A stretch of 64,000 nt of DNA from Octopus vulgaris (taxonomy: Eukaryota), in NCBI GenBank assembly GCA_951406725.2, contig OX597825.1, positions 65,410,001-65,474,000 of the forward strand, in the 5' to 3' direction. Made by a program: the position numbers and the translations under genes. Positions 1 to 64,000 of this stretch are shown in pieces. The notes below the pieces were generated by a model. It saw only the letters and a list, made by a program, of their open reading frames with translations. It searched no databases and was not told the DNA's origin. How positions within the stretch are numbered: position 1 is the stretch's first letter; each line of letters begins with the position of its first letter.

Positions 1-61
1 ACGCACACACACATATACATACACATACTCACTCACATTCACATGCACACTTATATATTAT

Positions 62-398
62 TCTTTTATTCTTTTCATTCATTTGACTGCGACCATGCTG
101 AAGCACGCATTTAGTCGAACAAATCGACTCCAGGACTTATTCTTTGTAAGCCTTGTACTCATTGTATCGGTCTCTTTTGCCGAACCGCTACGTTACGGGG
201 ACGAAAACACACCAACATCGGTGGTCAAGCGATGATTGAGGGACAAACAGATGCACAAATATATACACGTATACATGCATATATATATATATATGTATAG
301 ACAAGTGAAGACACTTGTACAAGGTGCCATGCAGTGGAATGAACCCAGAACCATGTAGTTGGGAAGCAGGATTCATAAAATACAACCACACCTGCGCC
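62..398 (-). mobile_element. tRNA-derived SINE family A (internal (TA)n)
   Basis: Reverse complement of ggcgcaggtgtgg...catggttctgggttc...gcagtcaaatga. Other copies: about 5320-5700(-), 7755-8110(-), 33781-34164(+), 37195-37566(-), 51555-51890(+). Confidence 0.8.
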
Positions 399-1111
399 TG
401 TGGTATATATATATATATATATATTTACATATATATATACATATGTATGTACATATGTATGTATGCATGTATGTATGTATGAATATATCTGTGTATATAT
501 ATATATATATATACATATACATACATACATACATATGTGTGTGAGATCTGTGTGTGTGTGTATATGTGACTTTGTATGTGTGTGCTTGCATGTGTGAGTG
601 TGCACATGTTTGTGTTTTCTTGTCTCCACATTCAATGATTGGTGTAAATGAGCATCACTGTCATGCAAGCAATATAATTTATTTCCAATATTCTGCAAAA
701 ACATGTCTGGCCGTGGGAAAAATATTATCTTGCTTGGAAACCGGTGACATGTTTGGTGACATGAATGTTATCAGACCATAGAAAAAATCTACCTTAATAA
801 ACTCTCTTCGATCCATGCAAACAAGGAAAAGTGACCGTTAACATAACTACGATGATGATGATGATGAGGAGGAGGAGGAGGAGGAGGAGAATGAAGAAGG
901 AAAACGATGACAAAGAGGAAGAAGAAATGTATTGTAATCGGCATATTAGTTTCAATAGATGAGAATGTATTGCTTAAAGAAATGGGGAAAGTGCTCGAAA
1001 AACAGAGATCTAGAAATAGACCCGAATGCGGAACCTGAAGAGAGAAAAGAATATTCTTGATCAGAAAAGAACATGCAGACAAACACAAAATACTAAGACG
1101 TATGAATTTTT

Positions 1112-1421
1112 ATCACCGTCACCGTGACCGACCAGGCTATCAGATGTTGCAACACATCGCTGGTCACAATGCGCTTCGCATTATTTTAGCCTTCAAATGA
1201 CGCCACCCCGCTGGCTAAGCGAGCAGGCCAACAGAAGAAAGAGTGAGAGAAAGTTGTGGGGAAAGAGTTCAGCAGGGATCGACACCACCCCCTGCCGGAG
1301 ACTCGTGGAGCTTTAGGTGATTTCGTTCAATAAACACTCCCAACGCCCGGTCTGGGAATCGAAACCGCGATCCTACAACCGCGCGTCCGCTGCACTCACC
1401 ACTGGGCCATTGCGCCTCCAC
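1112..1421 (-). mobile_element. tRNA(Arg)-like SINE (family B)
   Basis: Reverse complement of the head ggaggcgcaatggcccagtggt...gtttcgattccc with A/B boxes; near-identical to 11081-11392. Confidence 0.85.
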
Positions 1422-1586
1422 ATGAATTTATATAACATACAAAAAACAATATTGCTAGGCAATTTTCGAATTCTGCGTAGAGCACTTTCAGTATAATAGA
1501 AATAATATCACAGAAACAAACCACTCCACATACACAAGGCACAACGAGTTGAACTCGTTACTGCAGAGAAAAATGCAATAAAAATA

Positions 1587-2149
1587 TTAGGTTGTCCGGA
1601 AAGTTCGTGCCGATTATTAAAGGAAAGAAAAAAAGTCAATAAATACTTGCCATTACATTTAATTTTTAATCAACCAAACATGAAACATTTTGTTGCACAA
1701 TGCATCTCCATCTTTCCTTTAACTTGAAAATACTCTCTTCCCAGGATTGAGGTGGTTTCATGGCAAAGAATCCATCAAGGTATCTTTTTACGTAATCCAA
1801 GGAATTGAAATTTTTACCATTAAGACTATTCTGCAGAGACCTGAATAAGTGGAAATCTGAAGGAGCAATATCTGGTGAATATCGAGGGTAGGGTAACATC
1901 CCAGCCGAGCTGCAGCAATTTCTCTATTTATTTATTTATTTATTTATTTATATTTTTAGTTCCCAAAGCATCAAGTGCCGAAAATGAACTTTCTTATCTT
2001 CCATTTAAAGGGTTACAGAATTAACACAGGTTATAGGAACATAAACCTTCTTCCACGAAAAGATAGCTTAAACAATGACTCAACCATGTTCTAAAATAAG
2101 TCGAAATGTAAGCTACTATAAATCGGCACGAACTTTCCGGAAAACCAAA
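1587..2149 (-). mobile_element. Internally deleted Mariner element
   Basis: About 29-bp TIRs (TTAGGTTGTCCGGAAAGTTCGTGCCGATT / AATCGGCACGAACTTTCCGGAAAACCAAA) with TA flanks; ORF 1666-1899 carries the YSPDIAPSDFHLF Mariner catalytic motif. Confidence 0.92.
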
Positions 2150-3320
2150 TAAAACAATTGAATAATAATAATGTTTATCTTCTGAATAAGATGAAGTCAG
2201 TCTTCCATCAAATTTCAATCATTTATTTTGTGAAGACTGTTTTCCCATAGGCTTTATAAGAGATTGATATGGATTTCATATCTGTGAATAATTCATAAAA
2301 AGTACCTCAGCTTGGAAATTGGATGTTTGTATCATTAGCGAGCTGCCAGAATCTTTAATTCGAGAGGGCAGAATGCTTAGCGGTATTTCAACCGTCTTTA
2401 CTTTCTGAGCTCAAATCCCACTACGGTCGACCTTGCCTTTCATCCCTTTCGGGTTCGATAATGTATGTACCAGATCACTGCTAGGGTCGATGTAATCGAC
2501 TTAGACCCTCTTCAGAACTTGCTCGCCTTGTGCCAAAATTTGGAGGCAATATTATGTAGAAAGGGAACAGCAGGTTATGAAACCCAGATTTATATACCTG
2601 TAGATAATTAAAGATTGCTCGGTGGCAAATTTATCAATATGAATAAAAAAAAAGTCGATGAATTGATTGACTCGTGTAATAAAACACAGGTTTCTTTTCA
2701 TAATATAAAAAAAAACAATGGCTATGACGTAACTGGAAATTGTATTTCAAAAATGTTTTATAAGGTCAGAAATAATGGAATGACGGGTCAGTGAAACTTA
2801 ACATTGGAAATCTGATTCGTAGGCATTTTTAATTAATTAAAGATCTGTTAAATAATGAAGACCAGTTTGATGTCTGATATAATTTTTTTTTTCTTTTTGA
2901 TAGGAAATTAAAAATGGTTTCGTGTGCGCAAACATTGTGTGAATTTTATTCGTTCGGACACAATTATCGAGTTTTATGTGCTAGCTTCATATCAAAGAAT
3001 TATAGTGTAATCGACTGCTAACTTATTTTAAATATAGGTGAAGGCGTGGCCGTGCGGTAAGAAGTTTAGTTCTCAACCGCATGGTTCCGGTTTCACTTAG
3101 TCTACCTGCTTCAAACCACCGCATCATTAATTATATTAGTTGTCATCTTCATTGTCATTATGGTGTTGAAGGTGGTGACCGTGTTGATCACGATAATGAC
3201 GACGACGACGGTGGTGGTGGTGGTGCGTGTGAGAAAGTCAGTGATGATTATGATCATGATGATGAGGATGATAATGATAATGATAGTGGTGTTGCTGCTG
3301 CCGCTGCTACTGCTGCAGGA

Positions 3321-3352
<32 letters not shown>

Positions 3353-3458
3353 GAGGCTACACTGCTTTATGTATTATTCTCTATTTAAGATGATAACGAA
3401 TGATTTCAGAAAGATTTCACTGCTATTTTCGGAAGTTCCAACATCCACTTAGTGGCAG

Positions 3459-3935
3459 GAGAAGAAAGAAGAAGAAGAAGAAGAAGAAGAAGAAGAAGAA
3501 GGAGGAGGAGGAGGAGAAAGAGAAGAAGAAGGAGAAGGAGGAGGAGGAGGAGGAGGAGGAGGAAGAGAAGAAGAAGAAGAAGAAGAAGAAGAAGAAGATG
3601 GATGAAGAAGAAGAAGATGGATGAAGAAGAAGAAGATGGATGAAGAAGAATATGGATGAAGAAGATGGAAAAAGAAGAAGAAGAAGAAGAAGAAGAAGAA
3701 GAAGGAGAAGGAGGAGAAGAAGAAGAAGAAGAAGAAGAAGAAGAAGGAGAAGGAGAAGAAGAAGAAAGAGAAGAAGGAGGAGGAGGAGGAGGAGGAAGAG
3801 AAGAAGAACAAGAACAAGAAGAAGATGGATGAAGAAGAAGAAGATGGATGAAGAAGATGGAAGAAGAAGAAAAAGAAGAAGAAGAAGAAGCAGAGGAGCA
3901 GGTGGAGAAAAGAAGATAAAGAGAAAGAAGGAGTA
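3459..3935 (+). repeat. (GAA/GGA)n polypurine tract
   Basis: About 470 bp almost purely purine on +. Confidence 0.95.
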
Positions 3936-4767
3936 GAACAAGGATATTAACAACAAGAGCAAGAAAACTATAAAGAACAACAATATCCAGTAGAATAAGA
4001 AGTGGAAGAATGTCTGGTTGTTCCAAATATAATAGAGAAAATTTGTTATGATAAGTGAGTGGTGATAGGCTGGGTGTAGCTGGTATGTAGATGTGGTGGG
4101 TGGTGTTTCAATCATTAAGACTTCCTTAGCCTTAGACATTAGGGCCCAATTGTTATTTTACAGAACGGCACAGCGAAATCACTTCACACGCTACTTAAAT
4201 ATACATTGTATTGCAGCACTTAACGATGAGAGAAGGTGGGTAGATGTGGAGAGATGCGGAGTCAGTGAAAAAAAAAAGGGGAACAAATGGAAGAGAAATA
4301 TGTAGAAACTAAGTGAGTGAGTGAGTGAGTGAAAGAGAGAAAAGAGGAAGAATGGAAGGAGAGAAGATGTGAGGGTTGGAAGGAAGCGGGAAGAACGGGA
4401 GCTGAGAGAGAGCAGAAGTGAAGGAAAAATTGATAAAGCGGGGGAAAAGATGAGGAGAAAGGAATGAGAACACGGATTTCGTTTTACTTCATGTCCACAT
4501 ACGCGCATAGAAGCTAAAAATCTACGCTCTTTTGCTCTCTTACTCGTTTCAGCCATACAGCTGCGATGGAATATATATATATATACATATAAGCAATGGC
4601 GGTGCCTCAGCATGGCCGCAGCCTCAAGGCTGAAGTATATAAAAGAATAGAAGAATATATATATATATATATATATATATATCTTCCTTCTTTCCTGAGC
4701 GTCCAATAATACTTTATTTGTTCCACGTCCTTGCGTTGTTGTGTTTTTTTTGTTTTCTTGTTTGGAT

Positions 4768-4816
<49 letters not shown>

Positions 4817-4862
4817 GCGTCCATGTATCTGCTTCGGTGTGTAAATGTGTATGTGTGTATGA

Positions 4863-4908
<46 letters not shown>

Positions 4909-4959
4909 GTGTGTGTGTGTATGTATAACACGTATGCGTGTATGTGCTTCTGTGTGTGA

Positions 4960-5034
<75 letters not shown>

Positions 5035-5165
5035 CGTGTGTGTGTATATATGTATATGCATAAACACATTTATATAGAGTTATAAATTATATGCGCGTGT
5101 GTGTGATATAAAGAAATCTGCATGATCTTTCCCCATATATATAATATATATAAATGTGTGTGCGA

Positions 5166-5238
<73 letters not shown>

Positions 5239-5520
5239 TATATAGTTGGAATTTACAAAAAAAAACAACAAAAGACGAAGATGGGTGTGTAAACAGTAAA
5301 CAGATGTATTAGTTTATATATTCTTTTACTTGTTACAGTCATTTCACTGCGGCCATACTAGAGCACCGCCTTAAAGGGTTTTCGACCCATAGACTTATTT
5401 TTTAAAGCCTAGTACTCATAGGTCTCTTTCGGCAAAGCGCTAAGTTTCGGGGACATAAACACACCAGCATCGCTTGTCAAACGATGGCGAGAGAACAAAC
5501 ACAGACACACACTCACATGA

Positions 5521-5580
<60 letters not shown>

Positions 5581-8255
5581 CACACACAGACGACGGACTT
5601 CTTTCGGTGTCCGCCTATCAAATCCACTCACAAGGCTACAGTAGACGCCCAAGGTGCCACGCAGTGGAACTGAACCCGGAACCATGTGGTTGGAAAGCAT
5701 TCTTCTTTATTTCATTATATTGGCCATAAAGGCCTTACATAGAGAAAGGAAGCTGTGGCCTGGACACTGACATAATGTTATATGAAATGAAAAATGAAAA
5801 TGATGATTAATGGAGGAAAAAGCGACGCCCGCCAATCGTTCTTTCCCGATAACATTGATCTCATATTATTCATAAGGTAACAAACCTCTTACATTGTTCA
5901 CAATATTCAATAACAAAATGAGGCACTAAGCCTCTTCCCTTTCTTTTTCCAAACTAGGAACTTTCAATAACACTGAGGCTTTTCAACCTCTTATCCATAT
6001 TCCTCCCCAACATCGCTTGTGACCCCATCCTCCGCCATCACACACGCCTCATTCAAGCACAAAGCAGTTGTTGTGTCTTCCATTATCTTGATAGGCGTTC
6101 TACAACTGGAGCTACATTTTAGATATGTTGTTCTTACCAGCGATAATACTATGTTTTTGACGACATAAGAATTTAGAAACTTGGAGAGCATGAAATAATA
6201 CTTTTCTGGAATGGTCTCTCTCGAAGCAGATAACGCTATTTATATAATAACTACATTGTGTCTACGTGCGTGCGTTTATGTGTGTGTATGTGTACTGTTG
6301 GTTGAATATAAATACTTTTTATTCGGTCAGTGGGACACAAAATGTTTATAATTAATGAGTTTCATGAAACACTTATGTGCATACTGCTCTTTAATACTCA
6401 ATCAAAATTTCTCGTTGGAATTATATCGCAAACAAACACCAAATATAGGACAAAAATATGTTATTCCAATTAACCTGTTACACTTGAGATTCTGCTCTCT
6501 TTTGGTTCCTTCTTATTTCAATTTCCTTTCCAGAAACACTAACACAGATCCTTGATAAATTAGAAAACTCCGATATCAAGAATATCACAACATACTATAT
6601 TCCTTCCACATCATTCTCAAAATCACACATGCTTGCACCAAATACCACCACGCACCGTCCATCATTTCCCAATCAGTCTCATACTCTGCCTTAACCACCC
6701 TGCTCCTCATACTTCCTCGCCAACAGAAACTCCAATAATACTCAAGTGAAACAGCCGTTGATTTGATACTATGAGACAAATCCTACCTAGAGCACATTAC
6801 TACATAATGACAGCGCTTTTTGATACATAACTACTTCTTAATTAAGAACAAGGCTAGAAAATTTTAGGGATTCGAATTAGTTGGTGCCATCGACTCTGGT
6901 ATTTCATTGATGCTTTAATTTATCAACAGCAGAGGTATGAAAGGTAAAGTAGATCTCAGTAGAATGTGAAACAAATAAAACACTACAAAGAATTTGCTTT
7001 GAACTCTATAATTCCTCAGCCAATCCTCCGACATTTTTACTTCTAATAATCATTTCTGGTTAAGGCACAATATTTCTGAATTGGGGTTACTCAAGGCATT
7101 GGATTTCAGTACCTGAGGGATACACTTCGACTCCGGTGGGCTAAAAGGTAAAGCTGAACTTGGCGATATTTGAACTTAATACTTGTTGATACCTAATAAA
7201 TCATAAACTGCACTAAACTTTAGTGTAACTTATTTAATAAACGGGCGATCACTGGTGCGGAAATACTACATCGGACTTAACATATGTATAGGCAAAACTG
7301 CTGAGAATTCACATAGTCCGTGTAAGCTATATCATGTTTGTTTCCTGAAACACGCTTCAGAAATGAAGTAACATGGTGTACTTTTACACGTTCTCGAGCG
7401 GCAACAAGCCGATGTGACAAATTACACGTTCACACCACTAATACACACGCACCCACACTCACACGCATACAATCACACGCACATACATACATGCACACAT
7501 ATATTTACATTCTACAATCAGGTTTTTTTTCAGTTGTTGCCTTGTAGAACCACTCAAAAGGTTTCGGTTGGTCTGGGGCTGTATGTACCTTATATACATA
7601 TAAATATATCCGTATGCATACCCACATCTACACGCATATATCAATTTACATGAACATATAACTATATGCATACCTATATATACATATCTCTATGTCTTTC
7701 CATCCCTCTCAATATATATATATACATTCTCTTTTACTATATATATATATTCTCTTTTACTTTTTATCTCTTTTGTTTCAGTCATTTGACTGCGGCCATG
7801 CTGGAGCACCGCCTAGGACTTATTGTTTGTAAACCTAGTACTTATTTTATCGGTCTCTTTTGCCGAACCGCTAAGTTACGGGGACGTAAACACACCAGCA
7901 TAGGTTGTCAAGCGATGTTGGGGGACAAACACAGACACACATATACACAGATACGACGTGATTCTTTCAGTTTCCGTCTACCAAATTCACTCACAAGGCT
8001 TTGGTTAGCCCGAGGCTATAGTAGAAGACACTTGCTCAAGGTGCCACGCAGTGGGAATGAACCCGGAACCATGTGATTTGTAAGCAAGCTACTTACCACA
8101 CTGTCACTCCTATATATATATATATATGTATATAATTTCAGTAAAACAATTAAGATTCAAGTGAGTTCCAATGAATTCACATGAATGTGGTACTGTTCTT
8201 CGAATGAAACAATTGTACTGAACAACTAATCCATTCTTGTTGCTTTTTTATTGAA

Positions 8256-8311
<56 letters not shown>

Positions 8312-9487
8312 TGGCTATACTAGTTGTATTTCAATGCAAAGAAAGACAGAGAGGAAATAATGGAAGAGAGAGAGATAAGTATGCAGAACGGGGGTAAGTG
8401 AAGAAGCTAATAACAAAAATAATTACAAGGTTGGTGAAGCTCTTCATTTCACAATAGAATCCTAGAATTGATAAAGAAGTCATATAAAATTTATTACCAA
8501 CTTTCACAGGGGAGATAAATAAGATAAACGCAATCGAAATTTCTAGTGTGTAACTAAGCAGAATCGAGGATTACGAGCAGGAAGGAAGATTTATCCTGAT
8601 GATACTTGCAGCTTAGTTTGATTCCTTAAATATTACTAGGTGGAGAAAAGGAATGTTTAAGATAATACTCTATAGGAGGTTGTTTATTACAGCCATTGAA
8701 TAAAAAATATAAAGACACTCAAGATATAAGAACGTTAGCTATGAGCAATGCCTACGTATGAAAATGGTACAAATTTACGTGGCATTTCGAGTAAAGTGAA
8801 ACAGAGAGATGCCATGAGAATACAAGTAAAGAAGAAGGGTGGTCTGTAGCACAAATATCATGTTACTTAGAAATATTTCACAGAAAAAGCGTACAAATAT
8901 TTACCCGCTTATCTCTTCTAATGACAAATACCTCTTGGGAAAATTTTGCTAGATTATTTCATAGTCTAGCGCATACTGTTCCGTTTCACTTTAGCTACTT
9001 ATCTCGATGTGAATGAAGGTAGTCGAGAGCTGCGAGGGATTAACACAACAACACTTCCGATTATAATTTACCTGATTACGTCTGTCATTTTGCAAACAGT
9101 GAAATGCTTGAGATTCACCTGAGATATATATCAAACTAAATATCTTGACAATTTAATCCAGGAACCATTTCGTTTAAATTACCAACTTCCTGCGCATATA
9201 ACACGGTGAAAAAATGGGACATCGTCAAACATGGTTTAGTTGTTTTCACTAATCATCAAGAGAATTTTTTTTTTAATTCTTTCTTATTTCGAAGGAGGTT
9301 TATAGTCAATTACATTGTCTCCTGTATTTGATTGTTACTTTATTTTTAACGACCCTGAAATGGTAAAAGGCGAAGCTGATTTGAACGAAATTTGAACTCA
9401 CAATGTGAAGAGCTGGGAGAAATGTTCTAAGCATTTTGTCCAACGTGCTAACAATTCTGCGAACTCACAATAATAATAATAATGATG

Positions 9488-9542
<55 letters not shown>

Positions 9543-11080
9543 TAATAATCCTTTCTGTTATAGGCACAAGGCCTGAAATTTGTGGGGAGGGAGTAAGTCG
9601 ATCACATCGACCCCAGTACTTGACTGGTACTTATTTTATCGACCCCGAGAGGATGAAAGGCAAAGTCGACCTTTGAAACAAGGTCTGAAATTTGTGGGGA
9701 GAGGGTAAGTCGATCACATCGACCCCAGTACTTGACTGGTGCTTATTTTATAGACCCCGAGAGGATGAAAGGCAAAGTCGATCTCGGCGGATTTGAACTC
9801 AGATATGAACGAGCCACCAGGCACAATGCATACGTAGACATACAGTAAGCTTTCATAGATTTAAGACATCAGTTGAAAAGCCATCACTAAAACTTCTATA
9901 TTCATGAAATTAGAGAATGAACCTCTTTCAGGGGGTCATTACGAACCTGAATAAAAAAAAATAACAAGGTAGATAACTACAATGAAATCATACAACAATA
10001 GAACAATAACGCAACTACTAGTTGCCATAAGTAACCAGAGCCTTCATTAGTAGTCAATGAATGGTAGTATTTCGTTCATTTCTGTTGCAGGAAAAAGAAC
10101 ACCCGCAATATCATGGTATACTTTTCATATGTTCAATGTTACGACAACTGAAGTAGAACGCTCGCCCTATATAATGTTACGGTCTCTTTCGTTTTTAGAA
10201 CAGAACTTACTTCTACTCAAAGCTACAACTGCCTCCGTCCGCGAACTAACAATGCCATCTGTCATTGGTCAATAAATTTGCTACCAAATAGTAACCAAAT
10301 TTGTCTTTACTTATCACTTAACGTACCCCTGTCAACAAAAAATACTATCTGTGATAATATTGTATGACGAAGCATTAAATACACAATGCATTGCAAAAAA
10401 ACATAACTTGCTCGCAGCTAGTAAAGTTGTTATCACAGGAGTAATCAATCAGGTGTGACTTGATGCTGTATTCAACAACAAATTATTACCATGATTACAG
10501 AAAATAATGGGTTTCTAATTAGACGCATGGCCTGCACAAGTTAATAGTTCTATAAACTTTAATAGATTCTTTAATACTTTCAAAATGTGGAAAACTTATT
10601 CTGAATACAGAACCTAATAGAATTAGAATTAGCACAATGTTATAAATTTAGCCTCCAGACAAATTTCATTGGCTCTAGTAATGAAGCGGATGATTTAGCT
10701 CTCCTCCATATTCGTTACTTCTTTCTCCAGAATATTATATGTATAGCCTCGCGGTTTATGGTAAAAGTGCGGTAGAAATTGTAATATCTTTATATTTTAC
10801 AAAAATTTTTATTCAACCTAATTAAAAACGAAATGATATTATTTGGATAATTTCCAGAAGTGAAATTCAGCATTCAAATAAGTATACTCTCCAAGCTAGT
10901 TTTCTTCTCTCTCTTTCTTTTTTTTTTTTATTTTTAGAAATGGATGCAGGAAAAGGTTAATTCTTATTTTTCACAAAAGCATTTTTATACGTATATTTCT
11001 CAGATATTTAGTTTAATAACAACTTAGAATTCTCATATTATACCATTAGGTTGTAATTATATCATTATTAGAACCAGGTG

Positions 11081-11392
11081 TGGAGGCGCAATGGCCCGGT
11101 GGTTAGGACAGCGGACTCACGGTCGTAGGATCGCGGTTTCGATTCCCAGACCGGGCGTTGTGAGTGTTTATTGGGCAAAAACATCTAAAGCGCCACCAGG
11201 TTCCGGCAGGGGGGGTGGTGATCCCTGCTGTACTCTTTCGCCACAACTCTCTCACTCTTTCTTCTGTTGGCCTACTCGCTTAGCCGGCGGGGTGGCGTCA
11301 TTTGAAGGCTAAAACAATGCGAAGCACATTGTGACCAGCCAGCGGTGTGTAGCAACATCTGATAGCCTGGTCGGTCATGGTGATCACGGTGA
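11081..11392 (+). mobile_element. tRNA(Arg)-like SINE (family B)
   Basis: tRNA-like head followed by a body matching 1112-1421. Confidence 0.85.
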
Positions 11393-11393
11393 T

Positions 11394-11446
<53 letters not shown>

Positions 11447-12559
11447 TATTAAAACAGAGCCTTAAACACATACATATACGACGGTTTTCCACACAGTTTC
11501 TATCATTCGAATTCACTCACAATGCATTGGCTGGTCACGGGCTTAGTAGAGAACACTACCCTAAGGTGCCGTACAGTGGGACCGAATCCAAAACAATGCG
11601 GTTGCAACGCGAGCTTCTGAATCATACAGCCATACCAGCACCTCTATACACTATGTCTGAACATATAAAGATGGAACGATTATGGCTTGAATTCATTGAT
11701 CTGTGTGACTAGGCCTGGCTTATGCGGAATCCACTGCAATAAATATTTTACTGCTTCAAGCTACTGGACTGTGGCCAAGCTGGTGCAGTATCAACTATCC
11801 ACGTTTTATTAATATTTTTTTCTCTAAAATATAACTATGACTTTTCAAAGCTACGTAAGAGAAAATATACAGTTATGGCTGCAGTAATACTGAATATAGA
11901 AATCTAGAGAAGTGTTAGATTACCGTACGCGGGAAGGATAAAAATTCTAACGTTTCGGATATTTGCCTTTCATCACACAATTAGAAAAATAAAGAAAAAT
12001 GTAGGTTATAAAATAATGCAGACCATCACACGTTTTCTTGCATACCAGAGGATATTACCCAGTAATAATTAGTATTAGTAAGCTAAACTAAGTTTCTGTA
12101 GGCGAACACTACTTGGTTCATAAGATATCAGGACCCACCTCAATGCACCAGTGAAGCAACGTTCGAAAGTAGCTCTTAGTTTACGCCCAGGAATTTATTT
12201 TTTCATGCTACTTGAACAATGTGGAGAGAATTCTAATGGCTTGCTAATTTTTATGTAAAACTATTTATTGCAACTCAGCAAAGAGGCTAATACAGAGTGT
12301 GATTTCAATGTACAAGAATGAATGTATGTTTTGTGTGTGTGTTTGTGTGTGTGTACTTGTGACTGAGACAAATGTTCGAAGAAAGTGAACCAAAAAAAAG
12401 AGAAAAGACAGACAGGCTGACAGGCAAGCAGATAGACAAAACATTACAAATACTTTTGTGAGCCAGCATTTTTTTAATACGTGAGTGTTTATGTATGGAA
12501 AGGAAAGACAGACACGGAGTGAGATTTTATAAATATGTATGCATGCACATATACGCACA

Positions 12560-12616
<57 letters not shown>

Positions 12617-12812
12617 TAATGTATAAAGACATATTCACATATATAAAAAAAGGCATATATGTGAATATATGTATGTATGTATGTATGTATTTATGTACGT
12701 ATGTATGTATCTATATACGTGTGTGAATGATTAAAGTTTTGAATATGCGTATGGTTAATTATTTACATTATTTACATTTGACGGATATTTATCCTCATCT
12801 TGTTTCTTGTTA

Positions 12813-12855
12813 ACACAACGTTTCGGCTGATTACCCTCCAACCTTCATCAGGTGT
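12813..12855 (-). ncRNA. Minimal type I hammerhead motif (Penelope-type)
   Basis: Minus strand ACAC-CTGATGA-A-GGTTG-gagggtaat-CAGCC-GAAAC-GTT-GTGT; palindromic AACGTT stem III. Confidence 0.72.
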
Positions 12856-12895
12856 CTTGGGGAAATTTCGAACCTGGGTTCTCATTCCTAAGGTA

Positions 12896-12931
<36 letters not shown>

Positions 12932-12933
<2 letters not shown>

Positions 12934-13420
12934 TAGTTTTATTTTTATAGCGTGCTTTCACTTCACTACCGAGCGCAGCTCTGTGTGCCTTGGGTATGTG
13001 CTGTGATTTGTTGTGATGCTCTGATGGTTATTGTATGGAAAGTGTTCTGCGTAGGATGTGCAGTGCCTAGTAGTGCAATTTTCTGTATGTTATATGTGTT
13101 TGTAAGTCCTGGTGTTTTTGTTATGTATTTGTCTGAATATTTTTTTATCATGCCTAATGCACCTACTATGATAGGAATTGTTTCTGTTTTCAGGTTCCAC
13201 ATTCTAGTTATCTCTATTTCCAGGTCTTTGTATTTTGAGAGTTTCTCCATTTCTTTTAGAGACACGTTGTCATCTGCCGGTATTGATACATCAATTAGAA
13301 AGCATTTTTTTTTTTTCTTCATGATCTCTGACATCTATATCTGGTCTGTTGGCCTTAATTTCTCTATCTGTGTGTATCGGCATATCCCAGAGTATGGTTG
13401 CTTTCTCGTTTTCTGTGACC
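12932..13420 (-). mobile_element. 3' fragment of R4/Dong-type non-LTR retrotransposon (restriction-like endonuclease)
   Basis: CFLIDVSIPADDNV...EKLSKYKDL...PIIVGALG...IQKIALLGTAH; (TTA)n on both sides. Confidence 0.85.
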
Positions 13421-13437
13421 TTTTATTATTATTATTA

Positions 13438-13476
<39 letters not shown>

Positions 13477-14024
13477 TCAGTGTCTGAAATCGAACTCGGA
13501 ATCTTGGGGTTAGTAGCCCGCGCTCTTAACCACGACACTATAAACGTATGATTGTAAAAGAAACCAAAAAGAAATCGAGACAGACGTAGAGAATTCGCAA
13601 AAGCGTATACGTGTGATTGTTTGTATGTTTGTTTGTTTGTGTGTGCATATGTCTGCGTGTGTGTGTTGCTGTTGTTCATGTGTAAATTGTAGTTTAAACA
13701 TTGGTATGTATCTGAATATGTATATGCTCGTGTATGAGACTAGCGTGCCAAGATGTTCGTATTAAAGGAAAATTTGTTTAGCTTACATGTAATGGCTGTC
13801 ATAAGTATATTTTACATGGACATATGGAATATAAAATATAATTCTTTTATTAATTTACTGCTGTCAATCATCAAACTATGGCGTGGTGGGGGTACAACCT
13901 TCGAGGTTTAAGTCGATGACATCGGCTCCAGTATTTAAAGCAGTCTGGTATTTATTGTACAGACATTTATTTATATATTTATATAACTCCTAATTTGCAG
14001 TAGAAAAATTGCTCAACACACATG

Positions 14025-14063
<39 letters not shown>

Positions 14064-14253
14064 ACATACGTATGTGTGTGAAGATACATACATACATACA
14101 TACATACATACATGCATACATATGTTCATAAATGCAGGCATGCATATACACTGACCCACACAAACACATACATATTCACATATAGGCACATAAATATACA
14201 TACACATATATGTGTGTGTTTTATGCATGCGTATGTATTATAGTGAATATGAT

Positions 14254-14343
<90 letters not shown>

Positions 14344-14928
14344 TCGGAAGTACTTAACGGTATTTACATAAAGAACATTGCCACTTCGCACCAGCTGAAC
14401 TCCTGGAAATAGTTGAAAGCTTTTAACGGCTTCACTCCCTGGGGTGAGAAAAAGGGGAAGAGAGGGAGCGGGGGATAAGAGACCATATTTCACAAAGTTA
14501 ATATCTTAAGAAGACCGACAGCACCCTTGACATTGAATGATATGCAAATTTCCGTTTTTGGCGCCTCTGCAAACTAGTAAGGTGTCTATCCCCTTCCTTC
14601 CGTGTTACGATTAGGATAAGGTACTGCAGCAGCTGTGTTCAAATAGCCACAATTCTTCATTTGTTGTACAGTAATACTTAAAGAATTTAAATGCATTCAG
14701 ATATTGCTTGAATATTCTTGTGCGCAATAAAAAACAATAAGATAGACTTTTAGAAAACAGAAAGAGCAGTCAAATTGCCCTGAAAACAAAAACGATTCAT
14801 TGGTTGGTTATTTCAATGCTTGAAGTTGTTTGAAGTTCTCATGCAGGGTCAATATAAGGCTAAACAAATATAATTCTGGCATATATAAGTTTTAATTGTG
14901 TGCGTGTGTGTATATGTCTAGGTATGTA

Positions 14929-15275
14929 CAATAATCCCTCGACTATCGCGGGTGTTACATTCCAAAACCCACCGCGATAGGTGAAAATCAGCGAAGTAGA
15001 AACAGTATTGTACGGTATTTTTTTTCTATTATTCTTAAAATTTGTATATATTTATTTTATTATAAATACAAAACAACACCACAGAGGAATCGGCCTAAGC
15101 TTAAATAATAATCCGCGAAGTAGAAACAGTATTGTACTGTATTTTTTTTACTATTATTCTTAAAATTTGTATATATTTATTTTATTATAAATACAAAACA
15201 ACACCACAGAGGAATTGACCTAAGCTTATATAATAAACCGCGATAGGTGAACCGCAATATGGCGAGGGATTACTG
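14929..15275. mobile_element. pogo/Tigger-like MITE with internal ~124-bp tandem duplication
   Basis: TA|CAATAATCCCTCG ... CGAGGGATTACTG|TA; the unit beginning gcgaagtagaaacagtattgtac occurs at 14991 and 15115. Confidence 0.8.
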
Positions 15276-15815
15276 TATTGGTGGTGATGAATCTTCGTCG
15301 TTCCACGAGATCTTAGATGTACGATCAATTGTTCCTGAGTCAACGTGAGTTGCTGCGCATTTCGCAGACATGTATATCATTTAACATAGTTCTGAGCATG
15401 ACATAGTGGCACACTTCCATCAAATGGGCTTCTATGCAGTTTCCATCAAACCAAAGTCACTCACAAAGTATGATAAAAGTAAAGATAAAGTTACCTTCTC
15501 GAATCATGTCGACTCACAAGGGCCAGTTTCCCGGTTTCCGTGACATATATATATATATATTTCCCTCACCTGGACAGGTTGCCGGCCTGTCACAGGATTA
15601 TTCATTTTTGCCAACTGAGTGGACAGGAGTAACGTGAAACGAGGTGCTTTGCTCTAAAACACAACGCGTTGCCTGGTCCATAAACCGAAACCACAATCTT
15701 ACGATCATGGGTCCTGCATCCAAACCAATAAACCACGCAGCTCCATACACACAAGGTGAGGAGTCGACCTTAAACTACAGAAAATGGCATTTGCCCAAGA
15801 TGTTATTCAGTGAGA

Positions 15816-16205
15816 GGTGGAGGCGCAATGGCCCAGTGGTTAGGGCACCGGACTCGCGCTCATAAGATCGCGGTTTCGATTCCCAGACCGGGCGTTGTGG
15901 GTGTTTATTGAGCGAAAACACCTAAAAGCTCCACGAGGCTCCCCCAGGGGATGGTGGTGATCCCTGCTGTACTCTTTCACCACAATTTTCTCTCACTCTT
16001 ACTTCCTGTTTCTGTTGTACCTGTATTTCAAAGGGCCGGCCTTGTCACTCTCTGTGTCACGCTGAATATCCCCGAGAACTACGTTAAGGGTACACCTGTC
16101 TGTGGAGTGCTCAGCCACTTACACGTTAATTTCACGAGCAGGCTGTTCCGTTGATTCGGATCAACCGGAACCCTCATCGTCGTAACCGACGGAGTGCTTC
16201 CATCC
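15816..16205 (+). mobile_element. tRNA(Arg)-like SINE (family B, alternative 3' tail), young copy
   Basis: 11-bp TSD attcagtgaga (15805-15815, 16206-16216); (catc)n tail. Confidence 0.9.
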
Positions 16206-18300
16206 ATTCAGTGAGACCCTGGACCCTATGATTCCAAGGATATTCAAGTCATTTAAACATTTGAATCCGCTAGTATGCTTTAGTACGCCTTAGCAGGTTG
16301 AGTTTCATTTTACTATAACCCATAGAAGATGCAAAATAGGTTGGCCACATAGTTTTGAGCACACAGTTTTACATCTGAAAAATAATGATTGTTCTACTAA
16401 TTAGCTAGCCATAAACACAAAGCCATGAGGTTGCCCACTTATGCGTCTTCTAAGGGTATAGTCAAATGAAAGCGCATCCGCTAACGCCTACTAGAAGGTT
16501 CAAAGGGTTAAAACACACAAGCCATTATAATTACATTTCGTTTATTTCGTCACAGCACAATCTATTATAAAGTATCAAAATTCGATTAACATAAAGTTTA
16601 GGGGATTTTTAAAATTATGAATCTAATTTAACCGGAAGTTACGACATTGACATGCCATAATTTCCATACAAAGGCAATAAAAGGGTGATGGATGCTTGCC
16701 AAGAAGAACTCAGGCAACAACTTGGGTCTATCGATGCTTTATTTTCGTCATATTTTCACGAACAGATGCAGCAAAACAAATTTAAAGATTGTGAAATATC
16801 TAATCGTAAATCTCATTTCATGCATCAACGGCTGTCATGTTTACCCGTAAAAGTGATTGTTTTCATCTGATATAAAATGTGTAGGAGGTTTATATTATAT
16901 AAACTATATACACAGATGTGGCTGTGTGGTTAAAATGCATGCTTTCCAACCATTGCCCTGTAATTTGAACAAGGATTTTCTACAATAAATCCGAGTCAAA
17001 CAAAGCCGTGGGAGTGATTTTAGTAGACAGAAACTGACAGAAGCTCATGGAGTTTTTATGCCCTTTTTTAACATCATAAGATAGTTGTAAACGATCTTCA
17101 CTGTCATACAAGCGATGTCGTTCGTTATAAGCCTTCCATTGAAAAACGTTTGACCATGAAAATTATTACATTGTTTACAAACAAGTAAGAGTTGAGAATA
17201 GGAAAGGCGTCGTTTTGTAGAAAATCTGCCCTAACACATTCCGTCTGATCCATGCGAGTATGGAAATACGGACGTTAAAAAATAATGAATGAGGATATTG
17301 TGTAGACCGATTATGCTATATAGATTGTTTACATGAAATTATCGGATTTCTTAGTCGTCACTACCAGTCAATTTGCATTCGGTTTGTGAACCCCTGACGT
17401 GCATATTCACACAAACAATTTTCGCTGCATACTTTTCAAACATGAAATATGAGCTACAGTGGTGATGTTCTCATTGACCTGGACACAGAATTGCGACGAA
17501 ACCTTTTCACACGGTTTAATCTATAATATTGCAATTCAATCTGTAATATAGTGTATATACTTTTAAACCATATGATAGAATGTACTTTAAGAACTACTAT
17601 AAAAATCATTGTAGCAGTTCTGTGAGTGTTTTTAAGTGGTTAATATGTGACTGCCATAAAGTAATTGTTTGTATACAGACTATGTTTTTAATACGAATGA
17701 ACAAACATTATTATGCCAGTATTCAAATGTTCGTGTGGGTATGTCTATTTGCCAAGAAATATGTATGTGAATATGTGTGTTTGTATACGTATGTAAATAT
17801 ACATTAGGATAAACATTTATTTAATCGACGCAATTGTGTCCAAGAAGCAGCAGTTTGACCTTGCGTGACTAGAGGTTACTGACCATGCCTGAAATTATTG
17901 TTTAGGCTTGGCGCATATATGCATGTATGTGAGGAAGTATGTGTGCGTTGTGCGTGAAAGTGTATCACTGTATACACATACATGGATGCGTATATTGGGA
18001 ATGGAACTATCTGTTGTATATATCCATGAATATTTATTTAGATAAACATTCACAAATGGTTATTTCCACTTTTTTCTGTCTCACTTAACACATACACTAT
18101 TTTTCATTCACACATACACGCGCGCGCGCACGCACATGCACAAACACGTACGCACACACACATAAATGTACGTGTATAAATGTGCATATACATATACATG
18201 CATACAGGCATCTTTATGTATATGTATATATATATATGTGTGTGTGTGTAAGTGTAGATATACAATGTGTGTGTGTAATATATAAGTATATATATATATA

Positions 18301-19034
18301 TACGCACACTTACATGGTTATAGTATAATTTTTAACGTATCGACCGGTTTTGCAATCGCTATTCATGATACAATGTTTAATTTATATGAAAATATATTTT
18401 TTCTTAAGAAGAAAATGGGTCCATGTTGTTTATAATGAGATTCACGAGTGAATGATTTTACAAGTTGACAAGTAAAGGGAGGTAATTGGTTGTTATTATT
18501 GTTATTGTTGTCTGTAAGGGAGATAACTGTTTAGGTTTTGGGTGGGGAAAAATATGTGTACAGAAAGGAGACAGGTTTTAAAAAAAGTGGGGGCCTTGTT
18601 TACTAGGGGATTTATGTACAGTGGTTTGTCTTTGCACTGGTAGAAAGGGAAGACTGTAAAATTTGGTTTGAAACATTTTTCTATGTGTTCACTAAGAGGT
18701 ATTTGTCTGTATTGCGGGAAACAGATTTGCTCCTTATGCAGGTAATTCTCTTCCTCAAAATTAAACCTTGTTTACTAAATTAGGTTCTCAGAGGAGACTT
18801 TTTAATTGTGAACCTCTGTACAGTGATGTAATACATTTTAACCGTTGGGTTCGTGGTTGTTTTGTAAAGCTTCGCATTTGTTAGTAGTCTCGTTAGCGAT
18901 TTGTCTTGTTTTTTGCAAAATTGGTTATGCGTGCTTATTCAGACGCGTTTTGTATTTTTCAATGAAAAATGAATAGCGATTGCGAAACCGGTCGATACAT
19001 TAAAAATTATACTATAACCATCTAAGGGTGCGTA
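18301..19034. repeat. 66-bp inverted repeat enclosing ~600 bp
   Basis: 18301-18366 is the reverse complement of 18969-19034 with few mismatches. Confidence 0.85.
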
Positions 19035-19143
19035 TTTTCCGTTTTTATTTTTCTTATATATATATGTAAGCGTTTAAGAGTCCGTAGGTTAGGAAAAAAA
19101 GCACTCGTATATCTGTCAATAAAGTGGGTGTATTAATCGAAGT

Positions 19144-19382
19144 GTACAGTGTTATATAACCATTACGGCCGATCTTACAAATCGGTTTGACACTAGGGGT
19201 TCAAAGGATTTTTGGTAACTGTCCGATTATGTAACCCATCAGAGGTAGTCGTTATGGAATTAAATATAGTGATCTCTGATGAGCGCAGGGTTACATGATC
19301 GGACTGTCGCTTAACACTCCGTTAAATACCGAGTGCGAAACCGATTGGTAAGATCGGCTGTAATGGATATATAATACTGTAC
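19144..19382. repeat. Fold-back inverted repeat (~100-bp arms) containing the hammerhead
   Basis: gtacagtgttatataaccattacggccgatcttacaaatcggttt pairs with aaaccgattggtaagatcggctgtaatggatatataatactgtac; gtccgattatgtaaccc pairs with gggttacatgatcggac. Confidence 0.85.
19271..19355 (+). ncRNA. Type I hammerhead ribozyme motif, intact core, long loop 2
   Basis: GATCT-CTGATGA-GCGC-(46 nt)-GTGC-GAAAC-C-GATT-G-GTA-AGATC; stems I, II and III all pair. Confidence 0.8.
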
Positions 19383-19794
19383 GCTTGATGAATATATATT
19401 TATATATATACATACATATATACATATACATGTATGTGCATACACACATTGTTGTGTAGGTGTATATACATATATATGCGTATGTGCATGTATATATTTT
19501 AGGAGAGGGGAAAAGAGAGAGTGCAAGGGAGAGACAGCAAGACACATCGTGAGTTAGACCATTTTTTTTTTGTTTGCATGTGTATGTGTCTGTGTGTCTG
19601 TGTGTGATATTTTGTAGCTTCCTTCGACAATGCATTATAAACAACATGGACCCATTTTCTTATTAAGAAAACATATATTTTCATATAAATTAAACTTTAT
19701 TCGGCTTAAAACTACACTTAGCACAGAAGCAATTGTTCAATCACGTCTATTTCACATATCTCACAACAACACCAACAACAACAACAACAATAAG

Positions 19795-19847
<53 letters not shown>

Positions 19848-20124
19848 CATTTCTTTTTGCCTCAGATTTCTACAGTTCAGCTTCACAATCTCTTCTGCTT
19901 GAATGAAGCTTACCAATGCAATCTACATATGTAGCCTAGATCTGAATATTCCACTTATAAATTTGAAATTTATTCCTTCATATGTGTATGTGTGTGTATG
20001 CGTGTGCGTATGTGTGTGTGCGTGTGTAAGTTCTAAAATATCTCTGCATATATATATCTATGTGTGAGTGCACATATAAATACACGTATAAATATATTTA
20101 TATATATATGTACATACATACATT

Positions 20125-20187
<63 letters not shown>

Positions 20188-20414
20188 CAAGGTAGAAGGA
20201 GAAGAGAGTGAGATAGGCGCATTTACTTTCGCTTTCAATCGTGTCATGCGCATTTGAAGTCTTAAATCCTCACTTAATCGCAAAAACTATAGATACGTAT
20301 AGGTGTTGGCAATGCTATATGGTTCAGTAATTCCCTTCGTAACCATAGAGATTTACGTTTGACCAATGCTCTGTGAATGGAATTTTGTAGGCAGAAACTT
20401 TACTGGAGACTATT

Positions 20415-20456
<42 letters not shown>

Positions 20457-20459
<3 letters not shown>

Positions 20460-20843
20460 GCAGTATAGCCCGGTGTTGCTCGGGTTTGTTTCGACCCTTT
20501 AGAATTGGAATTTTTGAAAAGTAAAAATTTTACATTATGTAGCTTGCTATCCTCTTTAAGTAAACATTTCTCTGGTTGAAATACACCGAAAAATGGCGAC
20601 ACAGCGGTCAAAAAGACGTAAAATAGGGATTTTCATAGAAAATAGAGCACCTTTTTGATGTAAATAATTTTTGGTCTTAACAAGGTCCGATTTCAAATTT
20701 TCTTTTACGGAATAAAGAGCAAGCCCTCTTCTTTCATACTCTCAATTTTGATCAACTTTCCCCGGAGTGTCTCGGAGGAGATAGTGTTAGTTGAAGGCTA
20801 CAAAACCTGCCATACACAGACAACTTCAGCTTTATATATATAT
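20457..20843 (-). mobile_element. Non-autonomous Helitron-like element, same family as 38689
   Basis: Reverse complement of 38689-39044 along its length. Confidence 0.68.
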
Positions 20844-21099
20844 ATTATATATAGGCGCCGGGGCGGATATAGGCGAAGTCATGATTGTGTGATAGGAAGC
20901 TTGGTTCCAGTTTAAGTCTCTCTACATGGCACCTTGGGTGTCTTCTACCACACCTCACTCCCGACCGACCAAAGCCTTGTAAGTGTATTTGATAGACGGA
21001 TACTGAAAGAAGCCCATCGGTCATATATATATATACACACACGTGTGTATATGTGTGTGTGTATATGTGTGCGCGCAGGTGTGTGTTTGTGTATGTGTG

Positions 21100-21486
21100 T
21101 TTTCCGTAGGATGTGTGCAGTGCCCAGTAGTGCAATTTTCTGTATGTTATATATATTTGTAAGTTCTAGTGATTTGTTATGTATTTGACTGAATATTTTT
21201 ATATCATACCTAATGCGCCCACTATGATACGAATTGTTTCTGTTTTTAGATTCCACACTCGAGTTACCTCTATTTCCAGGTCTTTGTATTTTGAAAGTTT
21301 CTCCATTTCTTTTAGAGAAACGTTGTCATCTGCTGGTATTGATACATCAATTAAAAAGCATTCTTTTCTTGTATCTCTGACAACTATATCTGGCCTATTG
21401 TCCATAATTTCTCTATCTGTGTGTATTGGCATATCAGCGAGTATGGTTGCTTTCTCGTTTTCTGTGACCTTTTCTGGTGTGTGCCT
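21100..21486 (-). mobile_element. Second R4/Dong-type RLE fragment
   Basis: MPIHTDREIMDNRPDIVV...LIDVSIP...KYKDL...IQKIALLGTAHILRK; abuts (TTA)n. Confidence 0.85.
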
Positions 21487-21560
21487 ATTATTGTTATCAT
21501 TATTATTATTATTTGTATTATTATTATTATTATTATTATCATTATTATTATTATTATTAT

Positions 21561-21614
<54 letters not shown>

Positions 21615-21628
21615 TAATAATGATAATA

Positions 21629-21669
<41 letters not shown>

Positions 21670-21770
21670 AGATGAAGACGATGATATTATTTGTCATAAG
21701 GGTATGATTTGGAGGGGATATTAGAAGGATATAAAAATATTAATTATTAATTTTCTTTTGTTTTCTATAG

Positions 21771-21989
21771 GTTATATGGCGGAAAGCCTCCGATCCGAAC
21801 CCGCTTACGGTATCAGAAGAGCTTTATGTTGAAGACAGTACGTACAGTGTTCACAGAGTACCTTCTGCACACGAATGGAACCTCCAAATCAAAAATGTTC
21901 AGTGCAAACACAACGGTGTATAATAATGCCAAGTAATAATAATGAAGATCAGAAGACGATGTATTATCTTGTCATAAGGGTATGATTTG
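21771..21989 (+). CDS. Exon encoding the C-terminal part of Ig domain 1 of a Dpr/ZIG-8-like two-Ig protein; 3' end disrupted
   Basis: Acceptor ttttcttttgttttctatag|GTT and donor TTG|gtaagt. Translates VIWRKASDPNPLTVSEELYVEDSTYSVHRVPSAHEWNLQIKNVQCKHNGV**CQV, with the V-x-W, WNLQI and G-x-Y-x-C-Q-V pattern of Dpr/ZIG-8 Ig1, but TAA TAA where Y-E is expected. Absent from the ORF track. Confidence 0.85.
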
Positions 21990-22060
21990 GTAAGTTAGTT
22001 TGTGTTTATTTTGTTTTGTTTTGTTTTTTTACCTCTTTACCATGTCTCTCAATTTATACT

Positions 22061-22438
22061 GTGGAGGCGCAATGGCCCAGTGGTTAGGGCAGCGGACTCG
22101 CGGTTTCGATTCCCAGACCGGGCGTTGTGAGTGTTTATTGAGCGAAAACACCTAAAAGCTCCACGATTCTCCGGCAGGGGATGGTGGTGATCCCTGCTGT
22201 ACTCTTTCACCACAACTTTCTCTCACTCTTACTTCCTGTTTCTGTTGTACCTGTATTTCAAAGGGCCGGCCTTGTCACTCTCTGTGTCACGCTGGATATC
22301 CCCGAGAACTACGTTAAGGGTGCACGTGTCTGTGGAGTGCTCAGCCACTTACACGTTAATTTCACGGGCAGGCTGTTCCGTTGATTCGGATCAACCGGAA
22401 CCCTCATCGTCGTTACCGACGGAGTGCTTCCATCCATC
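22061..22438 (+). mobile_element. tRNA(Arg)-like SINE (family B, alternative 3' tail), young copy
   Basis: TSD caatttatact (22050-22060, 22439-22449); near-identical to 15816-16205; lies 70 bp after the Ig1 donor. Confidence 0.9.
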
Positions 22439-25300
22439 CAATTTATACTATTCCTGTATGCGTTTATAAATTTACTGCAAATACTTTGATGTGCATCCAT
22501 AAAGCTTTTAAAATAAGCCATGCAAACCAGGTGATTTGTCATTCGCACATGCATCAATAAATGTATTTTAGCTGATTCTGAATGCTCTACGAGTGGGCCG
22601 TTGAGAGAGGCATTAACGTACATCGACTCTGGTTTTTGCCATCATTAAACAGCCGATCAAATTGGGTTTTTTACTCTATCATGTCCCTTCCACTCAGTTC
22701 TTTGAAATTATTTTGCATCTGAGACCTATTTCTTTATTGCCCACAAGGGGCTAAACATAGAGGGTACAAACAAGGACAGACAAACGGATTAAGTCGATTA
22801 CATCGACCCCAGTGCGTAACTGGTACTTAATTTATCGACCCCGAAAGGATGAAAGGCAAAGTCGACCTCGGCGGAATTTGAACTCAGAACGTAACGGCAG
22901 ACGAAATACCACTAAGCATTTCGCCCGGCGTGCTAACGATTCTGCCAGCTGAGACCATACAGATTTAGCCAATTTTATAGGATCTGTGGGTAGACTGTTG
23001 ATATAGGCACGAACGTACACCTTTGAGAAGCAACTGCTCAAAGTGACTTTGTTACCTTATCACATCCCTGACATCCGATTCATCAAATGGATTTTGCGTC
23101 TAAAAGCATGCACCTTTGCCCAAACAATGCAGTCCTCATGTTTCATGCCACAGAAAGGATTGAGTGCTATGTTTGGTGCTAGTCCATCAGCCTCAAAGTC
23201 TTTCTTAATTACATCTTCTAATGCAGGTGGCACGTAAAATGCACCAATCCGACCGTGGCCGATGCCAGCCTCGCCTGGCACCAGTGCAGGTGGCACGTAA
23301 AAAGCACCCACTACACTCACGGAGTGGTTGGCGTTAGGAAGGGCATCCAGCTGTAGAAACATTGCCAGATAAGACCGGAGCCTGGTGCAGCCTTCTGGCT
23401 TCCCAGATCCCCGGTTGAAACGTCCAACCCATGCTAGCATGGAGAACGGACGTTAAACGATGATGATGATGATGATGAATCTACTGAAAAAAAATAAAAT
23501 GGCGTCCTTGTATGGCAGTACTTCAATGACTGAAACCAATAAAAGCGTTACATAAACTCTGTTCAGGTTTACTTGACCAGAGCTAACCTGTGGCTCTAGT
23601 CACATTATTCAGTCTTGAATTAATTACTTAGGCTGTTCACGAATGACACTTCCTATGTGGGATATGAACTTCTAAGTCATCAGACATCGTCTTTTCTAAA
23701 CTATTTTAAGAATGTTTTCTGCGCGTGATTTCGATAGTAACTATGAAACATGTATCAAACAAATTCTTTAAAATCTTACTATGAAAAGAACACAATTATA
23801 TTTCTTGTAAATTACTTATAAAGAAAAGGCATTAGCGATTTACTAATTGAAACTAGTGCAACAATGATTGAATTACGAAGATATATTAATATGTTCCATT
23901 TTTTGAAAATGTCTCTCACAAAATAGCTGTAAATGTAAAACGGTTTCGAGGCAAAACACACAAAACGGAATGTCTCCATTTAAACTTATTAGAAATAAGT
24001 TAATAGCATAAGTCTAATGGAAAGAATATTTTATCGATGTTGAAGAATTATTTCAGTTTGCCTAGATTAATTGATATTTTCTGTGAATATTGGTTATTTC
24101 CTAATAATCTTTCATCATCTAAAATAGATGTTTAATACATATGCCTATATGTACATGTGTGTGTGTGTGTGTGGTCTCTCCTGCGAAGATTTAGCAATCA
24201 TATTTTTTCTTTATTAAATTTTATTTGTTGCTATGTATGTATATATATATATATATATATATTTTTAACAATATTCTTTAAATCAATTTATTTTGCAAAA
24301 TGAATATTAAAAGCATTATGGAATTACTTAGTAAAGAATTCTTTGCACTCGGAAAAGGAAAGTGACACTGTGTACTATATAAGTATTTGCAATAAATTCT
24401 ACCGACGTTGTCTATTATTAAAGCCTTGAAGACTATTTTACAATAAAACACTTATTTATCATTCTTTGTTCTGTGGAAAGTAATTCAATCTAAGAATGAA
24501 GATAACTCTTTGATGTGCAAGAAAGAATAACAAAATGGATGACAACAACAGTTTAATCATTTTTTTTTTTTATTATTTTCAGCACGCATAGTTTTACAAT
24601 ACATTACAGAGATTAAATAGTCTGAGATCCGTTAGGTAATAGAAATATGTAGAGAAGTAGAACGAAGTGGCAATCATTGTTGAGCAGTGGACAAAGCGCT
24701 GTCATATTTAGTTAGAACGCTAAGCCTTTGTTTTGATTTCAAAATCAGACGAGGTCAACTTTCACAGTTCTTGTTCTTACTTTTATTGTTTAGTCCCAGG
24801 TCAGCTCTGATCAAGCATAACTATGGGCAAAATTATTCTCAGGAGAAAAAGATAGTGTGTGCTTGTGAGTGTGCTTTACAAAATTTTAACGGATTTGTCA
24901 ATTTTGGTCTCTTGAACAAGATGGCGATGGAATGGCAGAATCACTGGAGCAACAGAAGAAAACGTTTGCTGAATGTTGTAATAGCCATTTTGAATCTGAG
25001 TTGAAATTCTCTTTGAGTTTCACAGTTCACTGTTAACGTGAATAGTGAGGAACAATATAACTAAATATTGTCGCTCCCGTCTACTCAAAAAATTTTTTTC
25101 GCCATTAAAAGATCAAGAAATTAAATCTATTTATCCATATTTTAGGTGCAAGCGTGGCTGTGAGGTTAAGAAGTTTGCTCTGCGCCCACATGGTTTCGTG
25201 GTTCAGTCCCACTGCATGGCAGTTTTGGGAAAATGTGTCCGACTATACACCCAGACTGAACCGACCTATGAATTTCGTAGGCAGAAACAGCGTAAACCCA

Positions 25301-25379
<79 letters not shown>

Positions 25380-26049
25380 TGTATGTATGTATGTATGTAT
25401 GTATGTATGTATTACATATGTGTGTACGTTTATGTGTGTGTGTAAGTGTGTGTGTGTGTTTGTACGTTTATCACTTCCACACTGCCACCTCTTAGCGCTT
25501 TGGCAAAGACGATCGATAGAACCATTGCCAAGTTTAAAAATAAGCACTGGAGGCGATTTTTCGACTAAGTACCCTTCAAAGTTTTGCCCCCAGCATAGCT
25601 AGTATCCAGCCACCGAAACAAGTAAAAAATAAAAAATAAAAGATAATATGCTACAGCTATTACGCACAAGCGAGGTTCACTCGGAATCAGCAAGTGCTAT
25701 GCATTTTGCTAATTTTTTTCATACCGTCGAAGTACTGAGCAAACTCATACACACTCTAGATCTTAAGAATAAAAAGCCAGAACATATTAGATAATGTAGT
25801 CCTAGATACACTACGTCCCAGCAAAATATTGTTAGCTCTTACCAGTAGCACGTTGTGTCCTCTCAAAACCTGACAGAGTGTTAAGATGGACAAATAACGA
25901 GGAATAATAATCGACAAAAGATAACCATCTGGTTAAACAATTTAAGTAAATGCTCATATTTTACATCAGTTAAAATCTAGTGTTATTACTGAAACTTGGG
26001 CCCTGACAAAAACTTTGTAGGAACGATTAGATGGATGCTACTAATTCCG

Positions 26050-26350
26050 CTTATTCCGATGTGTAGTGACTGTCGAATGGCAACAGAGGGCGACCAATGA
26101 AGACCTCTACTGGAACTCTTCCCTGATATCAGAGATGTTCAGAGCGAGGAGACTCCGTTTTACTAGGGACTACTACCGGGTCAGGAACAAATTCATCAGA
26201 GTTGTGTTACTCTGGGAACCAACAATACTTACAGGATCAGATGTCTACCTGCTTCAAAATATGTTGACAGACTAGTGGTCAACAGCAGTCTATTAATTCC
26301 CGAGTTGAAGTCAGCATTGGAGGACAGAGACTATTACAGGAACGTCTGTG
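26050..26350 (+). mobile_element. Decayed RTE-type LINE 3' fragment
   Basis: WQQRATNEDLY...ISEMFRARRLRF...VLLWEP resembles the RTE ORF C-terminus. Confidence 0.6.
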
Positions 26351-26919
26351 CTGACCAAGGGAATTCAATCTCGAAGAGATTGTTTCTATATCTGCAAAAT
26401 GGCAGGTTCGTTAGCATAGTGGATAAAATGCGTAGTAATATTCCTTCCGACTTAACATTCAAAGTTAAAATGACGCAGAGGTTTTTGCCTTTTTTCCTTT
26501 CGAAGTCGATGAAATAAGTACCTTTTGAGCACTGCAATCGGTAAAATCTATTAGTGCCATACCCTAAAATATCAGGACCAAAAAGAAAAAAAAATTAACC
26601 ACTTGGTTCTTCTCTTGTCCAGTTGCACTATGCCACATAAATTCTAGGTGTAAGAATATTTTTAGAGTAAGTAGTATATCTATAACTACATTATGCAATG
26701 TGTTCTAGCATTTTTAAGACGCTGCGTTGGAGATTCGGTTAGTATTTCTGCTAGAACCAATGACCATGTATGGACACATGATCTTATTAATTTAACAGTT
26801 TGAAAGCTTATACAATGAAGTATAAGAAAAATTTCTAAACAATTATATTTCAACGGCTTCTTTATGTTTCGCAATAATTTTTATTTTATGTATCATTTTT
26901 ATTCTATTTCCATTTTCAG

Positions 26920-26940
26920 ACAAACCTCGAAATGATCCAG
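26920..26940 (+). CDS. 21-nt microexon, Ig1-Ig2 linker (xKPRNDP)
   Basis: Polypyrimidine tract ttctatttccattttcag|ACAAACCTCGAAATGATCCAG|gtaaga. Phase 1-1, no stop, joins in frame to the Ig2 exon (G+CA = Ala). Confidence 0.75.
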
Positions 26941-26949
26941 GTAAGATAA

Positions 26950-27265
26950 ACTATTTCTGAAGTTACTATTGCATGCCTGGTGTGTGACTGAAGCACTGAG
27001 TTGTGGATATTGTTATCATTGTTCGACTGGTGAATGGTAGAAGCGGTAGATTACTTCTATTGTTACCAATCCATGGCTGGTGAATGGTAGCAACAGTTGA
27101 TCATTTCTGTCACACCATTGCATGTCTGATGAATGATAGAAGAGCTAAATTATTTCTGCTGCTACAATTGCATGGCTGGTGAATGGTATAAGCAGTTGAT
27201 TATACTTCTGTTAATATGTCATGGCTGGTGTGTGTGCTAGAAAAATTAGATTATTTCTGTTATTC
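26950..27265 (+). repeat. Degenerate ~49-bp minisatellite (about 6 units)
   Basis: Recurrent catggctggtgaatggtag...gattatttctg units; resumes after a SINE at about 27505-27600. Confidence 0.75.
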
Positions 27266-27699
27266 CTCCTGTATAAGATACCGAGCTAGCAGAATGGTTA
27301 GCACGTCCGACAAAATGCTTAGCACTGTTTCATTCATCTTTACATTCTGAGTTCAAAATACTGCGGGGTCGACTTTACCTTTCATTCTTTCGAGGTCGAT
27401 AAATTAAGTACCAGTTGAGCTTTGGGCCCGATGCAATCGCCTGGCCCCTCCCCTCTCCACGAAACTTCAAACTTTGTGCTTGTGGTAGGAAGGAGTATTA
27501 CCACAGTATGGCTGATGACTGATAGCGACAGTTCTATAATGAATGGCATATGTAAATTCTATCTACAGTTACAAACGTATGTTTGATGAATGACAAAAAT
27601 GCTAAGATAAAAAAACTGAACTACATGCATTGCGGCATTTAGTTATGACACATCATATTCTGAGTTCGAGCTCTCCATCAATCCATCTATTCATTTTCT

Positions 27700-27965
27700 C
27701 TGCCCTCTATTCTTGGATTGGTCGAGGCCATAGAGCCCTCAGGTACCTCTTCTAGAGGGTCCTATCAAAGCGACTATCTTTAGATTTTCTGTCTGGATTC
27801 CCAAACATAATCGACTGAAACTATGGACTTTGTACAAACATCTCATTCTTGGTCCGCCACTGGGTCTCCTGCCGGTTCGGTCGACATGAAGAATCCGCCT
27901 TACGATTCATTCCTGCTACGTTCTTACCACATATACGTAGTACCGGAGCTATGTCCTCTCAAGGC
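27700..27965 (-). mobile_element. Decayed RTE-type LINE 3' fragment
   Basis: Minus strand GRRPSGGPRMR resembles the GRRPxGRPxxRW motif. Confidence 0.45.
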
Positions 27966-30302
27966 GGAGAAGTTCTGCTGAGTTTTAATTTAGTTTTTAA
28001 TCTTCTGTAATACACTCAGTAATATATTGGGACAATTCTGGTATACTGTCGTACAACCGTACAACAGATAACTTCTTGACTTTGCCTCTACGGTTACTTA
28101 TTCAAATGTATATCTGCGACAAAGTCTGTCCCCACTTTTAACGAAAAGACTTCGGCTACGACTCGACCTTTCAATAGATCTAAGAAGGAACTAGAGTCTG
28201 TTCACTATATTTTTACTATAATTGTGTAGTGAGTTCTTGTTTTTGTTTTTGTTGTGGTGGTGGTGATCGTCGACGTCGTTATTGTTGTTGTTATTGTTGT
28301 TAAGGAATAATTAGCTCAGAGATAAATCAAATTAGATCAATGAGCTAATTAGTCACAGTTCCCACTATGGCTGCCAATTCGGCTCTGATCGACCAGACCT
28401 ATGATCAAAGGCATTCAAGCCATTGTTTCTCCATCGTCTTTTGTTTTTAGGAATACTACACCTCTGACTACATTATTCAATGTCTCCTCTTTGGAGGCTG
28501 TAGGCTATGTTTTAAGAGAGAGATTGTCTTCATGTCAAATACAATAAAGTTTTAGCAGACTACGGCCAGCTTTCTTTCAAATTCAATATAGTTTTAGTAG
28601 ACGACGCCTGTATATTTCGAGTTGTCTTCCGGAGTCTACGAAATACCAGTTTTCTGTAATTATGTCTGTGATTGTAAATCTCTGGTTCAACTTCAAATGA
28701 AAGTCACTATAATCAAGTACGTTCCTTCCGTGCCCATTCCTTCCAATTTTTTATTCAAAAATAAGTATGTCTAAGTCTAAAACAAGCATCAGCAACCTTT
28801 TTCGAGAAGCGGGCCTCATGATAAATAGCTCATCATTTAGCGGACCGCACTACAAACTATACAAGACAATTTTTCGTTAGGCGTACAATTCAGAAAGTTC
28901 CATGAACTACAGGTTTCCTATGAATAGGCTAAACCGTCTGTGCCCTTTTCTTAAAAGGGGTATGATTTCAGGGAGATTTGGCTGCTATTTCTAATAGAGG
29001 TACTGACAGCTTATAAGCTCCCTTAAGGGCTCACATACACATTAGTAATACAATGATTTTTTTTTACTAAAGGAATCCTCTTTCATGTCTCTTAAAAACA
29101 TCTTTTTGTCTAACCAAAATAAACTTATTTGTTTGCTTTAAAAGTTCTGTTCACTCCACATTTATGCGATTCTGAGTTCGATCCCGCAGTATGGCGTTTG
29201 GGCCAGTAATTGTACAATAACACCAGGTCAACCCAAAACATGTGAGCGAAATAGGGGAGATGAAAGCAGTATGAAAGCCCTATAATTTAAAGGTCCTGCA
29301 TGTCATGTAGTCTCACACGAATGCCACATCGGAATTACGTTAAGAATTCATGGATAGGTGGAATGCGCAGCCATTTACATACTAATTCAATGAACAGGTG
29401 GTTCAGTTAATCAAAAGACTGAATATGCACCACCGTAACCAACGGGGATCCATTTTGATTGAGCATCAGTAAATGTGTGATACATAAATGGAGTTTGGCT
29501 GTGTGGTTACATAAATGATTCATAAATAAGTATGATCCATCATGATTTAACATCAGTAAATGTGTGATACACAAATAAGTATGGCTGTGTGGTTATGAAA
29601 TTTATTTCAGAACCTTGTGGCTTCTGGTTCAGTCCCACAGATCTGTACCTTAGGCACATATCTTCTACTATTGTCCGGATTAACAAATTTTTTTTTGAGT
29701 GAATTTAGTAAACAGAAAAGTTTGGTGAAGCCATTGTATCTACCTGTCTACCTACGTATAAATGGATGTATGTATGTGTTTTTTTTAAACGATTCCACGT
29801 CTGACCCCACATCAGCTGGCAACGTGCCTTAGTTGATTTATATCCCCGTGGGTTAGTAGTTCGACAACGCATACCACGAGAATGAGTATCGGATGAAATT
29901 ATTTAAGGGATACCCCAGCATGGGTGCAATACAATGACTGAAATATGAAATAGAATAAAAAATGTAAATGCTTGACTGTATAACATGCTCGATAAATCCT
30001 ACGTTGCATTGCATTTATTCAAGTCACTTTACTTATTTGTGATCAATATAGATATCACATTATCTTTGTTTAACGTGTGTCTTCCATGCTATTGCGGGTT
30101 GTATCACTTGACAATGTGTAGTGGATACGTTTTTTCGTGGCATCAGCACTAGTGAGATTGCCAAGTAACTCACAAGGCAAAGAAAAGGCCTATGACTAAG
30201 TGAGGTTATAGTAGAGAAGTAGATGGTTTTATTCAAAGGTGTTGAGAGACTAAAGTATGATAAAGGGATAGGGATAGCAGTCTTGCTTCTGAGGGCTTGT
30301 GT

Positions 30303-30396
<94 letters not shown>

Positions 30397-30431
30397 TCAC
30401 ATCGAAACTAACTAATTTTTCCTCTCACACC

Positions 30432-30483
30432 GTCTCCGATGAAGGGATAATATTAATTAATATTCTAGAAACAGCTGTAAGAC
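30432..30483 (+). ncRNA. Type I hammerhead motif with U4C core change
   Basis: GTCT-CCGATGA-...aatatt-aatt-aatatt...-GAAAC-AGCT-GTA-AGAC; palindromic ACAGCTGT stem III. Confidence 0.6.
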
Positions 30484-30573
30484 CTTCTATCTATAAATGC
30501 TCTAATATCTATACACCCTTGGTTTTTTATCTTATTACACAAAAAATTCTTATATAGACAGATAGATAGATCA

Positions 30574-30627
<54 letters not shown>

Positions 30628-31183
30628 GTTTGATTAGTCACAAAGTCTTTATTTTTAAGGAGATATCAAAGCTTTCGATTACGAAGAACCCAATACAATT
30701 CAAAGACTAGAAATTTAAATCAAATAAAACTTCAGCAGCGACGGGAAGAACCAATTATTAGCTTAAAAACTAACTTCATTGATACTTTCTGACAGGGCAT
30801 AAAACACTGAAAATTTTAATTAATTAAATTCAATTGAAAGAAAAGGACTTGTGTGTTGCTGTGACGAGTGAGATTGATCTTATCCACACGGTGACAACTC
30901 CAGCTGTTTCATGCAAGGTTTTATTTCTTTCATCTATAAACTATTTCTTTGAATTTAACCTGCACTGGAGGTTTCATAAAATTAACTCCAATAGCTAATT
31001 AGAAGATCTGCTATACAAAAATTACTGGAATAATGCCATGGAAATCAGTTCGAGAGAAGATTCACAGTGTAGAGAGTGCAATTACTAAATATGGTTTAAC
31101 AAATAATATTTTGACATAAAGGAAACAATTTAGAAACCCCCACTATGATTCATACTCAATATAACTATTTTTCCTTTTGACAG

Positions 31184-31189
31184 TTTACA
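31184..31189 (+). CDS. Candidate 6-nt microexon in the linker
   Basis: ctcaat (branch-like)...tttttccttttgacag|TTTACA|gtaaga; preserves frame. Confidence 0.3.
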
Positions 31190-31540
31190 GTAAGATGTAT
31201 TTATATTATTATTGTCTGGGATACGTGAACAAGCACACACATTCCTGCACACACACACACACACATACACACATACACTCACTCGCACGCACGCACACAT
31301 ACGCACATATATTAATAAAATAAAGTAGTCAGAATTCCCAGGAATATTGTTTATTTTTACTTTACCGAATATTCACTAGAACTATTGCCAGAATATTTTT
31401 TTCGCCACCAGAGACGTATTTATGCAAATCGAACTATTTGGTTTTGCAACTCACAGCATTTTTCAATCATACATACATATTTGTGTATGTGTGCATGTGT
31501 CTATGTATGCATCCATGTGTATATATACATACATACATAC

Positions 31541-31622
<82 letters not shown>

Positions 31623-33941
31623 ATACAAACTGGGACAAGGACGCAAAACATTTAGAAGACGATACAAAAAACACGGGCGAGACATTCGAAGCCTTCAATC
31701 TTCAGTCAAGAACCGGATCATCCTCGCAATTTCGGCTGATTAATCTTGAGATTGCTCCAATCTGGCCAGCCCCAAGGAAAATCTAAGCTAAGCGCATTAG
31801 ATTCTTTGGAAGAAAGCTTCGAATGTATACAAAACAAGGACGGAAAAACGGACGATGTTACACGAATATATGCATATATACATACATATATGTACAAACC
31901 TACATATATATGTATATATACATGCATATATGGGTACAGGACATAAAAAAAACGTTGAACACAATGAGAAACGAAAACATAAAAACAAAAACAAAGAAAC
32001 GTACTTTTTTTAGAAAACGAAAAAGAAAACAAACAGAGAAACGAGAAATACAACATAAAGAATATTCCCCTTCTTCAGTTGTCCCTGTTTTATCTACTCC
32101 GCGTTACGAAGGTAAGGACAAGACACGACTTCATGAAACATTCCTTCCCGTAAAGCAAATTGTGGGCTACAAGACCTGTTCTTGATCTGCGGTAACGATG
32201 ACATCTGCTGCAAGTAAAGTTACTTGACGCAACGGAGAAGTGATGCCTCTCATGTGCTTTTTCTCCTCACGTATGCTCTCTGTTCTTTCTTGTCAGACGC
32301 TACAATTACGAGCTTCAGCGGTCAGAGCCTTCTCCTTCCAGGTATCTGCGTTACACCGGTGTTCTTATTTCTTTATTGCCCACAAAGGGCTAAACATAGA
32401 CGGGACAACACAAGGAAATACAAACGGATTAAATCGATTACATCGACCCCCAGTGCTTAACTGGTACTTAATTTATCGACCCCGAAAGGATGAAAGGCAA
32501 AGTCGACCTCGGCAGAATTTGAACTCAGAACGTAGCGGCAGACGAAATACCGCTAAGCATTTCGCTCGGCTTGCTAACGTTTCTGTCAGCTCGCCGCCTT
32601 TGTTCACCGGTGTTCTTAATATCTCTTCAGCACATCCCTGAATCGCAAACTCTAACCATCACGCCTCTTCCAGTGTGTGTGTGTGTGTGTGTGTATGTAT
32701 GTGAGTATGTGAGTGTGTGTGTGAGTTTACATGTGTATTTTGATTATATATATTCTGAAACCACGTACACAGAAAACACCTTAAACAGACATATATACAT
32801 GTATGTGTTTAGAAAAAGAAGAGAGCAGGAAAGGTGCGAAGCGAATATATATTTCTGTAGAATTGTTTACCATAACATTTGCACTGAATTTTGGTGAACC
32901 AAAGTTGAAACAAATGTATTTAATAACCTTGTTTGTGTGATGAAGGGAAGCGAGATATTTCTAAATATCCTTCCGTTGATTATAAGAAGGGAGTTATGAA
33001 GGGCAAATCTTTTAATAATATCAGGAGCAGAAATGACGATCACCTGATTATAGGAACATATCGATTATCGATGATTTTGAATACGAATGCGCTCTGTTTT
33101 TTTGTTTTTGTTTTTGTTTTGTTTTCTAGATCGAAAATTAGATTAGAGGGAACTGAACAAAAATACTTCACTGTTTTCGATTATTTTAAAAACAAATTGA
33201 TATTTAGTGTTAATTTATCATCTGAAATAACAATAATGATTTTTTAGATATGGCTATGTAGTTTAAGGATTTCGCTTAGCAAGCTCGTGATTGCGAGTTC
33301 GATACCACTGTAGAGCACCGAGGAAAATTATTTTCCACCATAACCATTGTCCAGTCCTGTCTCCTAAATGGCACTGCACAGAACATCCACCGAAGTATAT
33401 AAAATATTTGCTTCTAGACTGGTATCGCGATTAAGGTAAGCGTGGAATACAGTACACGTGCAGGAGCGGTAAGAGAAGTGAAGAGGATAAAATTTAAAAC
33501 CATGTGTGGTCGTGTACATGGATATGAGTGCATGGGCCTTTATATATAACAAAGTTGGGAGTGAAGGACAAACTTTATATGGATTCTACTGTGGTTGGCG
33601 TATTTACGTTCCTGTTAACTGAGAAGATCGGCAATCGGTAGAATTAGCCCCAGATTTAAAAATAACTACTTCAGCCAATTCATTCGACTAAAATACTTCA
33701 AGGCAGTGCTCTAGTATGGCCATCATTAAATACATTAATGAAATAAAGAAATTATTTATAAAAGATATAGATAGTATAGGTATCGGAGTGGTTGTGTGGT
33801 AAGTAGCTTGCTTACGAACCACATGGTTCCGGGTTCAGTCCTGCTGCATGGCACCTTGGGCAAGTGTCTTCTACTATAGCCTCGGGCTGACCAAAGACTT
33901 GTGAGTGAATTTGGTAGACGGAAACTGAAAGGAAGCCCGTC

Positions 33942-33992
<51 letters not shown>

Positions 33993-34163
33993 GTGTGTGT
34001 GTTTGTGTGTCTGTGTTTGTCCCCCAAAATCGTTTGACAACCGATGCTGGTGTGTTTACGTCCCCGTAACTTAGCGATTCGGCAAAATATACCGATAAAA
34101 TAAGTACTAGGTTTACAAAGAATAAGCCCTGGGGTCGATTTGCTCGACTAAAGGCGGTGCTCC

Positions 34164-34238
<75 letters not shown>

Positions 34239-34504
34239 CAGATAGATAGATTTACTAATTATCTAATTATCACTTCAGTCTCCTTTATAAAATTTAAAAC
34301 AAAAAACATTCCAGAATATTTATTGACACTATATAACAATCTCCTCATAAGTTAAAATGATAAGTAGTGAGCACAAAACGCCAAGTTCTTTATTCAAGCT
34401 TTTTCGTAACTTTCAAGCGATTAACGAATATAAAACTTCCTACATATATTAGTGTGTGTGTATATATGTACTCCTCTACGTACGTATATTCCTATATATA
34501 TATA

Positions 34505-34817
34505 CTAGCAGTATCGCCCGGCGTTGCTCGGGTTTGTAAGGGAAATAACTATATAAGCATTTTTAGAGAGTTACTTCCCTTATATAATAGCAAAAAATGC
34601 ATTAAAAATGGGAAAAAATGATGGTAAATTTTTTTTTAAATCGTAGACTCATCGTAGACTCATCGTAGACACGTGTTAATACCCAGAAGGGCTCGATATG
34701 AATCACGACTCTAAGATACCCGGTTTTGGTTAAACTGCACCGCAAAATGTGGGAGTAGTTAGGAATCTAAATCATAGGAGACAGACACTCACACAACTTC
34801 ACTTTTATATATAAAGA
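34505..34817 (-). mobile_element. Non-autonomous Helitron-like element, related termini
   Basis: Shares ctagcagtatcgcccggcgttgctcggg 3' end and tctttatatataaa 5' end; internal sequence differs. Confidence 0.65.
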
Positions 34818-35293
34818 TATATATATATATATTACATATGTTTGTGTGTCGCGTGTGTGTGTAATGGATTCGTCTATGCATGTGTTTTGGTATGCCGTTG
34901 TCTTTTTAGTTCATTTATTTTGATTATATGCTCTATATTTCCATTATTTTACTGATTCAACATATTGTTATTGCTATGCTGTCATTAAAACCTCAAATTT
35001 TCAGCATGAAACTCATCGTTGTCATCGTCATCATCATCCTGATCCTCTGACTCCCCTTCAGTATCAGCAACATTGTCATCGTCGTCATCATCATTTTAGT
35101 TTCGGATTTATTTTTCATTTTTGTTGTTGTTGTTGTATTTAATTTTTTTTTTTGTTTACTTTTCTTTAAATCCCAATTTTTAGAATTGAAATTTCTAAAT
35201 TGTAAATGAAGCAGTAACACGTAAGTGTGATTGCAAAATTGGATTTTAAATACCGAAAGAAAGAAAAATACATAACTAACAGATGAATAGATA

Positions 35294-35339
<46 letters not shown>

Positions 35340-35342
35340 GTA

Positions 35343-35390
<48 letters not shown>

Positions 35391-35523
35391 GCGTATGTGA
35401 GTGTGTGTGAACATAGCCATATACATATTTACACACACGGACACATATATATACATAAAGAGAGAGCGAGAGAGAGAGATATTGATATAGATATATACAT
35501 ATAGACATATATAGTTATGTATG

Positions 35524-35558
<35 letters not shown>

Positions 35559-35823
35559 ACACACATATGTGTATGTATAAATTTATTTATATGCAAACTT
35601 AGAGCAAAGATATTTCAGATACAGTCAAAGCATGCTTGTTATTTTGGCAAAGGTTCCTTTATTATTTTCACTTTCAAATAATTAACTTTATTTTAGATTT
35701 GTCAATTGTACACACAAGCACGCGCACTCACACACACACATAGACACACACACACACATACACATATAAATACCATTTTATACATAGATATTTATATAGA
35801 TATACACTTACATAGATATTGAT

Positions 35824-35862
<39 letters not shown>

Positions 35863-36149
35863 AACATAGATATAGGTATATGTATATATTACATTAACAC
35901 ATACACACAAACAATAGGTTATATATATTATATATGTATGTTGATGGCTTTGAGCATGCCTATGTATAGTGTATATATAAGTGTTTGGGGGGGGAGTATG
36001 TGCGTGTATGATCCCACATGTGGTGTGCATACATTTATGTACACGAATCGAATGCTGCATCATTTTTAATTAACGGTTTCTAGCAGCATCTTTATAATTT
36101 TAATTGTTCAACTACTACCGTGTTTGCAATTTATTTGATGTGTTATTCA

Positions 36150-36545
36150 CCTTATCGTCATCATCGTCGTCGTCATCACCACCATTACCATCATCATTAT
36201 CATGAATATCACCTTCTGTGTGAATAGCATCATTATCATCGTCTTAGGCGTTGTCGTCAGAGTCGTCGTCGTCATCGTCAGCATTATCATCATCTTCTTC
36301 TTCTTCCCCTCCTTCTGCTTCTTCTTCATTCTCATCATCATCATCACCAACATTATTCTTATCGTTACTCTCATCATCATTATCATCATGATCATCATCA
36401 TCATAATCATTATCTTCTTCATTTCCTTCTTCTTTCTCTTCTTGGTTCTCATAATCATCATTTTTATCGTTACTATCATCATCATCAATATCTTCTTCCT
36501 CTCCCTCTTCTTCTTCTTCTTCTTCTTCCTTTTCTTCTTCTTCCA

Positions 36546-36579
<34 letters not shown>

Positions 36580-36697
36580 CTCCCCTTCTTCTATTTCTTC
36601 TTCTTCCTCTTCTTCTATTTCTTCTTATATCTCTTGTTCTTCCTCTTATTCTTCCACCTCTTCCTCTTCTTCTTCGTTGTCGTCACCTTCTTCATTC

Positions 36698-36732
<35 letters not shown>

Positions 36733-36895
36733 GCCATCATCATCCTCATGACCACCATCAGCATCTGTAGCTTTACCCTAGTCATCAACATCGTCATTAG
36801 CAAGCTATTCACCAGCAACATCCTTGTCAGCATAATTACGTTAATCATCTTCCTTCATCATTATCAACATCAACATCACCATTCTCATAGCTATC
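36150..36895 (+). repeat. (TCA/TTC)n trinucleotide low-complexity tract
   Basis: Mixed CAT/CTT repeats that produce spurious ORFs. Confidence 0.95.
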
Positions 36896-37016
36896 AGTGA
36901 CATGAACAATCGTCTCTACACCACATACAGTCACTTATATTCGCTATATTTCGTTCCTTAACATTCTTGTTTATTGTTGTTGTTGTTGTTACTGTTGTTT
37001 TCTTCAATTTCAAAAG

Positions 37017-37031
37017 ATATTTTTTCCTCAG
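37017..37031 (+). CDS. Candidate 15-nt microexon (xIFSS) or recursive splice site
   Basis: ttttcttcaatttcaaaag|ATATTTTTTCCTCAG|gtaaat; phase 1-1, no stop. Confidence 0.35.
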
Positions 37032-37127
37032 GTAAATAACAACGAAGCTTTACGTGATAATGAACAAATACATTTATAATATGTAGGACAAAACATTCAT
37101 ATCATCGCTTTGCTTTTAAATGTACAG

Positions 37128-37166
<39 letters not shown>

Positions 37167-38688
37167 CACTCACACGCACACACACACACACACACTCTTT
37201 TACTCTATTACTTGTTTCAGTCATTTGACTGTGGCCATGCCGGAGCACCGCCTTTAGTCGAGCAAATCGACCCCAGGACTTATTCTTTGTAAGCCTAGTA
37301 CTTATTGTATCGGTCTGTTTTGACGAACCGCTAAGTTACCTGAATTGGTTGTCAAGCGATGCTGGAGGACAAACACAGACACACATACACACATACACAC
37401 ATATATATATACATATATACGACGGGCTTCTTTCAGTTTCCGTCTACCAAATCCACTCACAATGCTACAGTAGAAGACACTTGCCCAAGGTGCCACGCAG
37501 TGGGACTGAACCCGGAACCATGTGGTTGGTATGCAAGCTACTTACCACACAGATACTCCTACGCCTACACACACGCACACACACATACACACACACACAC
37601 ACACACACATACAGACATACAATGTTTAATCGTTGGCAACTACACTAGTAAATACACCAGGTTTATTGAGGGAAGAGTATGATTCCAGAAAAAACTGCAA
37701 TATAAAAATGCGATAAAGGGCAGATGAACACAGTGCAACCAATATAGTAATATACGTATATAAGACGGCGAGCTGGCAGAATCCTTAGCACACCGGATGA
37801 AATGCACAATGGCATTTCATCCGTCACCACGTTCTGATTCTGAGTTCAAATTCCACCGAGATCGACTTTGCCATTCGCCCATTCGGGGTCAATAAATTAA
37901 GTACCAGTTGCGTACTGGGGTCGATCTAATCGACTGGCCCCCCCTCCCCAAAAGTTTCGGGCCTTGTGCCCATAGTAGAAAAGAATATATTAATATACGC
38001 ATATAAAACGGTGAGCCGGCAGAATCGTTAAGCACGCCAGGTGAAATGCACAACGGCATTTCGCCCGTCCCCATGTTCGGAGTCCAAATTCCACCGAGGT
38101 CGACTTTGCCTTTCATCTTTTCGGGGTTGAGAAAACAAGTACCAATTGAACACTGGAGTCAATGTAATCGACTTAACCCTAGCCTGAAATTGCTGGCCTT
38201 GTGCCAAAATTTGAAATCACTATATTAATGTACGTATGTCCACGTTATGTGTGTGAGTGTGTGCACGGCGGTGGGGTACACATGTTTAGTGTCTTTTACT
38301 GTCTATCATTTACTTGTTTCAGTCATTAGACTGCGGCCGTGTTGGAGCACAGCCTTCCAGTGTTTCACTCGAATGAATTGACACCAGTACTTGTTACTGT
38401 TTTGTAAAGCCCGGTACTTTTTCTGGGGGGCACTTTTGCCGAACCGCTAATTTACGAAGACGTAAACGTACCAATACCGGTTGTCAAACAGTGGTAGGAC
38501 ACAACACAAACATACTGCCATGCTAGGCCAGAACCTATGAAGTAGGGAAAAACATCTGGAATTTTTTGAGTGATTTCGGCTTGGATTCTCACTGAGTTAG
38601 ACAATAAGTCGAATCCTGGATATCTCTTCAGCCACTTTGGGAATCCACTGCATTCTCATACAAACTCAGTTGTCTTAATTTGCTCTTA

Positions 38689-39044
38689 TCTCTCTATATA
38701 TAAAGCTGAAGTTGTCTGAGTATGGCAGGTTTGGTAGCCTTCAACTAACACTATCTCCTCCGAGACCGTGCGGCGCAAGTTGACCAAAATTGAGAGTATG
38801 ATAGAAGAAGGCTTGCTCTTCCTTGCGTTGAAGAAAAAATTCAAATCGGTGCATTTTTTCTATGAAAATCCCGATGGTTTACGATTTTTTTTACTGCTGT
38901 GCCGCCATTTTTCGGTGTATTTCAACCAGAAAAATGTTCACTTAAAGAGAATAACAAGCTATATAATGCAAAATTTTTAGTTTTCAAAAATTCCAATTCT
39001 AAAGGGTCGAAACAAACTCGAGCAACGCCGGGCGATACTGCTAG
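38689..39044 (+). mobile_element. Non-autonomous Helitron-like element
   Basis: 5' TC, 3' GC-rich hairpin (ctcgagcaacgccggg) then CTAG|T; near-identical inverted copy at 20457-20843. Confidence 0.7.
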
Positions 39045-39960
39045 TCTACGATATAATTATGTGAGAATGATAGAACGGGTCTGAAATGTACAGCTCTTCC
39101 TCACTTTGAAATAAACCTTGTGTTACTCCTACATTAATGTCGAGTGAATACAGCCCAATGGCACACAAGTGACAGAGCTCTAAGAGCCATAAAGTGTTCG
39201 TTGTGGTGGTTGGCGTATTCCACATACCTCAAACTCTGAAATACTACAGCTACAGAAAGCGGCGAGCTGGCAGAAACGTTAGCAAGTCGGGCGAAATACT
39301 TAGCAATATTAACGTTCTGAGTTCAAATTCCACCGAGGTCGACTTTGCCTTTCATCCTTTCGGGGTCGATAAATTAAGTGCCAGTTACGCACTGGGTCGA
39401 TATAATCGACTTAATGCCTTTGTCTGTCCTTGTTTGTCCTCTCTGTGTTTAGCCCCTTGTGGGTAGTAAAGAAATAGGTATTTTATCTGTCTTTACGTTC
39501 TGAGTTCAAATTCCGCCAAGGTCGACTCTGCCTTTCATCCTTTCGGGGTCGATAAATTAATTGCCAGTTATGCACTGGGGTCGATCTAATCGACTAGCCC
39601 TCTCCCCAAAATTTTCGAGCCTTGTGTCTAGAGCAAAAATAAGAAAAACTACAGCTACAGTAGATCGATGTATACGGAGCGTGTTAGTATATAGTCGACA
39701 ACATTTGTGATACCATAATCTCCTACATAAAACCGTTCCCTGTTCATTTGCCATGATTGATGTCATTGTCGCCCTTGATCGACCTTGAATGAACGTTATA
39801 GCCTTGGGCATCGCTTTTCTTCCTCATTTCTTTCAGGTGTTATTCTTTTATTTAGTCTATTTTTGTTTGCCATCATCAAATTTGACAGACAAATTATCAC
39901 ATGTGCGTGTGTGTATACATACATACCTACATACCTACATACATACATATACATATTCAT

Positions 39961-40012
<52 letters not shown>

Positions 40013-40178
40013 AATGTTTTCTATACTTTTTGAAAGCCAAAACAATGCGAGTGTGTCACAAATGTGTGACAAATGATGTTGTCAATGGTTTGCACTTTTA
40101 TCGTATAGTTCTATATTTCGATGTTAAGACCTCGTTTTCTAGAAAAATAAATCGGAGATATGGAGATATGTATGTGTG

Positions 40179-40228
<50 letters not shown>

Positions 40229-41175
40229 CACACACGCATCATCATCCAGTATTTTAAATCCGGATTTTGTCCTCGTTAAAGGGGGTTGCCGGATCTACCT
40301 CAATGCCATAGCAACCGAAGTAGGCAGGTGCAGCCCACCCCCAACCTTTGGTCTGGCTGGTGCTCATTCTTCCTTGCTACCATGTGGCTTTATTGGAGCT
40401 GAATTTTCTACGGAGAGCATGCCCTTGCTTACCCCCAATCTCAGTATCTAGACATGAGTGGTCCTGAGACCAAGGCCTCTAACACGATTTTTAAGAAATG
40501 TGGTGGAAGACTAGTTCAGGAAGGCAGGGACGCTACTCCCTGAGACCCCTTTCAGAGCCCCGCTACCTAAATAAAATATATTGTTACAGAAAATAGACAA
40601 AACGGCAAGTGAAAGATGAGGTTATTTTTGAAAAAGTCACCTGCTATGAATGACAATGATTGTACAGCCTCTTATCAGTAAGGTACGGGTGCAAGGTGAG
40701 TCGAAACGATCGTAGTGGTTTTGAATAAAGAGCCTCGTGAATACAATTTTCCGTTTCTCAACTTCATATGGATAGATAAATAGATAGATAGATAGATTGA
40801 TAGAAAGCCGCAAAAATATCTACAAATACTTACACATGTATATCAGTGTAGATGTATGTTTGTGCGTATATGTGTAGTTGTATGGAAACACAATTACGTA
40901 TTATGCGTATATTGGTTCCTGTATGGGTGTGCATGTGTAAGTGCGCGCGCACGTGCGTGGACGCGTGTCTGTCTGTGAGTATACCTTATACAATTTCAGT
41001 TCTCAATATCTTTATCATTTGTAATCATGTAGAATTGAATTTTAGTATTTTCCACTTATATTTTGTAATTATTTTTTTTTTCTAATTACATTGTTTCATT
41101 ATTTTTTTTTTAAATGCTTTATTCATTCATATAATTATTTATTCATTTATTTATTTATTCATTGTTATTCCGTAG

Positions 41176-41463
41176 CAATCACCATATCAGGCAAATCGTA
41201 TGTTGACAAGGATTTAGCCATTAGACTAACGTGCAATGCAAGCGGTTTGTCTCACCCACATGTTGCAGATTGGTTCAAAGATGGACAGAAAATCAACGCA
41301 AATAAAATAAAGCAAATATCCATAACCGGAAGTTCGTCATACGAAACCGGAACGATATCGAGCACGCTGGTCATAAAACACAGCAAACTCACAGATCAAG
41401 GAACGTACATCTGTCGAACCTCTGAGTCTCTTGTAACCAGTATGAAAGTAAATGTGCTAGACG
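41176..41463 (+). CDS. Exon encoding Ig domain 2 of the Dpr/ZIG-8-like protein
   Basis: cgtag|CA ATC...GAC G|gtaagt, 288 nt, phase 1-1. Translates AITISGKSYVDKDLAIRLTCNASG...DWFKDG...STLVIKHSKLTDQGTYICRTSESLVTSMKVNVLD with the canonical Ig Cys, Trp and D-x-G-x-Y-x-C. Confidence 0.93.
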
Positions 41464-41637
41464 GTAAGTTATCTTCACTGACATCACACAAACCTCAAAC
41501 AAAAAAAAAAGAAATATATTATTAGCAATAACAACAATAACAACAATGGCAACCATGAAAACATAAAAAAAACATCAGTGTTTTAAATTTATTTTTATAG
41601 CGTTTTATCTACAATAATAATAATAATAATGATAATG

Positions 41638-41683
<46 letters not shown>

Positions 41684-41709
41684 TGATGATAATAATAATA
41701 ATAATAATG

Positions 41710-41743
<34 letters not shown>

Positions 41744-42093
41744 TTATAATAATAATAATTATAATTATAATAATAATAATAAAAATTATAATAATAATAA
41801 TTATAATTATAATAATAATAATAATAATATTAATAGCAATAATAATAATAATTTTTACTATACTCACAAGGCCTCAAAATTTTTAGGGAAGAGGCAGGCC
41901 AACTACATCGACTCCCCCCCCCCCCAGTACTTGACTGGTACTTATTTTATCGACCCCAAAAGAATGAAAGGTAAAACATCGACCACGGCAAAAAGCGTTC
42001 TGAAAAGTTGAACTCAGAATGAAAGATGGACCAAATGTTGCTAAAACATTTTGCCCAGCGTACTAACGATTCGGCCAGCTCACTGCCTTATAG

Positions 42094-42157
<64 letters not shown>

Positions 42158-42389
42158 CAATAAAAATCATTTCTACTATAGGCACAAAGCCTAAAATTTT
42201 GGGGGAGGTGTTAAATCGATTACATCGAACCCAGTGCGTAACTGGTAACTACTTTATCGACCCCGAAAAAATAAAAAGCAAAAGTCGACTTCGGCGGAAT
42301 TTGAACTAGGAACGTAAGGACTGCCGAAATGCCGCTAAACATTTTGCTCGGCTTGTTAACGATTCCGTCAGCTTAGAGCCTTATGAATA

Positions 42390-42453
<64 letters not shown>

Positions 42454-42483
42454 TGATGATAACAACAACGACAACAACAATGG

Positions 42484-42518
<35 letters not shown>

Positions 42519-42799
42519 GTGATGGTGATGATGATGATGACAGCTACAACCTTAATATTTTGGAGTCGTAGTTGTCTAGCAAGTGATTCGATCTGAGACC
42601 ATCTGTTGAACGAAACTAAATTTTATCATGAGTGCAAAATTTTCGACACACATCTGCGACCTTACACTTTTACATGTAAGTTTATGTGTTGTGGGGGTGG
42701 GGAGCGTATGCATGTTTATATAAAATTTAAGAAATCACATGTTCATTCACAGAAGCGACGAGAATTTTCTAATCATCTAAGACTGATTGCTGATGTGTT

Positions 42800-42948
42800 C
42801 GGTGAGGTAAGAAGCTTACTTCCCAACCACATGCTTCCGGGGTCAGTCTCACTGCGTGGAACTTTGAGTGTTTTCTACTATGGCTTCGGGCCGACCAAAG
42901 CCTTGTGAGTGGATTTGGTAGACGGAAACTGAAAGAAGCCTGTCATGT

Positions 42949-42980
<32 letters not shown>

Positions 42981-43170
42981 ACATATCTGTGCGTCTGTGT
43001 TTGTCCCCCACCACCGCTTGACAGCTGATGCTGGTGTACTTACGTTCGGCAAAAGAGACCGATATTATAAGCACTAGGTTTACAAAGAATAAGTACTGGG
43101 GGTCGATTTGTTTGACAAAAAGGCGGCGCTCCAGCATGGCCGCAGTCAAATGACTGAAACACGTAGAAGA
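42800..43170 (+). mobile_element. SINE family A
   Basis: gccttgtgagtggatttggtagacggaaactgaaagaagcc core and ccagcatggccgcagtcaaatgactgaaac tail. Confidence 0.8.
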
Positions 43171-43374
43171 ATAAACGAATAAAGTGAAGAGGAGTCGCGC
43201 ACCATCAACCTCACTCTCTCGTCCGTGAGCATCTTCAGTCCGGTGGTAAGAGCAGGTCAGGACGATTGGGCGTGGAGACGGATGCAGTGGACGACCAAGA
43301 TGAGATACGTTATTCATCTGGGTCCCTGCAGCCCACAATGCATTGCTGCAGCAGTTTTGAACCTCTCTTTGCTC

Positions 43375-43836
43375 TCTTTTACTCTTTTACTTGTTTCAGT
43401 CATTTGACTGCGACAATGCTGGAGCACCGCCTTTAGTCGAGCAAATCGACTCCAGGACTTGTTTCAGTCACTTGACTGTGGCCATGCTGGAGCAGCACCT
43501 TTTTTAGTCGAGCAAATCGACCCCAGGACTTATTATTTGTAAGCCTAGTACTTATTCTATCGGTGTCTTTTGCCGAACCGCTAAGTTACGGGAACGTAAC
43601 CAGCATCGATTGTCAAGCGATGTTGGGTGGACAAACACAGACACACAAACATATACACATATATACATATATACGACGGGCTTCTTTCAGTTTCCGACTA
43701 CCAAATCCACTCACAAGGCTTCGGTCTGCCCGAGGCTATAGTAGAAGAAACTTGCCGAAGGTTCCACGCAATGCGAATGAACCCGGAACCATGTGGTTGG
43801 TTAGCAAGCTACCTACCACACAGCCACTCCTGCGCC
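43375..43836 (-). mobile_element. SINE family A with duplicated 3' end
   Basis: Reverse complement of family A; tail segment repeated at about 43390 and 43460. Confidence 0.8.
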
Positions 43837-44463
43837 CTGAAGGTTTCTTCCGTCGAAGCATGTTTGTTCTGCAGAGTCTGCCTGACCCAGTCTTCCCGTG
43901 CGTAACTAGGAAAGCCCTAATATCCTAATTAACCCGTACCTTAGAACATGTCAGTTGTTGAAACGCGGGTCAAAACTGACCTGGGAATAACAATGACTAA
44001 GATGTGGGTCCACTTTCCTCGAAGCGCTAGAACTCCCGATCCAGGTCATCGTTACCGAAATTTAAAATGAATTTAACAGCTTTGTGTATTTTTAAATATT
44101 TAGAATGAATCTTCCATAACAATAACGATATTAATTTTCCTAAACATTAACAAACTTTTCTTTATTGGCCTGACATAAAATGCAATGTATATAATAATAT
44201 CAAAAATTTATTATTACTATTATCATTATTACTATTATCTCATATATTTCATATACGCACGACAGATTAAACTGTTGGAAAAGAGAAAATCCTAACATCG
44301 GGCTGCAAAACATAACCTTACATACCAAGAACCCTCCTAAGTACTTTAGCTGTCCATAATAACACTGTTTTCTGCCTATTTCCTCTTTCCATCAGTTCAA
44401 ATTTTTAGCCATGATTCCCAATGATTACTGTGGTACATTTTACCCGCACATAATAATAATAAT

Positions 44464-44527
<64 letters not shown>

Positions 44528-44575
44528 GTGGCTGTTATTATTATTATTATTATTATTATCATTATTATTATTATT

Positions 44576-45122
44576 GAGTGAGAGAGCAGTGCATGCCATC
44601 AAAGTGACACGGGTAAAATATACGAAGCCCAGTATACCCATCATGACTACCCGTCTAATAAGGGTACACCACGCACATGCATCACAACAACATGTGCGCG
44701 ACATGGTGATCTCATATCAAGATAAACAGCACATGACCTTGTAGGTGGGGCCCAGTTAGAATTTTCTTCTGGTCGAGTAGCCCATCCCACTCAAAAGGTC
44801 CCTGAATAAGGATTGTTTAAGGATGTTGAATGAACCACCCATGTTTCCAAAGGTGAATTATCCAAACCTCCAAGAATTCCTTTCAACACATGGCTATGAT
44901 GCTCCCCCACTGCTTTTGCTTGTGATTAGAGATGCACATTTCGTCAGCCACTAAGGAACATGCTCAACTGGTTATGGTCAAACAACTGATGAGTAAATCT
45001 GGGGTATTGAGCAGAATATTTGCTGTAGCCCATCTTTTATACCAAGACAAAACAATGTACATAATAACACTTCCAATCAGTTAAGATCAGAAGCCACGAG
45101 AGCCACTGCCTTGTACTGCATC
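44576..45122. mobile_element. Unclassified 550-bp insertion inside a (TTA)n tract
   Basis: Complex, GC-richer sequence bounded on both sides by (TTA)n; no long ORF. Confidence 0.5.
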
Positions 45123-45179
<57 letters not shown>

Positions 45180-45416
45180 CATTATTATTATATTGGTGAT
45201 GAAAAAATTTGAATAGTAACGGGAAAAATTACTTTTAAATTTCTAAGTTCAAAACCTATCAAAAATCAAATTTGCTTTGCAATCTTTCGGGACAAAATCT
45301 TCCTATCAAGTACTGGGACCGATATGTTAAGCTCTACCTATTTCCTTAAAGATGAGGCTCCATCATCATTATTATTTTCATTATTATTTTCATTATTGTC
45401 ATTCTTCTTATAATTA

Positions 45417-45480
<64 letters not shown>

Positions 45481-45886
45481 TATTATTAGTTTGCTTTAAT
45501 TTTCTTTTGGTTTCCTTTGTTTACTAATGATTTTCCTTGTTTAATACAATCCGTCTATCTATGGGCATACTCCGCTGTACTGTATGCTGCAAGGCAGATG
45601 GCGGATAGTGGAGAGCAGACTAGGTGAAATCTCAGGTGACAACAGCCATTATATATATATTTCCTTCCTCGTACATTCAATCACCTTTGTTACAAATCTA
45701 TTTGGAAAGGCATGAATTTCACAACATCACTATCAGAACGTCACAACATCCTATACATCGTATCACCTAATAGAGATCCACATTTTCTTACCAACCGAAT
45801 TTGTTCACTTATATTGCTGCTTAATTCATTTCATAACAACATTATATATATATATATTTGTATGTATGCATATATATATATATATT

Positions 45887-45965
<79 letters not shown>

Positions 45966-46401
45966 GGGGAGAGAGAGAGAGAGATACATTCATACATATA
46001 TATTGGTTTTTGGATAAATTTTATTACGTACTATAATTATCAATAATTTTACTACTACTGCTATTACTGCTGTTGTTATTACAGTTAATATTACTAGTTG
46101 CCATGTGTGCGTGTGATAAAGTTATTATTAGGTATGTAAATGATTTATTTTCGTGTTATCTGTACGAAAACGATACAGCTAAATTACCAACCTACGTAAC
46201 ATATCAATGTCATTACGTGTGTGTATACATATAATATATATATAATGCATCCAAATATGAATACATTTATTTGTATACACACACATATATATATATATAT
46301 ACATTGATACATATAAATATGTATACACTTATATATACATATATATATATACTTATATATACATATATACATGTTTATTATGCATGTAATATATGTATAT
46401 A

Positions 46402-46453
<52 letters not shown>

Positions 46454-47376
46454 CACACACATTTGATATATATCTTTATATGTATATATATATATATATA
46501 TACACACACATTTGATATATATTTTTATATACATGTATATGTATATATACATACATATATTGTATTATATCATATTATATTACATTATATTATATCATAT
46601 TATGCTATAATTTTTGTATGTGTGCGAGCACGTGAACCTTAGATGCGTGGTGATGAGCACGGCTTAATTTTGTTTCCTTCCATACATTAACATGCCTGCT
46701 CCACACATACGTACGCCCACAAACAAGCATACACATACACACACATACACATATAATAAGTAAACATAAATATAGATTAGTAGATAGATCAATATATGTT
46801 TGCATGAATACATGTATATGTGTACGGACGTATACACGAATGTGCATGAATTCATATATTCATATTGATGCAAGGACGTCGTATCTTAGATGGGCTTTTA
46901 GCGTTGTTGCCTATGATTTGAAATTCATGTTGATAACAAAAATATTTTCCAATCCATTATCGCAAAAAATATCTCGATTGCATTTTTATTTTTATATGGA
47001 ATTGATGTAGCTGTCTCTGTAGTATTTCAATGCCATGCTATGTTGACTTAGCTTCCTTTAAGTTAGAATTTCAAACCTCACGAGGTCCACTTTAAATTTT
47101 ATGCTTCCGTGATACCTGAAATAATTACTGAATATATATTACTATTCCATCGGTATCAGTCATTGCTCTGTGGCCATACTGGAGCACCGCTTTCAAAGGT
47201 TTTATTGAAGTCACAGAGAGCTCTCTTACTTAGTCGGTTGCTTGTTTCGTTGATCTCCCATGCTTAAAATTTATGTATGTAAATGCCCCATAGTGCTAAT
47301 GGTTTATGAAAATTCACACTCAGACACGCACATGCAAACAAACGTATACATACATGCACACACACACACACACACA

Positions 47377-47429
<53 letters not shown>

Positions 47430-47631
47430 TAGGGAGTGTTGACAATTTCCTGGTTTTAAGGGTATTTCGAAAGGCTTACAGTGAATGTCCGACCTTCCGA
47501 ATTTAGAAAAACTGAAGGACCACTGCAATAAGTGTTGTGAATCTGAGAGTGGAATATATTGAATAAGATCATAATTAACTGATCCACCAGTATTTGTTTG
47601 CCCAAAGCCAGGAACTTTCCGACACCCCATC
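47430..47631 (+). mobile_element. Mariner-derived MITE
   Basis: Imperfect TIRs (GGGAGTGTTGACAATTTCCTGG / CCAGGAACTTTCCGACACCCC); remnant resembling a Mariner C-terminus (KLKDHCNKC...EYIE*); sits in (TA)n. Confidence 0.6.
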
Positions 47632-47751
<120 letters not shown>

Positions 47752-49203
47752 TCGATTGTTTCTCTTCAAGTGTAGAATTGTTAAAATACTTTAAAAATTG
47801 TGGACAGGGAGAGAAAAATTTATATATATATATATATATATTATGTATGTATGTATGTATGTATGTATGTATGCATGAATGCATGCATGTATGTATATAT
47901 TTGTAGAAGCCAACATATTTCACACTTACAGAGAGGGAGCTTCTCCAACATCTTTCATTATTATTATTATCATTCACATTATTATTTTTTTTTGCACTTC
48001 TGTACGCCTCTAAAACACTTTTCCACCTCCACTGGCTTCTTTATCCATACACACGCCCCCACACACATACGTAACTCCGCTAAACGTACACACACACTTT
48101 CTCATACCAATTCCATGACACCTTTTCTCACACATACACATATACTAATAGTTACATACACCTCGGCACGTGCACACCACACTAACCCATTTTCACATCA
48201 ACATATTTCTGTACACCAACACAGACGCCTTCATGATGTTCCTCTATCCTACTTTCCGAAACTCAGAGCCCCTGAGAGATGTTTGTACGCCCCTTTATCA
48301 TTATTTATTCCTGAGTTCTCCCCAACGGCACTCGCCCAGGGTTTTCAAGTCCCCCCTCTCTCCTCAAATGTCCCCTTCTACCAATTAATGATTTTTTATT
48401 TTTTAAATTACTTTTCAATACATGCATTATTTCTCTTCTTTCACTGCAATACTATCACTCTCTCACACACACTCTCACTACCTCTCCATATCTCTCTCAG
48501 TCTCTCCATCTCTCTTTCTCTCTCTCTCTCTCTCTCACTCACTATATATATATATATATATATATATCTTTCCTTCTGGTGAAGAACTAATATCAGAAAC
48601 GTCAATCAAACTATTTCAACATTACAAGTACTAAAATGATAACATATTTTTCATACCTTGCCATTTGTGTGTTGTATTTGAATTTATTTTATTTATTTAT
48701 TTTTTTTGTTACTTTACATTATATGATATAATATAATATAATATAATAGCTGGCTCCACGGATATTATTACATATCACAAGAACATTCAGCTCTGAGTGC
48801 AACTTTCTTATAGCAGAATCAGCCGCAGACTTTGTATTAACCTGATGACATACTGTAAAGAACAAGAATATTGACTTCTAATAACTGGTTATTTGAAATA
48901 TATGCCAATATTTCATCATATAATATATACGCAAGCATACATACATCCATATATACGGTGTTTGTTGAGCGCTTTCGTTTCTGTCCATATGTACTGGGTT
49001 TCTAGTGGGTACATATATGTATATAAACGCATATATTAATATATGTGTGTGTCTCTGTATGTGTGCGTGCGTGTATGTGCATGTATGTATGTGTATATAT
49101 ATATAGAGAGAGAGATAGGGAGAATTCACGAAAAAAACAAAAGACGAAGACAGGTGGAGTACAAAACAGATGTATTAGTATAACGCTCAGGGATTGAATA
49201 AAT

Positions 49204-49239
49204 CTTTTACGTTTCGAGCCCACGCTCTTCCACAGAAAG
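49204..49239 (-). ncRNA. Minimal hammerhead-like motif with A6U variant core
   Basis: Minus strand CTTT-CTGTGGA-A-GAGC-gtgg-GCTC-GAAAC-GTA-AAAG. Confidence 0.55.
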
Positions 49240-49795
49240 GAACACAGAAAGAAACAAAGAAAGAAAAAATGTGTGTAGTGGCTACCGATCTATCATGTAT
49301 ATGTGTGTGTGTATCCAAATGAAACATGAATTAGTGTATAGAGTGCATTTAAGCGAATCTAGATTGTAGTATTTTTCCTCAAAATATCTGGGCATCTGCT
49401 TCCGATAGAAATCAAACCATTATTTATTCACACATAACAATAATTTATTTGTTTGTGTTAATAGTTTGGTTTAATTTTCTTTTTGTTTTGTTTCAATTTT
49501 AATTACAAACTGTACATCTTCCCTTTGAAAATGAAAGCCTCTATATAACTTAGTATGTGGTCTACTTCGCTAATTGTCTACGTGTTGTTGCCTAAGAAAG
49601 ACTTTCTTCAAAGAATTAATACCAATAATCGTTGAATCACCTCACACTTCTTTCTCTTTTCTTTACAACTCGCTTCTCTTTTCTTTCTTCACTATCTCAT
49701 AACTTCCAATTCGCTCCATCGCTTTGACTTTTTTAATCATTTAGTCACTGTCCATCCGTCCTTTTGTTCTTTATTCCATGCCACTCCTATTTTAG

Positions 49796-49863
49796 AAAAG
49801 ACAGTGTTTACTTCTACCAGTCACTCAATAGACGATATGCCCATTGCTTCAGAACACGAATAG
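49796..49863 (+). CDS. Candidate terminal coding exon (EKTVFTSTSHSIDDMPIASEHE*)
   Basis: Long pyrimidine-rich tract (about 49640-49795) ending ctcctattttag|. Phase 1, in frame with the Ig2 exon to TAG; AATAAA at 49966-49971. Confidence 0.5.
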
Positions 49864-50306
49864 ACGAATTTTTGTCAGCAACGAACTGATCTATTATCTG
49901 AGTTAATCATGCGTGACAGATTGGTGTTCTTCCCTTAATTGGAAAATTCGCTGCAAATTTGCATGAATAAACGACTCTGTTAAACATTTTTAAAGATAGC
50001 TTTGAGGAGTAGTCATGATTTTCTTGCATGTTCTTCCCAGACCAGGCTCTTTTGATCTCTCAAAATCGTGAGGAAACGAATATGTGATAATTATCCACCT
50101 GTAGCCAGCTTAAAATTAAAAAAAAGCAAAATCAAATAACTATATGACTTACTGCGTATATATATACATATATAAATATATAAAGCAGTGAATGACACTA
50201 AACGAGAAATATAAAAAATTCTCTTCATGGAAAATATCAAAAGAACAACTAAACGTTTAACTGCATATATAAATACACGCACACACACTCATGATGCACA
50301 CATGTT

Positions 50307-50343
<37 letters not shown>

Positions 50344-50431
50344 TATGTAAATATTCATATATCACTGCGATCTGCGATATATATAGCCAGCTGGCTATAT
50401 ACATGGATATTTAAGTACATATACAAACACG

Positions 50432-50462
<31 letters not shown>

Positions 50463-51271
50463 GCATACATACGAACATATGATGTAGACATACACATACG
50501 TACACACCCATATACAAACGCGCACATACGTACATATATTTGCATACACACATATATACATGCATACGCACACATATATACATGCATATTATAAGCTGAA
50601 AGTGTTTTCATAATAATCCTGAGTTTCATGTTATCGATTATTTAAATGATTCAAGTACATAAGCTGCGTGACACTATCTAAGCAAAAATATTCTCAAACA
50701 CATCAAAATGGGATTATATAAATATTTAATGGGTTGCTACAAATGTTAGAAAATGTGTCTCACAGTAATCTTTACAATCGATAGGTTGCTTTAATGTTGT
50801 GGATTCTCCTTCAAAATACCTCATCTGAAAAATCTGAATAGCAAAATTATCCCTAATAAATTTCTTCGGAGCCTTCTTGACTCTTGTGTGATTATAGAAG
50901 GCTTTGCTAAAGATGTTTATATATAGGAGACCAGCAGTGGAAACTTGCATTCAAGTTTCCCTTCTCTATGCAATCACGGCTACACAAGAGAACAGCTGTA
51001 GCGTATAGCACTTGAAAGTACATCTGTTGTACAAACGAAACGGGTGTTGTACGACTCCTTTACAATTGTTCGATGCTGTAACAATTGCACCGTTCAATGA
51101 TTCTGAGCTGATAGTTTATTTCACGTTTCCGTAAAGATATAAGGTAAATCCATCTTTGCAGGATTTGATCTAAGAGCGAAGATGTTAGGGAAAATGCCAT
51201 AATATATTCTATCTGACACTTCAAAACGATTCTGCCAGTTCAACATCAAGAAATATACTTAAATACATACA

Positions 51272-51313
<42 letters not shown>

Positions 51314-52195
51314 AGGAGCGTGGCTTAGTGGTTAGAGTGTCAGCATCATGATCGTAAGATTGTGGTTTCGATTCCTGGACCGGGCGACGTGTTGTGTTCT
51401 TGAGCAAAACACTTCATTTCACGTTGCTCCAGTCCACTCAGCTGACAAAAATGAGTAACGCTGCGATGGACTGGCATCCCGCCCAGCTTGGTAACACATA
51501 TGCCATTGAAACTTGGAAACGGGGCCCATGAGCCTGGCTAGGCTTTAAAAGGGCGCCTGTATGGCAAGAAGTTTGCTTCCCAATCACGTAGTTCCAGGTT
51601 CAGTCCCACTGCATGGTACCTTGGGCAAATGTCTTCTACTATAGCTTCGGGCCGACTAAAGCCTCGTGAGTGGATTCGGTAGACGGAAACTGAAAGAAGC
51701 CCGCCGCATATGTGTGTCTGCGTGTCTTTGTATCTGTTTTTGTTTCCCCACTACCGCTTGACAACCGGTGCTGGCGTGTTTCCGTCCCCGTAACTTAGTG
51801 GTTCGATAGAATAAGTACCAGGCTTTCAAACAAGAAGTAAGAACTAAGGTCGATTCATTTGACTAAAAGTTCTGAAACAAAAGATGAAAGAAAAAAGATA
51901 CATACATACATACATCTGTGTGTCTAGCTGTGTCGTTAATTATAGCATTACCAAAGCGACTAGAGAATATCTAGTCATAAAACTAATCTACAATTTATTA
52001 TATGTAATAATTTGCTTCTTTTAAGCTAATCCCAATACAGTATAATATATTTATACTTTAGAGAGTCATTCGCAATAAAGATGTGGGGAGTGTGTCTATA
52101 TTATGGTTAGGAATTATGCAGAATTTGATTAATATACAGTAGTAAATATTTCAAATATTCGTTTCTCTCTCTCTCTCTCACTCACAATCTCTCAT

Positions 52196-52281
<86 letters not shown>

Positions 52282-52410
52282 CATCTATCTCTATCTCTAT
52301 CTGTTTATTTTTCTGTCTGTCCGTCTATTAGTCTGTTTTTCCATGTCTGTCCCTTTCCTTCTATGGTCATCTATGTATGTATATTTGTGTGTGTGTACAT
52401 ATATGTATGT

Positions 52411-52447
<37 letters not shown>

Positions 52448-52605
52448 CAGGGCTCATCTTTTGACCAAGGGAACACACGTGCAAACGGCAACTGGTTAAA
52501 ATGGATATAAAGTCCTACAGCCATCATAGATAAACCATCGATAGCATCGTAGGACTTCAACCACCTTCAGATGAAAATGGCAGAATAAAACATACATACA
52601 TACAT

Positions 52606-52678
<73 letters not shown>

Positions 52679-53162
52679 CACATAAATGTGAAACAAGTTG
52701 GGAAAACATAGTACTCGAATACAGGAGGTAGAGTGATATGCTTCATTATTATCAAGGTTGTGAGGCGGCGAGCTGGCAGAATCATTAGCACGCCAGGCAA
52801 AATGCTTAGCAGTATTTCGTCTGTCGTTACGTTGTGAGTTCAAATTCCGCCGAGGTCGACGTTGCCTTTCATCCTTTCGGGGGTCGATAAATTAAGTACC
52901 AGTTACGCACTGGGGTCGATGTAATCGACTTAATACCTATGTCTGTCCTTGTTTGTCCCTTCTGTGTTTAACCCCTTGTGGGTAATAAAGAAATAGGTAT
53001 TTCGAATGCTGCTGTGATCTGTGTTCAAATTCCGCCGAGCTTGACTTTACATTTCATCCTTTTTGGAGTCGATTAAATAAGTACTATTTACGCACTGGGG
53101 CCGCGAAAATTTCAGGCATTGTGCCTACAATAGAAATGATTATTATTAAGGCTGCAAAAAAG

Positions 53163-53200
53163 CTGCTACTCAGAGTTTCACTTTCCTGTTCATCAGACAG
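53163..53200 (-). ncRNA. Minimal type I hammerhead motif
   Basis: Minus strand CTGT-CTGATGA-AC-aggaaa-GT-GAAAC-TCTGA-GTA-GCAG. Confidence 0.65.
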
Positions 53201-53265
53201 TTTTTAGATTGAGAAAGGAAACAAAATAATATCTATATGTATGAAATATACAATCTACGTATATA

Positions 53266-53667
53266 GGCGCAGGAGTGGCTGTGTGGTAAGTAGCTTGCTA
53301 ACCAACCACATGGTTCCGGGTTCAGTCCCACTGCGTGGCACCTTGGGCGAGTGTCTTCTACTACAGCCTCGGGCCGACCAATGCCTTGTGAGTGGATTTG
53401 GTAGACGGAAACTGAAAGAAGCCCGTCGTATATATGTATATATATATATGTATGTGTATGTGTCTGTGTTTGTCCCCCTAGCATTGCTTGACAACCGATG
53501 CTGGTGTGTTTATGTCCCCGTTACTTAGCGGTTCGGCAAAAGAGATCGATAGATTAAGTACTGGGCTTACAAAAGAATAAGTCCTGGGGGCCGAGTTGCT
53601 CGATTAAAGGCGGTGCTCCAGCATGGCCGCAGTCAAATGACTGAAACAAGTAAAAGAGTAAAAGAGT
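53266..53667 (+). mobile_element. SINE family A, full length
   Basis: ggcgcaggagtggctgtgtggtaag head through the (gtaaaaga)n tail. Confidence 0.88.
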
Positions 53668-53986
53668 AAACCATCAATAGCATCGTAGGACTTCAACCAC
53701 CCTCAGATGAAAATGGCAGAATACATACATACATACATACATATAAATATATATATATATATAAGCACATAAATGTGAAACAAGTTGGGAAAGCATAGTA
53801 CTCGAATACAGGAGGTAGAGTGATATGCTTCATTATTATCAAGGTTGTGAGGCGGCGAGCTGGCAGAATCATTAGCACGCCAGGCAAAATGCTTAGCAGT
53901 ATTTCGAATGCTGCTGCGATCTGTGTTCAAATTCCGCGGCGGTTGACTTTACATTTCATCCTTTCGGAGTCGATTAAATAAGTACC

Positions 53987-54220
53987 TATTTCTTTATTAC
54001 CCACAAGGGGCTAAACACAGAGAGAACAAACAAGGACAGACATAGGTATTAAGTCGATTCCATCGACCCCAGTGCGTAACTGGTACTTAATTTATCGACC
54101 CCGAAAGGATGAAAGGCAAAGTCGACCTCGGCGGAATTTGAACTCACAACGTAACGCAGACGAAATACCGCTAAGCATTTCGCCCGGCGTGCTAACGTTT
54201 CTGCCAGCTCGCCGCCTTTA
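53987..54220 (-). mobile_element. SINE family C (Meta/MESC-like core), young copy
   Basis: 15-bp TSD gattaaataagtacc / gattgaataagtacc; gcctttcatcctttcggggtcgataaattaagtaccag core. Other copies near 2335(+), 9550(-), 22727(-), 27275(+), 32366(-), 37764(+), 38007(+), 39258(+), 41862(-), 42170(-), 52762(+). Confidence 0.88.
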
Positions 54221-54336
54221 GATTGAATAAGTACCATTTACGCACAGGAGCCGCTGTTATCGACTCACACCCTCCCCCGAAAATTTCAGGCTTTGTGCCT
54301 ACAATAGAAATGATTATTATTAAAGCTGCAAAAAAG

Positions 54337-54374
54337 CCGCTACTCAGAGTTTCACTTTCCTGTTTATCGGACAG
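54337..54374 (-). ncRNA. Degenerate paralog of the 53163 hammerhead
   Basis: Same motif within the tandem duplication, core mutated to CCGATAA. Confidence 0.5.
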
Positions 54375-56125
54375 TTTTTAGATTGAGAATGGGAACAAAA
54401 TAATGTTTATATGTATGAAATATACAATCTACGTATATAGGCGCAGGAGTGGCTGTGTGGTAAGTAGCTTGCTAACCAACCTCATCTTGGGCAAGTGTCT
54501 TCTGCTATAGCCCCGGGCCGACCAATGCCTTGTGAGTGGATTTGGTAGACGGAAACTGAAAGAAGCCTGTCGTATATATGCATATATATATATGGGTGTT
54601 TGTGTTTGTGTTTGTCCCCCTAGCATTGCTTGACAACCGATGCTGGTGTGTTTACGTCCCCGTCACTTAGCGGTTCGGCTACAGAGACCGATAGAATAAG
54701 TACTGAGCTTACAAAGAATAAGTCCCGGGGTCGATTTGCTCGACTAAAGGCGGTGCTCCAGCATGGCCGCAGTCAAATGACTGAAACAAGTAAAAGAGTA
54801 ATAATCAAGGATAATTACTTTTTGTTTTTTAAATTTTATCAGTGCCCAACATATAAAAATAGTCCTATTAATGTGAAATCATATATATATAATTATAATT
54901 AAGGGCATAGAAAAATTCTAACCTATATGCCGAAAATAGACGATTTAGCGTCTCTATAGGCTAGAAGTTTTCCATGCGATTCAGGTCTGGATTGCAAATA
55001 CGCAGGATATAGGTATTTATTTTTGAATGTATAGTAATCCCTAACTAGGTTTCATATAATTAACCTTGAAATGACAAAATATGTTTACCGACTGAAAATT
55101 AAAGTTAAAAAAGAAGAAAGACGACATTTTTTTTGTATTTAAATCATTGACGTAGTGAGTACGTTTTTAATACTTGTAAACTTCTCGTACAGAAATTTAG
55201 TGGCATGCCGACAAGCAGAAATAAGTTCAAACTTTTAATTTACTTGTTGAGGTGGAAGTAAGGACTTTATATGATAATTTTGATACAAGGTTAAACATGA
55301 CAAAGTTTACATTTCTTCACTCAGACTGGAAACGCAGTTTATTTATCAAGACTATTGTTGGTTTTTATATTAATTTTACGAGATTCTTGATGTGAGATAG
55401 CGTGCTTAATTCGATATTGTTGTACATTTGGAAGGTCATGCAGCTAATAAAATTGCACACATACACTGGTTATGTGTCACTTCAGTTTCAATTAATTACA
55501 TAATTTGTTAATCAATCGGTTAATCGATTAGGCTGTAAAATCCCTATTGACAAAATTGACCTTACCAATGATTACATGGTACCAGGCAACACTTTATCTT
55601 CAACCCTTATTGAATATCTACTCAGGTTTTTGTAGTAAGATTTTGAATGGCTAACATGATTATGCAGTTGATTAACTGATAAATTATCAAATTCATTCGT
55701 AATAAAGCTGAAATGAAACATAACCGGTGCGTGTGTTTTTATTGGCAATACGACCGTCTCAGAATACAACAAAAATATTGATTCTTAATTCGGTGACTTG
55801 AATTTTCATTTACTAGTATAAAAACCAATAAACATTTAAAAACCCGCAAGCCTTTCCATGTTTGTCTTGTTTTAATTCGTATAATTTAAACATTTTTAAA
55901 AACAATGCATGCACTATTTCCGAAATTAGTTTTCTATAAACATAAACAAGCACTTATCTATATGCATATATATATATATATATAAACATACATACACATA
56001 TATACATACATATACAAATATACATATGCATATATGTGTGTTTGTATGTGTGCAAAAGATGTACTTATGATTACATTGCATGCCTACAACATGCGCACAG
56101 TCATATGTATATTCATATGTGTACT

Positions 56126-56191
<66 letters not shown>

Positions 56192-56307
56192 GTATGTATA
56201 TGTATATGTATGTATATATATATACATATCTATGTATGTATGTATATATATATGTATATGTATTATGTATGTATATATATGTATATATATGTATGTATGT
56301 ATACATG

Positions 56308-56362
<55 letters not shown>

Positions 56363-57029
56363 TTACACATATTGAAACTATGTCCTTTCTATTGATTGCT
56401 TGACTGTCACGTTTATCTGAAATTAGTCTTTTCTAATTTATAATTGCTTGCTTGTGTTTAATTGGATATTAACTATGTGACATTTTTTTGTATTTATTGA
56501 TTTTTATCGTTCCCTCAGGAAAACTGATGTCATTTTGAATTTTTTTCATTTACTCATGAATCTTGTTCCATGTTTATGCCTTACTATAACTGATACAGAC
56601 ATCTAGGCAGCTCTTGCCGCAAACTGAATTTATGACGCGTGTTCGATTTCTCTTGTTATAATTTCAATTTCACCATTTTGATACCAACCTGCCCCATGAC
56701 CATCCCTTTTTTTATGGTACAACTTTCCTTGTTTTAAAGAATTTTAAATTAAAATTTCCCTCATATTTATTAATTTTTTTTTGTTCGAAATATCAGATTC
56801 TTAATAAGCTTTTTGTCTTTGATCAGTTTCTGTCGCTCGGCTGTGTCTATACTGGGTCAGTATCTTGAAGGGCTTTTAGTCAAACACATCTCCCCTCTCC
56901 CAAGTAATTATTGCTTAAATCTAGTGCTTATTCTATCGGTCTCTTTTCCCAAACTATTCAGATGACAATGGGGACGTAAACAAGAATGGTGATGTGAAAG
57001 AAATAAATATACAAATACACACACACACA

Positions 57030-57073
<44 letters not shown>

Positions 57074-57155
57074 TGTGTGTATGTGTGTTAAATAAAATGA
57101 GACAATAAAGCTAAAGCAGTGTAAAATTTTTAGGCCATTTATAAAGAGAAAGGTA

Positions 57156-57203
57156 GCCTTACAGCTGTTTCAAGGATATAAAGGATATCCCATCATCAGA
57201 ACG
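57156..57203 (-). ncRNA. Type I hammerhead motif, same family as 30432
   Basis: Minus strand CTGATGA-tg-GGATAT-ccttt-ATATCC-tt-GAAAC-AGCT-GTA; core intact, stem I weak. Confidence 0.55.
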
Positions 57204-57300
57204 ACATGAGAGAGTTCAATAGAAGGAAGGTCTTTCCGTGGCACTTACGTAGCCTTACCTGCCTTTTGGGTCATCTGGATACCAAAACCTCTCATATTAT

Positions 57301-57371
<71 letters not shown>

Positions 57372-58127
57372 CAAACATTAGGTTTCCGATAGACGTCATC
57401 GATGTTATCCACGAAACCTCAGGTATGGTAGAAGACACCTAGACCATACTGTAATCTCAGTGGGATTGAACTGAGACGTTTAGTCGCTAAGCTAATCTTT
57501 TTAAACCACAGAGACATGTCAGCACCATGTTATTGTATTTTTTTTTCTCTTTTGTTCAAAACAAAATAAAACGAACAAAATTCTAAATCTCTTGGCACTA
57601 TGAAGACGTCAATTATAAAATGATTTTAATAAGTTGAAGACATCGGTGGAAGAAGTTAAGTGTATTGCCTGAAGAGTTTGTGCAGCAGCTGCGAAATAGT
57701 GTGTAATAGCTAAGCATATGAAAACACTGCCAAGTATAACTATTTCCATGTTTTATAGTGTTCTATATATGACTTAGGTAAGCAACATTCGATGTTTCTA
57801 ATTTCATTCTGATCGTATTACTTTGGGCAAGATAATTGTCTTTTATTGAGAATTTTTTCCTTGTAGAATTTTTTTTTTTTTAACTTAAAGCATAATTTTT
57901 TTTTTTTAAGGAAAAAATCATTATTTATTCTTGATCAAATAATTTTTAGCAAAACTTTATTTCTCGTCTTTGTTGTTTTTATTTCATTTAGTTGAGATAT
58001 TTTTCTCAAGAGGACATTTTTCTTTTTTGTTATTTTTGCCATAGATTTTTTTTTATTTTTATGTAATTTAAAGGGTGACAGAAAAATGGAAATTGTGAGA
58101 GAAAAATGGATAGATAGACAGATAGAG

Positions 58128-58246
<119 letters not shown>

Positions 58247-58259
58247 CAGATAGATAAAC

Positions 58260-58335
<76 letters not shown>

Positions 58336-58462
58336 TATAGGTAGATAGATAGACTGAAAGTAAGAGACAGAGGAAGATAAAGGTGGTTAAGTTGAAAGAC
58401 CATTTGCAAGGGGAGTATATCAATGTGTACTCTTGTTTGTTTATTGTGCATGTGTACATAGC

Positions 58463-58501
<39 letters not shown>

Positions 58502-58791
58502 TATCATGCATGTATATGCATATGTGTATATATATATATGTGTATGTGTATATATATATATATATGGTGTATGTATGTATGCAAGTATTTATGTATATGT
58601 GTGTATGTATTTATGTATATGTTTGGGTGTGTAATATAGATACATCACAAACAACATTCATCCGGTGTAATTTCTCCAGATATGGATTATTGATAATATT
58701 TAATTTCGAACTTTCATAATAGCAAACACGTTGTTGATGTGATATATTGCCTACTACTGCTATTATTATTATCATTATTATTATTATTATG

Positions 58792-58838
<47 letters not shown>

Positions 58839-60794
58839 TATTATTATTATTATTGTAGTTGTTGTTGTTGTTGCTGCTGTTGATGTTTGAGATATTCTGC
58901 ATCTAATAACTATTGTCACCAAAATCTACAATGCTTAAGTTATCCTTCTTCAATGTTTTCCCGCCATTGCTATCAGTTTCAAGAGCATTCGAAAGGAAAA
59001 TAAATATATGTGAACTTCTTCCTCGTATTCACCAAGAGCAATATTAACTCTCGTGTCATGATTGAAATATCGATCTGAAGATTAAACAGACCACACAAGT
59101 GGAAAAGATTATATTGGTTAAGGCTAGCAACTATATTGATATCTTTAGAGATGGAATGTCAGTATTTGGTGTTTGAAAGATGAAGTGTTATAGATGGGGT
59201 TTCTAAGAGGTCTTCAGGGAAAAAAACTGATTTGTTGCAAGGAATAGTTTCTCAGAAGTTGTTTTGTTTGTTGTATAGCCCCAGGTCAGTCCTGAATCAG
59301 CAGACTTATGATCAAAGGTGCTGCTGGTTGTAATATTATTGTTGTTACAAGAGATGTTGTTGTTTAACACTAGGTCAGTTGTGATCAATCAAACCCATGA
59401 TCAAAAGCTTTCCGTCCAAGACCAAACCATCATTTTCTTTCAGGTGCATCTAAGCTACATTGCCTATGTCCATTCTGCGCTCTTCTAAGTTGGTAGGGTT
59501 TGATCTGAGAGAAATGAAGCTCTTATTTTAATCAAGTAGAATGTCTGCGCAGAGGCCATTTATTGCCTCTAGTTCTAGTGATATTGTTGCAGTGGATTTA
59601 ACCATTGGTCATTTCTAATTAACCAGATCTATGGCCAGTAGCATGTTTCAACATGCATCTTATAAAACATTATATATTGTAGCAAACTAATGTAGCATTC
59701 TTCAGGGTTTTTTTATAAAACAGTGGGATGGGAGTTAAGGGAGAGTGGCTACTGTTTCAAGCAAATAGATGGTCTATATCGAAACGCTTGCTGTTGGTTT
59801 GTGTTCTCATTTAGAAACATCAGTCACACATTGCCATGTAGGCTCGAGGAAAAATAAATATTTGATGGAATCAAAAGCCAACAGGACCACCTACAGTCAA
59901 TAATTGATTGAATCATAAATTTTGGAAGTCACCAAAGAACCAGAGTTTAGTTTAGGGCATATAGCAAATGCAGCATTTTAGTTTCAATTCAGCTTCATTT
60001 ACAAAGCATTGTTAAAAAGTGAACCAATGATTGAGTCCCCAAAAAGCCACCCGACATACAAGAAATAGCAGTAATGTTTTTCCTTTAATTCATTCTGTAG
60101 TATTTTATATAAAAGGAAGAATATATTAGATAACATTGTTTTAGTCGCATGATGCGCCCCACCCCCCAAAAAATCCCAGTTCTGGTCAGTCAGGGTTTAC
60201 TTGGGATTAAACAACAACAACAGCAAAAACATCAGTGAGATTAGGAATATGGCAAAAGTAAATAATATATGTTGGTGCCAAATATTATTTCTTATTTCTT
60301 TATTGCCCACAAGGGGCTAAACATAGAGGGGACAAACAAAGACAGACAAAGGGATTAAGTTGATTATATCGACACCTAGCGGTTTGGCAAAAGCGACCGA
60401 TAGAATAAGTACTAGTTTTACAAAGAATAAGTCCTGGGGTCGATTTGCTCGACTAAAGGTGGTACTCCAGCATGGCCGCAGTCAAATGACTGAAACAAGT
60501 AAAAGAGTAGAGAGTAAAAGAGAGAGTTACTTAACCTTTGAGTATCTAGATTACTCTGTCAAATGTAATGTTTATTTATTCACATTGTTTTGAATTAAGC
60601 ATACACTATCTTGGAGCTTTGAGATCTTTCTGATGTTATTGTTATTTTTAGAATAAAATTGTAGGTTAGGTATGCAAGGTTGGATCTGGTTCAGCTGGAT
60701 ATAAACCAGGTTGCATATTTGGGCCGGGTATGGTCGGTTTAAATGCTAAAGGATTAAAGAAGATGAGGCAGTCATCAGTGAAACTTATCTGATT

Positions 60795-60831
<37 letters not shown>

Positions 60832-61788
60832 CTGTCAGGTCTGACAGTGTGACAACTTCAAATAAATGAAAATAGTTAAGACACATCTTCATCAATATCA
60901 CAGAAATGCATTCTGACTTTTCATCTGTTGCCTAAGATAACATCAAGATGCAATTGAGTGTTCTATGAGGTTAATGAGTTCATGTTTTGCATCTGTAGTC
61001 TTTTTCTTCTATTTCTTCTTTCTTTTTTTTTTTTTTTTTTTTTCCAAAACTGATAAGCATAATATCTGCTTTTTTAAAGAATTTCAACATTCAACATTCA
61101 GAATACCTCTGAACTTGTTATCACACATGATCCCATCTTAACCTGTTATCAGATTTAACTAAACACAGACAGGTATTTTAAGTGCTAAATCTAATCACAG
61201 AAACGCCTGCAACCCTTTATACTTTTTTTTTCATATAGCTTTGGTTTGTTTGTTTGTTTGATTTTTTTTTCTCCCAGCTTTTATGAGAAATGAAAGAAAT
61301 GTGGAATGCACAGATGACAATAACATCTGTTAATCAAGAATATAAATAGATTTAGCTTAGAAACAGTAAATAATAGATACAAAATGAAATCAGATTAGGC
61401 AAATAAGTTGATGGAATGTGGAACAGTTATGGTGAAATCTGTCCTAAATATTTACAAAAACAAACTTCCGTTTGGTTTTTTTTTTGGTTTTTTTTTTGGT
61501 GCTAGAATTCTGTAATGCACATGCAACTGTGACAGCTATAGGAGTCATTAAAACAAGCATATACAAGTATGTATATGCGTCTGCATATATGTAAATATAT
61601 ACATACACACATATATATCAATATATGTCCGTATATATATGTTTCTTTATTAGCCACACAGGGCTGCACACAGACGGGACAGATTACTAAGTAGAGCTTT
61701 TCTTTTTTGGGGAAAGAAAAAAAAATATGTCCATATATATAGATAGATAAATAGATAGATAGATAGATAGATATATAGATAGATAGAC

Positions 61789-61865
<77 letters not shown>

Positions 61866-62274
61866 CAAATATAGCTAGTAGCATACATTGGAGCTCGTGA
61901 CATACATTGGAGTTTGTGGCATTCTACCTTGGAGCTAGCAGTGTACATTGGAACTAGCAGTATTTCATTGCAACCCATCTTCAAGACCTTGCATGTCACT
62001 CCAAGTAGTGCCATGGCAGACGGATTTTGGACCATAGTGTGTGTGGACCCTTTTGGCAAGGAGATCTCTACCCTAAACAAACTCACGACATTGGCTGGTT
62101 TCTTTTTGATCCACCTCTTCCCCACTTTTTTTTATTTTTTATGCTTTTACAAAATCCCAGTGGGGCAAGGATGGTGGGTGCAGAAGTAGTCTAGTAAATA
62201 AATCTAGTAGCTAGACTGGTATTTTATTTTATTGACCTTCAAAGAATGAATGATAAGGGTACACCAGGCACATG

Positions 62275-62790
62275 CTCTAGGGACCAATTCTGTAGGTTTT
62301 TACTCCACTCTAAATGCTTTGCAACGTTTGTTTTTGAAAGTAGTGGTTTTCTGATTGCAGCTCTCCCATGAAACCCGGCTTTGTGCAACTCTCAGCAACG
62401 AGGTGGTCATTAAGCTCTGCAGTAATTTTGGGAGCTGTACTTTTGTGATCCTTTCTAACAATTCATGTAAGAGTCCGACAGCTCCTATCTGAAAGTTTTG
62501 GTTTTCTTCCAGAGTTTTGTTTCTACGAGGAGTTTTTTCCCTCTTTCTCAAAGTCTGTCATTACTTTCGAGACAGTACTTCTTGATACACCAAACATTTC
62601 GGCTGTTCTTGTTCCACTAGCACCTGCCAAACAAGCACCAACCATTTGACTTGTTTGAAAATCTGATAGAGCTGTCATTTAGTAATAAATCAAAAAATAT
62701 AAAAATAAACAAGCTTTTGATGGTTTTATAGATATTTCAAAATTATAATGCTATGATGCTAGATGTTTTCATTATTTTGTCCAACCCCTG
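62275..62790 (-). mobile_element. Tc1-like transposon 5' fragment, pseudogenised transposase N-terminus
   Basis: Minus strand TA|CAGGGGTTGGACAAAATAATG TIR, then MTALSDFQTSQMVGACLAGASGTRTAEMFGVSRSTVSKVM...SGRKPKLSDR...GFHGRAAIRKPLL with stops and a frameshift. Confidence 0.85.
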
Positions 62791-63180
62791 TATATATAGG
62801 TGTTAATAGTGATAGGCTGATTAAAATGTTTCTACTGATATTGTATCATGTGCTAACATATTGTCAGACAATATCATTCTCAGAACTAGCTCTGAAAACT
62901 ATTTCTATAGATGCATGGTAGAGGATTAAGCAAAGGATCTGAAAAATAATTTCTAAATTTCTGAATATTCACATTGAATGTAACTTGGTTGAATTAATGA
63001 ATTTTAATATCTCAAGAGTATATAATCTTACTTGGTTGTGGAATGAATGCAAAAATAATATAGATTAATATCTTGGAAATTTTTTGAAAAATATTCCATT
63101 TTATATATTGAAAATATAAATAAGAATTTTATATGAAGAAAGTAAAAAATTTAGCTTTATTCATGTAATGCATTTTTCAG

Positions 63181-63268
63181 TTGATATTTCACTTGATTAT
63201 ATCACTCCTATATTTTATTCTTCTCACGGGTACTGCTGAAACTACAGTTATCTCCAATATTTTTGAAA
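63181..63268 (+). CDS. Candidate signal-peptide exon of a second gene
   Basis: catttttcag|TTG...GAA A|gtaagc; translates LIFHLIISLLYFILLTGTAETTVISNIFE (hydrophobic core followed by small residues). Confidence 0.3.
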
Positions 63269-64000
63269 GTAAGCTTCAAGATAGATGATAATACCATGAT
63301 ATAGATTTGTCAACAAGTATTTATCATCATGTATTTATGAGAGAAAAGTAGCAAGAATGAAATAAGAAGAAGGAAGAGACAAATGCATCAGCCACTGGTA
63401 TATAGTTGTAATATTCGGCAGAAATACATAAAAGTATCCAATGATTTGGGATATACTTTGAATATTAATAAAATCTTCTAACACAGATAGATCTATATTT
63501 GAGACAAAAAAATAGTGAAATGAGACATATAATATGATCTTTATTGGTAAATGCCATAGAATCATCTGTGAATGAATATCATGTGATAACGTTTTAATAA
63601 AAACCAAATTACGAGATATTCACATATCGAAATATCTGAGACATTGCTATCTTTGAATCCAATAGGCTAGAGAGGATATTATAATGTTAACACAATATTT
63701 GGTTTGTGCAAATAGCAACACAGAAGAGATAATTTTATTTTGGCATTTGTAAAGATATTTAATATAACCAAACTTATACAGGAAAATGAACCCAATGGAT
63801 ATTTTAAGCTAACTTTCTAAATTTCATTTATGGAAACTGAAAATATAGAAAAAGAAAATGAGCAAATGTCTAAATGATGAGTTGATGAGTGTATGTTTAA
63901 TGTACGCACCTGGTATATCAATACAATAAGATTTTATATTTGTATACAGTACACATCTAAATCAAATCTTTTATATATAGGAATCTGTTCCCTAGTTGAA

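What the first reader, a model, noticed from the sequence alone, without database searches (positions are those of the whole stretch)
19271..19355. Intact sense-strand type I hammerhead ribozyme with a 46-nt loop 2 upstream of the Ig1 exon
Seen: all conserved core nucleotides (CUGAUGA, GAAAC, GUA cleavage triplet ending at 19350) and three pairing stems (GAUCU/AGAUC; GCGC/GUGC; ACC/GGU). Loop 2 is long and has its own hairpin (ttaac-actcc-gttaa) and a tcgg/ccga pairing. Known: type I hammerheads occur in Penelope-like elements and retrozymes. Inference: it is on the same strand as the Ig gene, 2.4 kb before an internal exon, so it probably lies in the pre-mRNA and could cut it.
Basis: partly seen in the sequence, partly recalled or inferred. 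Interest (0 to 1): 0.8.

Follow-up and report, generated by a model that had tools for sequence, protein, structure and literature searches.

The report
Transposon hammerhead relic in octopus intron
The hammerhead ribozyme motif is really there, but it is one of many decaying end-pieces of an octopus Penelope-like retrotransposon, and a mirror-image copy just upstream is predicted to pair with it and keep it from cutting the host gene's RNA.

Summary
The type I hammerhead at 19271-19355 is real: core and three stems are present, and 300 shuffles gave 0 hits. It is the right arm of a ~325-bp fold-back insertion (19066-19390) whose left arm is a broken antisense copy. Longer genomic copies continue into the 3' UTR, GIY-YIG endonuclease and reverse transcriptase of a Hydra-clade Penelope-like element (DKT, CxCx5C, no CCHH, (TA)n targets), a sister of Hydra-1_Obim. 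The insert is therefore a 5'-truncated pseudo-LTR with its inverted copy and tail, a described PLE layout. It lies on the sense strand of a 116-kb intron of a zig-8-like Ig gene. In that pre-mRNA the upstream arm is made first and is predicted to sequester the ribozyme by about 40 kcal/mol, so cutting is unlikely. Copies are old and decaying: 18 of 35 unbiased copies keep all core bases, so an intact core is unremarkable. The 46-nt loop 2 is family-wide and longer than in listed Hydra hammerheads (3-10 nt). A younger neighbouring PLE carries a hammerhead-like motif with an A3-U8 core, which is more unusual than the finding itself.

The parts
19271..19355 (+). Type I hammerhead motif, all 11 conserved core bases intact; predicted cleavage between 19350 and 19351
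19287..19332 (+). 46-nt domain II insert ('loop 2'); family-wide in length; in the family it extends stem II, and that extension is damaged in this copy
19340..19349 (+). Stem III, self-complementary over 10 nt (two G-U); duplex -12.4 kcal/mol versus -0.9 as a hairpin, fitting dimer cleavage
19274..19390 (+). Right arm: inverted, 5'-truncated pLTR copy ending at the short 3' end (about 47 nt after the cleavage site in the family)
19131..19250 (-). Left arm: pLTR copy with a broken hammerhead (7-nt deletion at core/stem II, changed stem II and stem III); 20 of 111 compared positions (18%) differ from the right arm
19251..19273 (-). Fold-back junction: pLTR sequence upstream of the left arm's core; it supplies the 5' strand of this copy's stem I; junction differs from copy to copy
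19066..19130 (-). 65-nt 'tail' present on one arm only, ending at the long 3' end; in a near full-length copy it runs on to the ORF start about 120 nt further
19054..19065 (.). (TA)n target tract, left; shared with the neighbouring younger PLE
19391..19420 (.). (TA)n-rich tract, right
21771..21990 (+). Downstream exon of the zig-8-like two-Ig gene; in this assembly its 3' part has two in-frame stops and a frameshift

Best explanation
This is the hammerhead of a Hydra-clade Penelope-like retrotransposon's pseudo-LTR, left in an intron as a short fold-back insertion, and it is likely inactive where it sits because its antisense mirror arm is predicted to pair with it. Shown: the motif, the fold-back, the link of the family to an RT-endonuclease ORF, two discrete 3' ends, (TA)n targets, decay of copies, and the intronic sense position. 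Inferred: the element's RT started at two internal sites downstream of the hammerhead (giving a short end and a tailed end, as shown in vitro for Poseidon); it copied only about 200 nt to a preferred 5' boundary, probably the transcription start; and a second, inverted copy of the same template was joined at a microhomology. Inferred: in the element's own RNA the ribozyme cleaved tandem transcripts, probably as a dimer or with help from the element's protein. Predicted: in the host pre-mRNA the insert forms a ~110-bp imperfect hairpin instead of a ribozyme.
For: Both-strand matches at the same places genome-wide; 20 aligned fold-backs with varying junctions and a one-sided tail. Upstream of longer copies: 3' UTR, GIY-YIG endonuclease and RT with DKT, DFYPSI, YRDD and CxCx5C. 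L073 has inverted pLTR + truncated body + pLTR. L078 runs from the tail into the ORF. 3' ends cluster at +36..52 (23 of 30) and +118..128 (5 of 30); 15 of 30 5' ends fall at -25..-41. Arms of one insertion share subfamily letters (48 shared versus 25 shuffled mean, maximum 40). In-context folding: hammerhead fold is 40-43 kcal/mol above the hairpin, against 1.6-1.9 for the arm alone; the core is already paired at prefix 19300. Decay: CpG columns 26-36% changed; 18 of 35 copies found without using the hammerhead keep all core bases and 3 of 35 pass core plus stems. Layout matches PMC8557442, PMC4209133 and PMC11167929.
Against: Core positions change less than other non-CpG positions even in the unbiased set (19 of 350 versus 270 of 2878; 31.7 expected, P about 0.01) and between paired arms (17 of 194 versus 285 of 1714, P=0.004). 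I read this as selection in source elements, but some selection on inserted copies is not excluded. This copy folds closer to the active form than five other good copies (1.6 versus 3.5-16.9 kcal/mol) and has an 11-bp stem I. The same core is present in two public contigs. Folding is a 37 C equilibrium model without proteins or editing. No Pfam hit on three short ORF fragments: the clade call rests on motifs and a by-eye comparison, not on a tree.
Confidence: 0.85

Rival explanations
1. The copy has been co-opted as a conditional intronic ribozyme of the zig-8-like gene, opened when the hairpin is destabilised (editing, helicases, or transcription starting inside the insert).
For: Sense strand in the intron; core intact while the mirror arm is broken; strong private stem I and the smallest gap to the active fold among six copies; no core or stem change in two public contigs; precedent in amniote introns (PMC6155905).
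Against: 40 kcal/mol sequestration; about half of all copies keep the core and roughly a tenth pass the strict test; this arm is 14.6% from column majority, above the 11.8% median; the contig comparison has only 3 differences, so no power.
Confidence: 0.05
2. It cleaves a small fraction of pre-mRNA through kinetic misfolding or pairing with another copy, without consequence, because a cut intron can still be spliced co-transcriptionally (recalled knowledge).
For: The arm alone is within 2 kcal/mol of the active fold; stem III can dimerise; the left arm can form its own hairpins.
Against: The core pairs with the upstream arm as soon as it is made; metazoan PLE hammerheads cleave poorly or not at all as monomers (PMC4209133) and the anole one needs protein (PMC11167929).
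Confidence: 0.07
3. It is a non-LTR retrozyme monomer or a MITE-like palindromic element that moves as a unit.
For: Short, non-coding, dispersed, many copies, inverted arms.
Against: Junctions differ among copies and the loop lies in either orientation relative to the tail; single-arm copies are common; copies continue into an RT-endonuclease ORF; no head-to-tail monomer array in the loci examined.
Confidence: 0.03

Closest known systems
Hydra-clade Penelope-like elements, esp. Hydra-1_Obim of Octopus bimaculoides (Craig et al. 2021, PMC8557442)
   Same: RT then C-terminal GIY-YIG, DKT, CxCx5C linker, CxxC/CxH around E and N, (TA)n targets, type I hammerhead near the 3' end. About 65% RT identity (98 of 151, counted by eye between the supplement's protein and decayed copy L078; not a tool result).
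   Different: Different 3' end and hammerhead: Hydra-1_Obim has an 8-nt loop 2, and all 26 listed Hydra rows have 3-10 nt; this family has 46 nt, a longer 3' UTR and a clear pLTR with tail.
PLE pLTR hammerheads and inverted 5'-truncated copies (Cervera and de la Pena 2014, PMC4209133; Frangieh 2024, PMC11167929)
   Same: Dispersed single motifs from truncated elements, pairs on opposite strands 100-700 bp apart, small palindromic helix III, one-sided tail from two RT start sites.
   Different: Tail about 65-80 nt rather than 30-40; much larger domain II; 3-bp stem III.
Co-opted intronic type I hammerheads of amniotes (RECK, CTCL, DTNB; PMC6155905)
   Same: Sense-strand type I motif in a host intron.
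   Different: Those are conserved across whole classes; this one sits in a recognisable transposon copy with an antisense arm and shows no demonstrated conservation.
Non-LTR retrozymes (bioRxiv 10.64898/2026.07.22.740005)
   Same: Type I hammerhead in a short non-coding repeat related to PLE pLTRs.
   Different: No tandem monomer organisation seen; inverted arrangement; direct link to an ORF.

Membership tests
Type I hammerhead ribozyme | Conserved core CUGANGA / GAAA / UH | tested here: met
Type I hammerhead ribozyme | Three helices around the core, helix I open | tested here: met
   87.6% of cells paired in 25 copies versus 22-42% for slid controls
Type I hammerhead ribozyme | Covariation among copies | tested here: inconclusive
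   7 of 21 pairs with a double change, 5 of 500 shuffles reach it; mostly CpG-type changes, and the tool warns relatedness can give this
Type I hammerhead ribozyme | Rfam model match | tested here: not met
   the 46-nt insert is the likely reason (inference)
Type I hammerhead ribozyme | Self-cleavage at the predicted site | not testable with these tools
   needs an in vitro assay
Hydra-clade PLE | Single ORF, RT followed by C-terminal GIY-YIG endonuclease | tested here: met
   (decayed copies L065, L073, L078)
Hydra-clade PLE | DKT in place of DKG | tested here: met
   L065 reads FSDKTK
Hydra-clade PLE | CxCx5C linker; CxxC and CxH around E and N; no CCHH | tested here: met
   13, 13 and 14 of 20 loci by loose patterns, full linker shown in 6; no CCHH seen by eye
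Hydra-clade PLE | N-terminal RWK motif | tested here: inconclusive
   only one copy (L078) reaches it and reads RCK at the aligned place
Hydra-clade PLE | Insertion into (TA)n | tested here: met
Hydra-clade PLE | Phylogenetic placement of RT | not tested
   reference proteins exist only in a paper supplement; compared by eye
Non-LTR retrozyme | Head-to-tail tandem monomers each with a hammerhead | tested here: not met
Co-opted intronic hammerhead | Conservation of this locus beyond neutral expectation | tested here: inconclusive
   two contigs, 3 differences over 249 nt, none in core or stems

The most novel reading that the evidence does not exclude
This one copy has been tuned into a gated ribozyme in a neural Ig-adhesion gene: a strengthened stem I makes it nearly ready to fold, and the antisense arm holds it shut until A-to-I editing or a helicase opens the hairpin, letting it cut the 116-kb intron.
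Probability: 0.04. Interest if true: 0.75.

Novelty: new member of a known kind. Interest (0 to 1): 0.24.

Why it matters
As it most likely stands it matters little: it adds an octopus Hydra-clade PLE family with an unusually large hammerhead domain II, and genomic support for two RT start sites and same-template fold-back insertion. It also shows that a sense-strand intronic ribozyme can be neutralised by the transposon's own inverted arm. If the gated-ribozyme reading were true it would link cephalopod RNA editing to ribozyme control of a neural gene. The neighbouring family with an A3-U8 core offers a natural test of the 3-8 core pair.

Tried and rejected
Rfam scans: no hammerhead hit. Free folding of the motif with short flanks is not better than shuffles (z -1.24), and RNAalifold recovers stem III and distal stem I but not the hammerhead fold. 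Pfam on three short ORF fragments: 0 families. Sequencing runs: no RNA holder listed; two runs guessed to be RNA showed no listed piece spanning the locus, only short pieces that may be other copies; this is no evidence either way on transcription or editing. One search mislocated the second core half; its statistics were discarded and redone. The first core-conservation test (P=4e-9) used copies found by the hammerhead itself and is biased; one search replaces it. Earlier-findings look-ups returned nothing.

Full report
Observation. The motif is as described: stem I 19271-19275 with 19351-19355, core 19276-19282, stem II 19283-19286 with 19333-19336, GAA 19337-19339, stem III 19340-19349, cleavage after 19350. 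A descriptor requiring the core and all three stems finds this single hit in the window and none in 300 shuffles on both strands. Rfam does not detect it.

Host and gene. The Ig exon at 41175 matches proteins named zig-8-like (Octopus vulgaris) and cell adhesion molecule 2 (O. sinensis) at 98-99%. Exons of this gene lie on the plus strand at C12:65315598, 65431771 (window 21771), 65451166 and 65722912, so the motif is sense within a 116-kb intron, 2.4 kb before the acceptor. In this assembly the 21771 exon has two in-frame stops and a frameshift where the O. sinensis protein is intact. Its 3' part resembles a stretch 290 nt upstream, so an assembly error is plausible but untested.

A genome search with 19130-19380 gave 80 matches from 40 scored of 1774 first-look candidates, at the same places on both strands: the repeat is a fold-back. 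In the window the left arm (19131-19250, minus strand) is a copy of the right arm with a 7-nt deletion at the core and changes in stems II and III, followed by a 65-nt tail and a (TA)n tract. Twenty aligned fold-backs have different junctions, with the loop in either orientation relative to the tail, so they formed independently (inference). The two arms of one insertion share subfamily letters (48 shared non-majority letters in 20 pairs; shuffled mean 25, maximum 40 of 1000), which fits a common template.

Parent element. A single-arm query (1904 candidates, 40 scored) returned copies that extend upstream into a 3' UTR and a GIY-YIG endonuclease. Of 20 loci fetched by the endonuclease alone, 11 have the hammerhead unit or part of it about 500-900 nt downstream. 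L073 shows inverted pLTR, truncated body and pLTR; L078 is near full length and its tail runs on to the ORF start. The ORF has DKT, DFYPSI, YRDD, CxCx5C and CxxC/CxH motifs and no visible CCHH, the features of the Hydra clade (PMC8557442 section 11). By eye it is about 65% identical in RT to Hydra-1_Obim from that paper's supplement, but its hammerhead differs: the 26 Hydra rows there have loop 2 of 3-10 nt, and two spike-moss PLEs have 29 and 35 nt. The 46-nt spacing is family-wide; in the family it partly extends stem II (88% of cells paired over 10 pairs), and this copy has damaged that extension.

How the insertion arose (inferred). In 30 single-arm-query loci, 3' ends fall at +36..52 (23), +69/+77 (2) or +118..128 (5) after the cleavage site, and 15 5' ends fall at -25..-41 from the core. 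Two 3' ends match the two internal RT start sites and tail shown for Poseidon (PMC11167929). The 5' cluster lies at a CAGTC word resembling the arthropod initiator (recalled, not tested), which suggests copying to the RNA's 5' end. Inverted 5'-truncated copies and one-sided tails are described for PLEs, as are hammerhead pairs on opposite strands.

Does it cut the pre-mRNA? Alone, the arm is 1.6-1.9 kcal/mol from the active fold; with the upstream arm it is 40-43 kcal/mol away, and the core is paired before the 3' half is made. Metazoan PLE hammerheads are weak as monomers. Stem III here is self-complementary (duplex -12.4 kcal/mol), fitting dimer action in the element's tandem RNA.

Is the intact core special? 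Among 80 arms found by the hammerhead, 46 keep all 11 core bases and 9 pass a strict core-plus-stems test. For an unbiased set I took 68 loci found by the endonuclease or UTR, dropped 8 duplicates or previously found ones, kept 46 of 60 with the UTR end, and counted the 35 spanning both core halves: 18 keep the core and 3 pass the strict test. Median mismatch from column majority is 11.8%, this arm 14.6%; on the clock quoted in PMC13282606 that is roughly 25-35 million years, inflated by CpG decay. Against my reading, core columns change less than others (19 observed, 31.7 expected, P about 0.01; 8.8% versus 16.6% between paired arms), and this copy has the smallest gap to the active fold among six tested. 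The first is expected if source elements were under selection for the ribozyme; neither shows host use. Two public contigs cover the locus with 3 and 4 other letters, none in core or stems, too few to test.

Literature seen. PMC8557442: passages, section 11, supplement search and part 2 of 59. PMC11167929 and PMC4209133: parts 1-2 of 4. bioRxiv 10.64898/2026.07.22.740005: part 1 of 5; its supplements are closed. PMC13282606 and PMC6155905: passages. PMC3088659: passages and section 8. A search for 'hammerhead ribozyme' with 'octopus' listed 4 papers, none on this family by title or abstract start; PMC13282606 has no 'ribozyme' or 'hammerhead' in its main text. Repbase and that paper's repeat library were not seen and may already hold the family.

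Side finding. The adjacent element (about 18300-19060) is a second, younger PLE (copies 97-98% identical over 121 nt) with a CCHH-type endonuclease and CX4CxxC linker, Neptune/Nematis-like. Its pLTR has a hammerhead-like motif with A at core position 3 and U at 8 in all 38 arms that matched the pattern (some arms counted twice from overlapping loci), a 2-bp stem II and a palindromic stem III. U3-A8 is reported in nature; two searches for A3-U8 found nothing relevant. Activity is untested.

Verdict. A real hammerhead motif, a new member of a known kind, most likely a silenced transposon relic (0.85). Interest 0.24.

Noticed in passing
window 18300-19060 (cores start at 18366 minus, 18969 plus); L136-L165: Young, high-copy Neptune/Nematis-like PLE whose pLTR hammerhead-like motif has A3-U8 in place of C3-G8 in all 38 pattern-matching arms. 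Both window arms are damaged. Two literature searches found no natural A3-U8 report. Deserves its own look.
   Followed up: partly
window 19054-19065: Two different PLE families end tail-to-tail in the same (TA)n tract.
   Followed up: partly
window 21920-21990: zig-8-like exon has two in-frame stops and a frameshift, and resembles 21645-21712; intact in O. sinensis. Assembly error or a null allele.
   Followed up: partly
window 26920-26940: 21-nt micro-exon of the same gene (DKPRNDP); the gene may span about 1.1 Mb on C12 if the N-terminal match at 64627921 belongs to it, with several paralogues on the same chromosome.
   Followed up: partly
window 19633-19698: Third fragment of the younger PLE's pLTR, inverted to 18372-18437 (95%), so another inverted pair brackets the hammerhead.
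   Followed up: no
window 12966-13420 and 21100-21480, minus strand: 3' fragments with a restriction-like endonuclease motif (recalled as Dong/R4-type non-LTR), next to (TAA)n tracts.
   Followed up: no
window 15817-16210 and 22062-22440: Two close copies of a SINE-like repeat of about 390 nt with a tRNA-like head (by eye).
   Followed up: no
L091 and window 19237: The same 7-nt deletion at the core/stem II border occurs in an unrelated copy, perhaps recurrent through microhomology.
   Followed up: no

Follow-up and report, generated by a model that had tools for sequence, protein, structure and literature searches.

Two truncated copies of a hammerhead ribozyme repeat lie head to head in the window, the whole stretch of 64,000 nucleotides of Octopus vulgaris DNA analysed here, and we consider it probable that they are pseudo-LTR copies (pLTRs) of a Penelope-like element (PLE) which were laid down by one inverted insertion and have been decaying since. 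The upstream arm (19131-19256, minus strand) is an inverted copy of the hammerhead module that is dead as a ribozyme, the downstream arm (19265-19394, plus strand) carries a type I hammerhead, and the two meet at an 8-nt loop (19257-19264), which forms the centre of the palindrome and the head-to-head junction in the predicted fold. Of the aligned positions of the two complementary arms, 93 of 113 are paired (82.3%; BLASTN self-match, E 5e-36). Since an inner stem of 9 bp (19248-19256 with 19265-19273; five Watson-Crick and four G-U pairs) closes the loop, 19131-19394 is a single near-continuous palindrome. The preliminary description of this DNA had read the minus strand of 19144-19244 as a degenerate copy of the module, and the letters are indeed as given there: The inverted copy is present, the match extends somewhat further (19131-19244 against 19274-19394), and the distance of 30 bp stated between the copies corresponds to the 29 nt that separate the two CTCTGAT blocks. 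The fold-back structure proposed at the same time is also what folding predicts, the plus strand forming one hairpin of -131.2 kcal/mol as compared with -61.6 +/- 4.5 kcal/mol for shuffled sequences (z about -15.7; none of 200 shuffles was as stable). In the comparison of the strands, the plus strand folds with about -131.5 kcal/mol and the minus strand with -111.2 kcal/mol.

A palindrome of this kind might be an artefact of the assembly, i. e. a fold-back chimera, and there is an apparent local assembly error 2.4 kb away in the window. Two observations contradict this idea: The arms diverge by 18%, and the centre is crossed by contigs from two DNA runs, one from X1, a run that is possibly related to the source of the window, spanning 19036-19361 with no other letters and a single gap, and one from X6, which carries a different species label, spanning 19118-19363 with 4 of 246 letters differing. 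These contigs largely refute an assembly origin of the hairpin, which we reject as exceedingly improbable. Through the X6 contig the locus is common to the window and a second species label, with no neutral yardstick to set the 4 of 246 letters against.

The ribozyme of the downstream arm (19265-19362, plus strand), identified by a strict descriptor and by folding, consists of stem I (19265-19275/19351-19362; 11 pairs and one bulge), the CUGAUGA core (19276-19282), stem II (19283-19286/19333-19336; 4 bp with a 46-nt loop), GAAA (19337-19340) and a palindromic stem III (19340-19349; 3 bp with a 4-nt loop), with the cut predicted after A19350 in the GUA at 19348-19350. The rest of the arm (19363-19394, plus strand) merges into a TA-rich microsatellite (19392-19497). 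CUGANGA, GAAA, UH and G10.1-C11.1 are all in place, and the three stems with an open stem I make up the type I layout. The strict type I descriptor had two matches in the 64-kb window and none in 100 shuffles. Rfam returned no hammerhead at gathering score in the 64 kb, nor any among its 49 weak matches in 18200-19800, probably because of the long loop II; for type I hammerheads, an Rfam match is a proxy and not a defining trait. The miRNA-like Rfam matches at 19400-19500 were dismissed as microsatellite noise. Folded without the upstream arm, the ribozyme structure costs 1.6-2.5 kcal/mol and accounts for 2-7% of the ensemble. The stem III segment (19340-19349) is self-complementary, the homodimer reaching -12.4 and the monomer -0.9 kcal/mol, and it can pair between two copies. 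According to passages of PMC4209133, a short helix III hinders cleavage of the monomer, and a single minimal motif is inactive. As modelled, the ribozyme of the plus arm is of the dimer-dependent design described there, its self-cleavage being a prediction, and with a 3-bp palindromic stem III of this type it would be weak on its own. A pattern scan of viral contigs for the hammerhead family gave 0 loci, and all 17 of 17 pattern loci in metagenomes were rejected as relatives, as they have only the short pattern in common with it (best BLASTN E 0.23).

The upstream arm has lost this capacity: Because a 7-nt deletion (GAGCGCA) takes the end of CUGAUGA together with the 5' strand of stem II, and GAAA reads CAAA, 19131-19256 cannot act as a ribozyme. 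The damage to the core thus sits in the antisense copy, whereas the sense core is whole.

Both arms are members of a dispersed repeat family in Octopus. The family was surveyed with contigs from 4 runs, out of 24 listed, which were aligned to 18300-19400 at a likeness of 80%. On this 1.1-kb stretch, which also includes a neighbouring element, 2,480 (X1) and 2,774 (X6) contigs were placed; many of them lay on the two arms, where up to 92 (X1) and 100 (X6) contigs show the letter of the family at one and the same position. Contig depth and alignment define a 3' continuation of the minus-strand copy at 19055-19130: Most family contigs end at a depth step near 19094-19100, and a minority extend to about 19055, at a (TA)n run (19055-19065). 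A second TA-rich run starts at 19392, so both copies in the window terminate at TA-rich runs, and beyond 19386 the loose ends of paralogs follow the minus arm and pass into TA or GT microsatellites. At their other ends, the two copies start just 5' of the core and meet at the 8-nt loop. The minus copy reaches the main end of the family about 37 bp past the paired part; the end of the plus copy is blurred by AT-rich sequence.

This architecture has the traits of PLE pLTRs, namely a hammerhead within a dispersed multi-copy repeat, an adjacent inverted and 5'-truncated copy at the 5' end, and microsatellite ends. An inverted insertion would lay down two truncated pLTR copies head to head, and the remark in the preliminary description that the geometry fits an inverted Penelope pseudo-LTR has turned out to be the best explanation, given the inverted truncated partner, the microsatellite ends and the type of the ribozyme. 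Similar arrangements may be present elsewhere. Among the 15 listed of 70 joints, 7 connect an antisense arm with a sense arm at other breakpoints, and in 3 of these 7 the shorter side measures at least 33 letters in each of the two DNA runs. In addition, a contig of X6 runs through the centre of the palindrome, from which it differs by 21 letters and 10 gaps. Together they suggest that head-to-head forms exist at further loci, with the reservation that the joints come from placement at 80% likeness, that the contigs do not determine the intervening letters, and that repeats can yield joints of low likeness.

The repeat could also be the unit of a non-LTR retrozyme or a fold-back element of some other non-autonomous kind, with the palindrome resulting from a local snap-back duplication. 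The hammerhead is of type I and has a helix III, like those of invertebrate retrozymes (PMC7229834), which agrees with this proposal, as do the lack of a linked ORF and the one paralogous contig that spans a similar centre. Against it, retrozymes are defined as tandem units (PMC7229834; 10.64898/2026.07.22.740005): A retrozyme should comprise two or more units arranged head to tail with a complete hammerhead in each, and across 19131-19390 we found no tandem array at the locus and only one intact core. Moreover, microsatellite ends and an inverted truncated partner are PLE traits (PMC8557442). We consider a retrozyme or snap-back origin quite unlikely; the difference is in any case a small one, as retrozymes have themselves been proposed to derive from PLE pLTRs (10.64898/2026.07.22.740005, in part).

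The assignment to the PLEs rests on the architecture and the ribozyme type, because the endonuclease remnant next to the palindrome has terminal repeats of its own and no ORF is tied to the hammerhead repeat. This remnant (18628-18771, minus strand) is what is left of the C-terminal GIY-YIG endonuclease of an apparently different Penelope-like element. Word search and Pfam found nothing with this piece; phmmer identified 27 relatives, six of the seven that were scanned had a GIY-YIG domain, and the relatives include P0009 and P0030, which combine RVT_1 with a C-terminal GIY-YIG. The element is flanked by a terminal repeat at 18300-18366 (minus strand) and an inverted terminal copy at 18969-19035 (plus strand), which are identical at 63 of 67 positions, with 20 bp between the latter and the (TA)n run that ends the palindrome. 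A hammerhead-like motif is present in the repeat at 18300-18366 with its 3' half, the CUGANGA half being missing from both copies. The possibility that the hammerhead repeat belongs to the same family as this element was rejected, since the resemblance is limited to 18-19 nt around GCGAAACCG. The endonuclease element is not connected with the hammerhead family by any of the 15 joints listed out of 70, and no reverse transcriptase or endonuclease ORF tied to the hammerhead repeat family was found. The stretch 18300-19035 is rearranged: According to the contig joints, other copies place the C-terminal segment of the ORF (18969-18917) behind the endonuclease motif, and here it stands ahead of the linker. 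Another inverted pair of 66 nt (18372-18437/19633-19698, 63 of 66 identical) interleaves with the 18300/18969 pair, so that simple nesting does not describe the three inverted repeats. Inverted pairs at short distance are frequent in the window: Eight BLASTN rows of at least 60 nt, with partners no more than 2 kb apart, come from about five places.

Within a zig-8-like gene, the hairpin is likely to occupy a long intron in sense orientation, 2.4 kb before the next exon. This gene encodes two Ig domains, one in the exon at 21771-21935 (plus strand) and the second in the exon at 41175-41465 (plus strand), which is 98-99% identical to the Octopus proteins P0001 and P0002; the Octopus proteins matching this exon bear the names zig-8-like or cell adhesion molecule 2. 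A likely microexon (DKPRNDP, 26919-26942, plus strand) is located between the Ig domains. For residues 11-54 of P0001 the window offers no counterpart, the best score being 41 as compared with 228 for the self-match, and we therefore place the preceding exon upstream of the window. As a caveat, the exon at 21771-21935 is interrupted in the window by two in-frame stop codons, its 3' end is scrambled, and this end (21920-21990) resembles a stretch of the intron (21645-21712) located 278 bp upstream beside an (AAT)n run. P0001 is intact in this region; P0002 uses another frame at the start of the exon and omits the remainder. The anomaly is apparently a local error of assembly or of polishing.

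As the exons of the host gene are on the plus strand, this is the strand that is likely transcribed at the hairpin. It had been claimed that the upstream arm is made first in a plus-strand transcript, pairs with stems I and III and thereby silences cleavage. The arm does lie upstream on the likely transcribed strand, and folding predicts just such a capture: When prefixes of the transcript are folded, the arm takes the CUGAU core as soon as this has emerged (P 0.99), and stems I and III follow later. In the pre-mRNA of the zig-8-like gene, the pairing of the arm with the core during transcription would then leave the ribozyme permanently off. Once the arm is included, the ribozyme structure comes to lie 42.7 kcal/mol higher in energy than the hairpin (P about 1e-30); a conformational switch has two folds of similar energy, and a gap of this size puts the second state beyond reach. 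The arm is thus predicted to keep the ribozyme blocked for good rather than to switch it. The block would be a by-product of the geometry of insertion.

The further claim of an off-switch could not be upheld, in view of this energy gap, a weak dimer-dependent ribozyme with a decayed stem II, and a decay of the arms that is uncompensated. The same holds for its regulated form, according to which the arm silences the ribozyme and ADAR editing or a helicase frees it under some condition to cut the pre-mRNA. This scenario would profit from an arm that precedes the ribozyme, from the intact core, from a host that is an Ig cell-surface gene and from a hairpin that satisfies the rule of 80% over 50 nt for potential double-stranded RNA (as worded in part of PMC9989829). 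The second state lying out of reach, the decay of stem II with no compensation between the arms, and the lower editing of diverged repeats (PMC9989829, in part) make it very unlikely.

Several lines of evidence suggest that the arms have likely been decaying without constraint since the insertion, as judged from their letters. First, the identity between the arms is 82.3%, and that between the arms and 15 listed paralog pieces, which are the longest shown and not a random draw, is 80-89%. Second, the 40 difference rows listed, out of 181, include eight majority differences from the family that fall inside the arms; they are private, four to each arm, and none is compensated. In all eight cases, the partner arm has kept the family letter and a Watson-Crick pair is lost, two of the eight turning into G-U. 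Third, the family letters, which the minus arm keeps as well, would lengthen stem II by four pairs, and only two of these four are retained by the plus copy. Finally, the probability of an untouched 13-nt core at the observed divergence is about 0.3. Some observations go against unconstrained decay: a mild excess of G-U mismatches on the plus strand, the better folding of this strand, the confinement of the damage to the antisense core, and the presence of the locus under a second species label. On the plus strand, there are seven G-U and three A-C mismatches (p 0.34), or 11 and three if the inner stem, which was chosen by the fold itself, is included (p 0.057); the asymmetry is not significant in either count. 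A mild G-U excess of such a kind could come from a mutation bias linked to transcription.

It is tempting to speculate that the origin was the same but that the antisense arm let the insertion survive, as a self-masked ribozyme in sense orientation would be tolerated and an unmasked one purged. We regard such a filter, which would be passive and not a switch, as unlikely. In its favour, the hairpin is likely intronic and sense, the masking is predicted to be complete, the plus strand shows the mild G-U excess, and retrozymes are reported to be excluded from introns and exons (10.64898/2026.07.22.740005, in part). There are two other motifs in the window. The descriptor also accepts a second minimal Penelope-type hammerhead at 12851-12817 (minus strand), which has a 5-bp stem I, a 6-bp stem II and no loop III and of which the window contains no similar copy; a looser, hammerhead-like motif at 57199-57160 (minus strand) has an intact core, a palindromic helix III and a weak stem I, and a copy of it with 74% identity lies in the opposite orientation at 30422-30505. 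Both are antisense to the zig-8-like gene and have no adjacent inverted partner, so that the only sense motif is the masked one, as a filter would have it; three motifs carry no statistical weight. Furthermore, the arms have not been kept matched, and there may be little to mask if a lone hammerhead of the dimer type cleaves poorly or not at all, as stated in passages of PMC4209133. An inverted PLE insertion as a built-in safety catch for a sense intronic ribozyme, in the boldest form with ADAR editing that tunes the cutting of the pre-mRNA, is an idea to which we give little credence. If a filter did operate genome-wide, it would explain the persistence of self-cleaving repeats inside the very long introns of cephalopods and would provide a direct test of PLE hammerhead cleavage in vivo. 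Under the preferred reading of two decaying pLTR copies from one insertion, the locus is ordinary transposon debris, useful in that it documents octopus hammerheads with a long loop II, a family not detected by Rfam.

Editing of the hairpin by ADAR is plausible, as for any hairpin of this kind, and would probably be the ordinary editing of repeat-derived intronic double-stranded RNA. It would strike adenosines of the hammerhead core as well. By the rule given in part of PMC9989829, a nearby inverted copy with 80% over 50 nt is a potential double-stranded RNA, and the octopus hairpin has 82.3% over 113 nt; the same source, in part, states that editability drops as the divergence of the repeats rises. 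The counts of A>G/T>C places were 11/19 and 9/14 in the presumed-RNA runs X12 and X17, similar to the 12/17 and 14/17 in the DNA runs. Over the arms, the listed X12 and X17 pieces have 11-20 letters other than those of the window; because these pieces are paralogs, the counts are uninformative on editing or expression at this locus. None of the listed RNA contigs matched the hairpin at 19131-19394. Larger inverted repeats of other families at 42802-43821 and at 52763-54217, the copies of each lying within 1 kb of each other and being up to 94% identical over 240 nt, are likely to be better ADAR substrates than the hammerhead hairpin.

Our search of the open-access literature retrieved no account of octopus PLE hammerheads or of the gating of a genomic hammerhead by an antisense arm; the following comparisons are with related systems. 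Compared with ADAR substrates formed by inverted repeats (PMC9989829), the octopus locus shares a nearby inverted repeat with at least 80% over at least 50 nt and a likely intronic position, but with an arm divergence of 18% it is older and likely less edited, and it is only a candidate substrate. Non-LTR retrozymes (PMC7229834; bioRxiv 10.64898/2026.07.22.740005) resemble it as non-coding repeats with a type I hammerhead that occur in molluscs; in contrast, the octopus copies stand head to head with one dead core and could not release a circular monomer. The closest parallels are found among the PLEs. Minimal hammerhead pairs on opposite strands and 100-700 bp apart have been ascribed to truncated PLEs (Cervera and De la Pena 2014; PMC4209133). 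The pLTR hammerheads described there have in common with ours the type I topology, a small palindromic helix III, dispersed and variable copies, and close motifs on opposite strands, whereas the octopus pair has a 46-nt insert in loop II, a spacing of 8 nt instead of about 100-700 bp, and no ORF linked to the family. Hammerhead cleavage has been reported to be dispensable for insertion in vitro, with no reads ending at the cut site (PMC11167929). Finally, PLE insertions can carry an inverted 5'-truncated copy immediately adjacent and are biased towards microsatellites (Craig et al. 2021; PMC8557442). Relative to these insertions, the tail of 30-40 bp is not clearly delimited in the octopus copy, and both copies are reduced to the ribozyme module, which makes the locus a pure palindrome of 264 bp.
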